Shown here: positions 1 to 45,380 of the stretch, piece by piece
Position numbering within the stretch: position 1 is the stretch's first letter
Layout of the letters: every line of letters starts with the position of its first letter
Source: Candidatus Sulfobium sp.
Lineage (GTDB): Bacteria; Nitrospirota; Thermodesulfovibrionia; Thermodesulfovibrionales; UBA6898
Reading direction: 5' to 3'
Length of the DNA: 45,380 nt
Assembly: GCA_037380845.1 (NCBI GenBank)
Contig: JARRRI010000022.1
Location: 13,767 to 59,146, forward strand
The notes under the pieces: model-generated
Database searches by the model: none
What the model saw: only the letters and a program-made list of their open reading frames with translations
What the model was told of the DNA's origin: nothing
Translations under genes and position numbers: made by a program

Positions 1-1811
1 CGTCGCCGAAAAAGAGGTTCATTCACTACGGGCCGCCCGTCGAGGTAGAGGCAGTCGAAGATATAGCAGACCGCCGGGTACCTGGCGCGGGCACGTCCGA
101 TCGCTCCCTCTCCGCTTTGCTGCATCCTGTGTATGACATTCCTGAACACGGACCTGCCCTTGTCGTCAAGACAGACTATCTCCGAGTCGAATAATGCGGA
201 GGTCGCCCTGAAGGTGCGGTCGGGTATCAGAAGTTCCGGGAACTTATCGGTTATCTCTCGCCGGCTGCGGCTGCGGATTCTCATTTCACCTTCATCCAGC
301 GAAACCATCGCCCGTATGCCGTCCCATTTCACTTCATAAAGGTAGTCCCCCCGGCCCGGTGGTTTGTCGGCCGACTGTGCGAGCATCGGGCCCACGGGAT
401 CGCGAAGCCAGTCGACCTGCGGCCTGTCCAGGCGCTCAAGCAGCCAATCCCTGTCTCCGGTCTTATGCATCATGTACTCCGCGCTTATCCCGTCGCCTTC
501 AAGCCTGAAGTGGAACCCGTCTTTCTTCTCCCTGGTAATCCTGTATTTTCCGCGGGAGAAGATCCAAATCCGGCCGCCGCCGTATTGCCCCTTCGGTATC
601 GTCCCCTCGAAGTTGATATATTCCGGGGGATGGTCTTCGGTGGAGACGGCAAGACGCATGATCCCGGGCCGGGGAGGCAGCCCTTTCGGAACGGCCCAGG
701 ACCTGAGCACGCCTTCCCGTTCAAGGCGCAGATCGTAGTGTAGACGGGTGGCATGGTGTCTGTGCACGACAAAAGCATCCCCTTCTCCCGCTGCAATCCG
801 GGGCAGGGGTTCGGGCGTCTTCCCGAAACGCCGCTTTCGGGCATATTCGCCGAGCCTCCCCGAAGGCTTCGGCTTTATAAAAGCCGCGTTTTTCTTCTTT
901 GCTTTCATATTCGCCCTCACCGTATGAAGGCCCGTGGCATACGCGGCCATTCCCTCCCATACATCTCCGTACTGCATCAAGTGGCCTGGCACAGTGCGCA
1001 GGTTAAAGTCCTCTGCTTTCTTAATACCTTCCAGATCTTCCCATCCGATCGGCGTCGAAACGGGGGCCCCCGGAAGACCGCGCACACCGTATGCTGCCAC
1101 AATGGTCTGATAGGTCCTGTTGCGATAAATGTCTACCAGCACCCTTCCTTTGCGCGCCTCCTTTTTGACGTGCAGGGTGGTCGACCGGCCGTGCGCTCCT
1201 ACAAACGGTTTGACCAGTTCCCTCACCGCTTCAAACACCGCGTCGAACGGCCACTTCGGTTCGATGGGCACGACGATGTGAAGACCTTTGCCCCCGGTTG
1301 TCTTCACGAACGGGCGGTAGCCGAAGTTCTCGATGTGAGCTTTCATGTCCAGGGCAATTCCCGCAAGGTCCCCGAACTTGAAATCCCCGGGCGGGTCCAG
1401 GTCGAACACAAAATAGTCGGGCTTGTCGAAGTGCGGCGAACGGCAGTGCATCTGATGAAGCTCGATAGATGCCAGGTTTGCCAGCCAGACCAGGGAGGCC
1501 TCTTCGGTCGCCATAACATAATCGATCCTTTCTTCTTCCCCCGGGCCTCCCAGCACAATATGCTCGATCCACCCGGGGGCCCACCGGGGCCTGTTCTTCT
1601 GGAAAAAACTTTCGCCGTCGATACCATCGGGAAAGCGGACCAGCGAAAGCGGCCGTCCTTTCAGATGTGCAAGTATCGTAGGCGCGACCTTCAGATAATA
1701 CTCGATCAGTTCTGCCTTCATGATATGGTCGCCGGGGTAGAGAACCTTCTCCAGGTTCGAAAGCTCTATCTTTCTTCCGCCGACCCTGACTGTCCGGGAT
1801 GTCCTTGACAT
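1..1811 (-). CDS. ligD: NHEJ DNA ligase D (polymerase-phosphoesterase-ligase), 3' end beyond the window
   Basis: Hand translation from ATG 1811 gives MSRTSRTVRVGGRKIELSNLEKVLYP...GRPLSLVRFPDGI (polymerase domain), HHATRLHYDLRLEREGVLRSWAVPKG (phosphoesterase) and PMLA...YEVKWDGIRA (ligase KxDG). Absent from the ORF track because it runs off the edge. Confidence 0.93.
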   Translation of the reverse strand, partial: MSRTSRTVRVGGRKIELSNLEKVLYPGDHIMKAELIEYYLKVAPTILAHLKGRPLSLVRFPDGIDGESFFQKNRPRWAPGWIEHIVLGGPGEEERIDYVMATEEASLVWLANLASIELHQMHCRSPHFDKPDYFVFDLDPPGDFKFGDLAGIALDMKAHIENFGYRPFVKTTGGKGLHIVVPIEPKWPFDAVFEAVRELVKPFVGAHGRSTTLHVKKEARKGRVLVDIYRNRTYQTIVAAYGVRGLPGAPVSTPIGWEDLEGIKKAEDFNLRTVPGHLMQYGDVWEGMAAYATGLHTVRANMKAKKKNAAFIKPKPSGRLGEYARKRRFGKTPEPLPRIAAGEGDAFVVHRHHATRLHYDLRLEREGVLRSWAVPKGLPPRPGIMRLAVSTEDHPPEYINFEGTIPKGQYGGGRIWIFSRGKYRITREKKDGFHFRLEGDGISAEYMMHKTGDRDWLLERLDRPQVDWLRDPVGPMLAQSADKPPGRGDYLYEVKWDGIRAMVSLDEGEMRIRSRSRREITDKFPELLIPDRTFRATSALFDSEIVCLDDKGRSVFRNVIHRMQQSGEGAIGRARARYPAVCYIFDCLYLDGRPVVNEPLFRR

Positions 1812-1888
1812 TGCCGGGGCTTTTACCTCATTCCTCTTCTCTTGTTTCTGAGCTTCTTTTCCCCGAGGCTCCGTTTTCTTCAAAAAGT

Positions 1889-2275
1889 TTAAAGCGCTAA
1901 GCCGGGGCCTGAATCGTCCACGTTGACAACCAGCGGACCCGTTCCATGGAGAAACAGGATCATTTCATTTTTCTCGTCCTCTGACGGATTGATTTCCCGG
2001 TGGATGGTGTTGGCGGGAACGTGGAAGAAATCGCCCGGACCGAGGGAAACAACATCTTCTTCTGCAGGTCCGCTTTCGAAACGAACAGAGCCGGAGACGA
2101 TGTATCCGTAGACATCGTAATCTCCGTGGTGATGCCAACCCGAAATTATCCCTGGTTCGCTTCGTGCCCGAACTACGATATAACCTTCGCCTTCGAAGGC
2201 TATGTGTCTTGTAATTCCCGGGGTCGACGAACCTTCGGAGAGAGCGCTCTTCTGCCGCGCCTGGATCTTCGACAT
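1889..2275 (-). CDS. cupin domain protein
   Basis: WHHHG and GDFFHVPANTIHRE cupin motifs; ATG 2275 has a GGAGG RBS. Confidence 0.85.
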   Translation of the reverse strand: MSKIQARQKSALSEGSSTPGITRHIAFEGEGYIVVRARSEPGIISGWHHHGDYDVYGYIVSGSVRFESGPAEEDVVSLGPGDFFHVPANTIHREINPSEDEKNEMILFLHGTGPLVVNVDDSGPGLAL

Positions 2276-2335
2276 GGATGACCCTCCTTTACGGGAACCG
2301 GGCAAAACGCATTCGAAGAAAGAATGGGTGCGCGG

Positions 2336-2506
2336 TCAAATAACATTACATAAATTCAACTCCTCAGCGTCTATCGCAAGGGCCAGCGAATTGAATGCCT
2401 CAACGTCGACCTCTGCGAGCGGCTTCGACGCCATGAGGATGCCCAGCACATAAAGAGCCAGATTGCAGGAAAGCGGAAGCTGTCCGTTCGTGTCTGTGTA
2501 AAACAT
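2336..2506 (-). CDS. small hypothetical protein (56 aa)
   Basis: GGAGGGAG RBS-like sequence just upstream of ATG; MFYTDTNGQLPLSCNLALYVLGILMASKPLAEVDVEAFNSLALAIDAEELNLCNVI*; co-oriented with neighbours. Confidence 0.5.
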   Translation of the reverse strand: MFYTDTNGQLPLSCNLALYVLGILMASKPLAEVDVEAFNSLALAIDAEELNLCNVI

Positions 2507-2950
2507 ACTCCCTCCATTCCGCCCCGTTCACTCTCCCGCGTTGGATCCTGCGATAGCACGCCAACAATACAGATGCGCAACCCGTCCGGCTGCCCCGCTT
2601 TGCAATCCCGGGGATCGTCCTTCGGCCTCCGCATAATGCATGTGTCCATAGCTAAAATATAGCCCGGGCCGACCCAAGAATCAACATATTTTTGCGGTTC
2701 AAAGTGGGGACTGAAAATGGGGACTGCCCCTGTAAAGTTTCTTCGGCAACTCGTGCTCCAGGACCCATCCGGTCAGTTTGGTCTTTCCTGCGGCGGAAGA
2801 GGCCGCATAAAGAAGCCCTGCCATGAGTCTTTCGATCTCGCCGCGGGTAACCGTTACATGAAAAGCCGCCCGACGGATTTGAGTGCCTGCGGCACTTTTT
2901 CGATGTTCCTTCCGGATTTTTTGAAACATCGGGGAGGTGCAGGCTTTCAA

Positions 2951-3655
2951 TTACGAGTTGTGCCGCAGTTCCCGAAAACGAAGGGCGGTTTCGGCGCCTT
3001 CGGCCTCTCCCTCGTGTTTGAAGAAGACGAAGGCCTTTTTCCATTTTTGAGAATGGATTCTTTCAATCCACTTCTCCAGATCGGAAACCGAATAGGCGGA
3101 GCGGCGCAGGCGCAGGTACCCCCATGGCGCCGTACTTCTAATAACATCCGCCGACCTTTCATCGGTGTCTTCCATGCAGAGGCTGCAGCCTTTTTTGCGA
3201 AGGAGACCCAGTATTTCTTCGTCGAGCCAGGAAGGGCTGCGGAAAGCGAACGCACAGGACATATCGTAGGGAATCAGGTCGAGAAAATCCGCCAGTGCGG
3301 AACCGTCTGCATGAAAGCTTGATGGAAGCTGGAAAAGGACCGGCCCCAGTTTGCCCTCCAGGACAGACAGCGTTCTGAAGAGATAATCTGTTTCCTCGGT
3401 GATGTTTTTAAGCCGCTTTACGTGGGTAATAACCTGCGGCGCCTTGATCGCAAAGATGAAACCGTCGGGGACCTGGCGCGCCCAGGATGCCAGGATGGTC
3501 CTGGTGGGCATGCGATAAAAGGTATTATTGATTTCAACGGCGTCCAGGCGTTCCGAGTAAAAGCTGAGCATCTCTTTGTGCGAGATTTTTTCGGGATAGA
3601 ATTTCCCTTTCCACTCCTTGTACCCGTAACCGCTCGTACCGACATAGATTTTCAT
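2951..3655 (-). CDS. DUF72 family protein
   Basis: YVGTSGYGYKEWKGKFYP, VEINNTFYRMP, LGPVLFQLP and YLRLR motifs; GGAGG RBS. Confidence 0.92.
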   Translation of the reverse strand: MKIYVGTSGYGYKEWKGKFYPEKISHKEMLSFYSERLDAVEINNTFYRMPTRTILASWARQVPDGFIFAIKAPQVITHVKRLKNITEETDYLFRTLSVLEGKLGPVLFQLPSSFHADGSALADFLDLIPYDMSCAFAFRSPSWLDEEILGLLRKKGCSLCMEDTDERSADVIRSTAPWGYLRLRRSAYSVSDLEKWIERIHSQKWKKAFVFFKHEGEAEGAETALRFRELRHNS

Positions 3656-3955
3656 GTCGGACCTCCCCTTTTCTCCTAAGGCGCCCTTTTCATTATACCA
3701 GCTTTATTTTGTCATCGAAAGTTAAGGAGAGGAAACCCTGAGCGTTATCGGGAGAGGAGGGAGCCGGTCGGCGTTATCCTCTTTTCAGCAGGATCTGACG
3801 TCGCGGATGCCGATCACTTCAATCCACTTGATCTGTCCCCGTGCTGCTTGCGACCAGCCGCAGAGGGATTTGTTGGTTTTGCGCTGAGGCAACGGAAGAA
3901 AGGACCTTATGGACATTTCTAAGAGCACTGCCGGGGAAATCAAATGGGGAAAAAG

Positions 3956-4210
3956 CTACGCCCCTGCAACTTCGCCTTCTGCCGTATCGTCCTCGTCGCC
4001 GTCGTAATAGGCACAGTCCCTGGCCTTCAGCCATGCGAAGGTGTCGAAGTCGTTGTTCGGTTTGCGCTGGAACTTTATGTTGGGGTGCACGCCCTTGCCC
4101 TTCATCTCGCACTCTGCGATTTTCCCCTTGTTCATTATCCTCATATGCGAACAGAGCCCGCATGTCTTCATGGTTTCCGCCACCTGTCTGTCTCTTGTCT
4201 CTTCGCTCAT
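3956..4210 (-). CDS. small Cys-rich hypothetical protein, possibly metal-binding
   Basis: GGGAGG RBS; CGLC plus two further Cys; acidic tail. Confidence 0.65.
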   Translation of the reverse strand: MSEETRDRQVAETMKTCGLCSHMRIMNKGKIAECEMKGKGVHPNIKFQRKPNNDFDTFAWLKARDCAYYDGDEDDTAEGEVAGA

Positions 4211-4393
4211 CGCTTGCCTCCCTTATCGCCATAATTCATACTCCATTATAACAGGATGGGGCGGCAATCCGCGAAGGGGTTACAAAACTTTTCGGCGCGT
4301 TTTCAGACCTGAAGAAGCAGTTAACGCGGATGAACACCGATGAAAAAAGGGCTTCAGCCCCCGAAAGACACCTCCTGCAAGGATCCCGGGTAC

Positions 4394-6118
4394 CTATCTG
4401 ATGTAAGCTTCGGTGACGTATCTGCGCATCATGCGGTGGCTGTTGAAGTAATAGGCCACCTTGCCGATCGCATTCTGCATCATCCTTATCCAGGTATGCC
4501 TGTCGTTATAGTAGAGGGGAATGACAATATTTTCGAGCTTGTCATAAAGATCCGCAACGTCCTTTACGTCGGTGTCCGTGCCGGGTGTCAGCTCATTCGG
4601 GGGCGGGCCTATGGACCAGCCAGTGAACCCTTCTATATGTCCCTCTATCCACCAGCCGTCCAGAACGCTGAAGTTCATGATGCCGTTATGGGCGGCCTTC
4701 ATTCCGCTGGTCCCCGATGCCTCGAGTGGCCTGAGAGGGGTATTCAGCCAGACGTCCACACCGGATACTATCTTCAGCGCAGTCTCCATATTGTAGTTCT
4801 TCAAATACACGATGTTTATGCTTCCCCTGAGCCGTTCCGCATAGCCGAAAATATTCTGAATGAGCTTCTTGCCTGCCTCATCCTGTGGGTGGGCCTTCCC
4901 GGCGAAAACCAGCTGAATCCTGCCCGAACCAATCCTCTCCAGCCTGTCGAGGTCTCTGAACAGAAGGTCGGCCCTCTTGTAAGCCGTGGTCCTGCGGGCG
5001 AAGCCTATGGTGAGGACATCGGGGGAAAATTCGGACCCCGTCGTCTTCCTTATATAGTCAATGAGAATCCGCTTGGCTTCCCGGTGGGCGTCCCAGAGCC
5101 TCTCGTCGGGAATGCGCCCGACCCTTACGAACAGCTCGGCCTCGTTTGCCCACCCCGGCAGGTATTCATCGTACAGCCTCTTGAAGCTCTCGCAGGTCCA
5201 CGTATAGGAATGAACACCGTTGGTTATGGCGTGTATCTGGTATCCCGGGAACATGCTCTGGGATACCTCTCCGTGTTTTTTTGCGACCCCGTTGATGTAG
5301 CGGCTCAGGTTGAGGGCAAGGTTCGTCATGTTGAGGTGATCCTTTCCCGCCAGCTCCTTCAGGACCTGAAGGGGAATGAATTCCCCCATGACCTGGGTAA
5401 CAAGGTCGTAGGGAAACTTGTCATGCCCGGCCTCCACCGGCGTATGGGTGGTAAATACGCAAAGGTTCTTCACCCTGGAAGTGTCCCAGACGAGTTTCTC
5501 GTCCCATACATCCTCTATGGGCCTCTTGAACCTGCTGAGCAGTTCAAGAGTCAGGAAACTCGCATGGCCTTCGTTCATGTGGTACTTCTTTATTTCGAAC
5601 CCCATCTCATGCAGGATTCTCACCCCGCCGATCCCCAGCACTATCTCCTGCCTGAGCCTGTAAGACTTGTCCCCTCCGTAAAGATAAGAGGTAATGTCCC
5701 TGTCTTCCGCCGAATTTTCCACGAGGTCGGTGTCGAGGAAAAATACGGGCACCGAGCCCCCGGTGAGACTTCTGACGTTGTATTGCCAGGCCTGTATAAC
5801 GACTTCCCTTTTCTCTATCAGGACCATCGCCCTCTGAGGCAGAAGCTCCATATACCGGGAAGGTTCCCACTCCGACGGATACTCCATCTGCCTTCCCGCG
5901 GCATCGATGTCCTGCGTAAAGTAGCCTTTCCTGGCCAGGAGGGTAACGGCCACCATGGGCAGCTCAAGGTCGGCAGCCGACCGTATGGTATCCCCGGCGA
6001 GGACTCCCAGTCCGCCGCTGTAGGTAGGGATATCATTATGGACGCCTATCTCCATCGAAAAATAGGCGATCTTCGGCTCTCTGGTCAGGTCAAGGAGTTG
6101 ACTTAGAAGGTCGGCCAT
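4394..6118 (-). CDS. glgP: alpha-glucan phosphorylase, short form
   Basis: YFSMEIG, YSGGLGVLAGD, HMNEGH and EASGTSGMKA (PLP lysine); start reassigned to ATG 6118. Confidence 0.93.
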   Translation of the reverse strand: MADLLSQLLDLTREPKIAYFSMEIGVHNDIPTYSGGLGVLAGDTIRSAADLELPMVAVTLLARKGYFTQDIDAAGRQMEYPSEWEPSRYMELLPQRAMVLIEKREVVIQAWQYNVRSLTGGSVPVFFLDTDLVENSAEDRDITSYLYGGDKSYRLRQEIVLGIGGVRILHEMGFEIKKYHMNEGHASFLTLELLSRFKRPIEDVWDEKLVWDTSRVKNLCVFTTHTPVEAGHDKFPYDLVTQVMGEFIPLQVLKELAGKDHLNMTNLALNLSRYINGVAKKHGEVSQSMFPGYQIHAITNGVHSYTWTCESFKRLYDEYLPGWANEAELFVRVGRIPDERLWDAHREAKRILIDYIRKTTGSEFSPDVLTIGFARRTTAYKRADLLFRDLDRLERIGSGRIQLVFAGKAHPQDEAGKKLIQNIFGYAERLRGSINIVYLKNYNMETALKIVSGVDVWLNTPLRPLEASGTSGMKAAHNGIMNFSVLDGWWIEGHIEGFTGWSIGPPPNELTPGTDTDVKDVADLYDKLENIVIPLYYNDRHTWIRMMQNAIGKVAYYFNSHRMMRRYVTEAYIR

Positions 6119-6124
6119 AGCAAT

Positions 6125-6153
6125 ATTGTAAGCAATTTGCGGGACGGAAACAA
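6125..6153 (-). promoter_or_regulatory. sigma70-type promoter, leaderless start at glgP
   Basis: TTGTTT-17 nt-TACAAT-6 nt-ATG; no SD. Confidence 0.6.
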
Positions 6154-6171
6154 CTTTTGCGCAGAAGCCGG

Positions 6172-6200
6172 TTGCCGAAACACGGCTGCCTGAGTATACT
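6172..6200 (+). promoter_or_regulatory. sigma70-type promoter for the MgtE-N/NRAMP operon
   Basis: TTGCCG-17 nt-TATACT. Confidence 0.55.
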
Positions 6201-6243
6201 TTAGGGCAAGCCTCTGTTTTCACTGCAGAATCCGGGAGATTCG

Positions 6244-7506
6244 ATGTCATTTTACGGCGAAGTCTTTGCAAGCGAGATAATGAAGAAGCCCGTCCTTGAC
6301 CCGAAGGGTGAAGAGATCGGCCGTGTCAGGGACTTCGTCGTCGTAAAGGGTGAACAGCTCCCCAAGGTGTCCGCCCTTGTCGTCGAAATACGGAAACAGC
6401 CCTTCCTTCTTCCCTGGAACGATCTGAACATCTTCAACAAAAGGATCATCTCTTCCACGGTATACGGCGATGCCCTGCAGCCATATGAACCCGGAGAGGA
6501 GGACCTGCTGATCGTCAGGGACATCCTGGACAAGCAGATTGTTGATGTCAACGGCGCGCGGGTGGTGAGGGTCAATGATGTCAAGCTGGAGGGCCTCAAC
6601 ACCAACGCCGTGCTGGTCGCGGTGGATGTGGGGGCCAGGGGGATCATGCGGCGCCTCGGGGTGGAGAGGGGCGGAGAGGACCTGTTCAGACTGTTCCAGA
6701 AGACGCTTCCCTATTCGCTTATCAGCTGGAATTATCTGCAGCCTCTTGAGCCGAAACTCACCAGGATAACTCTTACCGTGCCGAGGCAGATGCTTTCGGA
6801 GCTGCACCCTGCCGACATCGCGGAAATCATCAGCAGCGTATCCCAGAAGGAGGGCGTAAGTTTCTTCAACAACCTTGCTGTCGAGACGGCCGCGGAGGCG
6901 CTTTCCGAACTCCAACCCAATGTGCAGAAGGATATCATCAACAGGATGGACAGCAGGAAGGCCTCGAACATCATCGAAAAGATGCCCCCCGACGAGGCGG
7001 CAGACATATTGAGCGACCTGCCGGCGGAAAAGGCCCAGGAAATCCTGGAACGCATCGAGAAGGAGGACGCGGAGGACATCCAGGAACTCCTGGGCCATGA
7101 GGAGGACACGGCGGGCGGCCTGATGACGAACGTGTTTGTCGCCTGTCCTCCCGACATGACGGTCCGGGATGCCTCGGAGCGTCTGAAGGTCCAGGCCAAA
7201 GATGTCGAGACCGTATATTACATTTATGTGCTTGACGCGGAAGAGAAACTGATCGGCATCTGCTCCCTGAGGGAGTTCCTGCTTGCGGAGCCGGACTGCA
7301 TCCTGGCCGACATCATGGAGACGAACCTCAAGACCGTTTCGCCGGGGGATGACGAGATGGACGTCGCTGCAATCATATCCAAGTATAACCTCCTCGCCAT
7401 CCCCGTGGTGGACGAAGGAGGCTATATGCACGGGATCGTGACGGTGGACGACATCATCGATATCCTGCTGCCGCCCGCCGCAAAACGCAAGAGGAGAAAG
7501 GTATGA
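6244..7506 (+). CDS. soluble PRC-barrel / MgtE N-terminal / CBS-pair protein
   Basis: LHPADIAEI, EDTAGGLMT and GIVTVDDIIDI motifs; no MgtE membrane domain. Confidence 0.85.
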   Translation: MSFYGEVFASEIMKKPVLDPKGEEIGRVRDFVVVKGEQLPKVSALVVEIRKQPFLLPWNDLNIFNKRIISSTVYGDALQPYEPGEEDLLIVRDILDKQIVDVNGARVVRVNDVKLEGLNTNAVLVAVDVGARGIMRRLGVERGGEDLFRLFQKTLPYSLISWNYLQPLEPKLTRITLTVPRQMLSELHPADIAEIISSVSQKEGVSFFNNLAVETAAEALSELQPNVQKDIINRMDSRKASNIIEKMPPDEAADILSDLPAEKAQEILERIEKEDAEDIQELLGHEEDTAGGLMTNVFVACPPDMTVRDASERLKVQAKDVETVYYIYVLDAEEKLIGICSLREFLLAEPDCILADIMETNLKTVSPGDDEMDVAAIISKYNLLAIPVVDEGGYMHGIVTVDDIIDILLPPAAKRKRRKV

Positions 7507-8744
7507 GCAGGTGGAAAAGGCTGCTCCTCTTTCTCTCCATCATGGGGCCGGGCATCATAACCGCCAACATCGACAACGACGCAAGCGGTATCACCACTTA
7601 CTCGGTTGCCGGGGCCAGGTTCGGCTATACACTTTTGTGGACGCTCATTCCCACCACCGTCGCCCTCGTCGTCATCCAGGAGATGGTGGCCAGGATGGGA
7701 GCGGTTACGGGAAAAGGGCTCTCGGACCTCATACGCGAGAACTACGGCGTCAGGGCCGCCTTCTTCATGATGGTCGCCCTCTTCGCCGCCAACCTCGGCA
7801 CCACTGTATCGAACTTCGCAGGGTGGGCGGCCAGCATGGAGATTCTCGGATTGAGCAAATATATCATAGTGCCGGTGGGCGCCACGGCGGTCTGGCTCCT
7901 GGTCACGAAGGGGAGTTACCGCACCGTGGAAAGGATACTCCTTGCGGCCTGTCTCCTCTATTTCGGTTATGTGATATCCGGCCTCATGGCACATCCTTCA
8001 TGGCCCGGCGTGGTAAAAGGTACCTTTCTCCCCGCGGTCAGATGGAACGCCGAATATGCCTATATCACCATAGCCATCATCGGGACCACCATCACCCCCT
8101 GGATGCAGTTTTACCTCCAGTCCTCGATAGCGGAAAAGGGCGTCAAGAAGGCCGAATACAAGGCAACGAGGCTGGATGTCATCCTGGGATGCAGCATTAC
8201 GGACGTCATAGCCTTCTTCATCATCGTGACCTGCGCCACCACGCTTTTCCCCGCGGGACTTCGCATAGACAAGGCGTCGGAGGCGGCCTATGCCCTGAAA
8301 CCCCTTGCCGGTCAATATGCATCCCTGATCTTTGCGGTGAGCCTGGCAAATGCCTCGCTGCTGGGCGCTATCATCGTCCCGCTCGCCACGTCCTACTACA
8401 TTTGCGAGGCGATGGGATGGGAGCGGGGCGTGAACAAGACCTTCAGGGAGGCGCCGCAGTTCATGTGGATCTATACGATCATCATAGTGTCGTCCGCCCT
8501 GCTCATTCTTCTGCCCGGCGCGCCCCTGGTATTTCTTATGGTGCTTTCCGCAGTAGTGAACGGCCTGCTGCTGCCGTTCGTGCTCGTATATGCCCTGTCC
8601 CTGGTAAACAACAGGAAGCTGATGGGAGAATACGTCAACCGCCGGTCCTATAATTACATATCCTGGGGTACGGTGGCCGTCATCATTGTCCTCACGGGAT
8701 TTCTGATAGTGTCCACCCTGGTCCCGTTGCGGAGCGGATCCTGA
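7503..8744 (+). CDS. NRAMP-family divalent cation transporter (Mg2+-type clade)
   Basis: GPGIITANIDNDASGITTYS and GTTITPWMQF; many TM segments; ATGA overlap with the upstream gene. Confidence 0.88.
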   Translation: MSRWKRLLLFLSIMGPGIITANIDNDASGITTYSVAGARFGYTLLWTLIPTTVALVVIQEMVARMGAVTGKGLSDLIRENYGVRAAFFMMVALFAANLGTTVSNFAGWAASMEILGLSKYIIVPVGATAVWLLVTKGSYRTVERILLAACLLYFGYVISGLMAHPSWPGVVKGTFLPAVRWNAEYAYITIAIIGTTITPWMQFYLQSSIAEKGVKKAEYKATRLDVILGCSITDVIAFFIIVTCATTLFPAGLRIDKASEAAYALKPLAGQYASLIFAVSLANASLLGAIIVPLATSYYICEAMGWERGVNKTFREAPQFMWIYTIIIVSSALLILLPGAPLVFLMVLSAVVNGLLLPFVLVYALSLVNNRKLMGEYVNRRSYNYISWGTVAVIIVLTGFLIVSTLVPLRSGS

Positions 8745-8826
8745 TTTTCCCTTCGCTGTCCTGCCGATGCCACTTTGGTTTATAATTGGTTTAGTTTATA
8801 ATAGGTGAAATGCGAGGGGCGCATAA

Positions 8827-9897
8827 ATGGTAAAGACAATCGAATGGACTGACGGCAGGGTGGTCATGCTCGACCAGTCAAGACTTCCCACCGAGGTCGT
8901 GGACATAGACTGCAAAAGCTACAAACAGGTGGCCGAATGCATAAAGAGGCTCTGCATCAGGGGGGCTCCGGCAATAGGCATCGCGGCCGCCATGGGAGTT
9001 GCGCTTGCCGCCCAGGAAATAGATGCCGGAAGCTTCGAGGAGTTCACGAAAAAGCTTGATCCCGCCTGTGAGACCATCCTTTCTACCAGACCCACCGCCG
9101 TGAACATAAGGTGGGCGGTGGAGAGACTCCGGGCATTCCTCAACAGCCACAGAGAAGAAAGCGTGGCAAAGCTCCGGGAAATGCTGATCGAGGAAGCGAA
9201 AAGGATGCTTGAGGAGGACAAGGAGATAAACAGGGCCATAGGCTCGTGGGGCGCACAGTTTATCCTGGACGGAGACACCATCCTCACCCACTGTAATGCG
9301 GGGTCCCTGGCAACTGGAGGTTACGGCACCGCGACGGCCCCGATGTTCGTCGCGAGGGAGCAGGGGAAAAACTTCCGGGTAGTCGCCGACGAGACAAGGC
9401 CGGTTCTTCAGGGCGCCCGACTCACCGCCTGGGAGCTCATGCAGGAGGGCATACCCGTCACCCTCATAACCGATAACACCGCCGGAGCGCTCATGAAAAG
9501 GGGCGAGATCGACCTCGCCATAGTGGGAACGGACAGGACAGCGCTGAACGGCGACGTCGCGAACAAGATCGGCACATACACTGTTGCCGTGCTCTGCAGG
9601 GAGCACGGGATACCTTTTTATGTCGCGGCGCCGCTCAGCAGCATAGATTTTTCGATGCCCTCGGGCGATTATATACCCATTGAGGAGAGGGGGCCGGAAG
9701 AAGTTACCGATGTTTTCGGGAGGTGCCGTATCGCACCCGAGGGAGTAGCTGTAAGGAATCTCGCCTTCGATGTAACTCCGGCAAAATACGTGACGGCGAT
9801 CATCACGGAAAAAGGGGCTTTCAGCCCCGGGGATTTGAAGGAACTGTCACGGCCGGACGCGGACCTTGACAGGTTCAGGATAAAAAAGGAGCAATGA
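8827..9897 (+). CDS. mtnA: S-methyl-5-thioribose-1-phosphate isomerase
   Basis: IRGAPAIG, RPTAVN, THCNAGSLAT, ETRPVLQGARLT and NKIGTY motifs. Confidence 0.95.
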   Translation: MVKTIEWTDGRVVMLDQSRLPTEVVDIDCKSYKQVAECIKRLCIRGAPAIGIAAAMGVALAAQEIDAGSFEEFTKKLDPACETILSTRPTAVNIRWAVERLRAFLNSHREESVAKLREMLIEEAKRMLEEDKEINRAIGSWGAQFILDGDTILTHCNAGSLATGGYGTATAPMFVAREQGKNFRVVADETRPVLQGARLTAWELMQEGIPVTLITDNTAGALMKRGEIDLAIVGTDRTALNGDVANKIGTYTVAVLCREHGIPFYVAAPLSSIDFSMPSGDYIPIEERGPEEVTDVFGRCRIAPEGVAVRNLAFDVTPAKYVTAIITEKGAFSPGDLKELSRPDADLDRFRIKKEQ

Positions 9898-9912
9898 AGG
9901 GCCTCGTGACTG

Positions 9913-10914
9913 ATGTCTAAATATCTCTTATCCGACCGGCAAAAGATGAAACTGCAGGACGTCTTTGACCTCTACGAAGACAGGCTGCAGCTGGTGGAAA
10001 ACAGGATCAGGGAACTGTTCAGCAACAGGGCTGCGGTCATACCCCTGATCGGCAGTTACATCCTGTCGAGCGGGGGGAAAAGGCTGAGGCCCCTCTTCCA
10101 CCTGATAAGCGCAGACCTTTCCGGGTATGCGGGTGACGCCCATATCGAAATCGCCGGTATTATCGAATCCATCCATACCGCTTCCCTGCTCCATGATGAC
10201 GTGGTGGACATGGCCGAGGTGAGAAGGGGAAGGCCGACCGCAAATTCGATCTGGGGCAACCAAGTGGTAGTGCTGGTGGGGGATTTTCTGTATTCCAACG
10301 CCCTGAAGAACGCAGTGATGCAGAAGAACCAGAGGTTAATGGAGACACTCTCCGACGCCACAACCAGGATGACCGAGGGGGAACTCCTGCAGCTCAACAG
10401 GATAAGCGACCCCGACATCACAGAAGAGGAATACCGGGAAATCATAGCCGCAAAGACCGGTGCCCTTATCTCGGCTGCCTGCAGGATAGGAGGATTGCTC
10501 GGAAGGGTCCCGGTCGAAAAGGAAGAAGCCCTCGCCGCTTTCGGGATGAAGACCGGCGTAGCATTTCAGATGGCCGATGACATCCTCGACTATATGGCGG
10601 AGGAGGGTGAGTTGGGCAAGAAACTCTGCAAGGACCTCGAGGAAGGCAAGATTACCCTTCCGTTGCTCTTTCTGCTCCGGTCGGCTGATGAAAAAGAAGT
10701 GTCGGAAGTAAAGAGCGTTATACGGGACTTTTCCGAAGCCGGCCTTCAGCGGATCATGGACCTGCTCAAAAAGTACAACGCGATCGAGGCCTCTTTCGAA
10801 AAAGCCCAGTCCCTGGTGGAGGAAGCGAAACAGGATCTTTCTGTTTTCCGCGACGGCCAGGCCAAGAGCGCCCTTTTGACGATTGCGGATTATTCCCTTC
10901 GCCGGGAAAAATAA
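9913..10914 (+). CDS. trans-polyprenyl diphosphate synthase (IspB-like)
   Basis: GGKRLRP, LLHDDVVD (FARM) and FQMADDILD (SARM). Confidence 0.92.
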   Translation: MSKYLLSDRQKMKLQDVFDLYEDRLQLVENRIRELFSNRAAVIPLIGSYILSSGGKRLRPLFHLISADLSGYAGDAHIEIAGIIESIHTASLLHDDVVDMAEVRRGRPTANSIWGNQVVVLVGDFLYSNALKNAVMQKNQRLMETLSDATTRMTEGELLQLNRISDPDITEEEYREIIAAKTGALISAACRIGGLLGRVPVEKEEALAAFGMKTGVAFQMADDILDYMAEEGELGKKLCKDLEEGKITLPLLFLLRSADEKEVSEVKSVIRDFSEAGLQRIMDLLKKYNAIEASFEKAQSLVEEAKQDLSVFRDGQAKSALLTIADYSLRREK

Positions 10915-11017
10915 TGTATAATTCTTCGGAACGGGCCGGGTTCGGGATTATAAATATTTGGTGATCCCGGGAAACCCCGGTCAGCTTCAAGCCGGTGTGT
11001 CCGTAACGGAGTTCAAT

Positions 11018-11524
11018 GTGCATGATCTTGTGACCCTGGCCAAAAAGAGTGTTGAAGAATATGTTCGCAGCGGGAAGGTGTTGCAGACACCGGAATCTCT
11101 TTCCCCCGAGATGGCCCGCAGGGCGGGTGTCTTTGTTTGTATCAAGAGAAAGGGTCAGCTGAGGGGCTGTATAGGCACCTTCCTCGCCTGCAGCGAAAAT
11201 GTCGCAAGCGAGACGATACGCAACGCCGTGTCGGCCGCCGCCAACGACCCTCGCTTTGCTTCTGTGAACGAGGGGGAATTGCCTGATCTCGAATATACTG
11301 TCGACGTCCTCTCCCCGCCGGAAAAGGTGGCCGATACCGCAGCCCTGGACCCGAAAAAATACGGGGTGATGGTCGTCAGCGGGCGGAAGAGGGGGTTGTT
11401 GCTGCCGGACCTGGAGGGTGTCGACTCTGTTGAGGAGCAGATACGGATCACCAGGATGAAGGCGGGCATCCTGCCGGATGAGGAAATCGAAATTTTCCGG
11501 TTCACCGTGGAGAGATATTCTTGA
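11018..11524 (+). CDS. AMMECR1 domain protein
   Basis: GVFV...LRGCIGT, DPRF and [14 protein letters not shown] 11018 has a GGAG RBS. Confidence 0.9.
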
Positions 11525-11802
11525 TCCCGGGGAAGAAAGGACGGGCCGGAGCGGGCAGCGGAGAACGACATGGGTGGACATTGAGGTTCTTCGCCGGCGG
11601 TCTCCTTCTGAGCCTGCTGGTTTGCGAGATATACTGTATTATTTTGCTGCGGGAGAGTTTTTCGGTCCGCTCGGATCAATTAAGCAGGATATCGATGCAA
11701 TTGCAGTCTCTCAAAAAAGAAAGGTCTGAACTTCAGAAAGAGATGTCTTCGATAAAATACGCAGCCCGAAAGGATGCAGATGGAAATCCCTCTGTCAGGT
11801 AA
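11521..11802 (+). CDS. hypothetical single-TM coiled-coil protein
   Basis: Fills the gap and overlaps both neighbours; one hydrophobic helix followed by a heptad-like segment. Confidence 0.55.
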
Positions 11803-13237
11803 CGTAAGAAACACGAGTCTCGCCAGAATACTCGTCGACCTCAACAGGAACAGAAAAACGGGAACATTCTCCGTCCGAACGCCCACTTTCGACAAGAAGA
11901 TTTACCTCAACACGGGCGATGCGGTCTTCGCTTCCTCGACTTACGAAGATGACAGGCTAGGAGAAATGCTTCTCAAAGCCAACAAAATAACGGTCGAACA
12001 GTACGATAAGTCGGTCGAAATACTCAAATCCTCCAGGAAGCGGCAGGGGGCGATACTGGTTGAACTCGGATACATCACGCCCAAGGAGCTGTTCTGGGGC
12101 GTGAAATACCAGGTGAAGGAAATAATCTACAGCATGTTTCAGATCGAAGACGGCGATTATGCCTTCGAGGAGGGCGACATCCCCACCAAGGAAGTGATAA
12201 CCCTGAAGATGAGCATGGGAAACCTGATCCACGAAGGCGTCAAGAGGATAGAAAACTGGACGAGAATCAGGAATGAACTGCCCGACAGTGAAATGGTGCT
12301 CACGCTGAGTGACGACCCGCATAGCCTCTTCCGGGACATGGAACTGACTCCCCAGGACAAGAAGATCCTTTCAATGATAGCCGGGCAGACGACACTCGGG
12401 GAGATCGTGGAAAATTCACTGATGGGGTCTTTCGAAGTCCTGAAGATAATTTATGTTCTCTATTCCCTGGGCATGGTTAGAGAGACCCGGCCGCGCCGTG
12501 AGGGCGCCACGGCAACAGAAGGGGAAAAAGCCCGGCGGGAAAGACAGGGGATTGTGTCTGTCAACGATGTGTTGCATCCCCTTTCCGGAGAAGAAGAGGC
12601 TTTTCTCGGGAAGGTAGATTCGCTGTATTCACGCCTGGCTGAAATGGATGCATACCAGCTTCTCGAAGTTGACGGGAAGGCCGATGCGGAGACGGTGAAG
12701 AAGAATTACTACCGTCTGACCAAGGAGTTCCATCCCGACAGATACTTCACCATCACCGATGAATCTGCCAAGTCGAAACTGGCGGTGATTTTCGATGCGA
12801 TTACAAAGGCATATGAGTCACTGAAAGAGGGAGGGGATGAACGTTACACGCCGGCCCCTTCGGCCGGGGAGGAAGAGCCGGGGGCAACTGCCGAAGACCG
12901 GTTCAGCAGGGGAGTGGAAGAGTTCAAGAAAGGCAATTTCGAGGGGGCCGTCGATCACTTCAGATGGGCCGCCAAGCTGATGCCCGGCAACAGCCGCTAC
13001 TGGAGCTACCTGTCGCTGGCGTATTCAAAGGTGGCCGGCCGGCTGGAACTTGCCGAGCAGGCGCTACTTACGGCAATCAGGCTGGAACCCTCCAATGCGG
13101 ATTACCATGCCAACCTCGGGCTTATCTACCTTAAGGCAGGCACCAGAGAAAAGGCCGGCAGCAGTTTTCAGGAGGCTCTGCGAATCGATCCCCGGAACGA
13201 AAAGGCAAAAAAGGGGCTTCTTCAGACCGGGAAATAA
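11774..13237 (+). CDS. DUF4388-like / DnaJ / TPR domain protein
   Basis: N-terminal DDRLGEMLL...RQGAILVELG; J-domain KEFHPDRY; C-terminal TPR repeats. Confidence 0.8.
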   Translation: MQMEIPLSGNVRNTSLARILVDLNRNRKTGTFSVRTPTFDKKIYLNTGDAVFASSTYEDDRLGEMLLKANKITVEQYDKSVEILKSSRKRQGAILVELGYITPKELFWGVKYQVKEIIYSMFQIEDGDYAFEEGDIPTKEVITLKMSMGNLIHEGVKRIENWTRIRNELPDSEMVLTLSDDPHSLFRDMELTPQDKKILSMIAGQTTLGEIVENSLMGSFEVLKIIYVLYSLGMVRETRPRREGATATEGEKARRERQGIVSVNDVLHPLSGEEEAFLGKVDSLYSRLAEMDAYQLLEVDGKADAETVKKNYYRLTKEFHPDRYFTITDESAKSKLAVIFDAITKAYESLKEGGDERYTPAPSAGEEEPGATAEDRFSRGVEEFKKGNFEGAVDHFRWAAKLMPGNSRYWSYLSLAYSKVAGRLELAEQALLTAIRLEPSNADYHANLGLIYLKAGTREKAGSSFQEALRIDPRNEKAKKGLLQTGK

Positions 13238-13291
13238 ACCCTGGAGTAGTACATCCAACTCTTCTTTACATATTATCGGGTCTGGTTTCAA

Positions 13292-13372
13292 CCGTCATTC
13301 CCGCTCAGGCGGAAATCCAGGTTCCCGTTTTTAAAAAAAGTGGGTTCCCGATTGCTATCCTGGGAATGACGA
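13292..13372. repeat. REP-like palindrome (GTCATTCCCG...GGGAATGAC)
   Basis: Terminal inverted repeat GTCATTCCC/GGGAATGAC with an internal CCGC/GCGG hairpin, between convergent genes. Confidence 0.7.
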
Positions 13373-13460
13373 CAAATGCATCCTGTATTGGCGTCCTGCT
13401 CAAGGAGATCACAACGCGCCGGCCTCTTGCCTCTGTCCCCTTTTCCGAAGGGGCCCCAAT

Positions 13461-14663
13461 TCAACAGACTGCATACGTCCCAACCGCAAGCCGCTCGCAG
13501 AAGTCCTCTATGTCGGCCAGTTCCCTTTCAATTATCAGTCCTGCCTGCCTCGAGATGTCGCGGAGCGCGAATCCCTCTTTCAGAAGGACCTGGGCCGTTG
13601 CCATGGTCGGCCTGTCGATAGGGGTGCCGATCTTGCTTAGAAGAAGTACGTAGACCTCTTTGATCCCATCGACATTCTTATATATCTTTTCCGCCGTCTT
13701 ATGGGCCAGGAGATTGTATATCTTCCCCACATGGCTGACCGGGTTTTTCCCTGCCGCGGCCTCCGTACCCATCGGCCGGTTTACGGAAATAAGACCATTT
13801 ACCCTGTTTCCTCTCCCGACCTGGCCGGAATCTCCACCCTCCGCAGATGTGCCCAGAAGGGTCATGTAAATGCCTCCGAGTCCTCTGCCTCTTTCATCAA
13901 GGGTGTTCAAATCCACGCTGACTGACGAGAATTCCCTGTATCTGCCGAGAAACTTCTCTACCTCCTTCCTTACAAGCTCCTTCCTCCTGAAATAATCCGT
14001 TTCGTTTTTTACGAAAAGAGATAAAAGAGGCATGGCGATGGTCAGGCCAAGACTCCTTCCGGTCCTGAGTGCCATGACCTTTATGTCTTCGCCGGTCTCG
14101 GGATACTTCTTCTTGAACTTCTTTGAATTCAGAAACCTCTCCAGGTTCAGAACCACCTCCTCCGTGGGTGAAAGAGGGTAATAGCCTATCAGGGCGGAAG
14201 TGTCGTTCGCGCCCCTAACTGTCCCGGGCCTCAGGAAGATATCGGTCAGTTCTTCCGATCCCGGCGCGAGGACGACACGGTATCTCACGTGCTTCTCGGG
14301 GTCGACAAACCTGAGGTTGTCCTTTATCCATTTCTTTGCGGCCGCCACCGCTATGTCGCGCACGGGGATTTTCCGGCCTTCTGCGGAAGCTGTCGCCCTG
14401 TCCCCGATCATAAGTTCCATCGGCTTTGCCAGGCTGCCTCCCCCGAAGCTTATCTTCGTCCTTCCGGCCGCAAGCAGCCCCTTGTCGACGTTATGATGCA
14501 AAACAGTCCCGAAGGTCTTTCTGTATTCGCGGCTGAGCGCGACGGATATGGATTCCATGATCGAGTCGCACATGAAATCGGGGTGCCCCGTCCCCTTCCT
14601 TTCCACGACCTCCACCCTGTGGTCTGTCACGGATTTTCCCCTGAAAGGCTCAACGACTATCAT
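13461..14663 (-). CDS. mat: S-adenosylmethionine synthetase, archaeal type
   Basis: EVVERKGTGHPD, HHNVDK, ANDTS, GEDIKVM, DSGQVGRGNR and AGKNPVSHVGKIYN. Confidence 0.92.
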   Translation of the reverse strand: MIVVEPFRGKSVTDHRVEVVERKGTGHPDFMCDSIMESISVALSREYRKTFGTVLHHNVDKGLLAAGRTKISFGGGSLAKPMELMIGDRATASAEGRKIPVRDIAVAAAKKWIKDNLRFVDPEKHVRYRVVLAPGSEELTDIFLRPGTVRGANDTSALIGYYPLSPTEEVVLNLERFLNSKKFKKKYPETGEDIKVMALRTGRSLGLTIAMPLLSLFVKNETDYFRRKELVRKEVEKFLGRYREFSSVSVDLNTLDERGRGLGGIYMTLLGTSAEGGDSGQVGRGNRVNGLISVNRPMGTEAAAGKNPVSHVGKIYNLLAHKTAEKIYKNVDGIKEVYVLLLSKIGTPIDRPTMATAQVLLKEGFALRDISRQAGLIIERELADIEDFCERLAVGTYAVC

Positions 14664-14669
14664 GAATAA

Positions 14670-14698
14670 AGAGTATCAGGAAGGATGCGGGATGGCAA
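14670..14698 (-). promoter_or_regulatory. sigma70-type promoter, leaderless start at mat
   Basis: TTGCCA-17 nt-TACTCT-6 nt-ATG; no SD. Confidence 0.6.
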
Positions 14699-14823
14699 AC
14701 AGAGAGATTTGTGCTTTGCTTATCGGGAAAAGATTGGGATAATAGAAAAAGGCGGACAGACTGTAATAAAAGCGGCTCATTGCGTATCGCGAATAACGCC
14801 GATAACGTGTTGGAGGTGAACGG

Positions 14824-15315
14824 ATGATAAATGCCGACGAAGGTTTGGTACAGGCGCTCATGGACGTCTATATCATGGAAAAAGGCATAAACCAGTTTTA
14901 CGGGGACGTGGCATCGAAGGCCGGCAATGAGGAGACAAGGAAGACCTTCAGCGATCTGGCCGGCTGGGAGGCCGAACATGCGCGCTACATTCAGTTCCTG
15001 TATCAGGGGCTGATGGAGGACTGGGACCTCGTCTCCTTCGAGGAATTCTCAAAGGGCGTGAAGCCCGAGATCGTGGAGGGAGGGATGCCGCTTGAGGAGC
15101 TGGAGGGGAAAATAGAAGAATTCACATATCTGGATGACCTGGGGGCGATAGACTTCGCCCTTAAAGTTGAAGCCAAAGAGTACAACCTTTACAGACAGCT
15201 CGCGTCTCAGGCCTCAAAGACCAACATGAAGGTCCTTTTTGAGGAACTCATGGGATGGGAGCAAAAACATATCGAATATCTGAAGAAGCTGAAAAGCAGG
15301 ATCGGGAATACTTAA
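14824..15315 (+). CDS. rubrerythrin/ferritin-like diiron protein
   Basis: Two E..ExxH repeats (WEAEH, WEQKH); GGAGG RBS. Confidence 0.85.
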   Translation: MINADEGLVQALMDVYIMEKGINQFYGDVASKAGNEETRKTFSDLAGWEAEHARYIQFLYQGLMEDWDLVSFEEFSKGVKPEIVEGGMPLEELEGKIEEFTYLDDLGAIDFALKVEAKEYNLYRQLASQASKTNMKVLFEELMGWEQKHIEYLKKLKSRIGNT

Positions 15316-15321
15316 TTCCCA

Positions 15322-15528
15322 ATGCAAAGATATATATGCATTGTCTGCGGATACATATATGACCCGGAGGAAGGCGACATGGTCCGCGGGATACCGGCCG
15401 GTACCCCCTTCGAGGACCTACCCGATGACTGGTTGTGCCCCCTCTGCGGAGTGACAAAGGCACTCTTCAGGGAATTGTCCGAAGAAGAAGGGTCTGCCGG
15501 CACGGACCGGTACTTTCTCCAAATGTAA
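15322..15528 (+). CDS. rubredoxin
   Basis: [12 protein letters not shown]...[15 protein letters not shown]. Confidence 0.95.
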
Positions 15529-15573
15529 GATTGACAGACAGGGCTGTTGCGGGCGGCAGGACGGCGGGAAAAA

Positions 15574-18117
15574 TCATCGCTGCCACAGGATGCGGGCGGT
15601 TTCAATCGGAACCATAACTCCCTCGCGAAAGGGTAATATGCGGGCCGTATAGTCGCCCGCCGGGCGCTGAGCCGGCGTCTTTGCGCTATAGACGTAGCCG
15701 TGCTCTGCTCCGACGAGCTGCCGCTGCCTGGCCATCTCATGCCGCTCGGGTTCTTCGCCTCCCGGAACATCCGCATAGAGTTCCACTCTGACAGAATCGG
15801 GATCGAGACCGTTGAGGTACACCTGGACCTCAAAAAGGTGCTGCCCCTCCTTTGTCTCAACCCCGATTTTACCGAACCGCAGGTTGGCCCATTTTCTTTC
15901 CACAGAGCGCAGCCAGTCCACCGCCTTCGCACCCTCCGCACCTTTTTCAGCCGCGCGACCGAGAAATGACCTGGCAGCCGGGATATAGTACTGGTCGGTA
16001 TATTCGCTTACGGTCCGCGTCGCCGAAAAGCGCGGGGTCAGACGGGCCATGCTCTCCCGGATCCGGGCCACCCACCGGGTCGGTATTCCCCTTTCGTTGC
16101 ATGCGTAAAACTCCGGAATCACCTCCCCTTCCAGCAGAGCGTAGAGGGCTTCCGCCTCGGCAGCGTCCCAGGCGGGGTCCGCGTCATGTTCCCTGCCGTC
16201 ACCCAATGCCCATCCCACTTCGGGCGTGTAGGCCTCGGCCCACCAGCCGTCCAGCTCCGACAGGTTCAGCCCGCCGTTGACCAGCACCTTCATGCCGCTC
16301 GTACCGCTGGCCTCCCACGGCCGGCGCGGTGTGTTGATCCAGACATCCACCCCCTGGACAAGCTGCTCGGTCAGGAGCATATCGTAGTCGCTCAGAAACA
16401 CCACGTGCTGCCGCGCTTCGGGTCGGGCAATGAATTTGATCCACTGCCGGATCATGTCCTGGCCTTCCTGATCGGCCGGATGGGCCTTGCCGGCCAGGAT
16501 AAGCTGAACGGGACGGCGGGGGTCGGATAATATGCGAAGGAGCCTTTCCGGGTCGTGCAGCAGGAGGTTCGGCCTCTTGTATGTCGCAAAACGGCGTGCG
16601 AAGCCCAGCGTCAGGGTGTTGGTATCGAAAATATTTTTAGCTTTCTCGACCTCCTCTGGTGAGGCCCCCGAAACGGCAAGCTGCCGGGCCAGCACCGCCC
16701 TGACGAATTCGATAAGCGACCTGCGGGCAGAGGAACGGCACTCCCAGAACATGTTATCGGGGACACTCCGGATCTTTTCCTCCAATGTCTCCACTGTTCC
16801 CATCCAGCGCTCCTTCCCGCAGCTTTGCGTCCAGAGCTCGTCCGCCTCTTGCGAATCCCAGGAGGGCATATGGACGCCGTTGGTGACGTGTCCTACCGGC
16901 ACCTCGGCCTCAGGCCAGCGCGGGAAAAGGGGCTGAAAGATCCGCCGGCTCACCTTCCCGTGCAGCCGGCTCACCCCGTTTACAGCGCCGCTGCCCCTCA
17001 CCGCCAGATACGCCATGTTGAAGTATTCGGACGGATCATCGGGATTCCTGCGGCCCAGGGCAAGCAGGTCTTTGAGACTGATGCCCAGCCTGCTTGTCGC
17101 ATACCAGCCGAGGTATTGCTTCATAAGGGAAGGAGGGAAACGATCGAAACCGGCGGCCACGGGAGTATGGGTGGTAAAAAGATTGCCCGTCCGGGTGACC
17201 GCCAGCGCCACTTCAAAAGGCTGGCCGGTCTCTTTCATGAAGGTCCTGGCCCGCTCCAGCACGGCGAAGGCTGCATGCCCTTCGTTCAGGTGGCAGACTT
17301 CCGGCTTTATCCCCAGCATGCGCAAAAGACGCCATCCGCCCAGCCCCAGCACCATCTCCTCCTGGAGGCGCAGTTCGGGCCCTCCTCCGTAAAGCTCGCT
17401 CGTGATGCCGCGGTGGGCAGGGAAGTTTGCGGCGTCATTGCTGTCGAGCAGGTAGAGCTTCACCCTCCCCACCTCTACCTGCCAGACGCGGAGCCAGAGA
17501 GAGTAACCTGGCATCTTCACCTCCTGCCGCAGCCACTGGCCGTTTTCTTTCCGAAGCGGCGTAATCGGAAGCTGCACCGGATCGTTGTACGGAAAGAGCG
17601 CCTGCTGATAGCCGTTTCGGTCTATCACCTGCCGGAAGTAGCCCTGTTGATAGAGTAACCCCACCCCTATGATCGGCACCCCGAGATCGCTGGCCGCCTT
17701 GAGCTGATCGCCCGCCACGTTGCCCAGGCCCCCCGAATAGATGGGGAGCGCCTCACTCAGCATGAATTCCATGCTGAAATAGGCCACACAGGTAAGCGGG
17801 GCCCCGGGATGTTCCTGCTGAAACCACGCTGCCGATTCCGCGTCCTCGCGCCTTGCCTGCACCAGTCCGTCAACCTTCTCCCGGAATGCAGAGTCCGACA
17901 GCACTTTTTCGAGACGGTCCCGGGAGAGGGTCTGAAGCACGACCCAGGGATTGTGGGTAAGGTCCCAGAGCACCGGATCCAGCTGCTGCCACACTTCGTC
18001 CGCTGAATGGTTCCACGACCAGCGCATGTCGAGGGCGAGCTCCGCAAGCGGCTCCACCCCCTCGACCGTGGCCGGAAGAAATGAGTATAAAGGGTTAGCC
18101 CTTTCCTCGTTACTCAC
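15574..18117 (-). CDS. glgP: alpha-glucan phosphorylase, long form
   Basis: N-terminal extension (WSWN...HNPW); YSGGLGNVAGD, HLNEGH and EASGTSGMKV. Confidence 0.95.
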   Translation of the reverse strand: MSNEERANPLYSFLPATVEGVEPLAELALDMRWSWNHSADEVWQQLDPVLWDLTHNPWVVLQTLSRDRLEKVLSDSAFREKVDGLVQARREDAESAAWFQQEHPGAPLTCVAYFSMEFMLSEALPIYSGGLGNVAGDQLKAASDLGVPIIGVGLLYQQGYFRQVIDRNGYQQALFPYNDPVQLPITPLRKENGQWLRQEVKMPGYSLWLRVWQVEVGRVKLYLLDSNDAANFPAHRGITSELYGGGPELRLQEEMVLGLGGWRLLRMLGIKPEVCHLNEGHAAFAVLERARTFMKETGQPFEVALAVTRTGNLFTTHTPVAAGFDRFPPSLMKQYLGWYATSRLGISLKDLLALGRRNPDDPSEYFNMAYLAVRGSGAVNGVSRLHGKVSRRIFQPLFPRWPEAEVPVGHVTNGVHMPSWDSQEADELWTQSCGKERWMGTVETLEEKIRSVPDNMFWECRSSARRSLIEFVRAVLARQLAVSGASPEEVEKAKNIFDTNTLTLGFARRFATYKRPNLLLHDPERLLRILSDPRRPVQLILAGKAHPADQEGQDMIRQWIKFIARPEARQHVVFLSDYDMLLTEQLVQGVDVWINTPRRPWEASGTSGMKVLVNGGLNLSELDGWWAEAYTPEVGWALGDGREHDADPAWDAAEAEALYALLEGEVIPEFYACNERGIPTRWVARIRESMARLTPRFSATRTVSEYTDQYYIPAARSFLGRAAEKGAEGAKAVDWLRSVERKWANLRFGKIGVETKEGQHLFEVQVYLNGLDPDSVRVELYADVPGGEEPERHEMARQRQLVGAEHGYVYSAKTPAQRPAGDYTARILPFREGVMVPIETARILWQR

Positions 18118-18321
18118 TCTGCTTCCCCTTACGTGCAGTCTGTGGATGAGGTCGGATATTTCCTGCCGTCATTGACCCCAAAATGGGCCCCAGGGCCGCT
18201 ATTCCCGCAGTCCTTCGGCGGGAATCCACTTTCAGTCTCATGGACGCCCGGCTACTGCCTCGGGCATGACGGCAAAAGGACCCTTTTTGGTGTCTTCCGG
18301 CAAGTATTTTTAATTCAGAGC

Positions 18322-19980
18322 TCACTCTGCGCCACGCCCTCCCGCCTTCAGCTTCCGGTAGTGCAGTATCAGGGCGTTCGTCGAACCGTCGTGCCTGAGC
18401 CGGGGCTCGCCGGCGGCCTGAAGTTCGGGAACGATCTTTTTTGCGAGGACCTTCCCCAGTTCCACTCCCCACTGGTCGAACGAATCGACCTGCCAGACCG
18501 TCCCCTGAGTGAAGACACTGTGTTCGTAAAGGGCGACGAGCTTACCCAGTGCCTCAGGGGTCAGACTTTCCATCAGAATCGTATTGGACGGCCGGTTTCC
18601 TTCGCAAGCGCGGTGTGGAACCAGTTCATCCGGAGTCCCCTCGTCCTTCACCTCCTCCTCCGTCTTGCCGAATGCCAGGGCCTCGGCCTGCGCAAAGACG
18701 TTCGCCATCAGGAGATCGTGGTGGTCGCCCATGGGGTTTAAAGGCCTGCAGAAGCCGATGAAATCGCAGGGTACCAGCTTTGTTCCCTGATGGATGAGCT
18801 GGTAGAAGGAATGCTGGCCGTTCGTACCCGGCTCGCCCCAGAAGACTGGGCCCGTCTGGTAGTTTACCCGTCCGCCGCCCAGAGTAACATGCTTTCCGTT
18901 GCTCTCCATCGTCAGCTGCTGGAGGTATGCGGGGAAACGTTTGAGATACTGGTCGTAAGGGAGCACGGCCACCGTCTGGGCGCCGAAGAAGTTATTGTAC
19001 CAGACCGACAGAAGTCCCATAAGCACGGGCAGGTTCCTTTCCAAAGGCGCCTTCCGGAAATGTTCATCCATGGCGCGGAAACCTGCCAGCATCGAACGGA
19101 AGTTCTCCGGCCCGATCGCGATCATCGTCGAAAGGCCGATGGCCGAATCCATCGAATACCGGCCGCCCACCCAGTCCCAGAAACCGAACATATGCGAAGT
19201 GTCGATGCCGAACTTCTTCACCTCTTCGGCATTGGTGGATACCGCAACGAAGTGCCGCGCGACCGCCCTCTCGTCTCCCAGAGAACGGAGCGACCACTGC
19301 CGGGCGGTGCGGGCATTGGTCATGGTCTCCAGGGTAGTGAAGGTCTTCGACGAAACTATGAACAGAGTTTCAGCGGCGTCGAGTTCCCGGGTCGCCTCGG
19401 CGAAGTCCGTTCCGTCCACGTTGGAGATGAAGCGGAAGGTCATGTCGCGCATACTGTAATGGCGGAGGGCTTCGTAGGCCATTACGGGGCCCAGGTCGGA
19501 GCCTCCGATGCCGATATTGATCACGTTCCGGATGCGCTTTCCCGTATGCCCCTTCCATTCGCCGCTGCGAACGCTGTTTGAAAAATCCGCCATGCGGTCG
19601 AGGACCGCATGGACATCCGGCACCACATTTTCACCGTCAACAAGGATCGTCTCGTCGCGCGGGGCACGCAGCGCGGTATGGAGGGCGGCCCGTTTCTCGG
19701 TAAGGTTGATCTTGTCGCCCCGGAACATCGCTTCAATGCGTTCTGCCAGTTTGCACTCCCCGGCCAGCTTCACAAGAAGCCGCATGGTTTCCTCCGTGAC
19801 GCGGTTCTTGGAATAATCGAAATAAATCCCGCCCGCCTCCGCCACAAAGCGTTCGCCTCGCGGCGGGTTATCAGCAAATAGCTGCCTCAGGTGCACGTCC
19901 CTGATCTCCCGGTGATGTGCTTCAAGTTCCTGCCAGGCGGGAAGATTCGTAAGTGGTCGTCTGTCTCCGGGTACGGTCAT
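18322..19980 (-). CDS. pgi: glucose-6-phosphate isomerase
   Basis: [37 protein letters not shown] and [10 protein letters not shown]. Confidence 0.97.
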
Positions 19981-20149
19981 GGCGCCTCCCTGCGTTCAGA
20001 TTTTAAGGCGTACGGGCCCCGGAAGAGGCCCTCGTCCCTTCCGGTTCACATAGTACAGTATATCAAACATTTTCTGATGTCGGCAGTTGAAGAGGCTTTG
20101 TCACTTCCCTCCTACGATCAGCCTCATATTTGAAATTCTTATCATCCGG

Positions 20150-20292
20150 AAGATCTCCCCACCCCTCCGACTTATCTTAAGAGGGGGTGCCAAAGGCGGG
20201 GGCGTTATCCAAAGAAGGTCACATCTCTCGGAGCGAGTCTTCGCGCAGAGTCGCTTCGAACTCCCTTTGGCAAAGGGAGGCCTGCAGGGATT
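20150..20292. repeat. composite palindromic intergenic repeat
   Basis: CCCCTC...GAGGGG and CTCCCTTT-GGC-AAAGGGAG hairpins; contains the ~31-bp module also seen in the 41.7 kb repeat. Confidence 0.5.
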
Positions 20293-20432
20293 TTACAAGT
20301 AATTTCGTTGTTATTTTGAGGCTACTGCCGCAGAAAGCGAATGAAACCGGAACTTCACCTGCAATGATGATATCATGGTTATTATGCGGTCCTGCTCATG
20401 GGCCGTCACCACATCTGAAGTTAGGAGACCTT

Positions 20433-21800
20433 TTGACACACGGAAATGAAACCACAAGTCTGACCATGGGAAGCCTGTGGGCGAACATATGGGAGATCTC
20501 CTGGCCGATGCTCCTGATCATGGTGTTCTTTTTCCTGGTCGGCTTTACCGATATATATGTGGCCGGCCTGATAAGCTCGCAGGTACAGGCAGCGGTGGGC
20601 TTTATCGACCAGCTCTATTTCCTCATCATAATCATCGCCAACGCCATCAGTGTGGGCACGCTGGCCCTGGTGTCGAGAGCGGCGGGATCCGGGGACAAGG
20701 AGAGGGCCCTTCTGATCGCCCGCCAGTCGCTTCTTTTCAGCGTGCTGATCGCCCTGGTGATTTCATTGATCGGCCTGTTTTTCTACAGGGAGATCGTCAT
20801 ACTGGCCGGGGTCCCCGCCGATATCAGGGGCATCGCTGAAAAGTTCCTGAGGATATTCGCCCTGGCCCTCGGCCCCAACTATATCCTGATCATCTCCAAC
20901 GCCGTATTCCGCGCCAGCGGAGAAGTGAAAAAGCCGCTTGTCACCATGTTCATAGTGAGCCTCTGCAACATGGCAGGCGATTTTGTGCTGGTCTTCGGCC
21001 TTTCCTTCTTTCCGAAGATGGGATACGCCGGCATCGCGGCCTCAACCGCGGTCTCGGTTACTGCGGGGATGGTCATTAATCTCCTTTTCCTGACCAGGGG
21101 ATGGTGGAGGGCCTTTTATTCCGGTACCTGGAAGCTTTCTCTCGATCTGATCAAAAGGATCGCCGGGCTCAGCTGGCCAGCGGCGATGCTCCAAGTGGCA
21201 TGGAACGCCGGCACCATCGTCCTTTACAATATCCTGGGCCGTCTCGGAGCGGAGAGTGTCACGGCGCTTGCCTCGATCACCAGCGGCCTCAGGATAGAGG
21301 CGATCATATATCTGCCGGCCTTCGCCCTCAACATGGCCGCCTCGGTCCTGGTGGGCCAGAACCTGGGGGCGGGGAACCCCGACAGGGCGGAAAAGGTCGG
21401 CTGGAAAATCGCCCAGGCGGGAATCCTGCTTGTAAGTCTGATGGCCCTCGTCATCTTCATCTGGGCGGGGCATGTCGCGTCTTCGCTCACCAGGAACCCT
21501 GCGGTGCTTGAGGAGACCACGATCTACCTGAGGATCAACATGCTCTCCGAGCCCTTCATGGCGCTCAGCGCGATACTGGGCGGCGGCCTTCAGGGGGCGG
21601 GTGATACAAAGGGGACGATGTGGGTCATCATAATCGCCATGTGGATCATCAGGCTGCCTCTTGCCTACGTCGTCGCCCTGGTGCTCGATTACGGGGCAAC
21701 AGGCGTCTGGGTGGTTATGATAACCTCGATGACCGCCCAGGGTCTTCTGATGGCAAGGAGGTTTCACAGGGGGCATTGGAAAACGTTGAAGGTGGATTGA
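20433..21800 (+). CDS. MATE family efflux transporter
   Basis: About 12 TM in two repeats; VFRASGE, LVGQNLGAG and LQGAGDT; TTG start has a GGAG RBS. Confidence 0.92.
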   Translation: MTHGNETTSLTMGSLWANIWEISWPMLLIMVFFFLVGFTDIYVAGLISSQVQAAVGFIDQLYFLIIIIANAISVGTLALVSRAAGSGDKERALLIARQSLLFSVLIALVISLIGLFFYREIVILAGVPADIRGIAEKFLRIFALALGPNYILIISNAVFRASGEVKKPLVTMFIVSLCNMAGDFVLVFGLSFFPKMGYAGIAASTAVSVTAGMVINLLFLTRGWWRAFYSGTWKLSLDLIKRIAGLSWPAAMLQVAWNAGTIVLYNILGRLGAESVTALASITSGLRIEAIIYLPAFALNMAASVLVGQNLGAGNPDRAEKVGWKIAQAGILLVSLMALVIFIWAGHVASSLTRNPAVLEETTIYLRINMLSEPFMALSAILGGGLQGAGDTKGTMWVIIIAMWIIRLPLAYVVALVLDYGATGVWVVMITSMTAQGLLMARRFHRGHWKTLKVD

Positions 21801-21820
21801 TGCCGCCAAATACAAATATT

Positions 21821-21994
21821 GTCGTCATGTCCGAAATTCTCAGACGGGCCGGCCAATCTGCCTGCAAACCCGGATTCCCGATGCGGGTCTCCGCTTAGGG
21901 TCGCTACGACTTCGCTGAGAGTCGCTTCGACCCGATTACTGCCTCGGGAACGACAAACTTGAAAAGCAGATCTCTTATGAAACGTTATGGTAAA
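21821..21994 (-). repeat. dispersed REP-like composite repeat, copy A
   Basis: Reverse complement aligns by eye with 41647-41809. Confidence 0.75.
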
Positions 21995-22097
21995 TGCCAC
22001 GTAAGACTGAGGGCCTTAGGGGCTATGCGGAGTTCAGGATATGGACTTTTTCAGCATGTTCGCCTCTCTTTGAGCCTGATCAGGATAGAATATGGGT

Positions 22098-23318
22098 ATG
22101 TTGAGACTGTTTAATTCACTGGGGAAGAAGATGGAAGAGTTCCATCCCATCGACAAAAAAGAGGTCGTGAATATCTTTACCTGCGGACCTTCGGTCTATC
22201 AGAGGGTCCATATAGGCAATTTCAGGACGTTCCTCTTCGAGGACGTCCTCGTGCGGTACCTGGAATATTCCGGTTACAGGGTGCAAAGAGGGATGACCAT
22301 TACGGACGTCGAGGACAAGGCGATCGAAGAAGCTGCAAAGAAGAGGAACGGGCTGTACCGGCTGGCCGAGGAAAACATAAGGAGGTTCCTCAGAGACGCT
22401 AAACTGCTACGCATAAAGGTCCCGGACTTCCTTCCCCGGGCGTCGGAAAGCGTGGAAGAGGCGGTGGACCTGATAGAGTCGCTCCTCCGAAAGAAGGTGG
22501 CCTATTGGCATGAAGACAACGTATACTTCGATCCACTGAAGTTCCCCGGCTTCGGGAAACTCTACGGCCTGGACATGTCAAGGTGGCCTTCAAAAAAGAG
22601 GAGGTTTCACAAAGACACCTATCCGGGAATGAGATGGAACCTCGGGGACTTTATTCTATGGCACGGATACAAAGACGGCGAGAAATATTACTGGGACACG
22701 AAGATAGGCCGGGGGAGACCAGCCTGGAACATCCAGGACCCCGCGATGGTCAGCCGGTACTTCGACGAACCTCTGTCCGCCTACTGCGGCGGTATCGACA
22801 ATCTGGTGAGACATCATGACTATACATGCGCCGTCCTTGAGTCGGTGAGGCCGTACCCGGCCGCGAAGTTCTGGCTCCATTGCCGGCATCTCCTCGTGGA
22901 AGGCAAAAAGATGTCGAAGAGCAAGGGAAACATCCACTATACGGACACACTTCTGAAGAAAGGTTACAATGCAGAGGAAGTCAGGTTCTTCCTCATCTAC
23001 GGCCGCTACCGAAGGCGGCTCAACTTCTCGGACACTGCTCTGAAATCGGCAGCAGGGAAACTGGGCCGGTTCAGAAAATACGTTAAGGAGATAAAGGCAA
23101 GGGCCGTCGCCGGGAGGACCGTCCCCTGCGATGTCTCACGACGGCTACATTCGGTCTTCATCGAAAAGATGGACGAAGACCTCGACGTAAAATCGGCCTT
23201 CGATGCGATGCAGGACGTGCTTTGCCGGGTAAAGGCGGAAGAATTGAAACCCGGCGAAGCCGTGCATGTTCTGAAGACACTGCGGGAAATAGACAAGGTC
23301 CTGCAGGTCGTCTTTTAG
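22098..23318 (+). CDS. cysteinyl-tRNA synthetase-like paralogue (class I aaRS fold, divergent active site, no anticodon domain)
   Basis: CGPSVY, HIGN and KMSKS present; GRPAWNIQDPAM and HHDYT replace GRPGWHIECSAM and HHENE; about 406 aa. Confidence 0.85.
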   Translation: MLRLFNSLGKKMEEFHPIDKKEVVNIFTCGPSVYQRVHIGNFRTFLFEDVLVRYLEYSGYRVQRGMTITDVEDKAIEEAAKKRNGLYRLAEENIRRFLRDAKLLRIKVPDFLPRASESVEEAVDLIESLLRKKVAYWHEDNVYFDPLKFPGFGKLYGLDMSRWPSKKRRFHKDTYPGMRWNLGDFILWHGYKDGEKYYWDTKIGRGRPAWNIQDPAMVSRYFDEPLSAYCGGIDNLVRHHDYTCAVLESVRPYPAAKFWLHCRHLLVEGKKMSKSKGNIHYTDTLLKKGYNAEEVRFFLIYGRYRRRLNFSDTALKSAAGKLGRFRKYVKEIKARAVAGRTVPCDVSRRLHSVFIEKMDEDLDVKSAFDAMQDVLCRVKAEELKPGEAVHVLKTLREIDKVLQVVF

Positions 23319-23407
23319 CCGTCAAACCATGCAAGGGCAGAAAGGGTGTCCAAAAATGTCGCGATCAGACCAAAATAAGTGGTCGCGATGCTCCTGAATT
23401 TGCAGTG

Positions 23408-23818
23408 TCACTTACCGCCAAATTCTTTTTCGACCCTTTCCTTTATCTGTTTTACTGTATGTCCCTGCTTATACAACTCGGAAGCCATCAAGGCCTCCCT
23501 GAGACAAATATTTCAAGTTGCAGCGTGGCCGTCAACATAGCAGCTAAGAAGACTCTTGTGTCTAAATGCAGGGGACTCTTCACAAAGACAGGCGCAGTAG
23601 AGGCTGTCCAGTACCCAGGGGATGTTTTTTGCAGCCTGGTGGGCCTGTCTCAACCAGGAATTAGTAAACGTGTCAGGGTTGAGGGTTTCTCTTGTCTCCC
23701 CGTATCTCAGGGACTGGTCGAACCTGCCGCTTGCGTACCTGTCGGCTGCTTCCGCAGTTCCCGCAATCAACAGGACGGCAATTGCCATACCGTACAATAC
23801 GACATTCAAGCGCCTCAT
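23408..23818 (-). CDS. PCYCGC/CYCxC-type secreted protein, probable selenoprotein (UGA at 23513-23515)
   Basis: Signal peptide; LYCACLC and HKSLLSCYVDGHAAT-TGA-NIC; reading frame continues 34 codons to ...EKEFGGK*. Confidence 0.85.
23477..23503 (-). promoter_or_regulatory. candidate bacterial SECIS hairpin
   Basis: CTC-AG-GGAGGCC-TTGAT-GGCTTCC-GAG stem-loop starting 9 nt after the UGA. Confidence 0.55.
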
Positions 23819-24108
23819 GTTATTACCTCGCTTTCATATGTTTTTATAAAAGTAACTTATTATTGTGAAGAAATATTGAAATTTCAAGCTCTTTTGAAGA
23901 TGTAAGGCCAAGGGCACATTTTCTTATGGACAGACACGAAGAATAACGCCATAACTATGCAGCTGATATCATGGGTAGGCGAGGGATCGAAGAGTGCCGA
24001 ATATGGATGGCCGGGGAATAATCAAGAATAAAGACCTGGCCCCTCGGACCTCTCTGTCCGGCGTGCACCCTCCACAAATATGCCGGAGATCGGATCTGTA
24101 AAAAGTTT

Positions 24109-25377
24109 TCACAGCAGCCGGGACGCCCGTTCGGCCACGGAGGATCGCGCCGTCTTGCTCAGATTGAGATAGCAGAAATTCTCCTCGTTGATGAACCTGT
24201 CGATAAGATATGCCAGACCGTTTGAGTGCGAATCGAGGAACGGATGGTCCACCTGCTCCAGATCGCCCGTAAAGACGATCTTTGTGCCCTCGCCGCACCT
24301 CGTTATGATCGTCTTGATATCAACAGGCCTCAACTGCTGCGCCTCGTCGACGATAAAATAACGCCTCGGCAGAGACCGGCCCCGTATATAAGTCAGGGGT
24401 TCGATCTGAATCACGCCCGAATCGATCAGATACTGATAGCTCCTGTACTTTACCGAGATATTGTCCTTGATCAGGCCCCTGGGCGTCCCCACAATAATCT
24501 CCAGGTTGTCGAAGATCGGCTGCATCCAGGGGTTCAGTTTCTCTTTTATATCGCCGGGCAGATACCCGATATCTATGCCCCCCAGAGGGACCGTCGGCCG
24601 TGCAACGAGGACCTGCTCGTAAAGCGGAGACTTCTTGGTCGTCTGGTGGAGGGCCGCGCTCAGTGCAAGAAGCGTCTTGCCCGTACCCGCCGTGCCCGTG
24701 AGGGCCACTATCTCGATTTCAGGCCTGGTCAGGGCATCGATCGCGCATTCCTGCTCCCTGTTTTTCGGAGAGATATTGTCCAGCGACCTGCTGCTTTTTA
24801 TCTTCGACTCGTTGTCCTTTCCCTGCAGCCTGAAGATGCCGGAGTCTGACTGCATATAGCGTATGGACAGTATTTTCCTTGAAGACTCTTTCCCCTCCAG
24901 GACCCGCCCGTGCTCTCTATAGATGGACGTCTTGTCATGCTTGTAATCCTGGGACGAGATCCCGAAGGACTCGGCTTTGATCCTGACCGCCGTGTCCTTC
25001 GACACAACCGCCACACCGCCGTTCTTATTCTTCCCGGCAAACTTCGCGGCGACCGATATGATCCTGTTGTCGGGCGAGTCCTTCAGTAACAGCGTTGACC
25101 GTTCATCGGTCTCTATCCGCAGCGTCCCCCCCTTGCCGTTGGGAATCATCACCCCTTTCGACAGATCGCCCTTGCCGCCGCTGCCGTTCTTGCAGAGCGA
25201 CCCCAGGAACTTCAGTGCCTGCCGGGCCGAGTAGGGTATCTCGCCGTGCCCCTTTTTCAGTTCGTCGAGCTCCTCGATCACCGAGATGGGGATCAGAATG
25301 TCATTGTCTTCGAACTTGAAGACAGATTTTGGATCGTGGATGAGGACGTTTGTGTCAAGGACGTAGATCTTTTTCAT
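24109..25377 (-). CDS. PIN domain-PhoH ATPase (PhoH2/YlaK-like)
   Basis: YVLDTNVL (PIN), GTAGTGKT (Walker A), IRGRSL, VDEAQ and TGDLEQVD. Confidence 0.93.
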   Translation of the reverse strand: MKKIYVLDTNVLIHDPKSVFKFEDNDILIPISVIEELDELKKGHGEIPYSARQALKFLGSLCKNGSGGKGDLSKGVMIPNGKGGTLRIETDERSTLLLKDSPDNRIISVAAKFAGKNKNGGVAVVSKDTAVRIKAESFGISSQDYKHDKTSIYREHGRVLEGKESSRKILSIRYMQSDSGIFRLQGKDNESKIKSSRSLDNISPKNREQECAIDALTRPEIEIVALTGTAGTGKTLLALSAALHQTTKKSPLYEQVLVARPTVPLGGIDIGYLPGDIKEKLNPWMQPIFDNLEIIVGTPRGLIKDNISVKYRSYQYLIDSGVIQIEPLTYIRGRSLPRRYFIVDEAQQLRPVDIKTIITRCGEGTKIVFTGDLEQVDHPFLDSHSNGLAYLIDRFINEENFCYLNLSKTARSSVAERASRLL

Positions 25378-25684
25378 GTCTCGCCTGTCTCCTTCCCGAA
25401 AATATGCGGACGTACTGTCCCATGAGAAAGTTCATAGATGCCCTCCTCGATATTTTTTGAACACCGGAGACGTGAACTGGTAAACCGGAAGGGGAAAAAG
25501 GGAAAAAATCCTGGCAGGTATATCTACCCTGTAGCGAACAGCCTGTCCTGGCCGTCCGTCTGCATTATGCATGAAAAAACACAACCATTACACGTATTAT
25601 TACAATTAAAATATTTTTTTACAATAAGGGACGGGAGTCTGCAAGGAACAAGACCTGCCGGCCCTCCCAGCGAACAGGGTTATG

Positions 25685-26188
25685 CTACTGGGAATATCTG
25701 CCTTTTGGCAGAGGGTTTTTGAACGCATCCGGAAGAACAAATTTCACACTGTCTTCGACTCTGCCTTTTTTCACGGTCACCTCAAGTTTCCACTTTCCCT
25801 TTTTCTTCAGATGAAGTCCCGAAACAATGTAGAGTCCGTTGCCCCTGTCCTTTATCGTCGGGGTCAACTTGGAGCTCTTGCCGCTGGTGAGATCCGTGAG
25901 GACAAAACTTAGCTCCGCGCCCTTAACGTCCTCGTCGCGGGCATTATGGACTACGATGCCGATGACGTTCTTCCCGATGTTGTACTCTTCGTCATTGGGA
26001 AGGATTTCCACACTGTACGCCGCATGATCCGTAATATCGAAGAGTGTCTTCTGAAAATGCTTTGTGAAGACCGCCTTGGCGCCGTTTGCAAATCCTCCTT
26101 GCTGATGAGCATCGCACGGGAAATTGCCCGCAGCCAGGGCCACTATCATGACGACTGCGGCCATTCCGCAGGATATGGAAACCTTCAT
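25685..26188 (-). CDS. secreted YtkA/FixH-like Ig-fold protein
   Basis: Signal peptide; GNGLY...GKWKLEVTV pattern; AGGAGG RBS. Confidence 0.7.
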   Translation of the reverse strand: MKVSISCGMAAVVMIVALAAGNFPCDAHQQGGFANGAKAVFTKHFQKTLFDITDHAAYSVEILPNDEEYNIGKNVIGIVVHNARDEDVKGAELSFVLTDLTSGKSSKLTPTIKDRGNGLYIVSGLHLKKKGKWKLEVTVKKGRVEDSVKFVLPDAFKNPLPKGRYSQ

Positions 26189-26322
26189 TTTTCTCCCTCC
26201 TCACTTCTTTGTTGTTAAGTGTAGTCCAAAACGTAAAAGGAAGCCAGAGGGCAAGGGTAAAGATTGTAAGTGGGATCGCGGACGTTGCTTCTAATCGTTT
26301 GTCTTCTCCCCGCTTGATTGTT

Positions 26323-26346
26323 AAAAGGCGGGCCGGTAAACCCGCC
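26323..26346 (-). terminator. intrinsic terminator of the cold-shock gene
   Basis: GGCGGG-loop-CCCGCC-TTTT. Confidence 0.65.
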
Positions 26347-26371
26347 ATGTTTTCTGCCTTTTTGGAGTCTT

Positions 26372-26569
26372 CTATTCTTTTACTACGTTGACAGCCTTTG
26401 GTCCCTTTGGGCCCTGTTCGACATCGAACGTCACCTGATCACCTTCAGCAAGCGACTTGAAGCCGCTTCCCACGATAGAGGTATGATGGACAAAAACATC
26501 GGTTCCATCTTCGGCTGTAATAAATCCGAATCCCTTTGAGTCATTGAACCACTTTACTGTTCCCTTCAT
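26372..26569 (-). CDS. cspA: cold-shock protein
   Basis: [17 protein letters not shown]...DVFVHH (RNP1/RNP2). Confidence 0.95.
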
Positions 26570-26885
26570 AGTACTGTTGTTCTCCTTGCGATATGAAATA
26601 AACAAAAACAGGACAAAATGCCCCGTGGTCACCGCTTAAAAAGCGACACTTTGTTAATAGCACTAATAAGCGAGAAAAGCAACATTATTATTCTATTATG
26701 CGGCAAAGAAAGTGGATAAAGCTTGCTTTTTCCGGCATTCTCTCATTTTTCTGGCGCGGATAGTGAAGCAGCAAGACACTTTTAAGTAGACGTAAAGCGC
26801 CTGTCATAGTATGATGTGATAAAAAGGGATGTCTGTTTTAGCTGAAAATGAATATCTTTAAAATTCCTTTCAAAAAGGAGGTTTT

Positions 26886-27113
26886 ATGGGATCATTCAGA
26901 GATAAAACAGAACGTTTTCTTGTTATTGACCATAGTGAAAATTATTCTTTTATTGCCTGCCAGAGTGATGAGGAAGTCGGGTTCTTTGTTAAATCCAGGA
27001 AATTGGAGCCGGATTATTTTTGGGTCCTGAATCTTGCCGATTGCACCATAGTAGAAGAACGTCTTCTTTTCGGACAGGACCATCAATTTGAAAAATTCGC
27101 ACAGGGGAAATAG
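26886..27113 (+). CDS. hypothetical protein (75 aa)
   Basis: AAGGAGG RBS; AT-rich. Confidence 0.6.
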   Translation: MGSFRDKTERFLVIDHSENYSFIACQSDEEVGFFVKSRKLEPDYFWVLNLADCTIVEERLLFGQDHQFEKFAQGK

Positions 27114-27364
27114 CTGATCTTAATAAGCCGGGATGGAACATAAGAATTGAACTCGTTGAGGTGGGACCGACGCGCCTCACAACCACAGCGTCGTCAAGAT
27201 CCATTCCCGCCGAGTCTCGTCAGTCGACTCAGTCATGACCGCCCTTCGCCTCTCCTTCACTTCACTGGCATCTCATCTGAATCCATGGATAATATGGGTA
27301 GGAGCTATCGGGGGTTATGGGAGAAAGCCGAATGGGTGCAGGCAGCGAAGAATAGCCGAACGGA

Positions 27365-27841
27365 ATGCCGGCCATTGGCCAAAAGACGCAACGATCGAGA
27401 GTAGCTACTGCCCGTGACATCGAATTATTCACTGAGATCAGCGGAGATCGGAATCCCTTGCACTATGATGAGGAAGCGGCCAGGAACACGCGCTTCGGCG
27501 GCATAGTAGTGCAAGGCGGTATAACCAGCGCAATACTTAATGCCGTCGTAGCTGAAGATCTCCCCGGCCCGGGGACAGTGTTTCTGCATGTCGACTGGAG
27601 TTTCAAGGCACCGGTGCGGCCGGGAGATACGATCAGCGGTGAAGTAAAGGTCGCCGCTGTGCGCGAGGATAAAGCCGTTGTCGAGCTGGAGACTCGCGTC
27701 TTACTACCCGACGACACTATTGTCCTGGAAGGCACCGCGGTCTGCCATACAATGCCCGTTAGAAAAAATAAGCTTTTGGTCGTGCAACCGCGATGCTTCC
27801 CCTGCGGCTCGCAGTTTCTGACGATTCCAGGCAAGGGTTAA
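27365..27841 (+). CDS. MaoC family dehydratase, probably damaged (in-frame TAG upstream at 27353; likely frameshifted C-terminus)
   Basis: SGDRNPLHYD...FGGIVVQG...PGPG...FKAPVRPGD hot-dog motif. Confidence 0.85.
   Translation: MPAIGQKTQRSRVATARDIELFTEISGDRNPLHYDEEAARNTRFGGIVVQGGITSAILNAVVAEDLPGPGTVFLHVDWSFKAPVRPGDTISGEVKVAAVREDKAVVELETRVLLPDDTIVLEGTAVCHTMPVRKNKLLVVQPRCFPCGSQFLTIPGKG
27715..27815 (+). repeat. ~100-bp direct repeat, copy 1 (3' part of the MaoC gene)
   Basis: Aligns with 29737-29839 with 9 substitutions and 2 single-base indels. Confidence 0.9.
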
Positions 27842-27949
27842 ATGTTGCTGCACTCGGGCAGATCTTGAAATCCTCCTGAAACCTGATAAGCTTGTCTTAC
27901 CTGAGACGGTTTCGACGTGCGCGCCTGAGGGCCGACCGAAGAGAAAACA

Positions 27950-29536
27950 ATGGAAAAATCGCGAACCACTGCCGATTCCGGCCCGAACGGAGAATGGCGT
28001 CCTGCAGTTAACCCGTGGCTTATCGCGGTCTCCGTGATGCTTGCCACCTTCATGGAGGTGCTGGACACCACGATCGTGACAGTTGCAGTCCCTCATATCG
28101 CAGGCAGCCTCTCGGCGAGCAATGACGAGGCCACATGGGTACTGACGAGCTACCTGGTCTCAAACGCCATTGTCCTGCCCGCCAGCGGCTGGCTTGCGGT
28201 CTATTTCGGCAGAAGGCGATTTCTCATCGCCTGTATCGTTATCTTCACACTTACTTCGATAGTAAGCGGGGCGGCGATCAGCCTGGAAATGCTCGTTATA
28301 GCGCGCGTCTTCCAGGGGGCCGGAGGCGGCGCCCTGCAGCCCATCTCCCAGGCCATACTGCTTGAAAGTTTTCCCCGCGAAAGAAGGGGGATGGCCATGG
28401 CTGCCTTTGCCGTGGGAGTGGTCGTCGCTCCCATACTGGGGCCGACACTCGGAGGGTGGCTTACCGACAATTATTCTTGGCGGTGGGCATTCTATATCAA
28501 TGTTCCGGTGGGGGTGCTGGCGGTGCTGATGATAGGGACTTTTGTCGAGGACCCTCCCTACCTGCGCGGGTCCGTGCCGGGAAAGATCGACTGGTTCGGC
28601 TTCTTCCTGATGGCTGTCGCCCTGGGGTCGCTCCAGATCATCCTTGACAAGGGGCAGCAGGACGACTGGTTCGCGGCTGCCTGGATCAGGTGGTTCGCCT
28701 TCGCCAGCGGGACCTCGCTGATCGTATTCATTATCTGGGAGCTGAAGACCCGGGATCCCGTCGTCAGGCTGAGGGTTTTCCGGGACAGAAACTTCGCCGT
28801 CGGAACCTTTCTGTTTGCTCTGGTGGGAGTAGTGCTCTATAGCGCAATCACCCTTATACCCCTTTTTCTGCAGCCCCTGATGGGGTACTCGGCGCTGCAG
28901 AGCGGCCTGGCGGTGAGTCCTCGTGGGGTGGGAGCCCTTCTGGCCATGCCTCTGGTCGGTTATCTGACGGACAAGATCGATTTCAGGAAGCTCATCGGGA
29001 CAGGTTTCTTCCTGGTGGCCGTTTCCCTCTGGATCATCAGCGACCTCAGCCTTGAGACACCAATAGTGAATATCGCCTGGCCGTCTGTCATGACCGGGGT
29101 GGGACTTTCGATGCTCTTCGTCCCCCTGACGACAGTTGCCATGGGCAACCTGGCGCAGAAGGATATCGGAAACGCAAGTGGTGTATTTAATCTCATGCGA
29201 AACATCGGGGGCAGCTTCGGCGTCTCTCTTCTGACGACATATCTGGTCCGCCATACCCAGGCGAACCAGACGACGCTCGTTTCACGCCTTACTCCGTGGG
29301 ATGTTCCCTACCAGCAGAAGCTCGGAGAAGTGCAGAACTACCTCGCCGCCCGCATAGCGCCGACTGAGGCGGCTCGTCATGCACAAGGTTTTATATACGA
29401 CTCCCTTTTGAAGCAGTCGCAGCTTCTGGCCTTTGTTGAAACATTCAGGACTATCGCCGTCCTTTCCCTGATCTGTATCGGCGTGGCACTCTTCCTCCGG
29501 AGGGTGCGGCAACGCCGGCCCTTAGCCCCGCACTAA
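27950..29536 (+). CDS. DHA2 (EmrB/QacA) MFS efflux permease
   Basis: ATFMEVLDTTIV, WVLTSYLV, QGAGGG, GPTLGGWLTDNYSWRWAFYINVP and RNIGGSFG. Confidence 0.95.
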   Translation: MEKSRTTADSGPNGEWRPAVNPWLIAVSVMLATFMEVLDTTIVTVAVPHIAGSLSASNDEATWVLTSYLVSNAIVLPASGWLAVYFGRRRFLIACIVIFTLTSIVSGAAISLEMLVIARVFQGAGGGALQPISQAILLESFPRERRGMAMAAFAVGVVVAPILGPTLGGWLTDNYSWRWAFYINVPVGVLAVLMIGTFVEDPPYLRGSVPGKIDWFGFFLMAVALGSLQIILDKGQQDDWFAAAWIRWFAFASGTSLIVFIIWELKTRDPVVRLRVFRDRNFAVGTFLFALVGVVLYSAITLIPLFLQPLMGYSALQSGLAVSPRGVGALLAMPLVGYLTDKIDFRKLIGTGFFLVAVSLWIISDLSLETPIVNIAWPSVMTGVGLSMLFVPLTTVAMGNLAQKDIGNASGVFNLMRNIGGSFGVSLLTTYLVRHTQANQTTLVSRLTPWDVPYQQKLGEVQNYLAARIAPTEAARHAQGFIYDSLLKQSQLLAFVETFRTIAVLSLICIGVALFLRRVRQRRPLAPH

Positions 29537-29736
29537 CCCAATCTGCGCGTCGTCTGATTGACCTGAGCAGGTTCACGGTCCGCTCCACCAAACCAGATCT
29601 GCGTCTCGAGCTCAGCGACCGGGTCGAGGTCGCCGTCGTGATAGGCTTTCTCTAGTGCAGAAGCTTGGACAGGCTCCGGGACATCAAGCGTGAGACCGGT
29701 TGGAGTTGAACCAACCATAATGAGTGCGGCTACAGG
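29537..29736 (-). pseudogene. internal fragment resembling an alpha/beta hydrolase
   Basis: VAALIMVGSTPTGL...AELETQIWFGG segment without its own start; abuts repeat copy 2. Confidence 0.4.
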
Positions 29737-29839
29737 CACTCTTGTCCTGGAAGGCACTGCGGGTCTGCTATACAGTGCCTGTTAGAAAGAAATAAGCTCT
29801 TGGTCGCGCAACCGCGATGCTTCCCCTGCGACTCGAAGT
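29737..29839 (+). repeat. ~100-bp direct repeat, copy 2
   Basis: Matches 27715-27815. Confidence 0.9.
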
Positions 29840-30157
29840 AATAAGGTCAGGCCTGAGACGATACGCAGTAAATAGAGCCTCCGGGAATTCCGAAGAACAA
29901 ACTTACTCACAGTAATCGATACGTCATAGGATCTCCACAAATTTGTTGGTTCCTTCCTGTAACAAACACTTGTAACAGACGATGGGCGACTAGAGATTAC
30001 AATCGTAAATCGACAGTAACGCCCCGGCATTTTCTTGTTACAGCCTCGCTGAATCTCCTGTTATAGACGAACATCACATCGTATGGTATCTTGACGTTAT
30101 AGGGGGTTATAGCTCGCCACCTTGTCAACCGATGCATAAACAAAAGGAGGGGCAATC

Positions 30158-32053
30158 GTGAAGGGGAAAAAGACAATTCTTGGGGTAGTCATGTTTTTTG
30201 CAATCCTTACTGGTAGTGCCTGGGCCGGCATGGCGGTGCCGGTATCCCCCGGAGGAGGGACGGAGCTGACGGCTCAGAGCTGTCCGACCTTCAGCTGGTC
30301 GGCCTCGGAAGGAGCGCAGTCGTACAGGGTGGAGGTCTACGAGCAGGTGACGAGTGACATCATAGACCGGGACAGCATGAGAGGGATTGGCAATCCAGTG
30401 ATTGCAAGGGAGATATCTGCTCCTGCTCTTTCGTGGACACCCTCATCAGGGGAATGCCTCAGCCGGGGGATGAGATATGTATGGTATGTAGAGGGAGTGG
30501 ACGCAAAGAGAAAGGGGCAATGGTCGGAGGGCCAGGGTTTTCAGGTGGAAGCTGCAGCCCTGAGCGTTGAGCAGAAGGAGGCGGTACAGGAGGTTGTCAG
30601 GGATTACGTGACAGGCGACCTATTAGATGCGACAAGCAAGGCGGCTGGTTCAGACACGACTGGCGAGACCTCAGAGCAGGCGGGAACGGCCAGCGCCATC
30701 ACGCCGCAGTCGATAGAGGAAGGTACTTATAACACTGCCTTTGGCACTAATGCGGCACATGACATGATAGGGGCAGGAACCTTTTCTACCGGGACCCAGG
30801 GCCACGTCTTCATTGGCGCAGATGCAGGTTATTCCACCGTCGCCGGCACTGGTGGCACCATCGGCAACAGCTTCTTTGGTTATAGGGCGGGCTATCTGAA
30901 CACGACAGGTGGTTACAATAGCTTCATTGGACACGGCGCCGGCCGATACAACACCACGGGTTATAATAACAGCTTTCTTGGATATATGGCTGGCTACCGT
31001 AACACTGTAGGTTTTGACAATACCTTCATCGGTCATAGAGCCGGCTACTCAAATATCAATGGTAGCTTTAACAGTTTTGTTGGCTATCAGGCTGGCTACA
31101 GAAATGCTCAGAGTCCCGAAGGTTTTCCTAGTTCCTATAACAGCTTTGTTGGCTATCAGGCTGGCTATTCCAACATCTATGGGGATCACAATAGCTTTTT
31201 TGGTTACAGAGCTGGCTACTCTAACTCCACTACCGACTATAACAGCTTTTTTGGTCATGAAGCCGGCTATAATAACAGCGGCGAGCGCAACAGCTTCTTT
31301 GGTACCTTAGCCGGCCATGCCAACAACGATGGCGATAGCAATAGTTTCTTTGGCGCTTGGTCCGGCATGCAGAACACCACGGGTTCTGGCAATAGTTTTT
31401 TTGGCTATCTGGCCGGCTATGCCAATACGGAGGGGCATGGGAACGTTTTCCTTGGAGTTAAGGCAGGCTATCATGAAACGGGGTCGGACAAACTCTACAT
31501 AGATAACTGCTATACCGGGGGATCTTCTTGTACGCAGCCCTTTATAAAGGGTGATTTTGCTGCCCGCACACTCCAGATCGACGGCAGCCTCACCATCGTC
31601 ACCATGGATACACCTTCCGACATTCGCTACAAGAAAGATATACATCCCCTTAAGTCGTCTCTTGAGAAGGTACTTGAACTCAGAGGGGTGGCCTATGAGT
31701 GGGACAAAGATAAGGTCCATGGGGCCGGCTTCAAGGAAGGTAGGCAGATAGGGTTGATTGCGCAGGAAGTGGAGAAGGTGCTCCCGGAACTGGTGCATAC
31801 AGATAGCGATGGCTATAAGACGCTTTCCTACGACAAACTCGGCCCTGTGCTTATCGAGGCGGTGAAGGAGCAGCAAAAGGAGATTACATATGAGAAAAGG
31901 GAGATCGCGGAGAAAGACGCCCGGATCGAGAGACTTGAAAAGGCGCTTCAGAAACAAAAGAAATCCTTAGAAACACAACAGGCGATGATAACGGCAATGA
32001 TGGCACGACTGGCGGCCATGGAACATCCTGCAAAGACGTTAGCACTTAAATAA
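30158..32053 (+). CDS. secreted tail-fibre-like protein with Gly-rich repeats and a C-terminal S74 intramolecular chaperone
   Basis: Signal peptide; beta-rich N-terminal domain; 17-aa NSFFGYxAG repeats; SDIRYKKDI...LRGVAYEW...IGLIAQEVEKVLPELV...LIEAVKEQQ. Confidence 0.88.
   Translation: MKGKKTILGVVMFFAILTGSAWAGMAVPVSPGGGTELTAQSCPTFSWSASEGAQSYRVEVYEQVTSDIIDRDSMRGIGNPVIAREISAPALSWTPSSGECLSRGMRYVWYVEGVDAKRKGQWSEGQGFQVEAAALSVEQKEAVQEVVRDYVTGDLLDATSKAAGSDTTGETSEQAGTASAITPQSIEEGTYNTAFGTNAAHDMIGAGTFSTGTQGHVFIGADAGYSTVAGTGGTIGNSFFGYRAGYLNTTGGYNSFIGHGAGRYNTTGYNNSFLGYMAGYRNTVGFDNTFIGHRAGYSNINGSFNSFVGYQAGYRNAQSPEGFPSSYNSFVGYQAGYSNIYGDHNSFFGYRAGYSNSTTDYNSFFGHEAGYNNSGERNSFFGTLAGHANNDGDSNSFFGAWSGMQNTTGSGNSFFGYLAGYANTEGHGNVFLGVKAGYHETGSDKLYIDNCYTGGSSCTQPFIKGDFAARTLQIDGSLTIVTMDTPSDIRYKKDIHPLKSSLEKVLELRGVAYEWDKDKVHGAGFKEGRQIGLIAQEVEKVLPELVHTDSDGYKTLSYDKLGPVLIEAVKEQQKEITYEKREIAEKDARIERLEKALQKQKKSLETQQAMITAMMARLAAMEHPAKTLALK
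30866..31470 (+). repeat. about 12 degenerate 51-nt coding tandem repeats
   Basis: AACAGCTT(C/T)xTTGG...GCxGGCTA units recur about every 51 nt. Confidence 0.8.
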
Positions 32054-32070
32054 GGATCAACTTGTCAGAA

Positions 32071-32106
32071 GGGGCGACGAGACTAAGTGTCTTTCCGCCC
32101 CATTTT
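32071..32106 (+). terminator. possible intrinsic terminator
   Basis: GGGGCG...CGCCCC followed by ATTTT. Confidence 0.4.
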
Positions 32107-32785
32107 CGTGTCGGTTATTATCAAGACTCCTCAGTGTTGCAAGTAATCGAAACGCGTTTATTTGTCGGTGGACTTATGATCACCAGCACCGCAGAATCGT
32201 CGTCTTCAGCGTCACGGAACCATGTTTGGTACAGGATATAACCTGCGCGGTCGAGGAAAGGAACCTTCTTCTTATCGAATCATGGTCGAAACAAACGTCA
32301 CCGGAGCGGTCGGGCCGGCACGAGGAGACGGACTGGCACTGTAATGACCCAGCCGACATGATTGCGTCTTTCAGGACAAAGTCTTGCGGAGTTGCGTAGG
32401 TCCATAACTACGGAGTATCAGTCAAACATCGCATCTGTGATTTATTGGCGACAAAAAAGTCCATGGCGAGAAACCTGGCCTTCGGCGTCGAGCTGATTGT
32501 CAGCGAAAACGGGGCACCCGTGCCTGACGTTACTGATCCAGGTACACGAGGAGGCACAGGCCAGATAACGCTCTATCCGTGCGAGATTTATACAGCCGCG
32601 GGATATGTTAAAATGTGGTTGTTCCTGTGAATAACAAGGCTGAAGAGATGCGGATCAGATACCTTTACAGGGACCTGATCCCGGGAAGAAGATAAGGCTT
32701 CCCCTCGAAGGGGCCGTGAAGATCGTCGGTCCTGACTGCGCATATCACCTCTACGAGGGAAAAAGGACACGGAAAACAACAGATC

Positions 32786-33127
32786 ATGCCTGAAGAAAAA
32801 TCAAAATTAGTATACTCCACTGACAAGGCTATTCCCCGGAAGAAAAGGGCGACTGAAGATAGCGTCAAACCAGCGGCGGCCCCTTCCCGGCAGAAGGTGA
32901 TCGTCCGGCTCGACCGGAAAGGGAGGGGCGGGAAGTCGGTCACGGTGATTGAGGGCCTCTCGCTGCCGATAAAGGACGTGGAGACGCTGCTCAAGAGATT
33001 GAAAGCCGGCCTGGGTACCGGGGGCACGGTCAAGGACTCATCTCTTGAAATCCAGGGCGATCACTGTAGTGCGGCCATGACAGTACTGGCAAAGATGGGC
33101 TACAGGCCGAAACGCTCGGGAGGTTGA
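32786..33127 (+). CDS. yciH: SUI1/YciH translation initiation factor family protein
   Basis: LVYSTD, RKGRGGKSVTVI, GTGGTVKD and IQGDH. Confidence 0.9.
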   Translation: MPEEKSKLVYSTDKAIPRKKRATEDSVKPAAAPSRQKVIVRLDRKGRGGKSVTVIEGLSLPIKDVETLLKRLKAGLGTGGTVKDSSLEIQGDHCSAAMTVLAKMGYRPKRSGG

Positions 33128-33506
33128 ACTCACGCCTCGATCAGGCGCCTCTTTTTTGCCGTCAGTCATTCCTGTCGATTTTGCACAGAGATACGTTGGA
33201 GACCCGATGCAGTCAGGTAAATATTATCACGCTTAAACGGTGCCGTCATCCGGAAAATGATCTTTAGGCCAAACCACCAGCGCCTCTTGCGAAGTTGCTT
33301 TAAGGACCGAACAGAAGTCATCGCACCCTCACAAACTCGCCGCCTGTTGACGAGCTGCTTTTAAGGTGATATAAGGAATTAACGAAGCGATCACGCAACT
33401 CAGTTAAAGTTATATTTCTACGGACGCGAAACCGGCGCAGTTTTTGGCAATGGTGAGCCGGGATGTCAGTTCTCGCACGGATTTGTTTTTAACAGGGAGG
33501 ATTGTC

Positions 33507-34457
33507 ATGGCTGATAAGAAAATAATAGCAGTAGCGGGCGCCACAGGTGCCCAGGGCGGCGGCCTGGTCCGCGCGATAACGGCCGACCAGGGCGGTCCTT
33601 TTACGGTGCGGGCCCTCACCCGCAATCCCGATTCAGACAAGGCCAAGGCGCTCGCCGCCCTGGAGGTCGAGATCGTGCAGGCGGACGAGGATGACCCGGC
33701 CAGTCTGCTGAGAGCATTTCAGGGCGTGTATGGTGCCTACTGTGTCACCTTCTTCTGGGAGCACATGGACCCGGAGAGGGAACTCGCTGAAGCACGCAAC
33801 CTTGCGCAGGCGGCGAAGGAGGCAAAAGTCGCCCACGTTATCTGGTCCACACTCGAGGATACGCGCAAACTGGTGCCCCTCGGCGATAACCGCATGCCCA
33901 CACTCAAGGGCAAGTACAAGGTCCCGCACTTCGACGCAAAGGGTGAGGCAGACGGGGTCTTCACTGAGCTTGGCGTACCTGCGACTTTTCTCCGCGCGTC
34001 TTTTTACTGGGACAACTTCATTAACTCAGGCATGGGACCGAAGAGGGGACCGGACGGTAGTCTGGCCATTACCCTCCCGATGGGTAGCGCACGGCTTGCG
34101 GGCATAGCGGCCGACGACATCGGCAAGTGCGCATACGGCATCTTCAGGAAGGGGAAGGATCTGATTGGAAAGACCATCGGGATCGCCGGTGAGCACCTCA
34201 CCTGCACTCAGATGGCTGAGGCGTTCAGCAAGGCACTCGGCCAGCCCGTGCGTTACAATGAGATCACGCAGGAAGAATATCGTAATTTAGGCTTCCCAGG
34301 TGCAGACGATCTGGGCAACATGTTTCAGATCTATCGTGATTTCGAAAAGGAAATTTGCGGCGCGCGCAATCCGGATGTGACACGTTCGCTAAATCCGGAG
34401 TTGAAAACGTTTGACCGGTGGCTTGCCGAAAACAAAGACAGGATCTCTATAGAGTAG
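33507..34457 (+). CDS. NmrA/HSCARG family NAD(P)-binding protein
   Basis: VAGATGAQGGG, VRALTRNP and VPHFDAK; GGGAGG RBS. Confidence 0.92.
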   Translation: MADKKIIAVAGATGAQGGGLVRAITADQGGPFTVRALTRNPDSDKAKALAALEVEIVQADEDDPASLLRAFQGVYGAYCVTFFWEHMDPERELAEARNLAQAAKEAKVAHVIWSTLEDTRKLVPLGDNRMPTLKGKYKVPHFDAKGEADGVFTELGVPATFLRASFYWDNFINSGMGPKRGPDGSLAITLPMGSARLAGIAADDIGKCAYGIFRKGKDLIGKTIGIAGEHLTCTQMAEAFSKALGQPVRYNEITQEEYRNLGFPGADDLGNMFQIYRDFEKEICGARNPDVTRSLNPELKTFDRWLAENKDRISIE

Positions 34458-34755
34458 CCTGGGGCGCCCGCGATGAGATAAAGCGCCTTCAACCATTTGG
34501 CACTGGGGAGACGGTTCAGGGGCAGGCCCTGTTCCTTGCGCACAGAGTGTGTTTTGATCGGACGTCTCTGCCGGCCGGATCTTCTTCACCGGGAGCACCG
34601 ATCAATCTCATGTCCGTATAATTACCGCCTTATCATGATTTCCCCCGCTGCGATGGATTGAGACAGGACAAAGTTGATAAACTAACTCGATAGCGAGTTA
34701 AAGAGGCCGGCTTGAGCCCGGGATACTTCTGAGAATACTTAAAAGGCCCGCAGCA

Positions 34756-35706
34756 GTGAGCAAAAACAGCGACAGCGGTCAGACTCCTCGATTTATGAAA
34801 AACACCTCGAATTACATTAAGCTTCTTGCCGGGATTACAGCAATAAGCTTCTCGCCCCTGGCCGTAAAGCTTGTGACCTTCACCTCCACCGTCAGCGCTT
34901 TTTACCGCGCCTTTTACGCCGCTTTATTTTTTCTGATAATCTCGCTTTTCAGATACAGAAGGGAAAAAGGTCCGGGGCATTACAGGTGGCTTCCGCCTTC
35001 TCTGGCGGCAGGAGTGTTTCTGGGTATCGACCTGACGGTCTGGCATAAGACCATCATATTCCTGGGAGCTGGACCTGCAACTTTCCTCGGAAATTCCCAG
35101 GTCATCTTTGTCACCCTCTTTGCCGCCTTCATATTCAGGGAGAAGATGCCGGCAGTCTATTACATGGCGGTAGCCATGGTGCTGACGGGACTCTATCTCC
35201 TGACACCCGCCGCACCACTGTCGGCAGGCCGGATGAAAGGATATGTAATGGGCCTTACTGTGGGCTTCACATACGCCGGCATGCTCATCAGCCTGAGATA
35301 TGCCAAGACGCTTTCAGCGGGGGAGTACCCTGAACTGCTCTCGCTGGGCGCAATATTCTCTGCGGCGGCCTCGGTGATTGCTCTCTATGCAGCTGCCGTC
35401 GAACATTCCGCACTCCTGCTATGGGACGGCAGAAGTCACGCGATCATGATGGCGACCGCGTTTATGTGCCAGACCCTCGGCTGGTATCTCATCACAAAAA
35501 GCATTACGGAAATCCCGGCCCACGAGGGAAGCCTGCTGTTGTTGCTTCAGCCTCTCCTTGCTACGTTATGGGGATGTATATTCTTTCTCGAACCGCTCGG
35601 TCTGCTGCAGGTCCTGGGCATCGTCCTTACACTCGCCGGCATAACGGCCTATCAGTTGAGATATGCCGCAAAGACATCCGGCCCGAGGCTCGGATTCGAG
35701 GAGTGA
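34756..35706 (+). CDS. DMT/EamA family transporter
   Basis: About 10 TM in two EamA repeats; start uncertain. Confidence 0.88.
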   Translation: MSKNSDSGQTPRFMKNTSNYIKLLAGITAISFSPLAVKLVTFTSTVSAFYRAFYAALFFLIISLFRYRREKGPGHYRWLPPSLAAGVFLGIDLTVWHKTIIFLGAGPATFLGNSQVIFVTLFAAFIFREKMPAVYYMAVAMVLTGLYLLTPAAPLSAGRMKGYVMGLTVGFTYAGMLISLRYAKTLSAGEYPELLSLGAIFSAAASVIALYAAAVEHSALLLWDGRSHAIMMATAFMCQTLGWYLITKSITEIPAHEGSLLLLLQPLLATLWGCIFFLEPLGLLQVLGIVLTLAGITAYQLRYAAKTSGPRLGFEE

Positions 35707-35883
35707 CTGCTGAACTTTCCGGAAAAAAGACAACTATCAGGGATGCCGGTTCTCAGCGTGCTTTGCTCGGGGCATTGTTGTACGGGCTCAAGGAAGAAGA
35801 TGATCCTTCTTCTTTTTACGTCGGACAAGGTGAGTCCTGTCTTTGCGGCTTATTTGAGATTCGTATCCGTCCGGTATAATGTT

Positions 35884-36198
35884 CTATCCCTTCAGTTCGA
35901 CAATTATTACATCAGTATCGGTATCTCCAATGTTTTCTCCAACGTGTTGATGCGCTTTCATCCAGACAACACTCCCGGCTTTGACGTCAACCTCGTGCTT
36001 TCTACCATCAGGAAATGTCAACCGTCGTCTGAACGAGGACTCCGCATACAACACGTAGTCAGGGTGATAGTGTTGTAAAGTTATGTCTCCTGGCTTATCG
36101 TGATACCTGAGCACCCTGACACGCTCGTTTTCCAGGACAACCGAATACTTGTCCCCATCGGTTAAAACAGGGTCCTGTGTATTAGACTCAAGTGCCAT
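35884..36198 (-). CDS. small cupin-like protein
   Basis: LENERVRVL...HYHPDYV...HVGENIG...ELK; AGGAGG RBS. Confidence 0.85.
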   Translation of the reverse strand: MALESNTQDPVLTDGDKYSVVLENERVRVLRYHDKPGDITLQHYHPDYVLYAESSFRRRLTFPDGRKHEVDVKAGSVVWMKAHQHVGENIGDTDTDVIIVELKG

Positions 36199-36310
36199 TT
36201 ATCTCCTCCTTGTTTGTGCTGGAGCTTGCTCACCGTATTTCTCACCCTGCTCCCTAACCCAGTTTCTTGGTTCCGGGCTCACCCTTCCGCGGAATGGCGT
36301 CCTTTAACCA

Positions 36311-36339
36311 ACCATAGCCCTCCTCGTTGGAGGTGTCAA
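36311..36339 (-). promoter_or_regulatory. sigma70-type promoter
   Basis: TTGACA-17 nt-TATGGT upstream of the cupin gene. Confidence 0.55.
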
Positions 36340-36450
36340 CATGTTTTTCATGAAGAGGATGTTTGACTTAAATTCCACTTGTAATCCGCGCAATCGTATC
36401 ACGAGATAGTTGTGAGGGGTTCAGGAAGTACCCTTATCTCCAGACCTGCA

Positions 36451-36530
36451 CATTAACAAAACTGCATCCGCCGGGGTTCGAGGCCGTAAACCTGCTGTCA
36501 GAGGAGGTTCGGCTGGAATGCCGGTTATGA
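36451..36530 (-). other. degenerate attC-like site overlapping the TMEM175 stop codon
   Basis: CATAAC-CGGCATTCCAGCCG...CGGCGGATGC...GTTAATG imperfect palindrome. Confidence 0.4.
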
Positions 36531-37109
36531 TTCCTGGTCACCAAGGACGCGTTCTATCCGTCGGTCAGGTACCAGCCACATGAATGCGACAAATACATAG
36601 ATTACACCTGCGATCCACGGTTCAAGAGGAGCTATTAAGATTGCTGCGGCGTAAAGAAGAGGGGACAGCTTTCCCTTAATGTCGCGACCCACCGCCCTTG
36701 CGAGTAACGAGTCAACTCCCTGGCTTGAGATAATAGTACGCTGCAGTATCCAGTATGCAATAGCAGCCATTAACAAAACAATGCCATAAAGTGAGACCGG
36801 CGCAGAGGCAAAATTATTTTCTCCCATCCAACCCGTGACAAACGGGAAAAGGGATAACCAGAAGAGCAGGTGCAGGTTTGCCCATAAAATGCCCCCTGTC
36901 ACACGTTGCGTGGCATGCAGCATGTGGTGGTGGTTGTTCCAGTAGATGCCCAAATACACAAAACTCAATACGTAACTCAATAGCACCGGCATCAGCGAAC
37001 CTAAGGCCCTGAAGTCTGCGCTATGCGGCACCTTCATCTCCAATACCATGATGGTGATGATTATGGCCAGAAAGCCATCGCTAAATGATTCTAATCTGTT
37101 CTTCCTCAT
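36525..37109 (-). CDS. TMEM175 (DUF1211) potassium channel
   Basis: RLESFSDGFLAIIITIMVLE and IYWNNHH. Confidence 0.93.
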   Translation of the reverse strand: MRKNRLESFSDGFLAIIITIMVLEMKVPHSADFRALGSLMPVLLSYVLSFVYLGIYWNNHHHMLHATQRVTGGILWANLHLLFWLSLFPFVTGWMGENNFASAPVSLYGIVLLMAAIAYWILQRTIISSQGVDSLLARAVGRDIKGKLSPLLYAAAILIAPLEPWIAGVIYVFVAFMWLVPDRRIERVLGDQES

Positions 37110-37858
37110 GACCCATCCCGCAAGACATCTACAAATAGCAGTTCGGCATCGCCACCACTGAAGATATGTATATCCATCGGTCCCACGACCTAGGCTGCTC
37201 CTAAGACTTCGGTATGGTTGCCGTTTACCTCCACCGGGTTTCCTTCGAGTACGTATATATAAGCTCCCCGACCTTCTTTCAATGAATGCCCGATACTATG
37301 GGCTCTTTGGAGAAAGCAGGAATACACCGCGGCATCGGAATGAATGGGAAGCGTATCCCGATACTCGTTGGAAACGAGGGGAAGAAGCCTGTTAGTCCTG
37401 TCATTTTTCTCGACTGCTTTTTGTTCGACTGAAGGAGCAAGCTCCTTCTTTGAGGGCGTGAACCACATCTGGATGAACCGCATAGGCATGTCGGTCCCGT
37501 TGTTGATCTCCGAATGCCACATGCCACTGCCCACCGTTGTATGCTGCACCCAACCCTTCTTCAAGACGCTTCCTTTGCCTCGCTGGTCGGCATGGCGAAA
37601 TTCGCCCTCTGCGCAATAGGTCACGACCTCAATATCATGGTGGGGATGAAGCGGCCAGACTGCGCCGGGCGAAAGTGTATCATCATTAAAGACCCGCAGC
37701 ATCCCGAATTGCACGTGTTGGGGATCATAATTGTCACCAAAGGAAAAATGCCAGCGGCCGTGAAAGGTGCCATTCACTATTTCTCCCCGGATCTGATAAA
37801 TACTTTCAGGTTTGCGAATAATTATCGCGGGCTTCGAGGAGGTGTTACCATTTAACAT
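37106..37858 (-). pseudogene. pirin/YhhW family gene with in-frame TAG at 37190-37192
   Basis: HFSF, LRVFNDD, HPHHDIEVVTY and HSE; after the TAG the frame continues VVGPMDIHIFSGGDAELLFVDVLRDGS to a TGA that overlaps the TMEM175 ATG. Confidence 0.8.
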
Positions 37859-38284
37859 GTGCATGCTCCTTTATTCCTGACACAGATGAGTATCAGGTTA
37901 GCTCATACCTCCACTATAGCTCCCTCAAAGAAGCTGTCAACTCTGGTCACCGTTCTCTGCCATTTGGCGGCAATCATGTCGCTGACAGTAACAGTCAAGG
38001 GGTTCTTGACAATGTTCTGCCGTGTGATAGAATTTATTGGGGTAAATTTTAATGAAAATCAATGGGAAGGATAGGGCCAATGTCGTAACGGTCTTGGTGA
38101 CTTAGCCGGCAACGATATAAAGCTCAAATGGCCAGAAAACCTGCCGAGGCACAGGACAGCTGTGGTCTCCAGCCTTGGCTGGCCTTTAAGCACTGTTATA
38201 GCCGGCGCCGCAGTTGTCTCGAACTTCGTCGCCGGAGATTGGTCGCCGGAGAAAAGTACAGCAGTTTCATGGGGGCAGACGATC

Positions 38285-38398
38285 ATGGAAAAGACTTTCA
38301 CGATACTCGGTTTTGCCGGGAGCCTGCGCAAAGGCTCTTACAATAAGGCCCTGTTGGAGAGTCTCGTGGACTGGGCCAAAAGATTGTCACGCCCGTGA
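38285..38398 (+). pseudogene. NADPH-dependent FMN reductase remnant with a large internal in-frame deletion
   Basis: N-terminus ILGFAGSLRKGSYNKALL joined directly to C-terminal LESLVDWAKRL. Confidence 0.7.
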
Positions 38399-38429
38399 AG
38401 TCTTGAGCGTGTCCTGATTTCTTTCCTCT

Positions 38430-39753
38430 TCAGTCCATTTCCTGGAGGTTGCCGAAGGTGGCCACAATCACCTCCGGGAGCGCAGGATGTATATGCATGG
38501 CCTTGCCTATCGACCATATGTCCATATCGTTCGCCATGGCGTTGATGACCTCCTGGATAAGCATGGAGGCGTAGGGTCCTATGATATGAAACCCGAGGAT
38601 CTTACCGTCCCTGTTTACTATAGCCTTCGCGAAACTCTCTTCTTCCATCATCGCCTCGCCCCGGGCGACCTCGGAATATTTTGCCTTGCCCACGAGCAGT
38701 TCTTTCGTATCGAACTGTTGCCGCGCCTGTTCTTCAGTCAGACCCACCGATGCAATCTCCGGCCAGGAAAAAACGGCATGGGGGGCGGAGCGGTAGTCCA
38801 TGGCATTCCTCTTGTCATGCCCCACGTTGTCCCACAGGAGCGACGCCTCCCGGTTGGCTACATGCCGGAACATCTTCTTTCCGATGGCATCTCCGAAGGC
38901 CCAGACGTTCTTTTTGCTGGTCTCGAAATATTCATTCACCTTTATATAGCCGCGGTCGTCCGTTTTTATCCCGCTTTTTTCCACCTTGAGCAGGTCGGCG
39001 TTCGAAGTCCTGCCGGCGGCGATCATGATCTTTTCCGCCTGGAACCGGGCCGTTTTGCCCGATGACAGGTCCCTGGCCACAATGGTGTACCCTGGAGACT
39101 CTCTTTTCACTTCCACAGCCTCCGTCTCAGTGTGGACTTCCATCCATCTCCCCATCTCTTTTCCCAGGAGAGCCGATATCTCCGGCTCTTCGTCCGGCAC
39201 CAGCCGGCTATTGGCCTGGATGAGAGTCACCTTTGTCCCCATGGCCGAGAAGAAATGAGCATATTCGGCCCCTATGTAACTCGTTGGTGAGGCAGTCCTC
39301 CTTGTCGATTCCCTTGACGTCGGGGATGCGGGCGCGCGCGCCGGAGGCGAGGAAGATCTTCCCGCCCCTGATCTGTTCACCGTTTACCTCAAGGACGGAG
39401 TCCTTCACGAAGTATCCCGTGCCCTCATAGAAGTCCAGGGTCTCCGAAAACCTGATACCCTCGCGTATATGGTTTTCGCCTTCAGACACCGTGCTTCTCA
39501 TCCTCTCCATGATCCTGCCGAAATCTACTCCCTTGATCGCCGCGGAAACGCCCAGTTTTCCGGAATCCCTTATCTCGGAAACCCTGTCGCCGGGGTAAAT
39601 GAGCATCTTCGAGGGTATGCAGCCCAGGTTAAGACAGGTCCCTCCCAGCGGGCCCTTATCCACCAGGGCAACGGAGAGATCATGGGCCAGCGCTTTCTCC
39701 ACGATCAGCAGCCCTGCGCCCGATCCTACGACGATCACATCATACTCTTTCAT
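38430..39753 (-). pseudogene. dihydrolipoamide dehydrogenase-like flavoprotein disulfide reductase, broken near 39279
   Basis: GSGAG and GGTCLNLGCIPSK in one frame; YIGAEYAHFF...HIHPALPE in another; the segment leading into the NAD-binding GxG motif is missing. Confidence 0.85.
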
Positions 39754-39831
39754 AAGAACATCCTCCGCAAGGAAAAGTTGCTCCTTTTTTCATTATGTCA
39801 GGAAAAGGGCCAAAAGATAAGAACATGCGGG

Positions 39832-39860
39832 TTGAAAGCGCCCCTTTTTTCGTCTAATAT
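39832..39860 (+). promoter_or_regulatory. sigma70-type promoter, leaderless start at 39867
   Basis: TTGAAA-17 nt-TAATAT-6 nt-ATG. Confidence 0.55.
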
Positions 39861-39866
39861 ACGGCC

Positions 39867-40793
39867 ATGAAGGCTTATCTTCTTTACAGCGTCCTGATAT
39901 TCGCGGCCGTATCATGTTTCCCCACGGCCTCCCCTGCCACACGTCAGTATGCACAAGAGACAGGGTTTCCCTGCAGGAAGTGCCACATCGATGCCGCCGG
40001 CGGCGGACCGCTTACCGGGACGGGCGAGCGGTTTCTCTCGGACCTGAAAAAGAAGGGGCTGTACCGGCCTCTTGGTCCGGTGTAGAAGATCCTGAGACTC
40101 CTCGCAGGATTTATGCATCTTCTCACGGCCATCGCCTGGTTCGGGACCATACTCTACGTTCATATTCTCCTGAAGCCTTCATATGCCTCCAAGGGGCTTC
40201 CCAGGGGAGAACTTCTTCTTGGGTGGGTGTCCATCATGATCATAGCAGTCACCGGGACAATCCTGACGGCAGAGAGAATGCCGTCGCTCAATTCTTTCTT
40301 GACTACGCGGTTCGGCATACTGCTCAGCATAAAGATATTTCTTTTCCTCCTCATGGTCACGACAGCGACGCTCGTCACTTTCTTTATCGGCCCGAAGATG
40401 AGAGAAAAGATGAGGAAGCAGAAAGGGCTTCCTGCGTCAGGAGAAGAAGAGGATTTCAGTATTGCGGAACTCAACGCCTTCGACGGCAAGGAGGGAAGAC
40501 CGGCCTATGTTGCATTTAAAGACAATGTTTATGACGTAACAGAAAGCAGGCTCTGGAGGGACAGTTTCCACATGAGAAAACATTCAGCGGGGACCGATCT
40601 GACCGGGATGCTGAAGACAGCTCCCCACGACGAAGACAGGGTCCTTGCGATGAAGAGGATCGGCAGACTCAGATCCGAAGATAAGAAGCCGCGACCATTT
40701 CATGAGAGACTCTTCTATCTCTTCGCCTACATGAACCTCGCCCTTGTTTTCCTGATCGTCTTCGTGATCGCACTGATGAGATGGGGACAATAG
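39867..40793 (+). pseudogene. monoheme c / CopD-like membrane / cytochrome b5-like fusion with in-frame TAG at 40083-40085
   Basis: Signal peptide and CRKCH; TAG; then in frame HLLTAIAWFG TM region and FDGKEGRPAYVA...VYDVTES..W...H...HSAGTDLT...PH (b5-like). Confidence 0.8.
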
Positions 40794-40862
40794 AAGTCTT
40801 TCCTTTATCGCGCCAATATGGGCACCTTCAAGAATTGGCCCGCCCGTGATAGAGTTTATGGT

Positions 40863-41606
40863 ATGAAGATCAGGGAGATAAAGGCAAAGGCTGTCCTGTC
40901 GAGATCCCAGGTATATGATTACGCCTTAAACCCTTACGTAGGCTGCGGGCACGGCTGCGTTTACTGCTATGCGAAATTCATGAAGAGGTTTACGGGCCAC
41001 GCCGAGAAGTGGGGGGAATTTGTCGACGTCAAGATAAACGCCCCCGAACTCCTGGCCCGCGAGGTGAAGAAGAAAAAGGTCGGGAGGGTCTGGATAAGCG
41101 GCGTCTGCGATCCCTATCAGCCGCTTGAAAAGAAATATGTGATTACCGGAAAGTGTCTCGAGGTACTGGTCGATAACGGCTGGCCTTTCACGGTCCAGAC
41201 CAAGTCACCCCTCGTCCTGCGGGATATCCGAATACTTAAGGCGGCGGAAGATGCAGAGGTCGGGTTCACCATAACCACGGCCGATGAGAAGATAAGGAGG
41301 ATCTTTGAGCCCGGCGCGCCCCCTTCGGGCAGGAGGGTGGAGGCACTTGCCGGTCTGCATTCGGAAGGGATCAGCACCTTTGCCATGATCGCACCGGTCC
41401 TGCCCGGCGCCGAGGGGCTGGCGGCCGCACTAAAAGGAAAGGTGGACCATGTCCTGATCGACAGGCTGAACTACCATTACGCCGATGCAACATACAGGAA
41501 ACACGGCATGCAGTGGGCGATGAAAGACAGCTTCTTTTCCGACAAGGCGGAGGAGCTGGGGAAGGCCTTCGAAAAAGAAGGCATCCCCTGCCAGGTACTG
41601 TTCTGA
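40863..41606 (+). CDS. radical SAM protein, spore photoproduct lyase-like
   Basis: NPYVGCGHGCVYCYA, DPYQPLE and TKSPLVLRD. Confidence 0.9.
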   Translation: MKIREIKAKAVLSRSQVYDYALNPYVGCGHGCVYCYAKFMKRFTGHAEKWGEFVDVKINAPELLAREVKKKKVGRVWISGVCDPYQPLEKKYVITGKCLEVLVDNGWPFTVQTKSPLVLRDIRILKAAEDAEVGFTITTADEKIRRIFEPGAPPSGRRVEALAGLHSEGISTFAMIAPVLPGAEGLAAALKGKVDHVLIDRLNYHYADATYRKHGMQWAMKDSFFSDKAEELGKAFEKEGIPCQVLF

Positions 41607-41646
41607 TTCAGGCGCCCCTCCAGAAGTTTAATCGGACCACCACAAA

Positions 41647-41809
41647 ATTAACCCTGACATTGCATAAAAGACTTGCATTTCAGGTTCGTCATTCCCGAGG
41701 TAGTTATCGGGTCGGAGCGACCCTGCGCGGAGACACGCTTCGGGACTCGCATCGAGAATCCAGGCTTACAGACAGATTGGATGCCTGCCTAAGACCTCAG
41801 GCATTGCGA
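41647..41809 (+). repeat. dispersed REP-like composite repeat, copy B
   Basis: GTCATTCCCGAGG...GAGAATCCAG...GGATGCC; homologous to the reverse complement of 21821-21994. Confidence 0.75.
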
Positions 41810-41915
41810 AAAAGGGCTTGAGTGAACTTCGGCATTAAGAGTGTTAGCAGACTCAAAAGCCCCTTTGGTCAACCATTTGCCGGCCTTTATTCGAAAACTT
41901 TTTGGAACTGTAAGG

Positions 41916-42803
41916 CTAATAAATAAACGTGGCAGGGTCCCTGAGGGGGTGGCAGCGGTCGCAGAGGCCCTTCGCCTCTTTCTTCCCTATCGACCAGGTG
42001 TGCGCCTTGTGGCAGTCAAGGCAGTTCAGCTTCTCCTTCGTCATATGCAGTTTATGCTGGCCCACTTTAAGCTCGGTGCCGTGGCAGTTCTTAAGGCAGT
42101 CATCGCTGGTCGGCTGGATCCGGCCGTGGGGATGATGGCAGTCGAAACACCTGAGTTTCGACATCGGTCCTGATGAAGGGTAATGCTTGTGGCAGCCGAG
42201 ACACCTGTCATTGGATATCATTTTCGGCTGCGCTTCCGTATAACTGTGGCACTTGAGGCAGGAAAGTTCGGCCATGCCCCCTATGCCGTGTATGACCTTG
42301 TCCGCGTGACATTCGGCGCATGCCTGCTCGTTGGGTGCGAAGGTATGGAGCTTGCCGCTGTGGCATTTGCTGCATCCTATCTTGAGCATGAACACGTGCC
42401 GGGCGTGTCCATAGGACTTGTTCAGGGTAACCGACCCCTGCTCCACGTCAGACAAATGGCACTCCTTGCATGCATGCCACGGGGAGATCCTCCCGTGCTT
42501 CTGCTCGGCGGACTTGCCGCCCTTGACCACGTAAGCTACCAGCATCCTGTTCTGTTCGAGGATACTCATCTCGTGACATCGCTGACACGGATAGTCCCTG
42601 TGTTTGCTCATCTGCCAGGACCGGTATGCCTCCTGCATCATGTGGCAGGATTTGCAGAAATTCGGGTCGTACCGCGTGTACCGGTAATATCTGTATCCTA
42701 CGACCGCACCTGCGGCGGTAATGATCAGAAGCAGAAGCACTATCGCCTTCTGGTTTTCCTCCAGCAGGCCGTGAAAAAAAGAAGACAGTCTTTTCTTACC
42801 CAT
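41916..42803 (-). CDS. membrane-anchored multiheme cytochrome c (NapC/NirT-like N-terminus)
   Basis: One TM helix; 10 CxxCH plus one CxxxCH (CLKNCH). Confidence 0.9.
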   Translation of the reverse strand: MGKKRLSSFFHGLLEENQKAIVLLLLIITAAGAVVGYRYYRYTRYDPNFCKSCHMMQEAYRSWQMSKHRDYPCQRCHEMSILEQNRMLVAYVVKGGKSAEQKHGRISPWHACKECHLSDVEQGSVTLNKSYGHARHVFMLKIGCSKCHSGKLHTFAPNEQACAECHADKVIHGIGGMAELSCLKCHSYTEAQPKMISNDRCLGCHKHYPSSGPMSKLRCFDCHHPHGRIQPTSDDCLKNCHGTELKVGQHKLHMTKEKLNCLDCHKAHTWSIGKKEAKGLCDRCHPLRDPATFIY

Positions 42804-43200
42804 TTTTCAAAAGTTTGGCCCTGGCCTCAGCCACCACGGTCCCGTCTCTCTTTTTCATCCTGGCCGAGGCCTCAACCACTCTGCCGACCGGGTTAGTGAG
42901 CCCCGCCTCGACGGTGGCGGCCTCCCCTGTCAGGAGCGGACTCTTGAACCTCACCGTGAGCTCGGCCGTTACGGCCTGAAGTCCCTTCGAGAGCATCGCC
43001 TTGACCATCGCCTCGTCGAGGACGGTGGCGATGATGCCGCCGTGCACGATATCCCTGAACCCCTGATGTTCCTTCTGCGGCAAAAACTCGGCAGCAGTCC
43101 CGCCGTTTTCACTCCTGAAATCCAGCCGCAGGCCCCGGGTATTTTTCTTGCCGCAGGCGAAGCAGTAACCGTCGTCATCCAGTTGCATCCGCTTCTTCAT
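42796..43200 (-). CDS. PaaI family thioesterase
   Basis: CFACG..N..GL and HQGFRDIVHGGIIATVLDEAM. Confidence 0.9.
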   Translation of the reverse strand: MKKRMQLDDDGYCFACGKKNTRGLRLDFRSENGGTAAEFLPQKEHQGFRDIVHGGIIATVLDEAMVKAMLSKGLQAVTAELTVRFKSPLLTGEAATVEAGLTNPVGRVVEASARMKKRDGTVVAEARAKLLKNG

Positions 43201-43499
43201 TTGCTGCCCAGGAACGCAAAGAATTTATAAAGGAAGAAAGAAAAGATGAAACCCATGAAGGAACCAAAGGCGGTCATGATGGCCAGTACGACTCCGAACA
43301 TGACGTATACGATAAAACTTGCAGAAGAAACTCCCAGAGAGAGAAAGGTGTTCAGGTCTCTTGCAATCGCATCCCGCCAGGTACCGTTCATGGTACCCGC
43401 GTAAAAGGTGTCCATAAGCAATGTTATCGAAAGGCTCAGGATGCCGCCGATAATCGCCCCGAAGAGCAGGTATCTCTTGGCTCTTCTCCTGTCTTCCAT
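43197..43499 (-). CDS. hypothetical two-TM membrane protein
   Basis: Two hydrophobic helices; tightly packed between rho and the thioesterase. Confidence 0.75.
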   Translation of the reverse strand: MEDRRRAKRYLLFGAIIGGILSLSITLLMDTFYAGTMNGTWRDAIARDLNTFLSLGVSSASFIVYVMFGVVLAIMTAFGSFMGFIFSFFLYKFFAFLGSK

Positions 43500-43505
43500 G
43501 AAATT

Positions 43506-44765
43506 TTATTTGTTCATCATATCGAGAAAATCCTGGTTGCTCTTGGTGCCGGTCAGCTTCCCGAGAAGGAATTCCATGCTCTCCACCGTGCTCAGCGGAT
43601 TGAGTACCTTCCTCAGTATCCACATCCTGTTCAACACGTCCCTGTCCACCAGGAGCTCTTCCTTCCTTGTCCCGGATGCGTTTATGTCGATAGTGGGGAA
43701 TATCCTCTTGTCCACCAGCTTCCTGTCGAGGTGGAGCTCCATGTTGCCGGTCCCCTTGAATTCCTCGAAGATGACGTCATCCATCCTGCTTCCGGTATCC
43801 ACCAGGGCCGTCGCCAGGATAGTAAGGCTTCCCCCGGTTTCGATATTTCTTGCCGCGCCGAAAAATCTCTTGGGCTTCTGGAGGGCGTTTGAATCGAGAC
43901 CTCCGGAGAGTACCTTGCCGCTGGCGGGCATGATCGCGTTATATGCCCTCGCAAGACGGGTGATGCTGTCGAGGAGTATCACCACGTTCTTCTTGCTCTC
44001 CACCAGCCTCTTTGCCCGCTCGATCACCATCTCCGAAACCTGGCAGTGCCTCTGCGGGGGCTCGTCAAAGGTGGAGCTTATAATCTCCGCGGTATTGACC
44101 TGTCGCTTCCAGTCGGTGACCTCTTCAGGACGTTCATCGATGAGGAGGATGATGAGGTGTATGTCCCGATGGTTTTTCCTTATCGCCTTGGCGATGGACT
44201 GGAGGAGCATCGTCTTTCCCGTGCGCGGCGCCGCAACTATCATACCCCTCTGCCCCATGCCTATGGGGGTGATGAGTTCCATTACCCTAGTGGAATAATC
44301 GATCGATTCGTATTCGAGCTTGATCCTCTCGGTGGGATAATAAGGGATAAGGTTATCGAAAAGGGCCCTCTTGACGTTTCCGTCGGGCGAGCTGTGGTTA
44401 ATGGCCTCGACCTTGAGAAGGGCGAAATAACGCTCCGTTTCCTTGGGAGGTCTGATCTGCCCGGAAACGAGGTCGCCCGTCCTCAGATTAAACCGCCTGA
44501 TCTGGGAGGGGGATACATATATATCGTCAGGCCCCGGAAGATAACTGTAATCCGGCGACCTCAGAAATCCGAATCCGTCCGGAAGTATTTCGAGAACACC
44601 TGCTGAAAATACATTGCCCGTTTTCTCCGCCTGCGCCTGCAGGATCGCAAAGATAAGGTCCTGCTTTCTCAGGCCTGCCGCGCCCTCTACTTTCAGCTCC
44701 TTCGCCACGTCGGTCAACTCGTCGATAGTCTTTTCCTTAAGTTCGGAAATCGAGATATTTCCCAT
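43506..44765 (-). CDS. rho: transcription termination factor Rho
   Basis: [37 protein letters not shown] and [12 protein letters not shown]. Confidence 0.98.
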
Positions 44766-44932
44766 AATAATATGCTCCTCGCTAGGGTTGTTACTTTTTA
44801 GGGTTCACTATTCCCGGTAGATTGTATATCCATGAGGGATTTTTAATCAGGAGAACTGTTCCTAGTTAGTACCATACTAAAAGAGAAATATCTTTGTCAA
44901 GCAGACTTTCGCCGCCTGTCAAACCGCAAAAC

Positions 44933-44962
44933 TTTACAAAGCTTCCGCCCTGATGGTACATT
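44933..44962 (+). promoter_or_regulatory. extended -10 promoter, leaderless start at queF
   Basis: TTTACA-18 nt-TACATT (preceded by TGn)-6 nt-ATG. Confidence 0.55.
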
Positions 44963-44968
44963 TCAATA

Positions 44969-45352
44969 ATGAAATACGGAGAGCGTGCGGTAAAGCGTGC
45001 CAGGCTCGAGATGTGGGAAAACCCTTCTCCGGAGCGGGATTACGAGATAAATATTACCTTCCCTGAATTTACCTGTGTCTGCCCGCGTTCGGGGTACCCC
45101 GATTTCGCCTCGGTCATCATACGGTACATCCCCGATAAAAAGATCGTCGAACTGAAGGCCCTGAAGCTCTACCTCAATTCATTCAGGGAAATGCCGATCT
45201 CTCACGAAGAGGTAACCAACAGGATCTACGCCCAGCTCAGCCGCAAACTGAAGCCCAGGTACCTGGAAGTAGTCGGCGACTTCAATCCGAGGGGAAACGT
45301 CAAAACGGTAATACGGGTATCATCGGAAACATCAAAAAAAGCTAAGCCGTAA
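44969..45352 (+). CDS. queF: preQ1 synthase (NADPH-dependent 7-cyano-7-deazaguanine reductase), type I
   Basis: [29 protein letters not shown] and PRGN. Confidence 0.95.
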
Positions 45353-45380
45353 AATCCCTTTTCACTGCAGCCTCTGACAG

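Follow-up and report, generated by a model that had tools for sequence, protein, structure and literature searches.

An intact class I ligase of cysteinyl-tRNA synthetase descent with a rebuilt amino-acid pocket in Candidatus Sulfobium sp.

The ligase gene and its motifs

The window analysed here, a stretch of 45,380 nt from a Candidatus Sulfobium sp. contig, encodes on its plus strand a ligase derived from cysteinyl-tRNA synthetase (CysRS) at 22098..23318 (406 aa plus stop). The open reading frame list of the window gives the frame as 22092..23318 (+), 408 aa, with an alternative in-frame ATG at 22092, two codons upstream; database gene callers start at the second ATG, 22098, in agreement with the coordinates of a first-pass annotation made from the sequence alone. 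Residue and motif numbers of the ligase are counted here from the 22092 start. Pfam assigned residues 22–320 to tRNA-synt_1e (4.4e-69), and neither DALR_2 nor CysS_C had a Pfam match in the ligase. Against the cysS model TIGR00435 the protein scored 293.1 bits, below the curated cut-off of 340, over model positions 1–400 of 466, and its alignment to E. coli CysRS (1li5) spans chain residues 1–390 of 461. The first reading, according to which the protein stops after the helical bundle, is thus borne out by the two missing domains and by the end of the alignment. Identity to the CysS of the same genome is 32%. An AlphaFold model of the ligase had a pLDDT of 95.7 (39 in a single-sequence run) and TM scores of 0.86–0.89 to CysRS structures and 0.82 to the mycothiol enzyme MshC (3c8z); ESM Atlas matches were CysRS-like and MshC-like clusters only. 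The gene therefore encodes an intact class I synthetase with a CysRS fold, whose anticodon reader was lost and whose metal-containing amino-acid pocket was rebuilt. In database records it bears the name cysteinyl-tRNA synthetase or the label "class I tRNA ligase family protein", much as anticipated by the first-pass annotation, which expected pipelines to call the gene cysS.

All motifs lie on the plus strand. CGPSVY (residues 31–36, 22182..22199) provides Cys31, the equivalent of the first metal ligand of E. coli, Cys28, and the alpha-amino contact Gly32; CysRS and MshC have Thr at the position of its Ser34. The class I HIGH signature for ATP binding appears as HIGN (residues 40–43, 22209..22220) and the second class I signature as KMSKS (residues 273–277, 22908..22922), so that the three elements called intact at first sight, HIGN, KMSKS and the first zinc-binding Cys, were all recovered. 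TITDVEDK (22296..22319) retains Thr71 (E. coli Thr68, MshC Thr83; alpha-amino contact), Asp72 and Lys76. On the acceptor side, the basic and aromatic CP1 loop RWPSKKRRFHKDTYPGMRWNLGDFILWHG (22581..22667), in which the pLDDT of the AlphaFold model falls to 75, combines the family-specific residues W165, P166, F172, T176, G179, W182 and G185 (97–100% conserved) with R171, D175, Y177, N183, D186 and F187, which are common to many canonical CysRS. The segment GRPAWNIQDPAM (residues 208–219, 22713..22748) stands at the place of GRPGWHIECSAM in CysRS; it retains Trp212 and carries, with the E. coli residue given first, the replacements His206 to Asn213, Glu208 to Gln215, Cys209 to Asp216 and Ser210 to Pro217. 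Similarly, VRHHDYT (residues 239–245, 22806..22826) stands at CysRS FPHHENE, keeping His241 and His242 and replacing Pro233 by Arg240, Glu236 by Asp243 and Asn237 by Tyr244, these three without variation in the family, and Glu238 by Thr245. In YCGGIDN (22782..22802), the family-specific Cys232 ends the core strand preceding the ribose-binding Asp236, and the position of E. coli CysRS His224 in this region is occupied by an aromatic residue in the family. Finally, KMDEDLDV (23166..23189) is the equivalent of the helical-bundle motif MDDDFN of E. coli; the C-terminus follows 42 residues later, without an anticodon-binding domain.

A conserved family beside other routes to Cys-tRNA

We used the E. 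coli cysS sequence as ruler for residue equivalences. If the zinc ligands of E. coli CysRS are, as we take them to be, Cys28, Cys209, His234 and Glu238, then two of the four positions differ in the alignment: Cys28 and His234 are retained as Cys31 and His241, whereas Cys209 corresponds to Asp216 and Glu238 to Thr245, which is the pair of exchanges (C to D, E to T) that the first-pass annotation had described. Among 110 family members, the catalytic motifs are 94–100% conserved; HIGN, KMSKS, Cys31, Gly32, Thr71, Trp212, Asp216, Asp236 and His241 are invariant, and the new Cys232 reaches 98%. The position equivalent to Glu238, Thr245 in the window gene, varies between N, T and I. The residues N213, Q215, D216, P217, R240, D243 and Y244 are 96–100% conserved in these members, the same seven positions being H, E, C, S, P, E and N at 73–100% in 81 canonical enzymes. 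By pattern match, WN[IV][QE]D occurs in 120 of the 120 closest database relatives, 118 of which have HHDY too. Since all of these relatives carry the first pattern, the pocket change is fixed family-wide and not a chance event.

Selection of the amino acid by a metal site is what spares CysRS the need for editing. Judged from sequence and fold topology, a metal site probably persists in the ligase, given the conservation of Cys31, Asp216, His241 and Cys232. The pocket changes alone fit a swap of the metal and a change of the amino acid alike, and a substrate other than cysteine, as the first-pass annotation proposed, is possible. According to excerpts of PMC9736012, the zinc of MshC is held by Cys43, Cys231 and His256, that is, by three protein ligands only, plus the substrate thiol. 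Because MshC manages with such a set, a Cys/Asp/His(+Cys) site that still binds a thiol would be possible by analogy.

Homologues with the WNIQD/HHDY-type pattern, collected as the first-pass annotation had suggested, formed one supported clade. In a tree built without an MshC sequence, a branch with an SH-aLRT of 100 and a stem 0.8 long set all 20 family rows apart; closest to them (support 96 and 95) are short forms with a canonical pocket from DPANN archaea (Micrarchaeia, Iainarchaeum and Micrarchaeota MAGs). The window gene belongs to this WN[IV]QD / RHHDY family by its W-N-[IV]-[QE]-D and R-H-H-D-Y motifs, its length class of ~405 aa and its basic CP1 loop. The family is one strongly conserved clade descended from cysteinyl-tRNA synthetase, and it is neither MshC nor the selB*-linked CysRS*. 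Its range comprises Nitrospirota, Desulfobacterota, Spirochaetota, Bathyarchaeia and Methanosarcinaceae, i.e., five phyla of two domains, all taxa that we take to be strict anaerobes; within the phylum of the window it was present in 2 of the 151 genomes sampled. No fused form was detected at E<=1e-60 among proteins of 712–2030 aa, which is weak evidence, and no named isolate appeared among the ten family clusters looked up. In P0167, a divergent relative, the motifs with the Cys, HIGH and KMSKS have all been lost. Our literature search returned MshC, CysRS* and CysS2 as CysRS-related proteins and nothing on the WN[IV]QD / RHHDY family.

The genome from which the window originates (G000) is 100% complete and contains a canonical cysS with DALR_2 and CysS_C domains at G000:C34:14235-15677 (581.6 bits). 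The window gene is hence not the only cysS-like gene of a complete genome; the first-pass view of it as a CysRS paralogue stands, and it is not the working CysRS of the cell. The same holds more widely: another route to Cys-tRNA existed beside the family gene in 47 of 47 family-bearing genomes tested. In 43 of them this was a second match above the cysS cut-off; the remaining four were three Methanosarcinaceae with SepRS instead and one genome with a pair of fragments of canonical type, of which one lies where a contig ends. The family members listed scored 267–322 bits with TIGR00435, all below the cut-off.

Acceptor, gene neighbourhood and competing explanations

The family is markedly basic, with a median pI of 9.13 and a net charge of +10 (n=110), compared with 6.08 and -7 for canonical enzymes trimmed to the corresponding region (n=81); CP1 by itself has a pI of 9.5 in the family vs 5.1 in canonical enzymes. 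Together with the descent from anticodon-domain-less archaeal CysRS forms, we read this as leaning towards an RNA acceptor. However, part of the charge could be a legacy of lysine-rich DPANN ancestors and not a result of selection for RNA binding, and a sugar or nucleoside would likewise fit a CP1 loop so aromatic and rich in Asp and Asn, by analogy to MshC. The window itself contains no tRNA and no Rfam match at gathering score, and among 80 related loci there was no consistent tRNA neighbour, tRNAs of differing kinds occurring in six.

We fetched these 80 loci, located the family gene in 75 of them and clustered all 1133 ORFs. No conserved operon partner was found, as no neighbour cluster occurred in more than 16 loci, and those were from single lineages; the neighbourhood check proposed at first pass hence yielded no recurrent partner gene across the 75 loci. 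Within 3 kb there were 247 neighbour clusters, each taken with one representative. The 143 representatives searched with Pfam had no common theme; the other 104 fell outside that search because of broken frames, the residue limit or size. MATE exporters lie beside the family gene in four Nitrospirota loci and one spirochaete locus, and CNNM/CorC proteins in 16 loci of Syntrophobacterales or Desulfarculales. DinB adjoins it in nine Bathyarchaeia loci (~16 bp away), two of Spirochaetales and one of Desulfobacteraceae; given the many families looked at, this adjacency is not counted as significant. Small ORFs adjoining the gene look spurious. A promoter and terminator scan gave nothing exceeding shuffled sequences.

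Several functional links were considered and rejected. The genome of the window possesses tRNA-Sec and a 94-nt selC*-like tRNA-Cys(GCA) with only one SelB, and the only SelB above the cut-off lies ~70 kb past the window end. A Sec/selC*/SelB* connection was discarded on account of this single SelB and of the archaeal carriers G004 and G005, in which no tRNA-Sec match exceeded the Rfam cut-off; with these two genomes lacking such a gene, the link to the convergent selenoprotein gene raised in the first-pass annotation is not supported either. A class I analogue of SepRS was dismissed, as SepRS was not found in G000 nor SepCysS in G000, G002, G003 and G005, and so was a pyrrolysine link, with PylS in one of five family-bearing genomes. 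No PADLOC match was obtained for the ligase, and a role in phage defence was rejected. The idea of a zinc-starvation (Zur) paralogue was taken from excerpts of PMC10882993 and PMC10957091, the former describing CysS2 copies that exist elsewhere, in a Cupriavidus Zur operon; there was no Zur, COG0523 or Znu among the annotated neighbours, and the idea survives only within the back-up function discussed below.

With a confidence slightly below even, we propose that the gene product is an active class I ligase that arose by neofunctionalisation from a CysRS without anticodon domain and would transfer an activated amino acid to an RNA-type acceptor. The enzyme very probably still forms the aminoacyl-adenylate: the core appears equipped for it, because the ATP-binding signatures and the residues holding the alpha-amino group are invariant, while the side-chain and metal pocket and the CP1 loop are rebuilt in the same fixed manner across the family. 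A metal site of Cys31, Asp216, His241 and perhaps Cys232 would, with fair probability, persist and hold the substrate side chain via the metal. The amino acid could be cysteine itself, to which we give somewhat less than an even chance, or another metal-binding one with a thiol, selenol or hydroxyl. The activated amino acid would then pass, by a slight balance of probability, to the 3′ end of an RNA or some other site resembling a tRNA and not to a small molecule, given the origin from archaeal CysRS without anticodon-binding domain, the stem-contact and helical domains, the partly ancestral CP1 loop and the strong basicity. On this view the gene is accessory, of patchy occurrence and passed on by transfer among strict anaerobes of both domains. 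A bolder version, which we consider rather unlikely, is a new class I specificity in which the re-tuned Cys/Asp/His site activates a non-cysteine amino acid and loads it onto an RNA acceptor. This acceptor would be a tRNA with a role beyond the standard code or, in the manner of GluQRS, a modified nucleoside. If true, this would constitute an unrecognised system of RNA aminoacylation or modification common to strict anaerobes of both domains.

Alternatively, the protein could be a tRNA-independent ligase resembling MshC. It would adenylate cysteine or an amino acid related to it, and the acceptor would be an amine or hydroxyl group on a small metabolite, e.g., an amino sugar or nucleoside; the resulting conjugate would be of low molecular weight and peculiar to anaerobes, and might be a thiol. 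The shared architecture (~410 aa, no anticodon domain, the TM score to 3c8z), the three candidate ligands kept in the family, which match the number of protein ligands plus substrate thiol in the excerpts of PMC9736012, and the invariant Trp, Phe, Tyr, Asp and Asn residues of the CP1 loop are consistent with this, as are the exporters adjoining the gene in several lineages, although these neighbours are lineage-specific and could be due to chance. On the other hand, the protein reached 165.5 bits with TIGR03447, far from its cut-off of 485, no glycosyltransferase, deacetylase or acetyltransferase recurs as a partner among the 75 loci, the ligase is strongly basic, and its closest kin are annotated tRNA ligases of DPANN archaea. 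To our knowledge, mshA-D are not clustered, and the missing operon is therefore compatible with a small-molecule pathway. The MshC analogy proposed at first pass is one option among several, and taken together we regard a small-molecule acceptor as improbable.

A back-up CysRS seems quite doubtful to us. In this case, the enzyme would ligate cysteine to tRNA-Cys with a metal site re-tuned for sulfidic, zinc-poor, anoxic habitats, where the Cys/Asp/His site perhaps takes Fe(II) or binds scarce Zn differently, and tRNA-Cys would be read by its acceptor stem alone, as is thought for the DPANN short forms and CysRS*. The constancy of Trp212, Cys31, His241, Gly32 and Thr71, the retained ancestral CP1 residues R171, D175, Y177, D186 and F187, closest kin that lack the anticodon domain and have canonical pockets, the occurrence in presumed strict anaerobes only and the CysS2 precedent in the Cupriavidus Zur operon (excerpts of PMC10882993) would fit, and back-up paralogues are likewise accompanied by another Cys-tRNA route. 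Yet some ten of the strictly conserved pocket residues of CysRS are swapped, the two ligands being only a part of them; zinc-regulon genes (Zur, COG0523, Znu) are missing from the annotated neighbours; the family was the sole Cys-tRNA route in none of the 47 genomes tested; and every listed member stayed below the TIGR00435 cut-off (267–322 bits). A catalytically dead regulator binding RNA or protein, for which the motif losses of P0167 might speak, is hardly credible, as the degree of conservation of the catalytic motifs in the 110 members is unexpected without catalysis.

To MshC and CysRS*, the sole CysRS paralogues met in the literature found, the family would add a third lineage with a far wider range, of five phyla and two domains. 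Once known, its amino acid, metal and acceptor should illustrate how a synthetase shifts specificity at a metal centre, and the family could reveal a new RNA modification, charging reaction or metabolite in sulfate reducers, syntrophs, methylotrophic methanogens and Bathyarchaeia. Its recognition would also set right metagenome catalogues, where such genes are systematically mis-annotated under the name "cysteinyl-tRNA synthetase".

Comparison with known systems

Canonical CysRS (8QHP, 1LI5/1U0B) and the family share the fold, HIGN and KMSKS, the equivalents of Cys28, His234, His235, Trp205, Gly29 and Thr68, and the stem-contact and helical-bundle domains. In contrast, the family has no anticodon-binding domain, Asp in place of Cys209, Thr or Asn in place of Glu238, and the changes H206N, E208Q, S210P, P233R, E236D and N237Y fixed; its CP1 loop is enlarged and basic, its pI is 9.1 vs 6.1, and it falls below the equivalog cut-off. 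MshC, the cysteine:GlcN-Ins ligase of mycothiol synthesis (TIGR03447; 3C8Z, 8HFM), resembles the ligase in its ~410 aa, the lack of an anticodon domain and the TM score of 0.82, and it sets the precedent for a non-tRNA acceptor and a metal site of three protein ligands. It differs in the low score of the ligase with TIGR03447 (165.5 bits vs 485), in Cys231, whose equivalent, matched through E. coli numbering, is Asp216, in the basic character of the family and in the carriers, which are anaerobes of other phyla and not Actinobacteria.

CysRS* is known from Desulfobacterales (Mukai et al. 2017, PMC5389517), its gene being placed immediately downstream of selC*-selB*. Like the family, CysRS* is a second CysRS copy in sulfate reducers with no anticodon domain and an altered CP1 motif. 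However, of the five copies examined, four read PGWH[MI]ECSA and the fifth PGWHMKCSA, with FPHHENE in every copy, where the window gene has PAWNIQDPA and VRHHDYT; these copies score 470–490 bits with TIGR00435, and no SelB cluster accompanied the family gene in the 75 loci analysed. Both form separate clades with support 100 each, CysRS* nesting inside bacterial canonical CysRS; the two lost the anticodon domain independently. GluQRS (YadB), a truncated form of GluRS that attaches glutamate to the queuosine of tRNA-Asp as described in excerpts of PMC9437257, belongs to another synthetase family and serves as an analogy only, that of a stand-alone class I paralogue without anticodon domain which acts on RNA outside normal charging.

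Nearest to the family are the DPANN short forms P0131, P0143, P0150 and P0181, which are likewise ~410 aa long and basic, have no anticodon domain and end similarly at the C-terminus. Unlike the family, they retain WHIEC (WSIEC in P0150) and HH(E/D)NE, and for that reason they are presumably real CysRS, as far as their sequences tell. P0181 is intermediate between the two, carrying N206, Q208 and T238 yet still Cys209.

A CysRS paralogue in a genome with a canonical cysS

The ligase gene, a CysRS-derived ORF on the forward strand (22092..23318), encodes 408 aa from its first ATG, from which residues are numbered here; database gene calls (P0001) start at the second ATG (22098..23318, 406 aa), as did the first-pass annotation. 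Each motif quoted there was located in the translated ORF: CGPSVY (residues 31-36), HIGN (40-43), GRPAWNIQDPAM (208-219), VRHHDYT (239-245) and KMSKS (273-277). The CysRS catalytic domain is the sole Pfam domain (4.4e-69), and among solved structures CysRS 8qhp and E. coli 1li5 matched best. The proposed absence of the anticodon-binding domain was borne out: DALR_2 and CysS_C were not found in the Pfam search, and the alignment to E. coli CysRS ends at residue 390 of 461. Against the NCBIfam cysS equivalog (TIGR00435), the protein scored 293 bits, below the cut-off of 340, with the alignment ending at model position 400 of 466.

The gene is a paralogue, since its genome (G000; 100% complete, 1.8% contamination) contains a separate canonical cysS (contig C34, 14235-15677, 581.6 bits), whose product carries DALR_2 and CysS_C and shares 32% identity with the ligase. 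We then counted 47 genomes, including this one, bearing the WNIQD family, i.e., the ligase and relatives reading WN[IV][QE]D and HHDY; locus-derived genomes were counted whatever their completeness. A second match above the cysS cut-off was present in 43 of them, SepRS took its place in three, all Methanosarcinaceae (741, 749 and 739 bits), and one spirochaete MAG held two canonical-type fragments, one at a contig end. Therefore, the family never stood alone among the 47 genomes tested, and a lone cysS in a complete genome, which would have spoken against a paralogue, was not encountered.

The canonical CysS of this genome shares a 747-aa open frame (L001, the C34 locus, 712..2955) with an upstream serine acetyltransferase (SATase_N, Hexapep) and looks like a CysE-CysS fusion; Desulfobacterota genomes repeatedly show such frames, 760-890 aa long. 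Desulfococcaceae (G001-G021) have two to four of four CysRS-like kinds per genome: the canonical enzyme, a long fusion, CysRS* linked to selB*, and the WNIQD family. Four full-length CysRS-like proteins (P0151, P0216, P0244, P0139) read WH[IV]EDTA and HHE[CA][EV], with Asp at the Cys209 position; a Cys at 237 in P0151 and P0139 may be a relocated zinc ligand. Outside the window, contig C62 of G000 (31154-31247) encodes a second tRNA-Cys(GCA) of 94 nt whose acceptor stem has 8 bp and which carries U73 and a long variable arm; its score against the tRNA-Sec model is 47.3 bits. This tRNA resembles the selC* tRNA-Cys (Mukai et al. 2017), in this genome with neither a selB* nor a cysS* partner.

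A rebuilt and conserved pocket

A word-indexed database search scored 8000 candidates, of which 7550 passed E<=1e-20, ordinary CysRS among them. The best 120 of these 7550 relatives (384-426 aa, 61-100% identity) all matched the pattern WN[IV][QE]D, and 118 also HHDY. For position-wise comparison, 110 family members (80 from loci, pre-filtered on W[NH][IV][QE]D, and 30 from the database without such a filter) were aligned with 81 canonical CysRS, using E. coli cysS as numbering ruler. Kept in 98-100% of the 110 members were Cys31 (E. coli Cys28), Gly32, Thr71 (Thr68), Trp212 (Trp205), His241 and His242 (His234, His235), Asp236, HIGN and most of KMSKS. By E. coli numbering, the changes H206N, E208Q, C209D, S210P, P233R, E236D and N237Y were 96-100% fixed in the family, at positions 73-100% conserved among the 81 canonical sequences. 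Further changes were K185H (90%), Y26F (92%), T31S, Y152F, His224 to an aromatic residue and Gln241 to V or I, while Cys232 (E. coli position 225) is family-specific (98%). With C209D fixed and Glu238 turned into N, T or I, the replacement of two zinc-ligand positions noted in the single gene holds across the alignment. Judged by this conservation, the pocket changes are a family signature.

Relative to canonical CysRS, the CP1 loop (residues 164-192) has two to three additional residues; it is basic and aromatic. W165, P166, F172, T176, G179, W182 and G185 are family-specific, and R171, D175, Y177, N183, D186 and F187 are common to many canonical CysRS. Median pI and net charge were 9.13 and +10 in the family vs 6.08 and -7 in the same region of canonical proteins (CP1 alone: pI 9.5 vs 5.1).

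An AlphaFold model from a 107-sequence alignment reached a pLDDT of 95.7, dipping to 75 in the CP1 loop and 87 in the KMSKS loop. Foldseek ranked CysRS structures first (TM 0.83-0.89), then MshC (0.82), then MetRS. The Rossmann fold has the strand order 3-2-1-4-5. Cys31 would lie at the end of strand 1 and Cys232 would end the first core strand after CP1; because this order makes their strands adjacent, the two should stand side by side near His241.

Distribution and gene neighbourhood

A scan of genome contigs found 192 encoding stretches, of which the best 80 were kept. These came from Thermodesulfovibrionales and Ca. Sulfobium, Syntrophales, Syntrophobacteraceae, Desulfobacterales, Desulfarculales, Desulfonatronovibrio and Spirochaetaceae, and among Archaea from Bathyarchaeia and Methanosarcinaceae, taxa that we take to be strict anaerobes. 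Bacterial and archaeal members share 46-50% identity. Given this spread and its presence in only 2 of 151 sampled Nitrospirota genomes (2 of 110 high-quality ones), the gene is accessory and patchy in distribution, and it has moved across the borders of phyla and domains.

Of the 80 loci, 75 yielded the ligase-family gene to a script. Clustering of all 1133 ORFs that a simple in-house caller placed in the 80 loci revealed no neighbour family common to different lineages. MATE adjoins in four Nitrospirota loci, as upstream in the window, and in one spirochaete locus; CNNM/CorC, an OsmC-hydrolase fusion and HPF-CSD occur in Syntrophobacterales and Desulfarculales; DinB adjoins in one Desulfobacteraceae and two Spirochaetales loci as well as in Bathyarchaeia. 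Other neighbours are housekeeping genes scattered among the loci, including LeuRS, a W/Y-type class I tRNA synthetase, LepA, pyrF, trpF and transketolase. No tRNA or Rfam element adjoins the ligase gene in the window, and no tRNA does so consistently in the 80 related loci. The 290-bp gap behind the MATE gene (21801..22091) likewise has neither; it is not conserved, since the close relative L005 has just 4 bp between the end of MATE and the ligase gene.

The convergent gene at 23408..23818 (minus strand) has an in-frame TGA (23513-23515), readthrough of which gives a secreted-looking product of 136 aa. It matches Pfam PCYCGC (PF13798; 30.4 bits, cut-off 25) over residues 56-133, spanning the TGA, with U102 within HAATUNIC. 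A selenoprotein is plausible, as SelB and tRNA-Sec are present in G000; a hairpin downstream of the TGA folded no better than shuffles (z -1.2). Its link to the ligase, raised as speculative in the first-pass annotation, is not supported, and a Sec link of the family was rejected, as two archaeal carriers have no tRNA-Sec-like gene above the Rfam cut-off. Links to Sep (no SepRS in G000, no SepCysS in four of five carriers), Pyl (found in one of five carriers) and phage defence (no PADLOC hit for the ligase) were rejected as well.

Elsewhere in the window are a PIN and PhoH-like ATPase fusion (24109..25377, minus strand) whose PADLOC hits are weak (Nhi, AbiO and GajB; best score 34.6 bits), a 631-aa Peptidase_S74 (endosialidase chaperone) protein resembling a phage tail fibre (30158..32053, plus strand), and an archaeal-type S-adenosylmethionine synthetase (13461..14663, minus strand; PF01941, 537 bits) in what is apparently a Nitrospirota bacterium.

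Possible chemistry and relation to known CysRS derivatives

The conserved residues show that the ATP and alpha-amino sites are intact, whereas the pocket and the acceptor-side loop were rebuilt and then frozen across the family. Adenylate formation probably continues, and a metal would still be held by the invariant Cys31, Asp216 and His241, perhaps with Cys232. Farnesyltransferase binds thiolates at an Asp/Cys/His zinc site. For MshC, the mycothiol ligase, PMC9736012 indicates that three protein metal ligands suffice. With these two precedents, cysteine is still a possible substrate, and the different substrate proposed earlier is likewise no more than possible. By analogy, the harder ligand set could favour a hydroxyl amino acid, for which ThrRS sets the precedent of recognition at a metal site, or another metal, e.g., Fe(II).

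As acceptor we lean slightly towards RNA, because the family descends from forms without the anticodon domain that are annotated as tRNA ligases, it has kept its stem-contact and helical domains together with some of the ancestral CP1 loop, and the proteins have turned strongly basic. A small-molecule acceptor, reached by an MshC-like route, is a live rival. So is a CysRS that serves as back-up in sulfidic habitats poor in zinc. In its favour, a zinc-starvation CysS2 is described in PMC10882993; against it, no Zur-type zinc regulon genes were seen among the annotated neighbours.

In a tree of 59 rows (site-heterogeneous model, quick search, no outgroup; long or fused P0207, P0167, P0136 and P0139 excluded), all 20 family rows fell on one side of a branch (SH-aLRT 100, stem 0.8). 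Next came P0143, then P0131, P0150 and P0181 (support 95 and 96), short forms with a canonical pocket, the latter three from DPANN sources (Micrarchaeia, Iainarchaeum and Micrarchaeota MAGs). Candidate CysRS* copies, found in 6 of 17 Desulfococcaceae genomes, lie directly 3' of an ORF with a SelB-like C-terminus in all six loci (SelB domains confirmed by Pfam for two). They read PGWH[MI]ECSA (four of five) or PGWHMKCSA (one) and FPHHENE (five of five), score 470-490 bits against TIGR00435 (five sequences) and nest among bacterial canonical CysRS, beside the CysS of G000. With the WNIQD family standing apart, the anticodon domain was lost at least twice.

No fused form of the ligase emerged among proteins 712-2030 aa long (E<=1e-60), nor any description of the family in the literature searched; in PMC9437257, PMC2922099 and PMC5424206, the paralogues of CysRS mentioned are MshC and CysRS* alone. 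The ligase is not MshC, scoring 165 bits against a model cut-off of 485. It is not CysRS* either, by motifs, SelB linkage, TIGR00435 score and tree position: the CysRS* of Mukai et al. (PMC5389517) is SelB-linked, the copies examined here have largely canonical motifs and fall in another clade, and the WNIQD family differs in all three.
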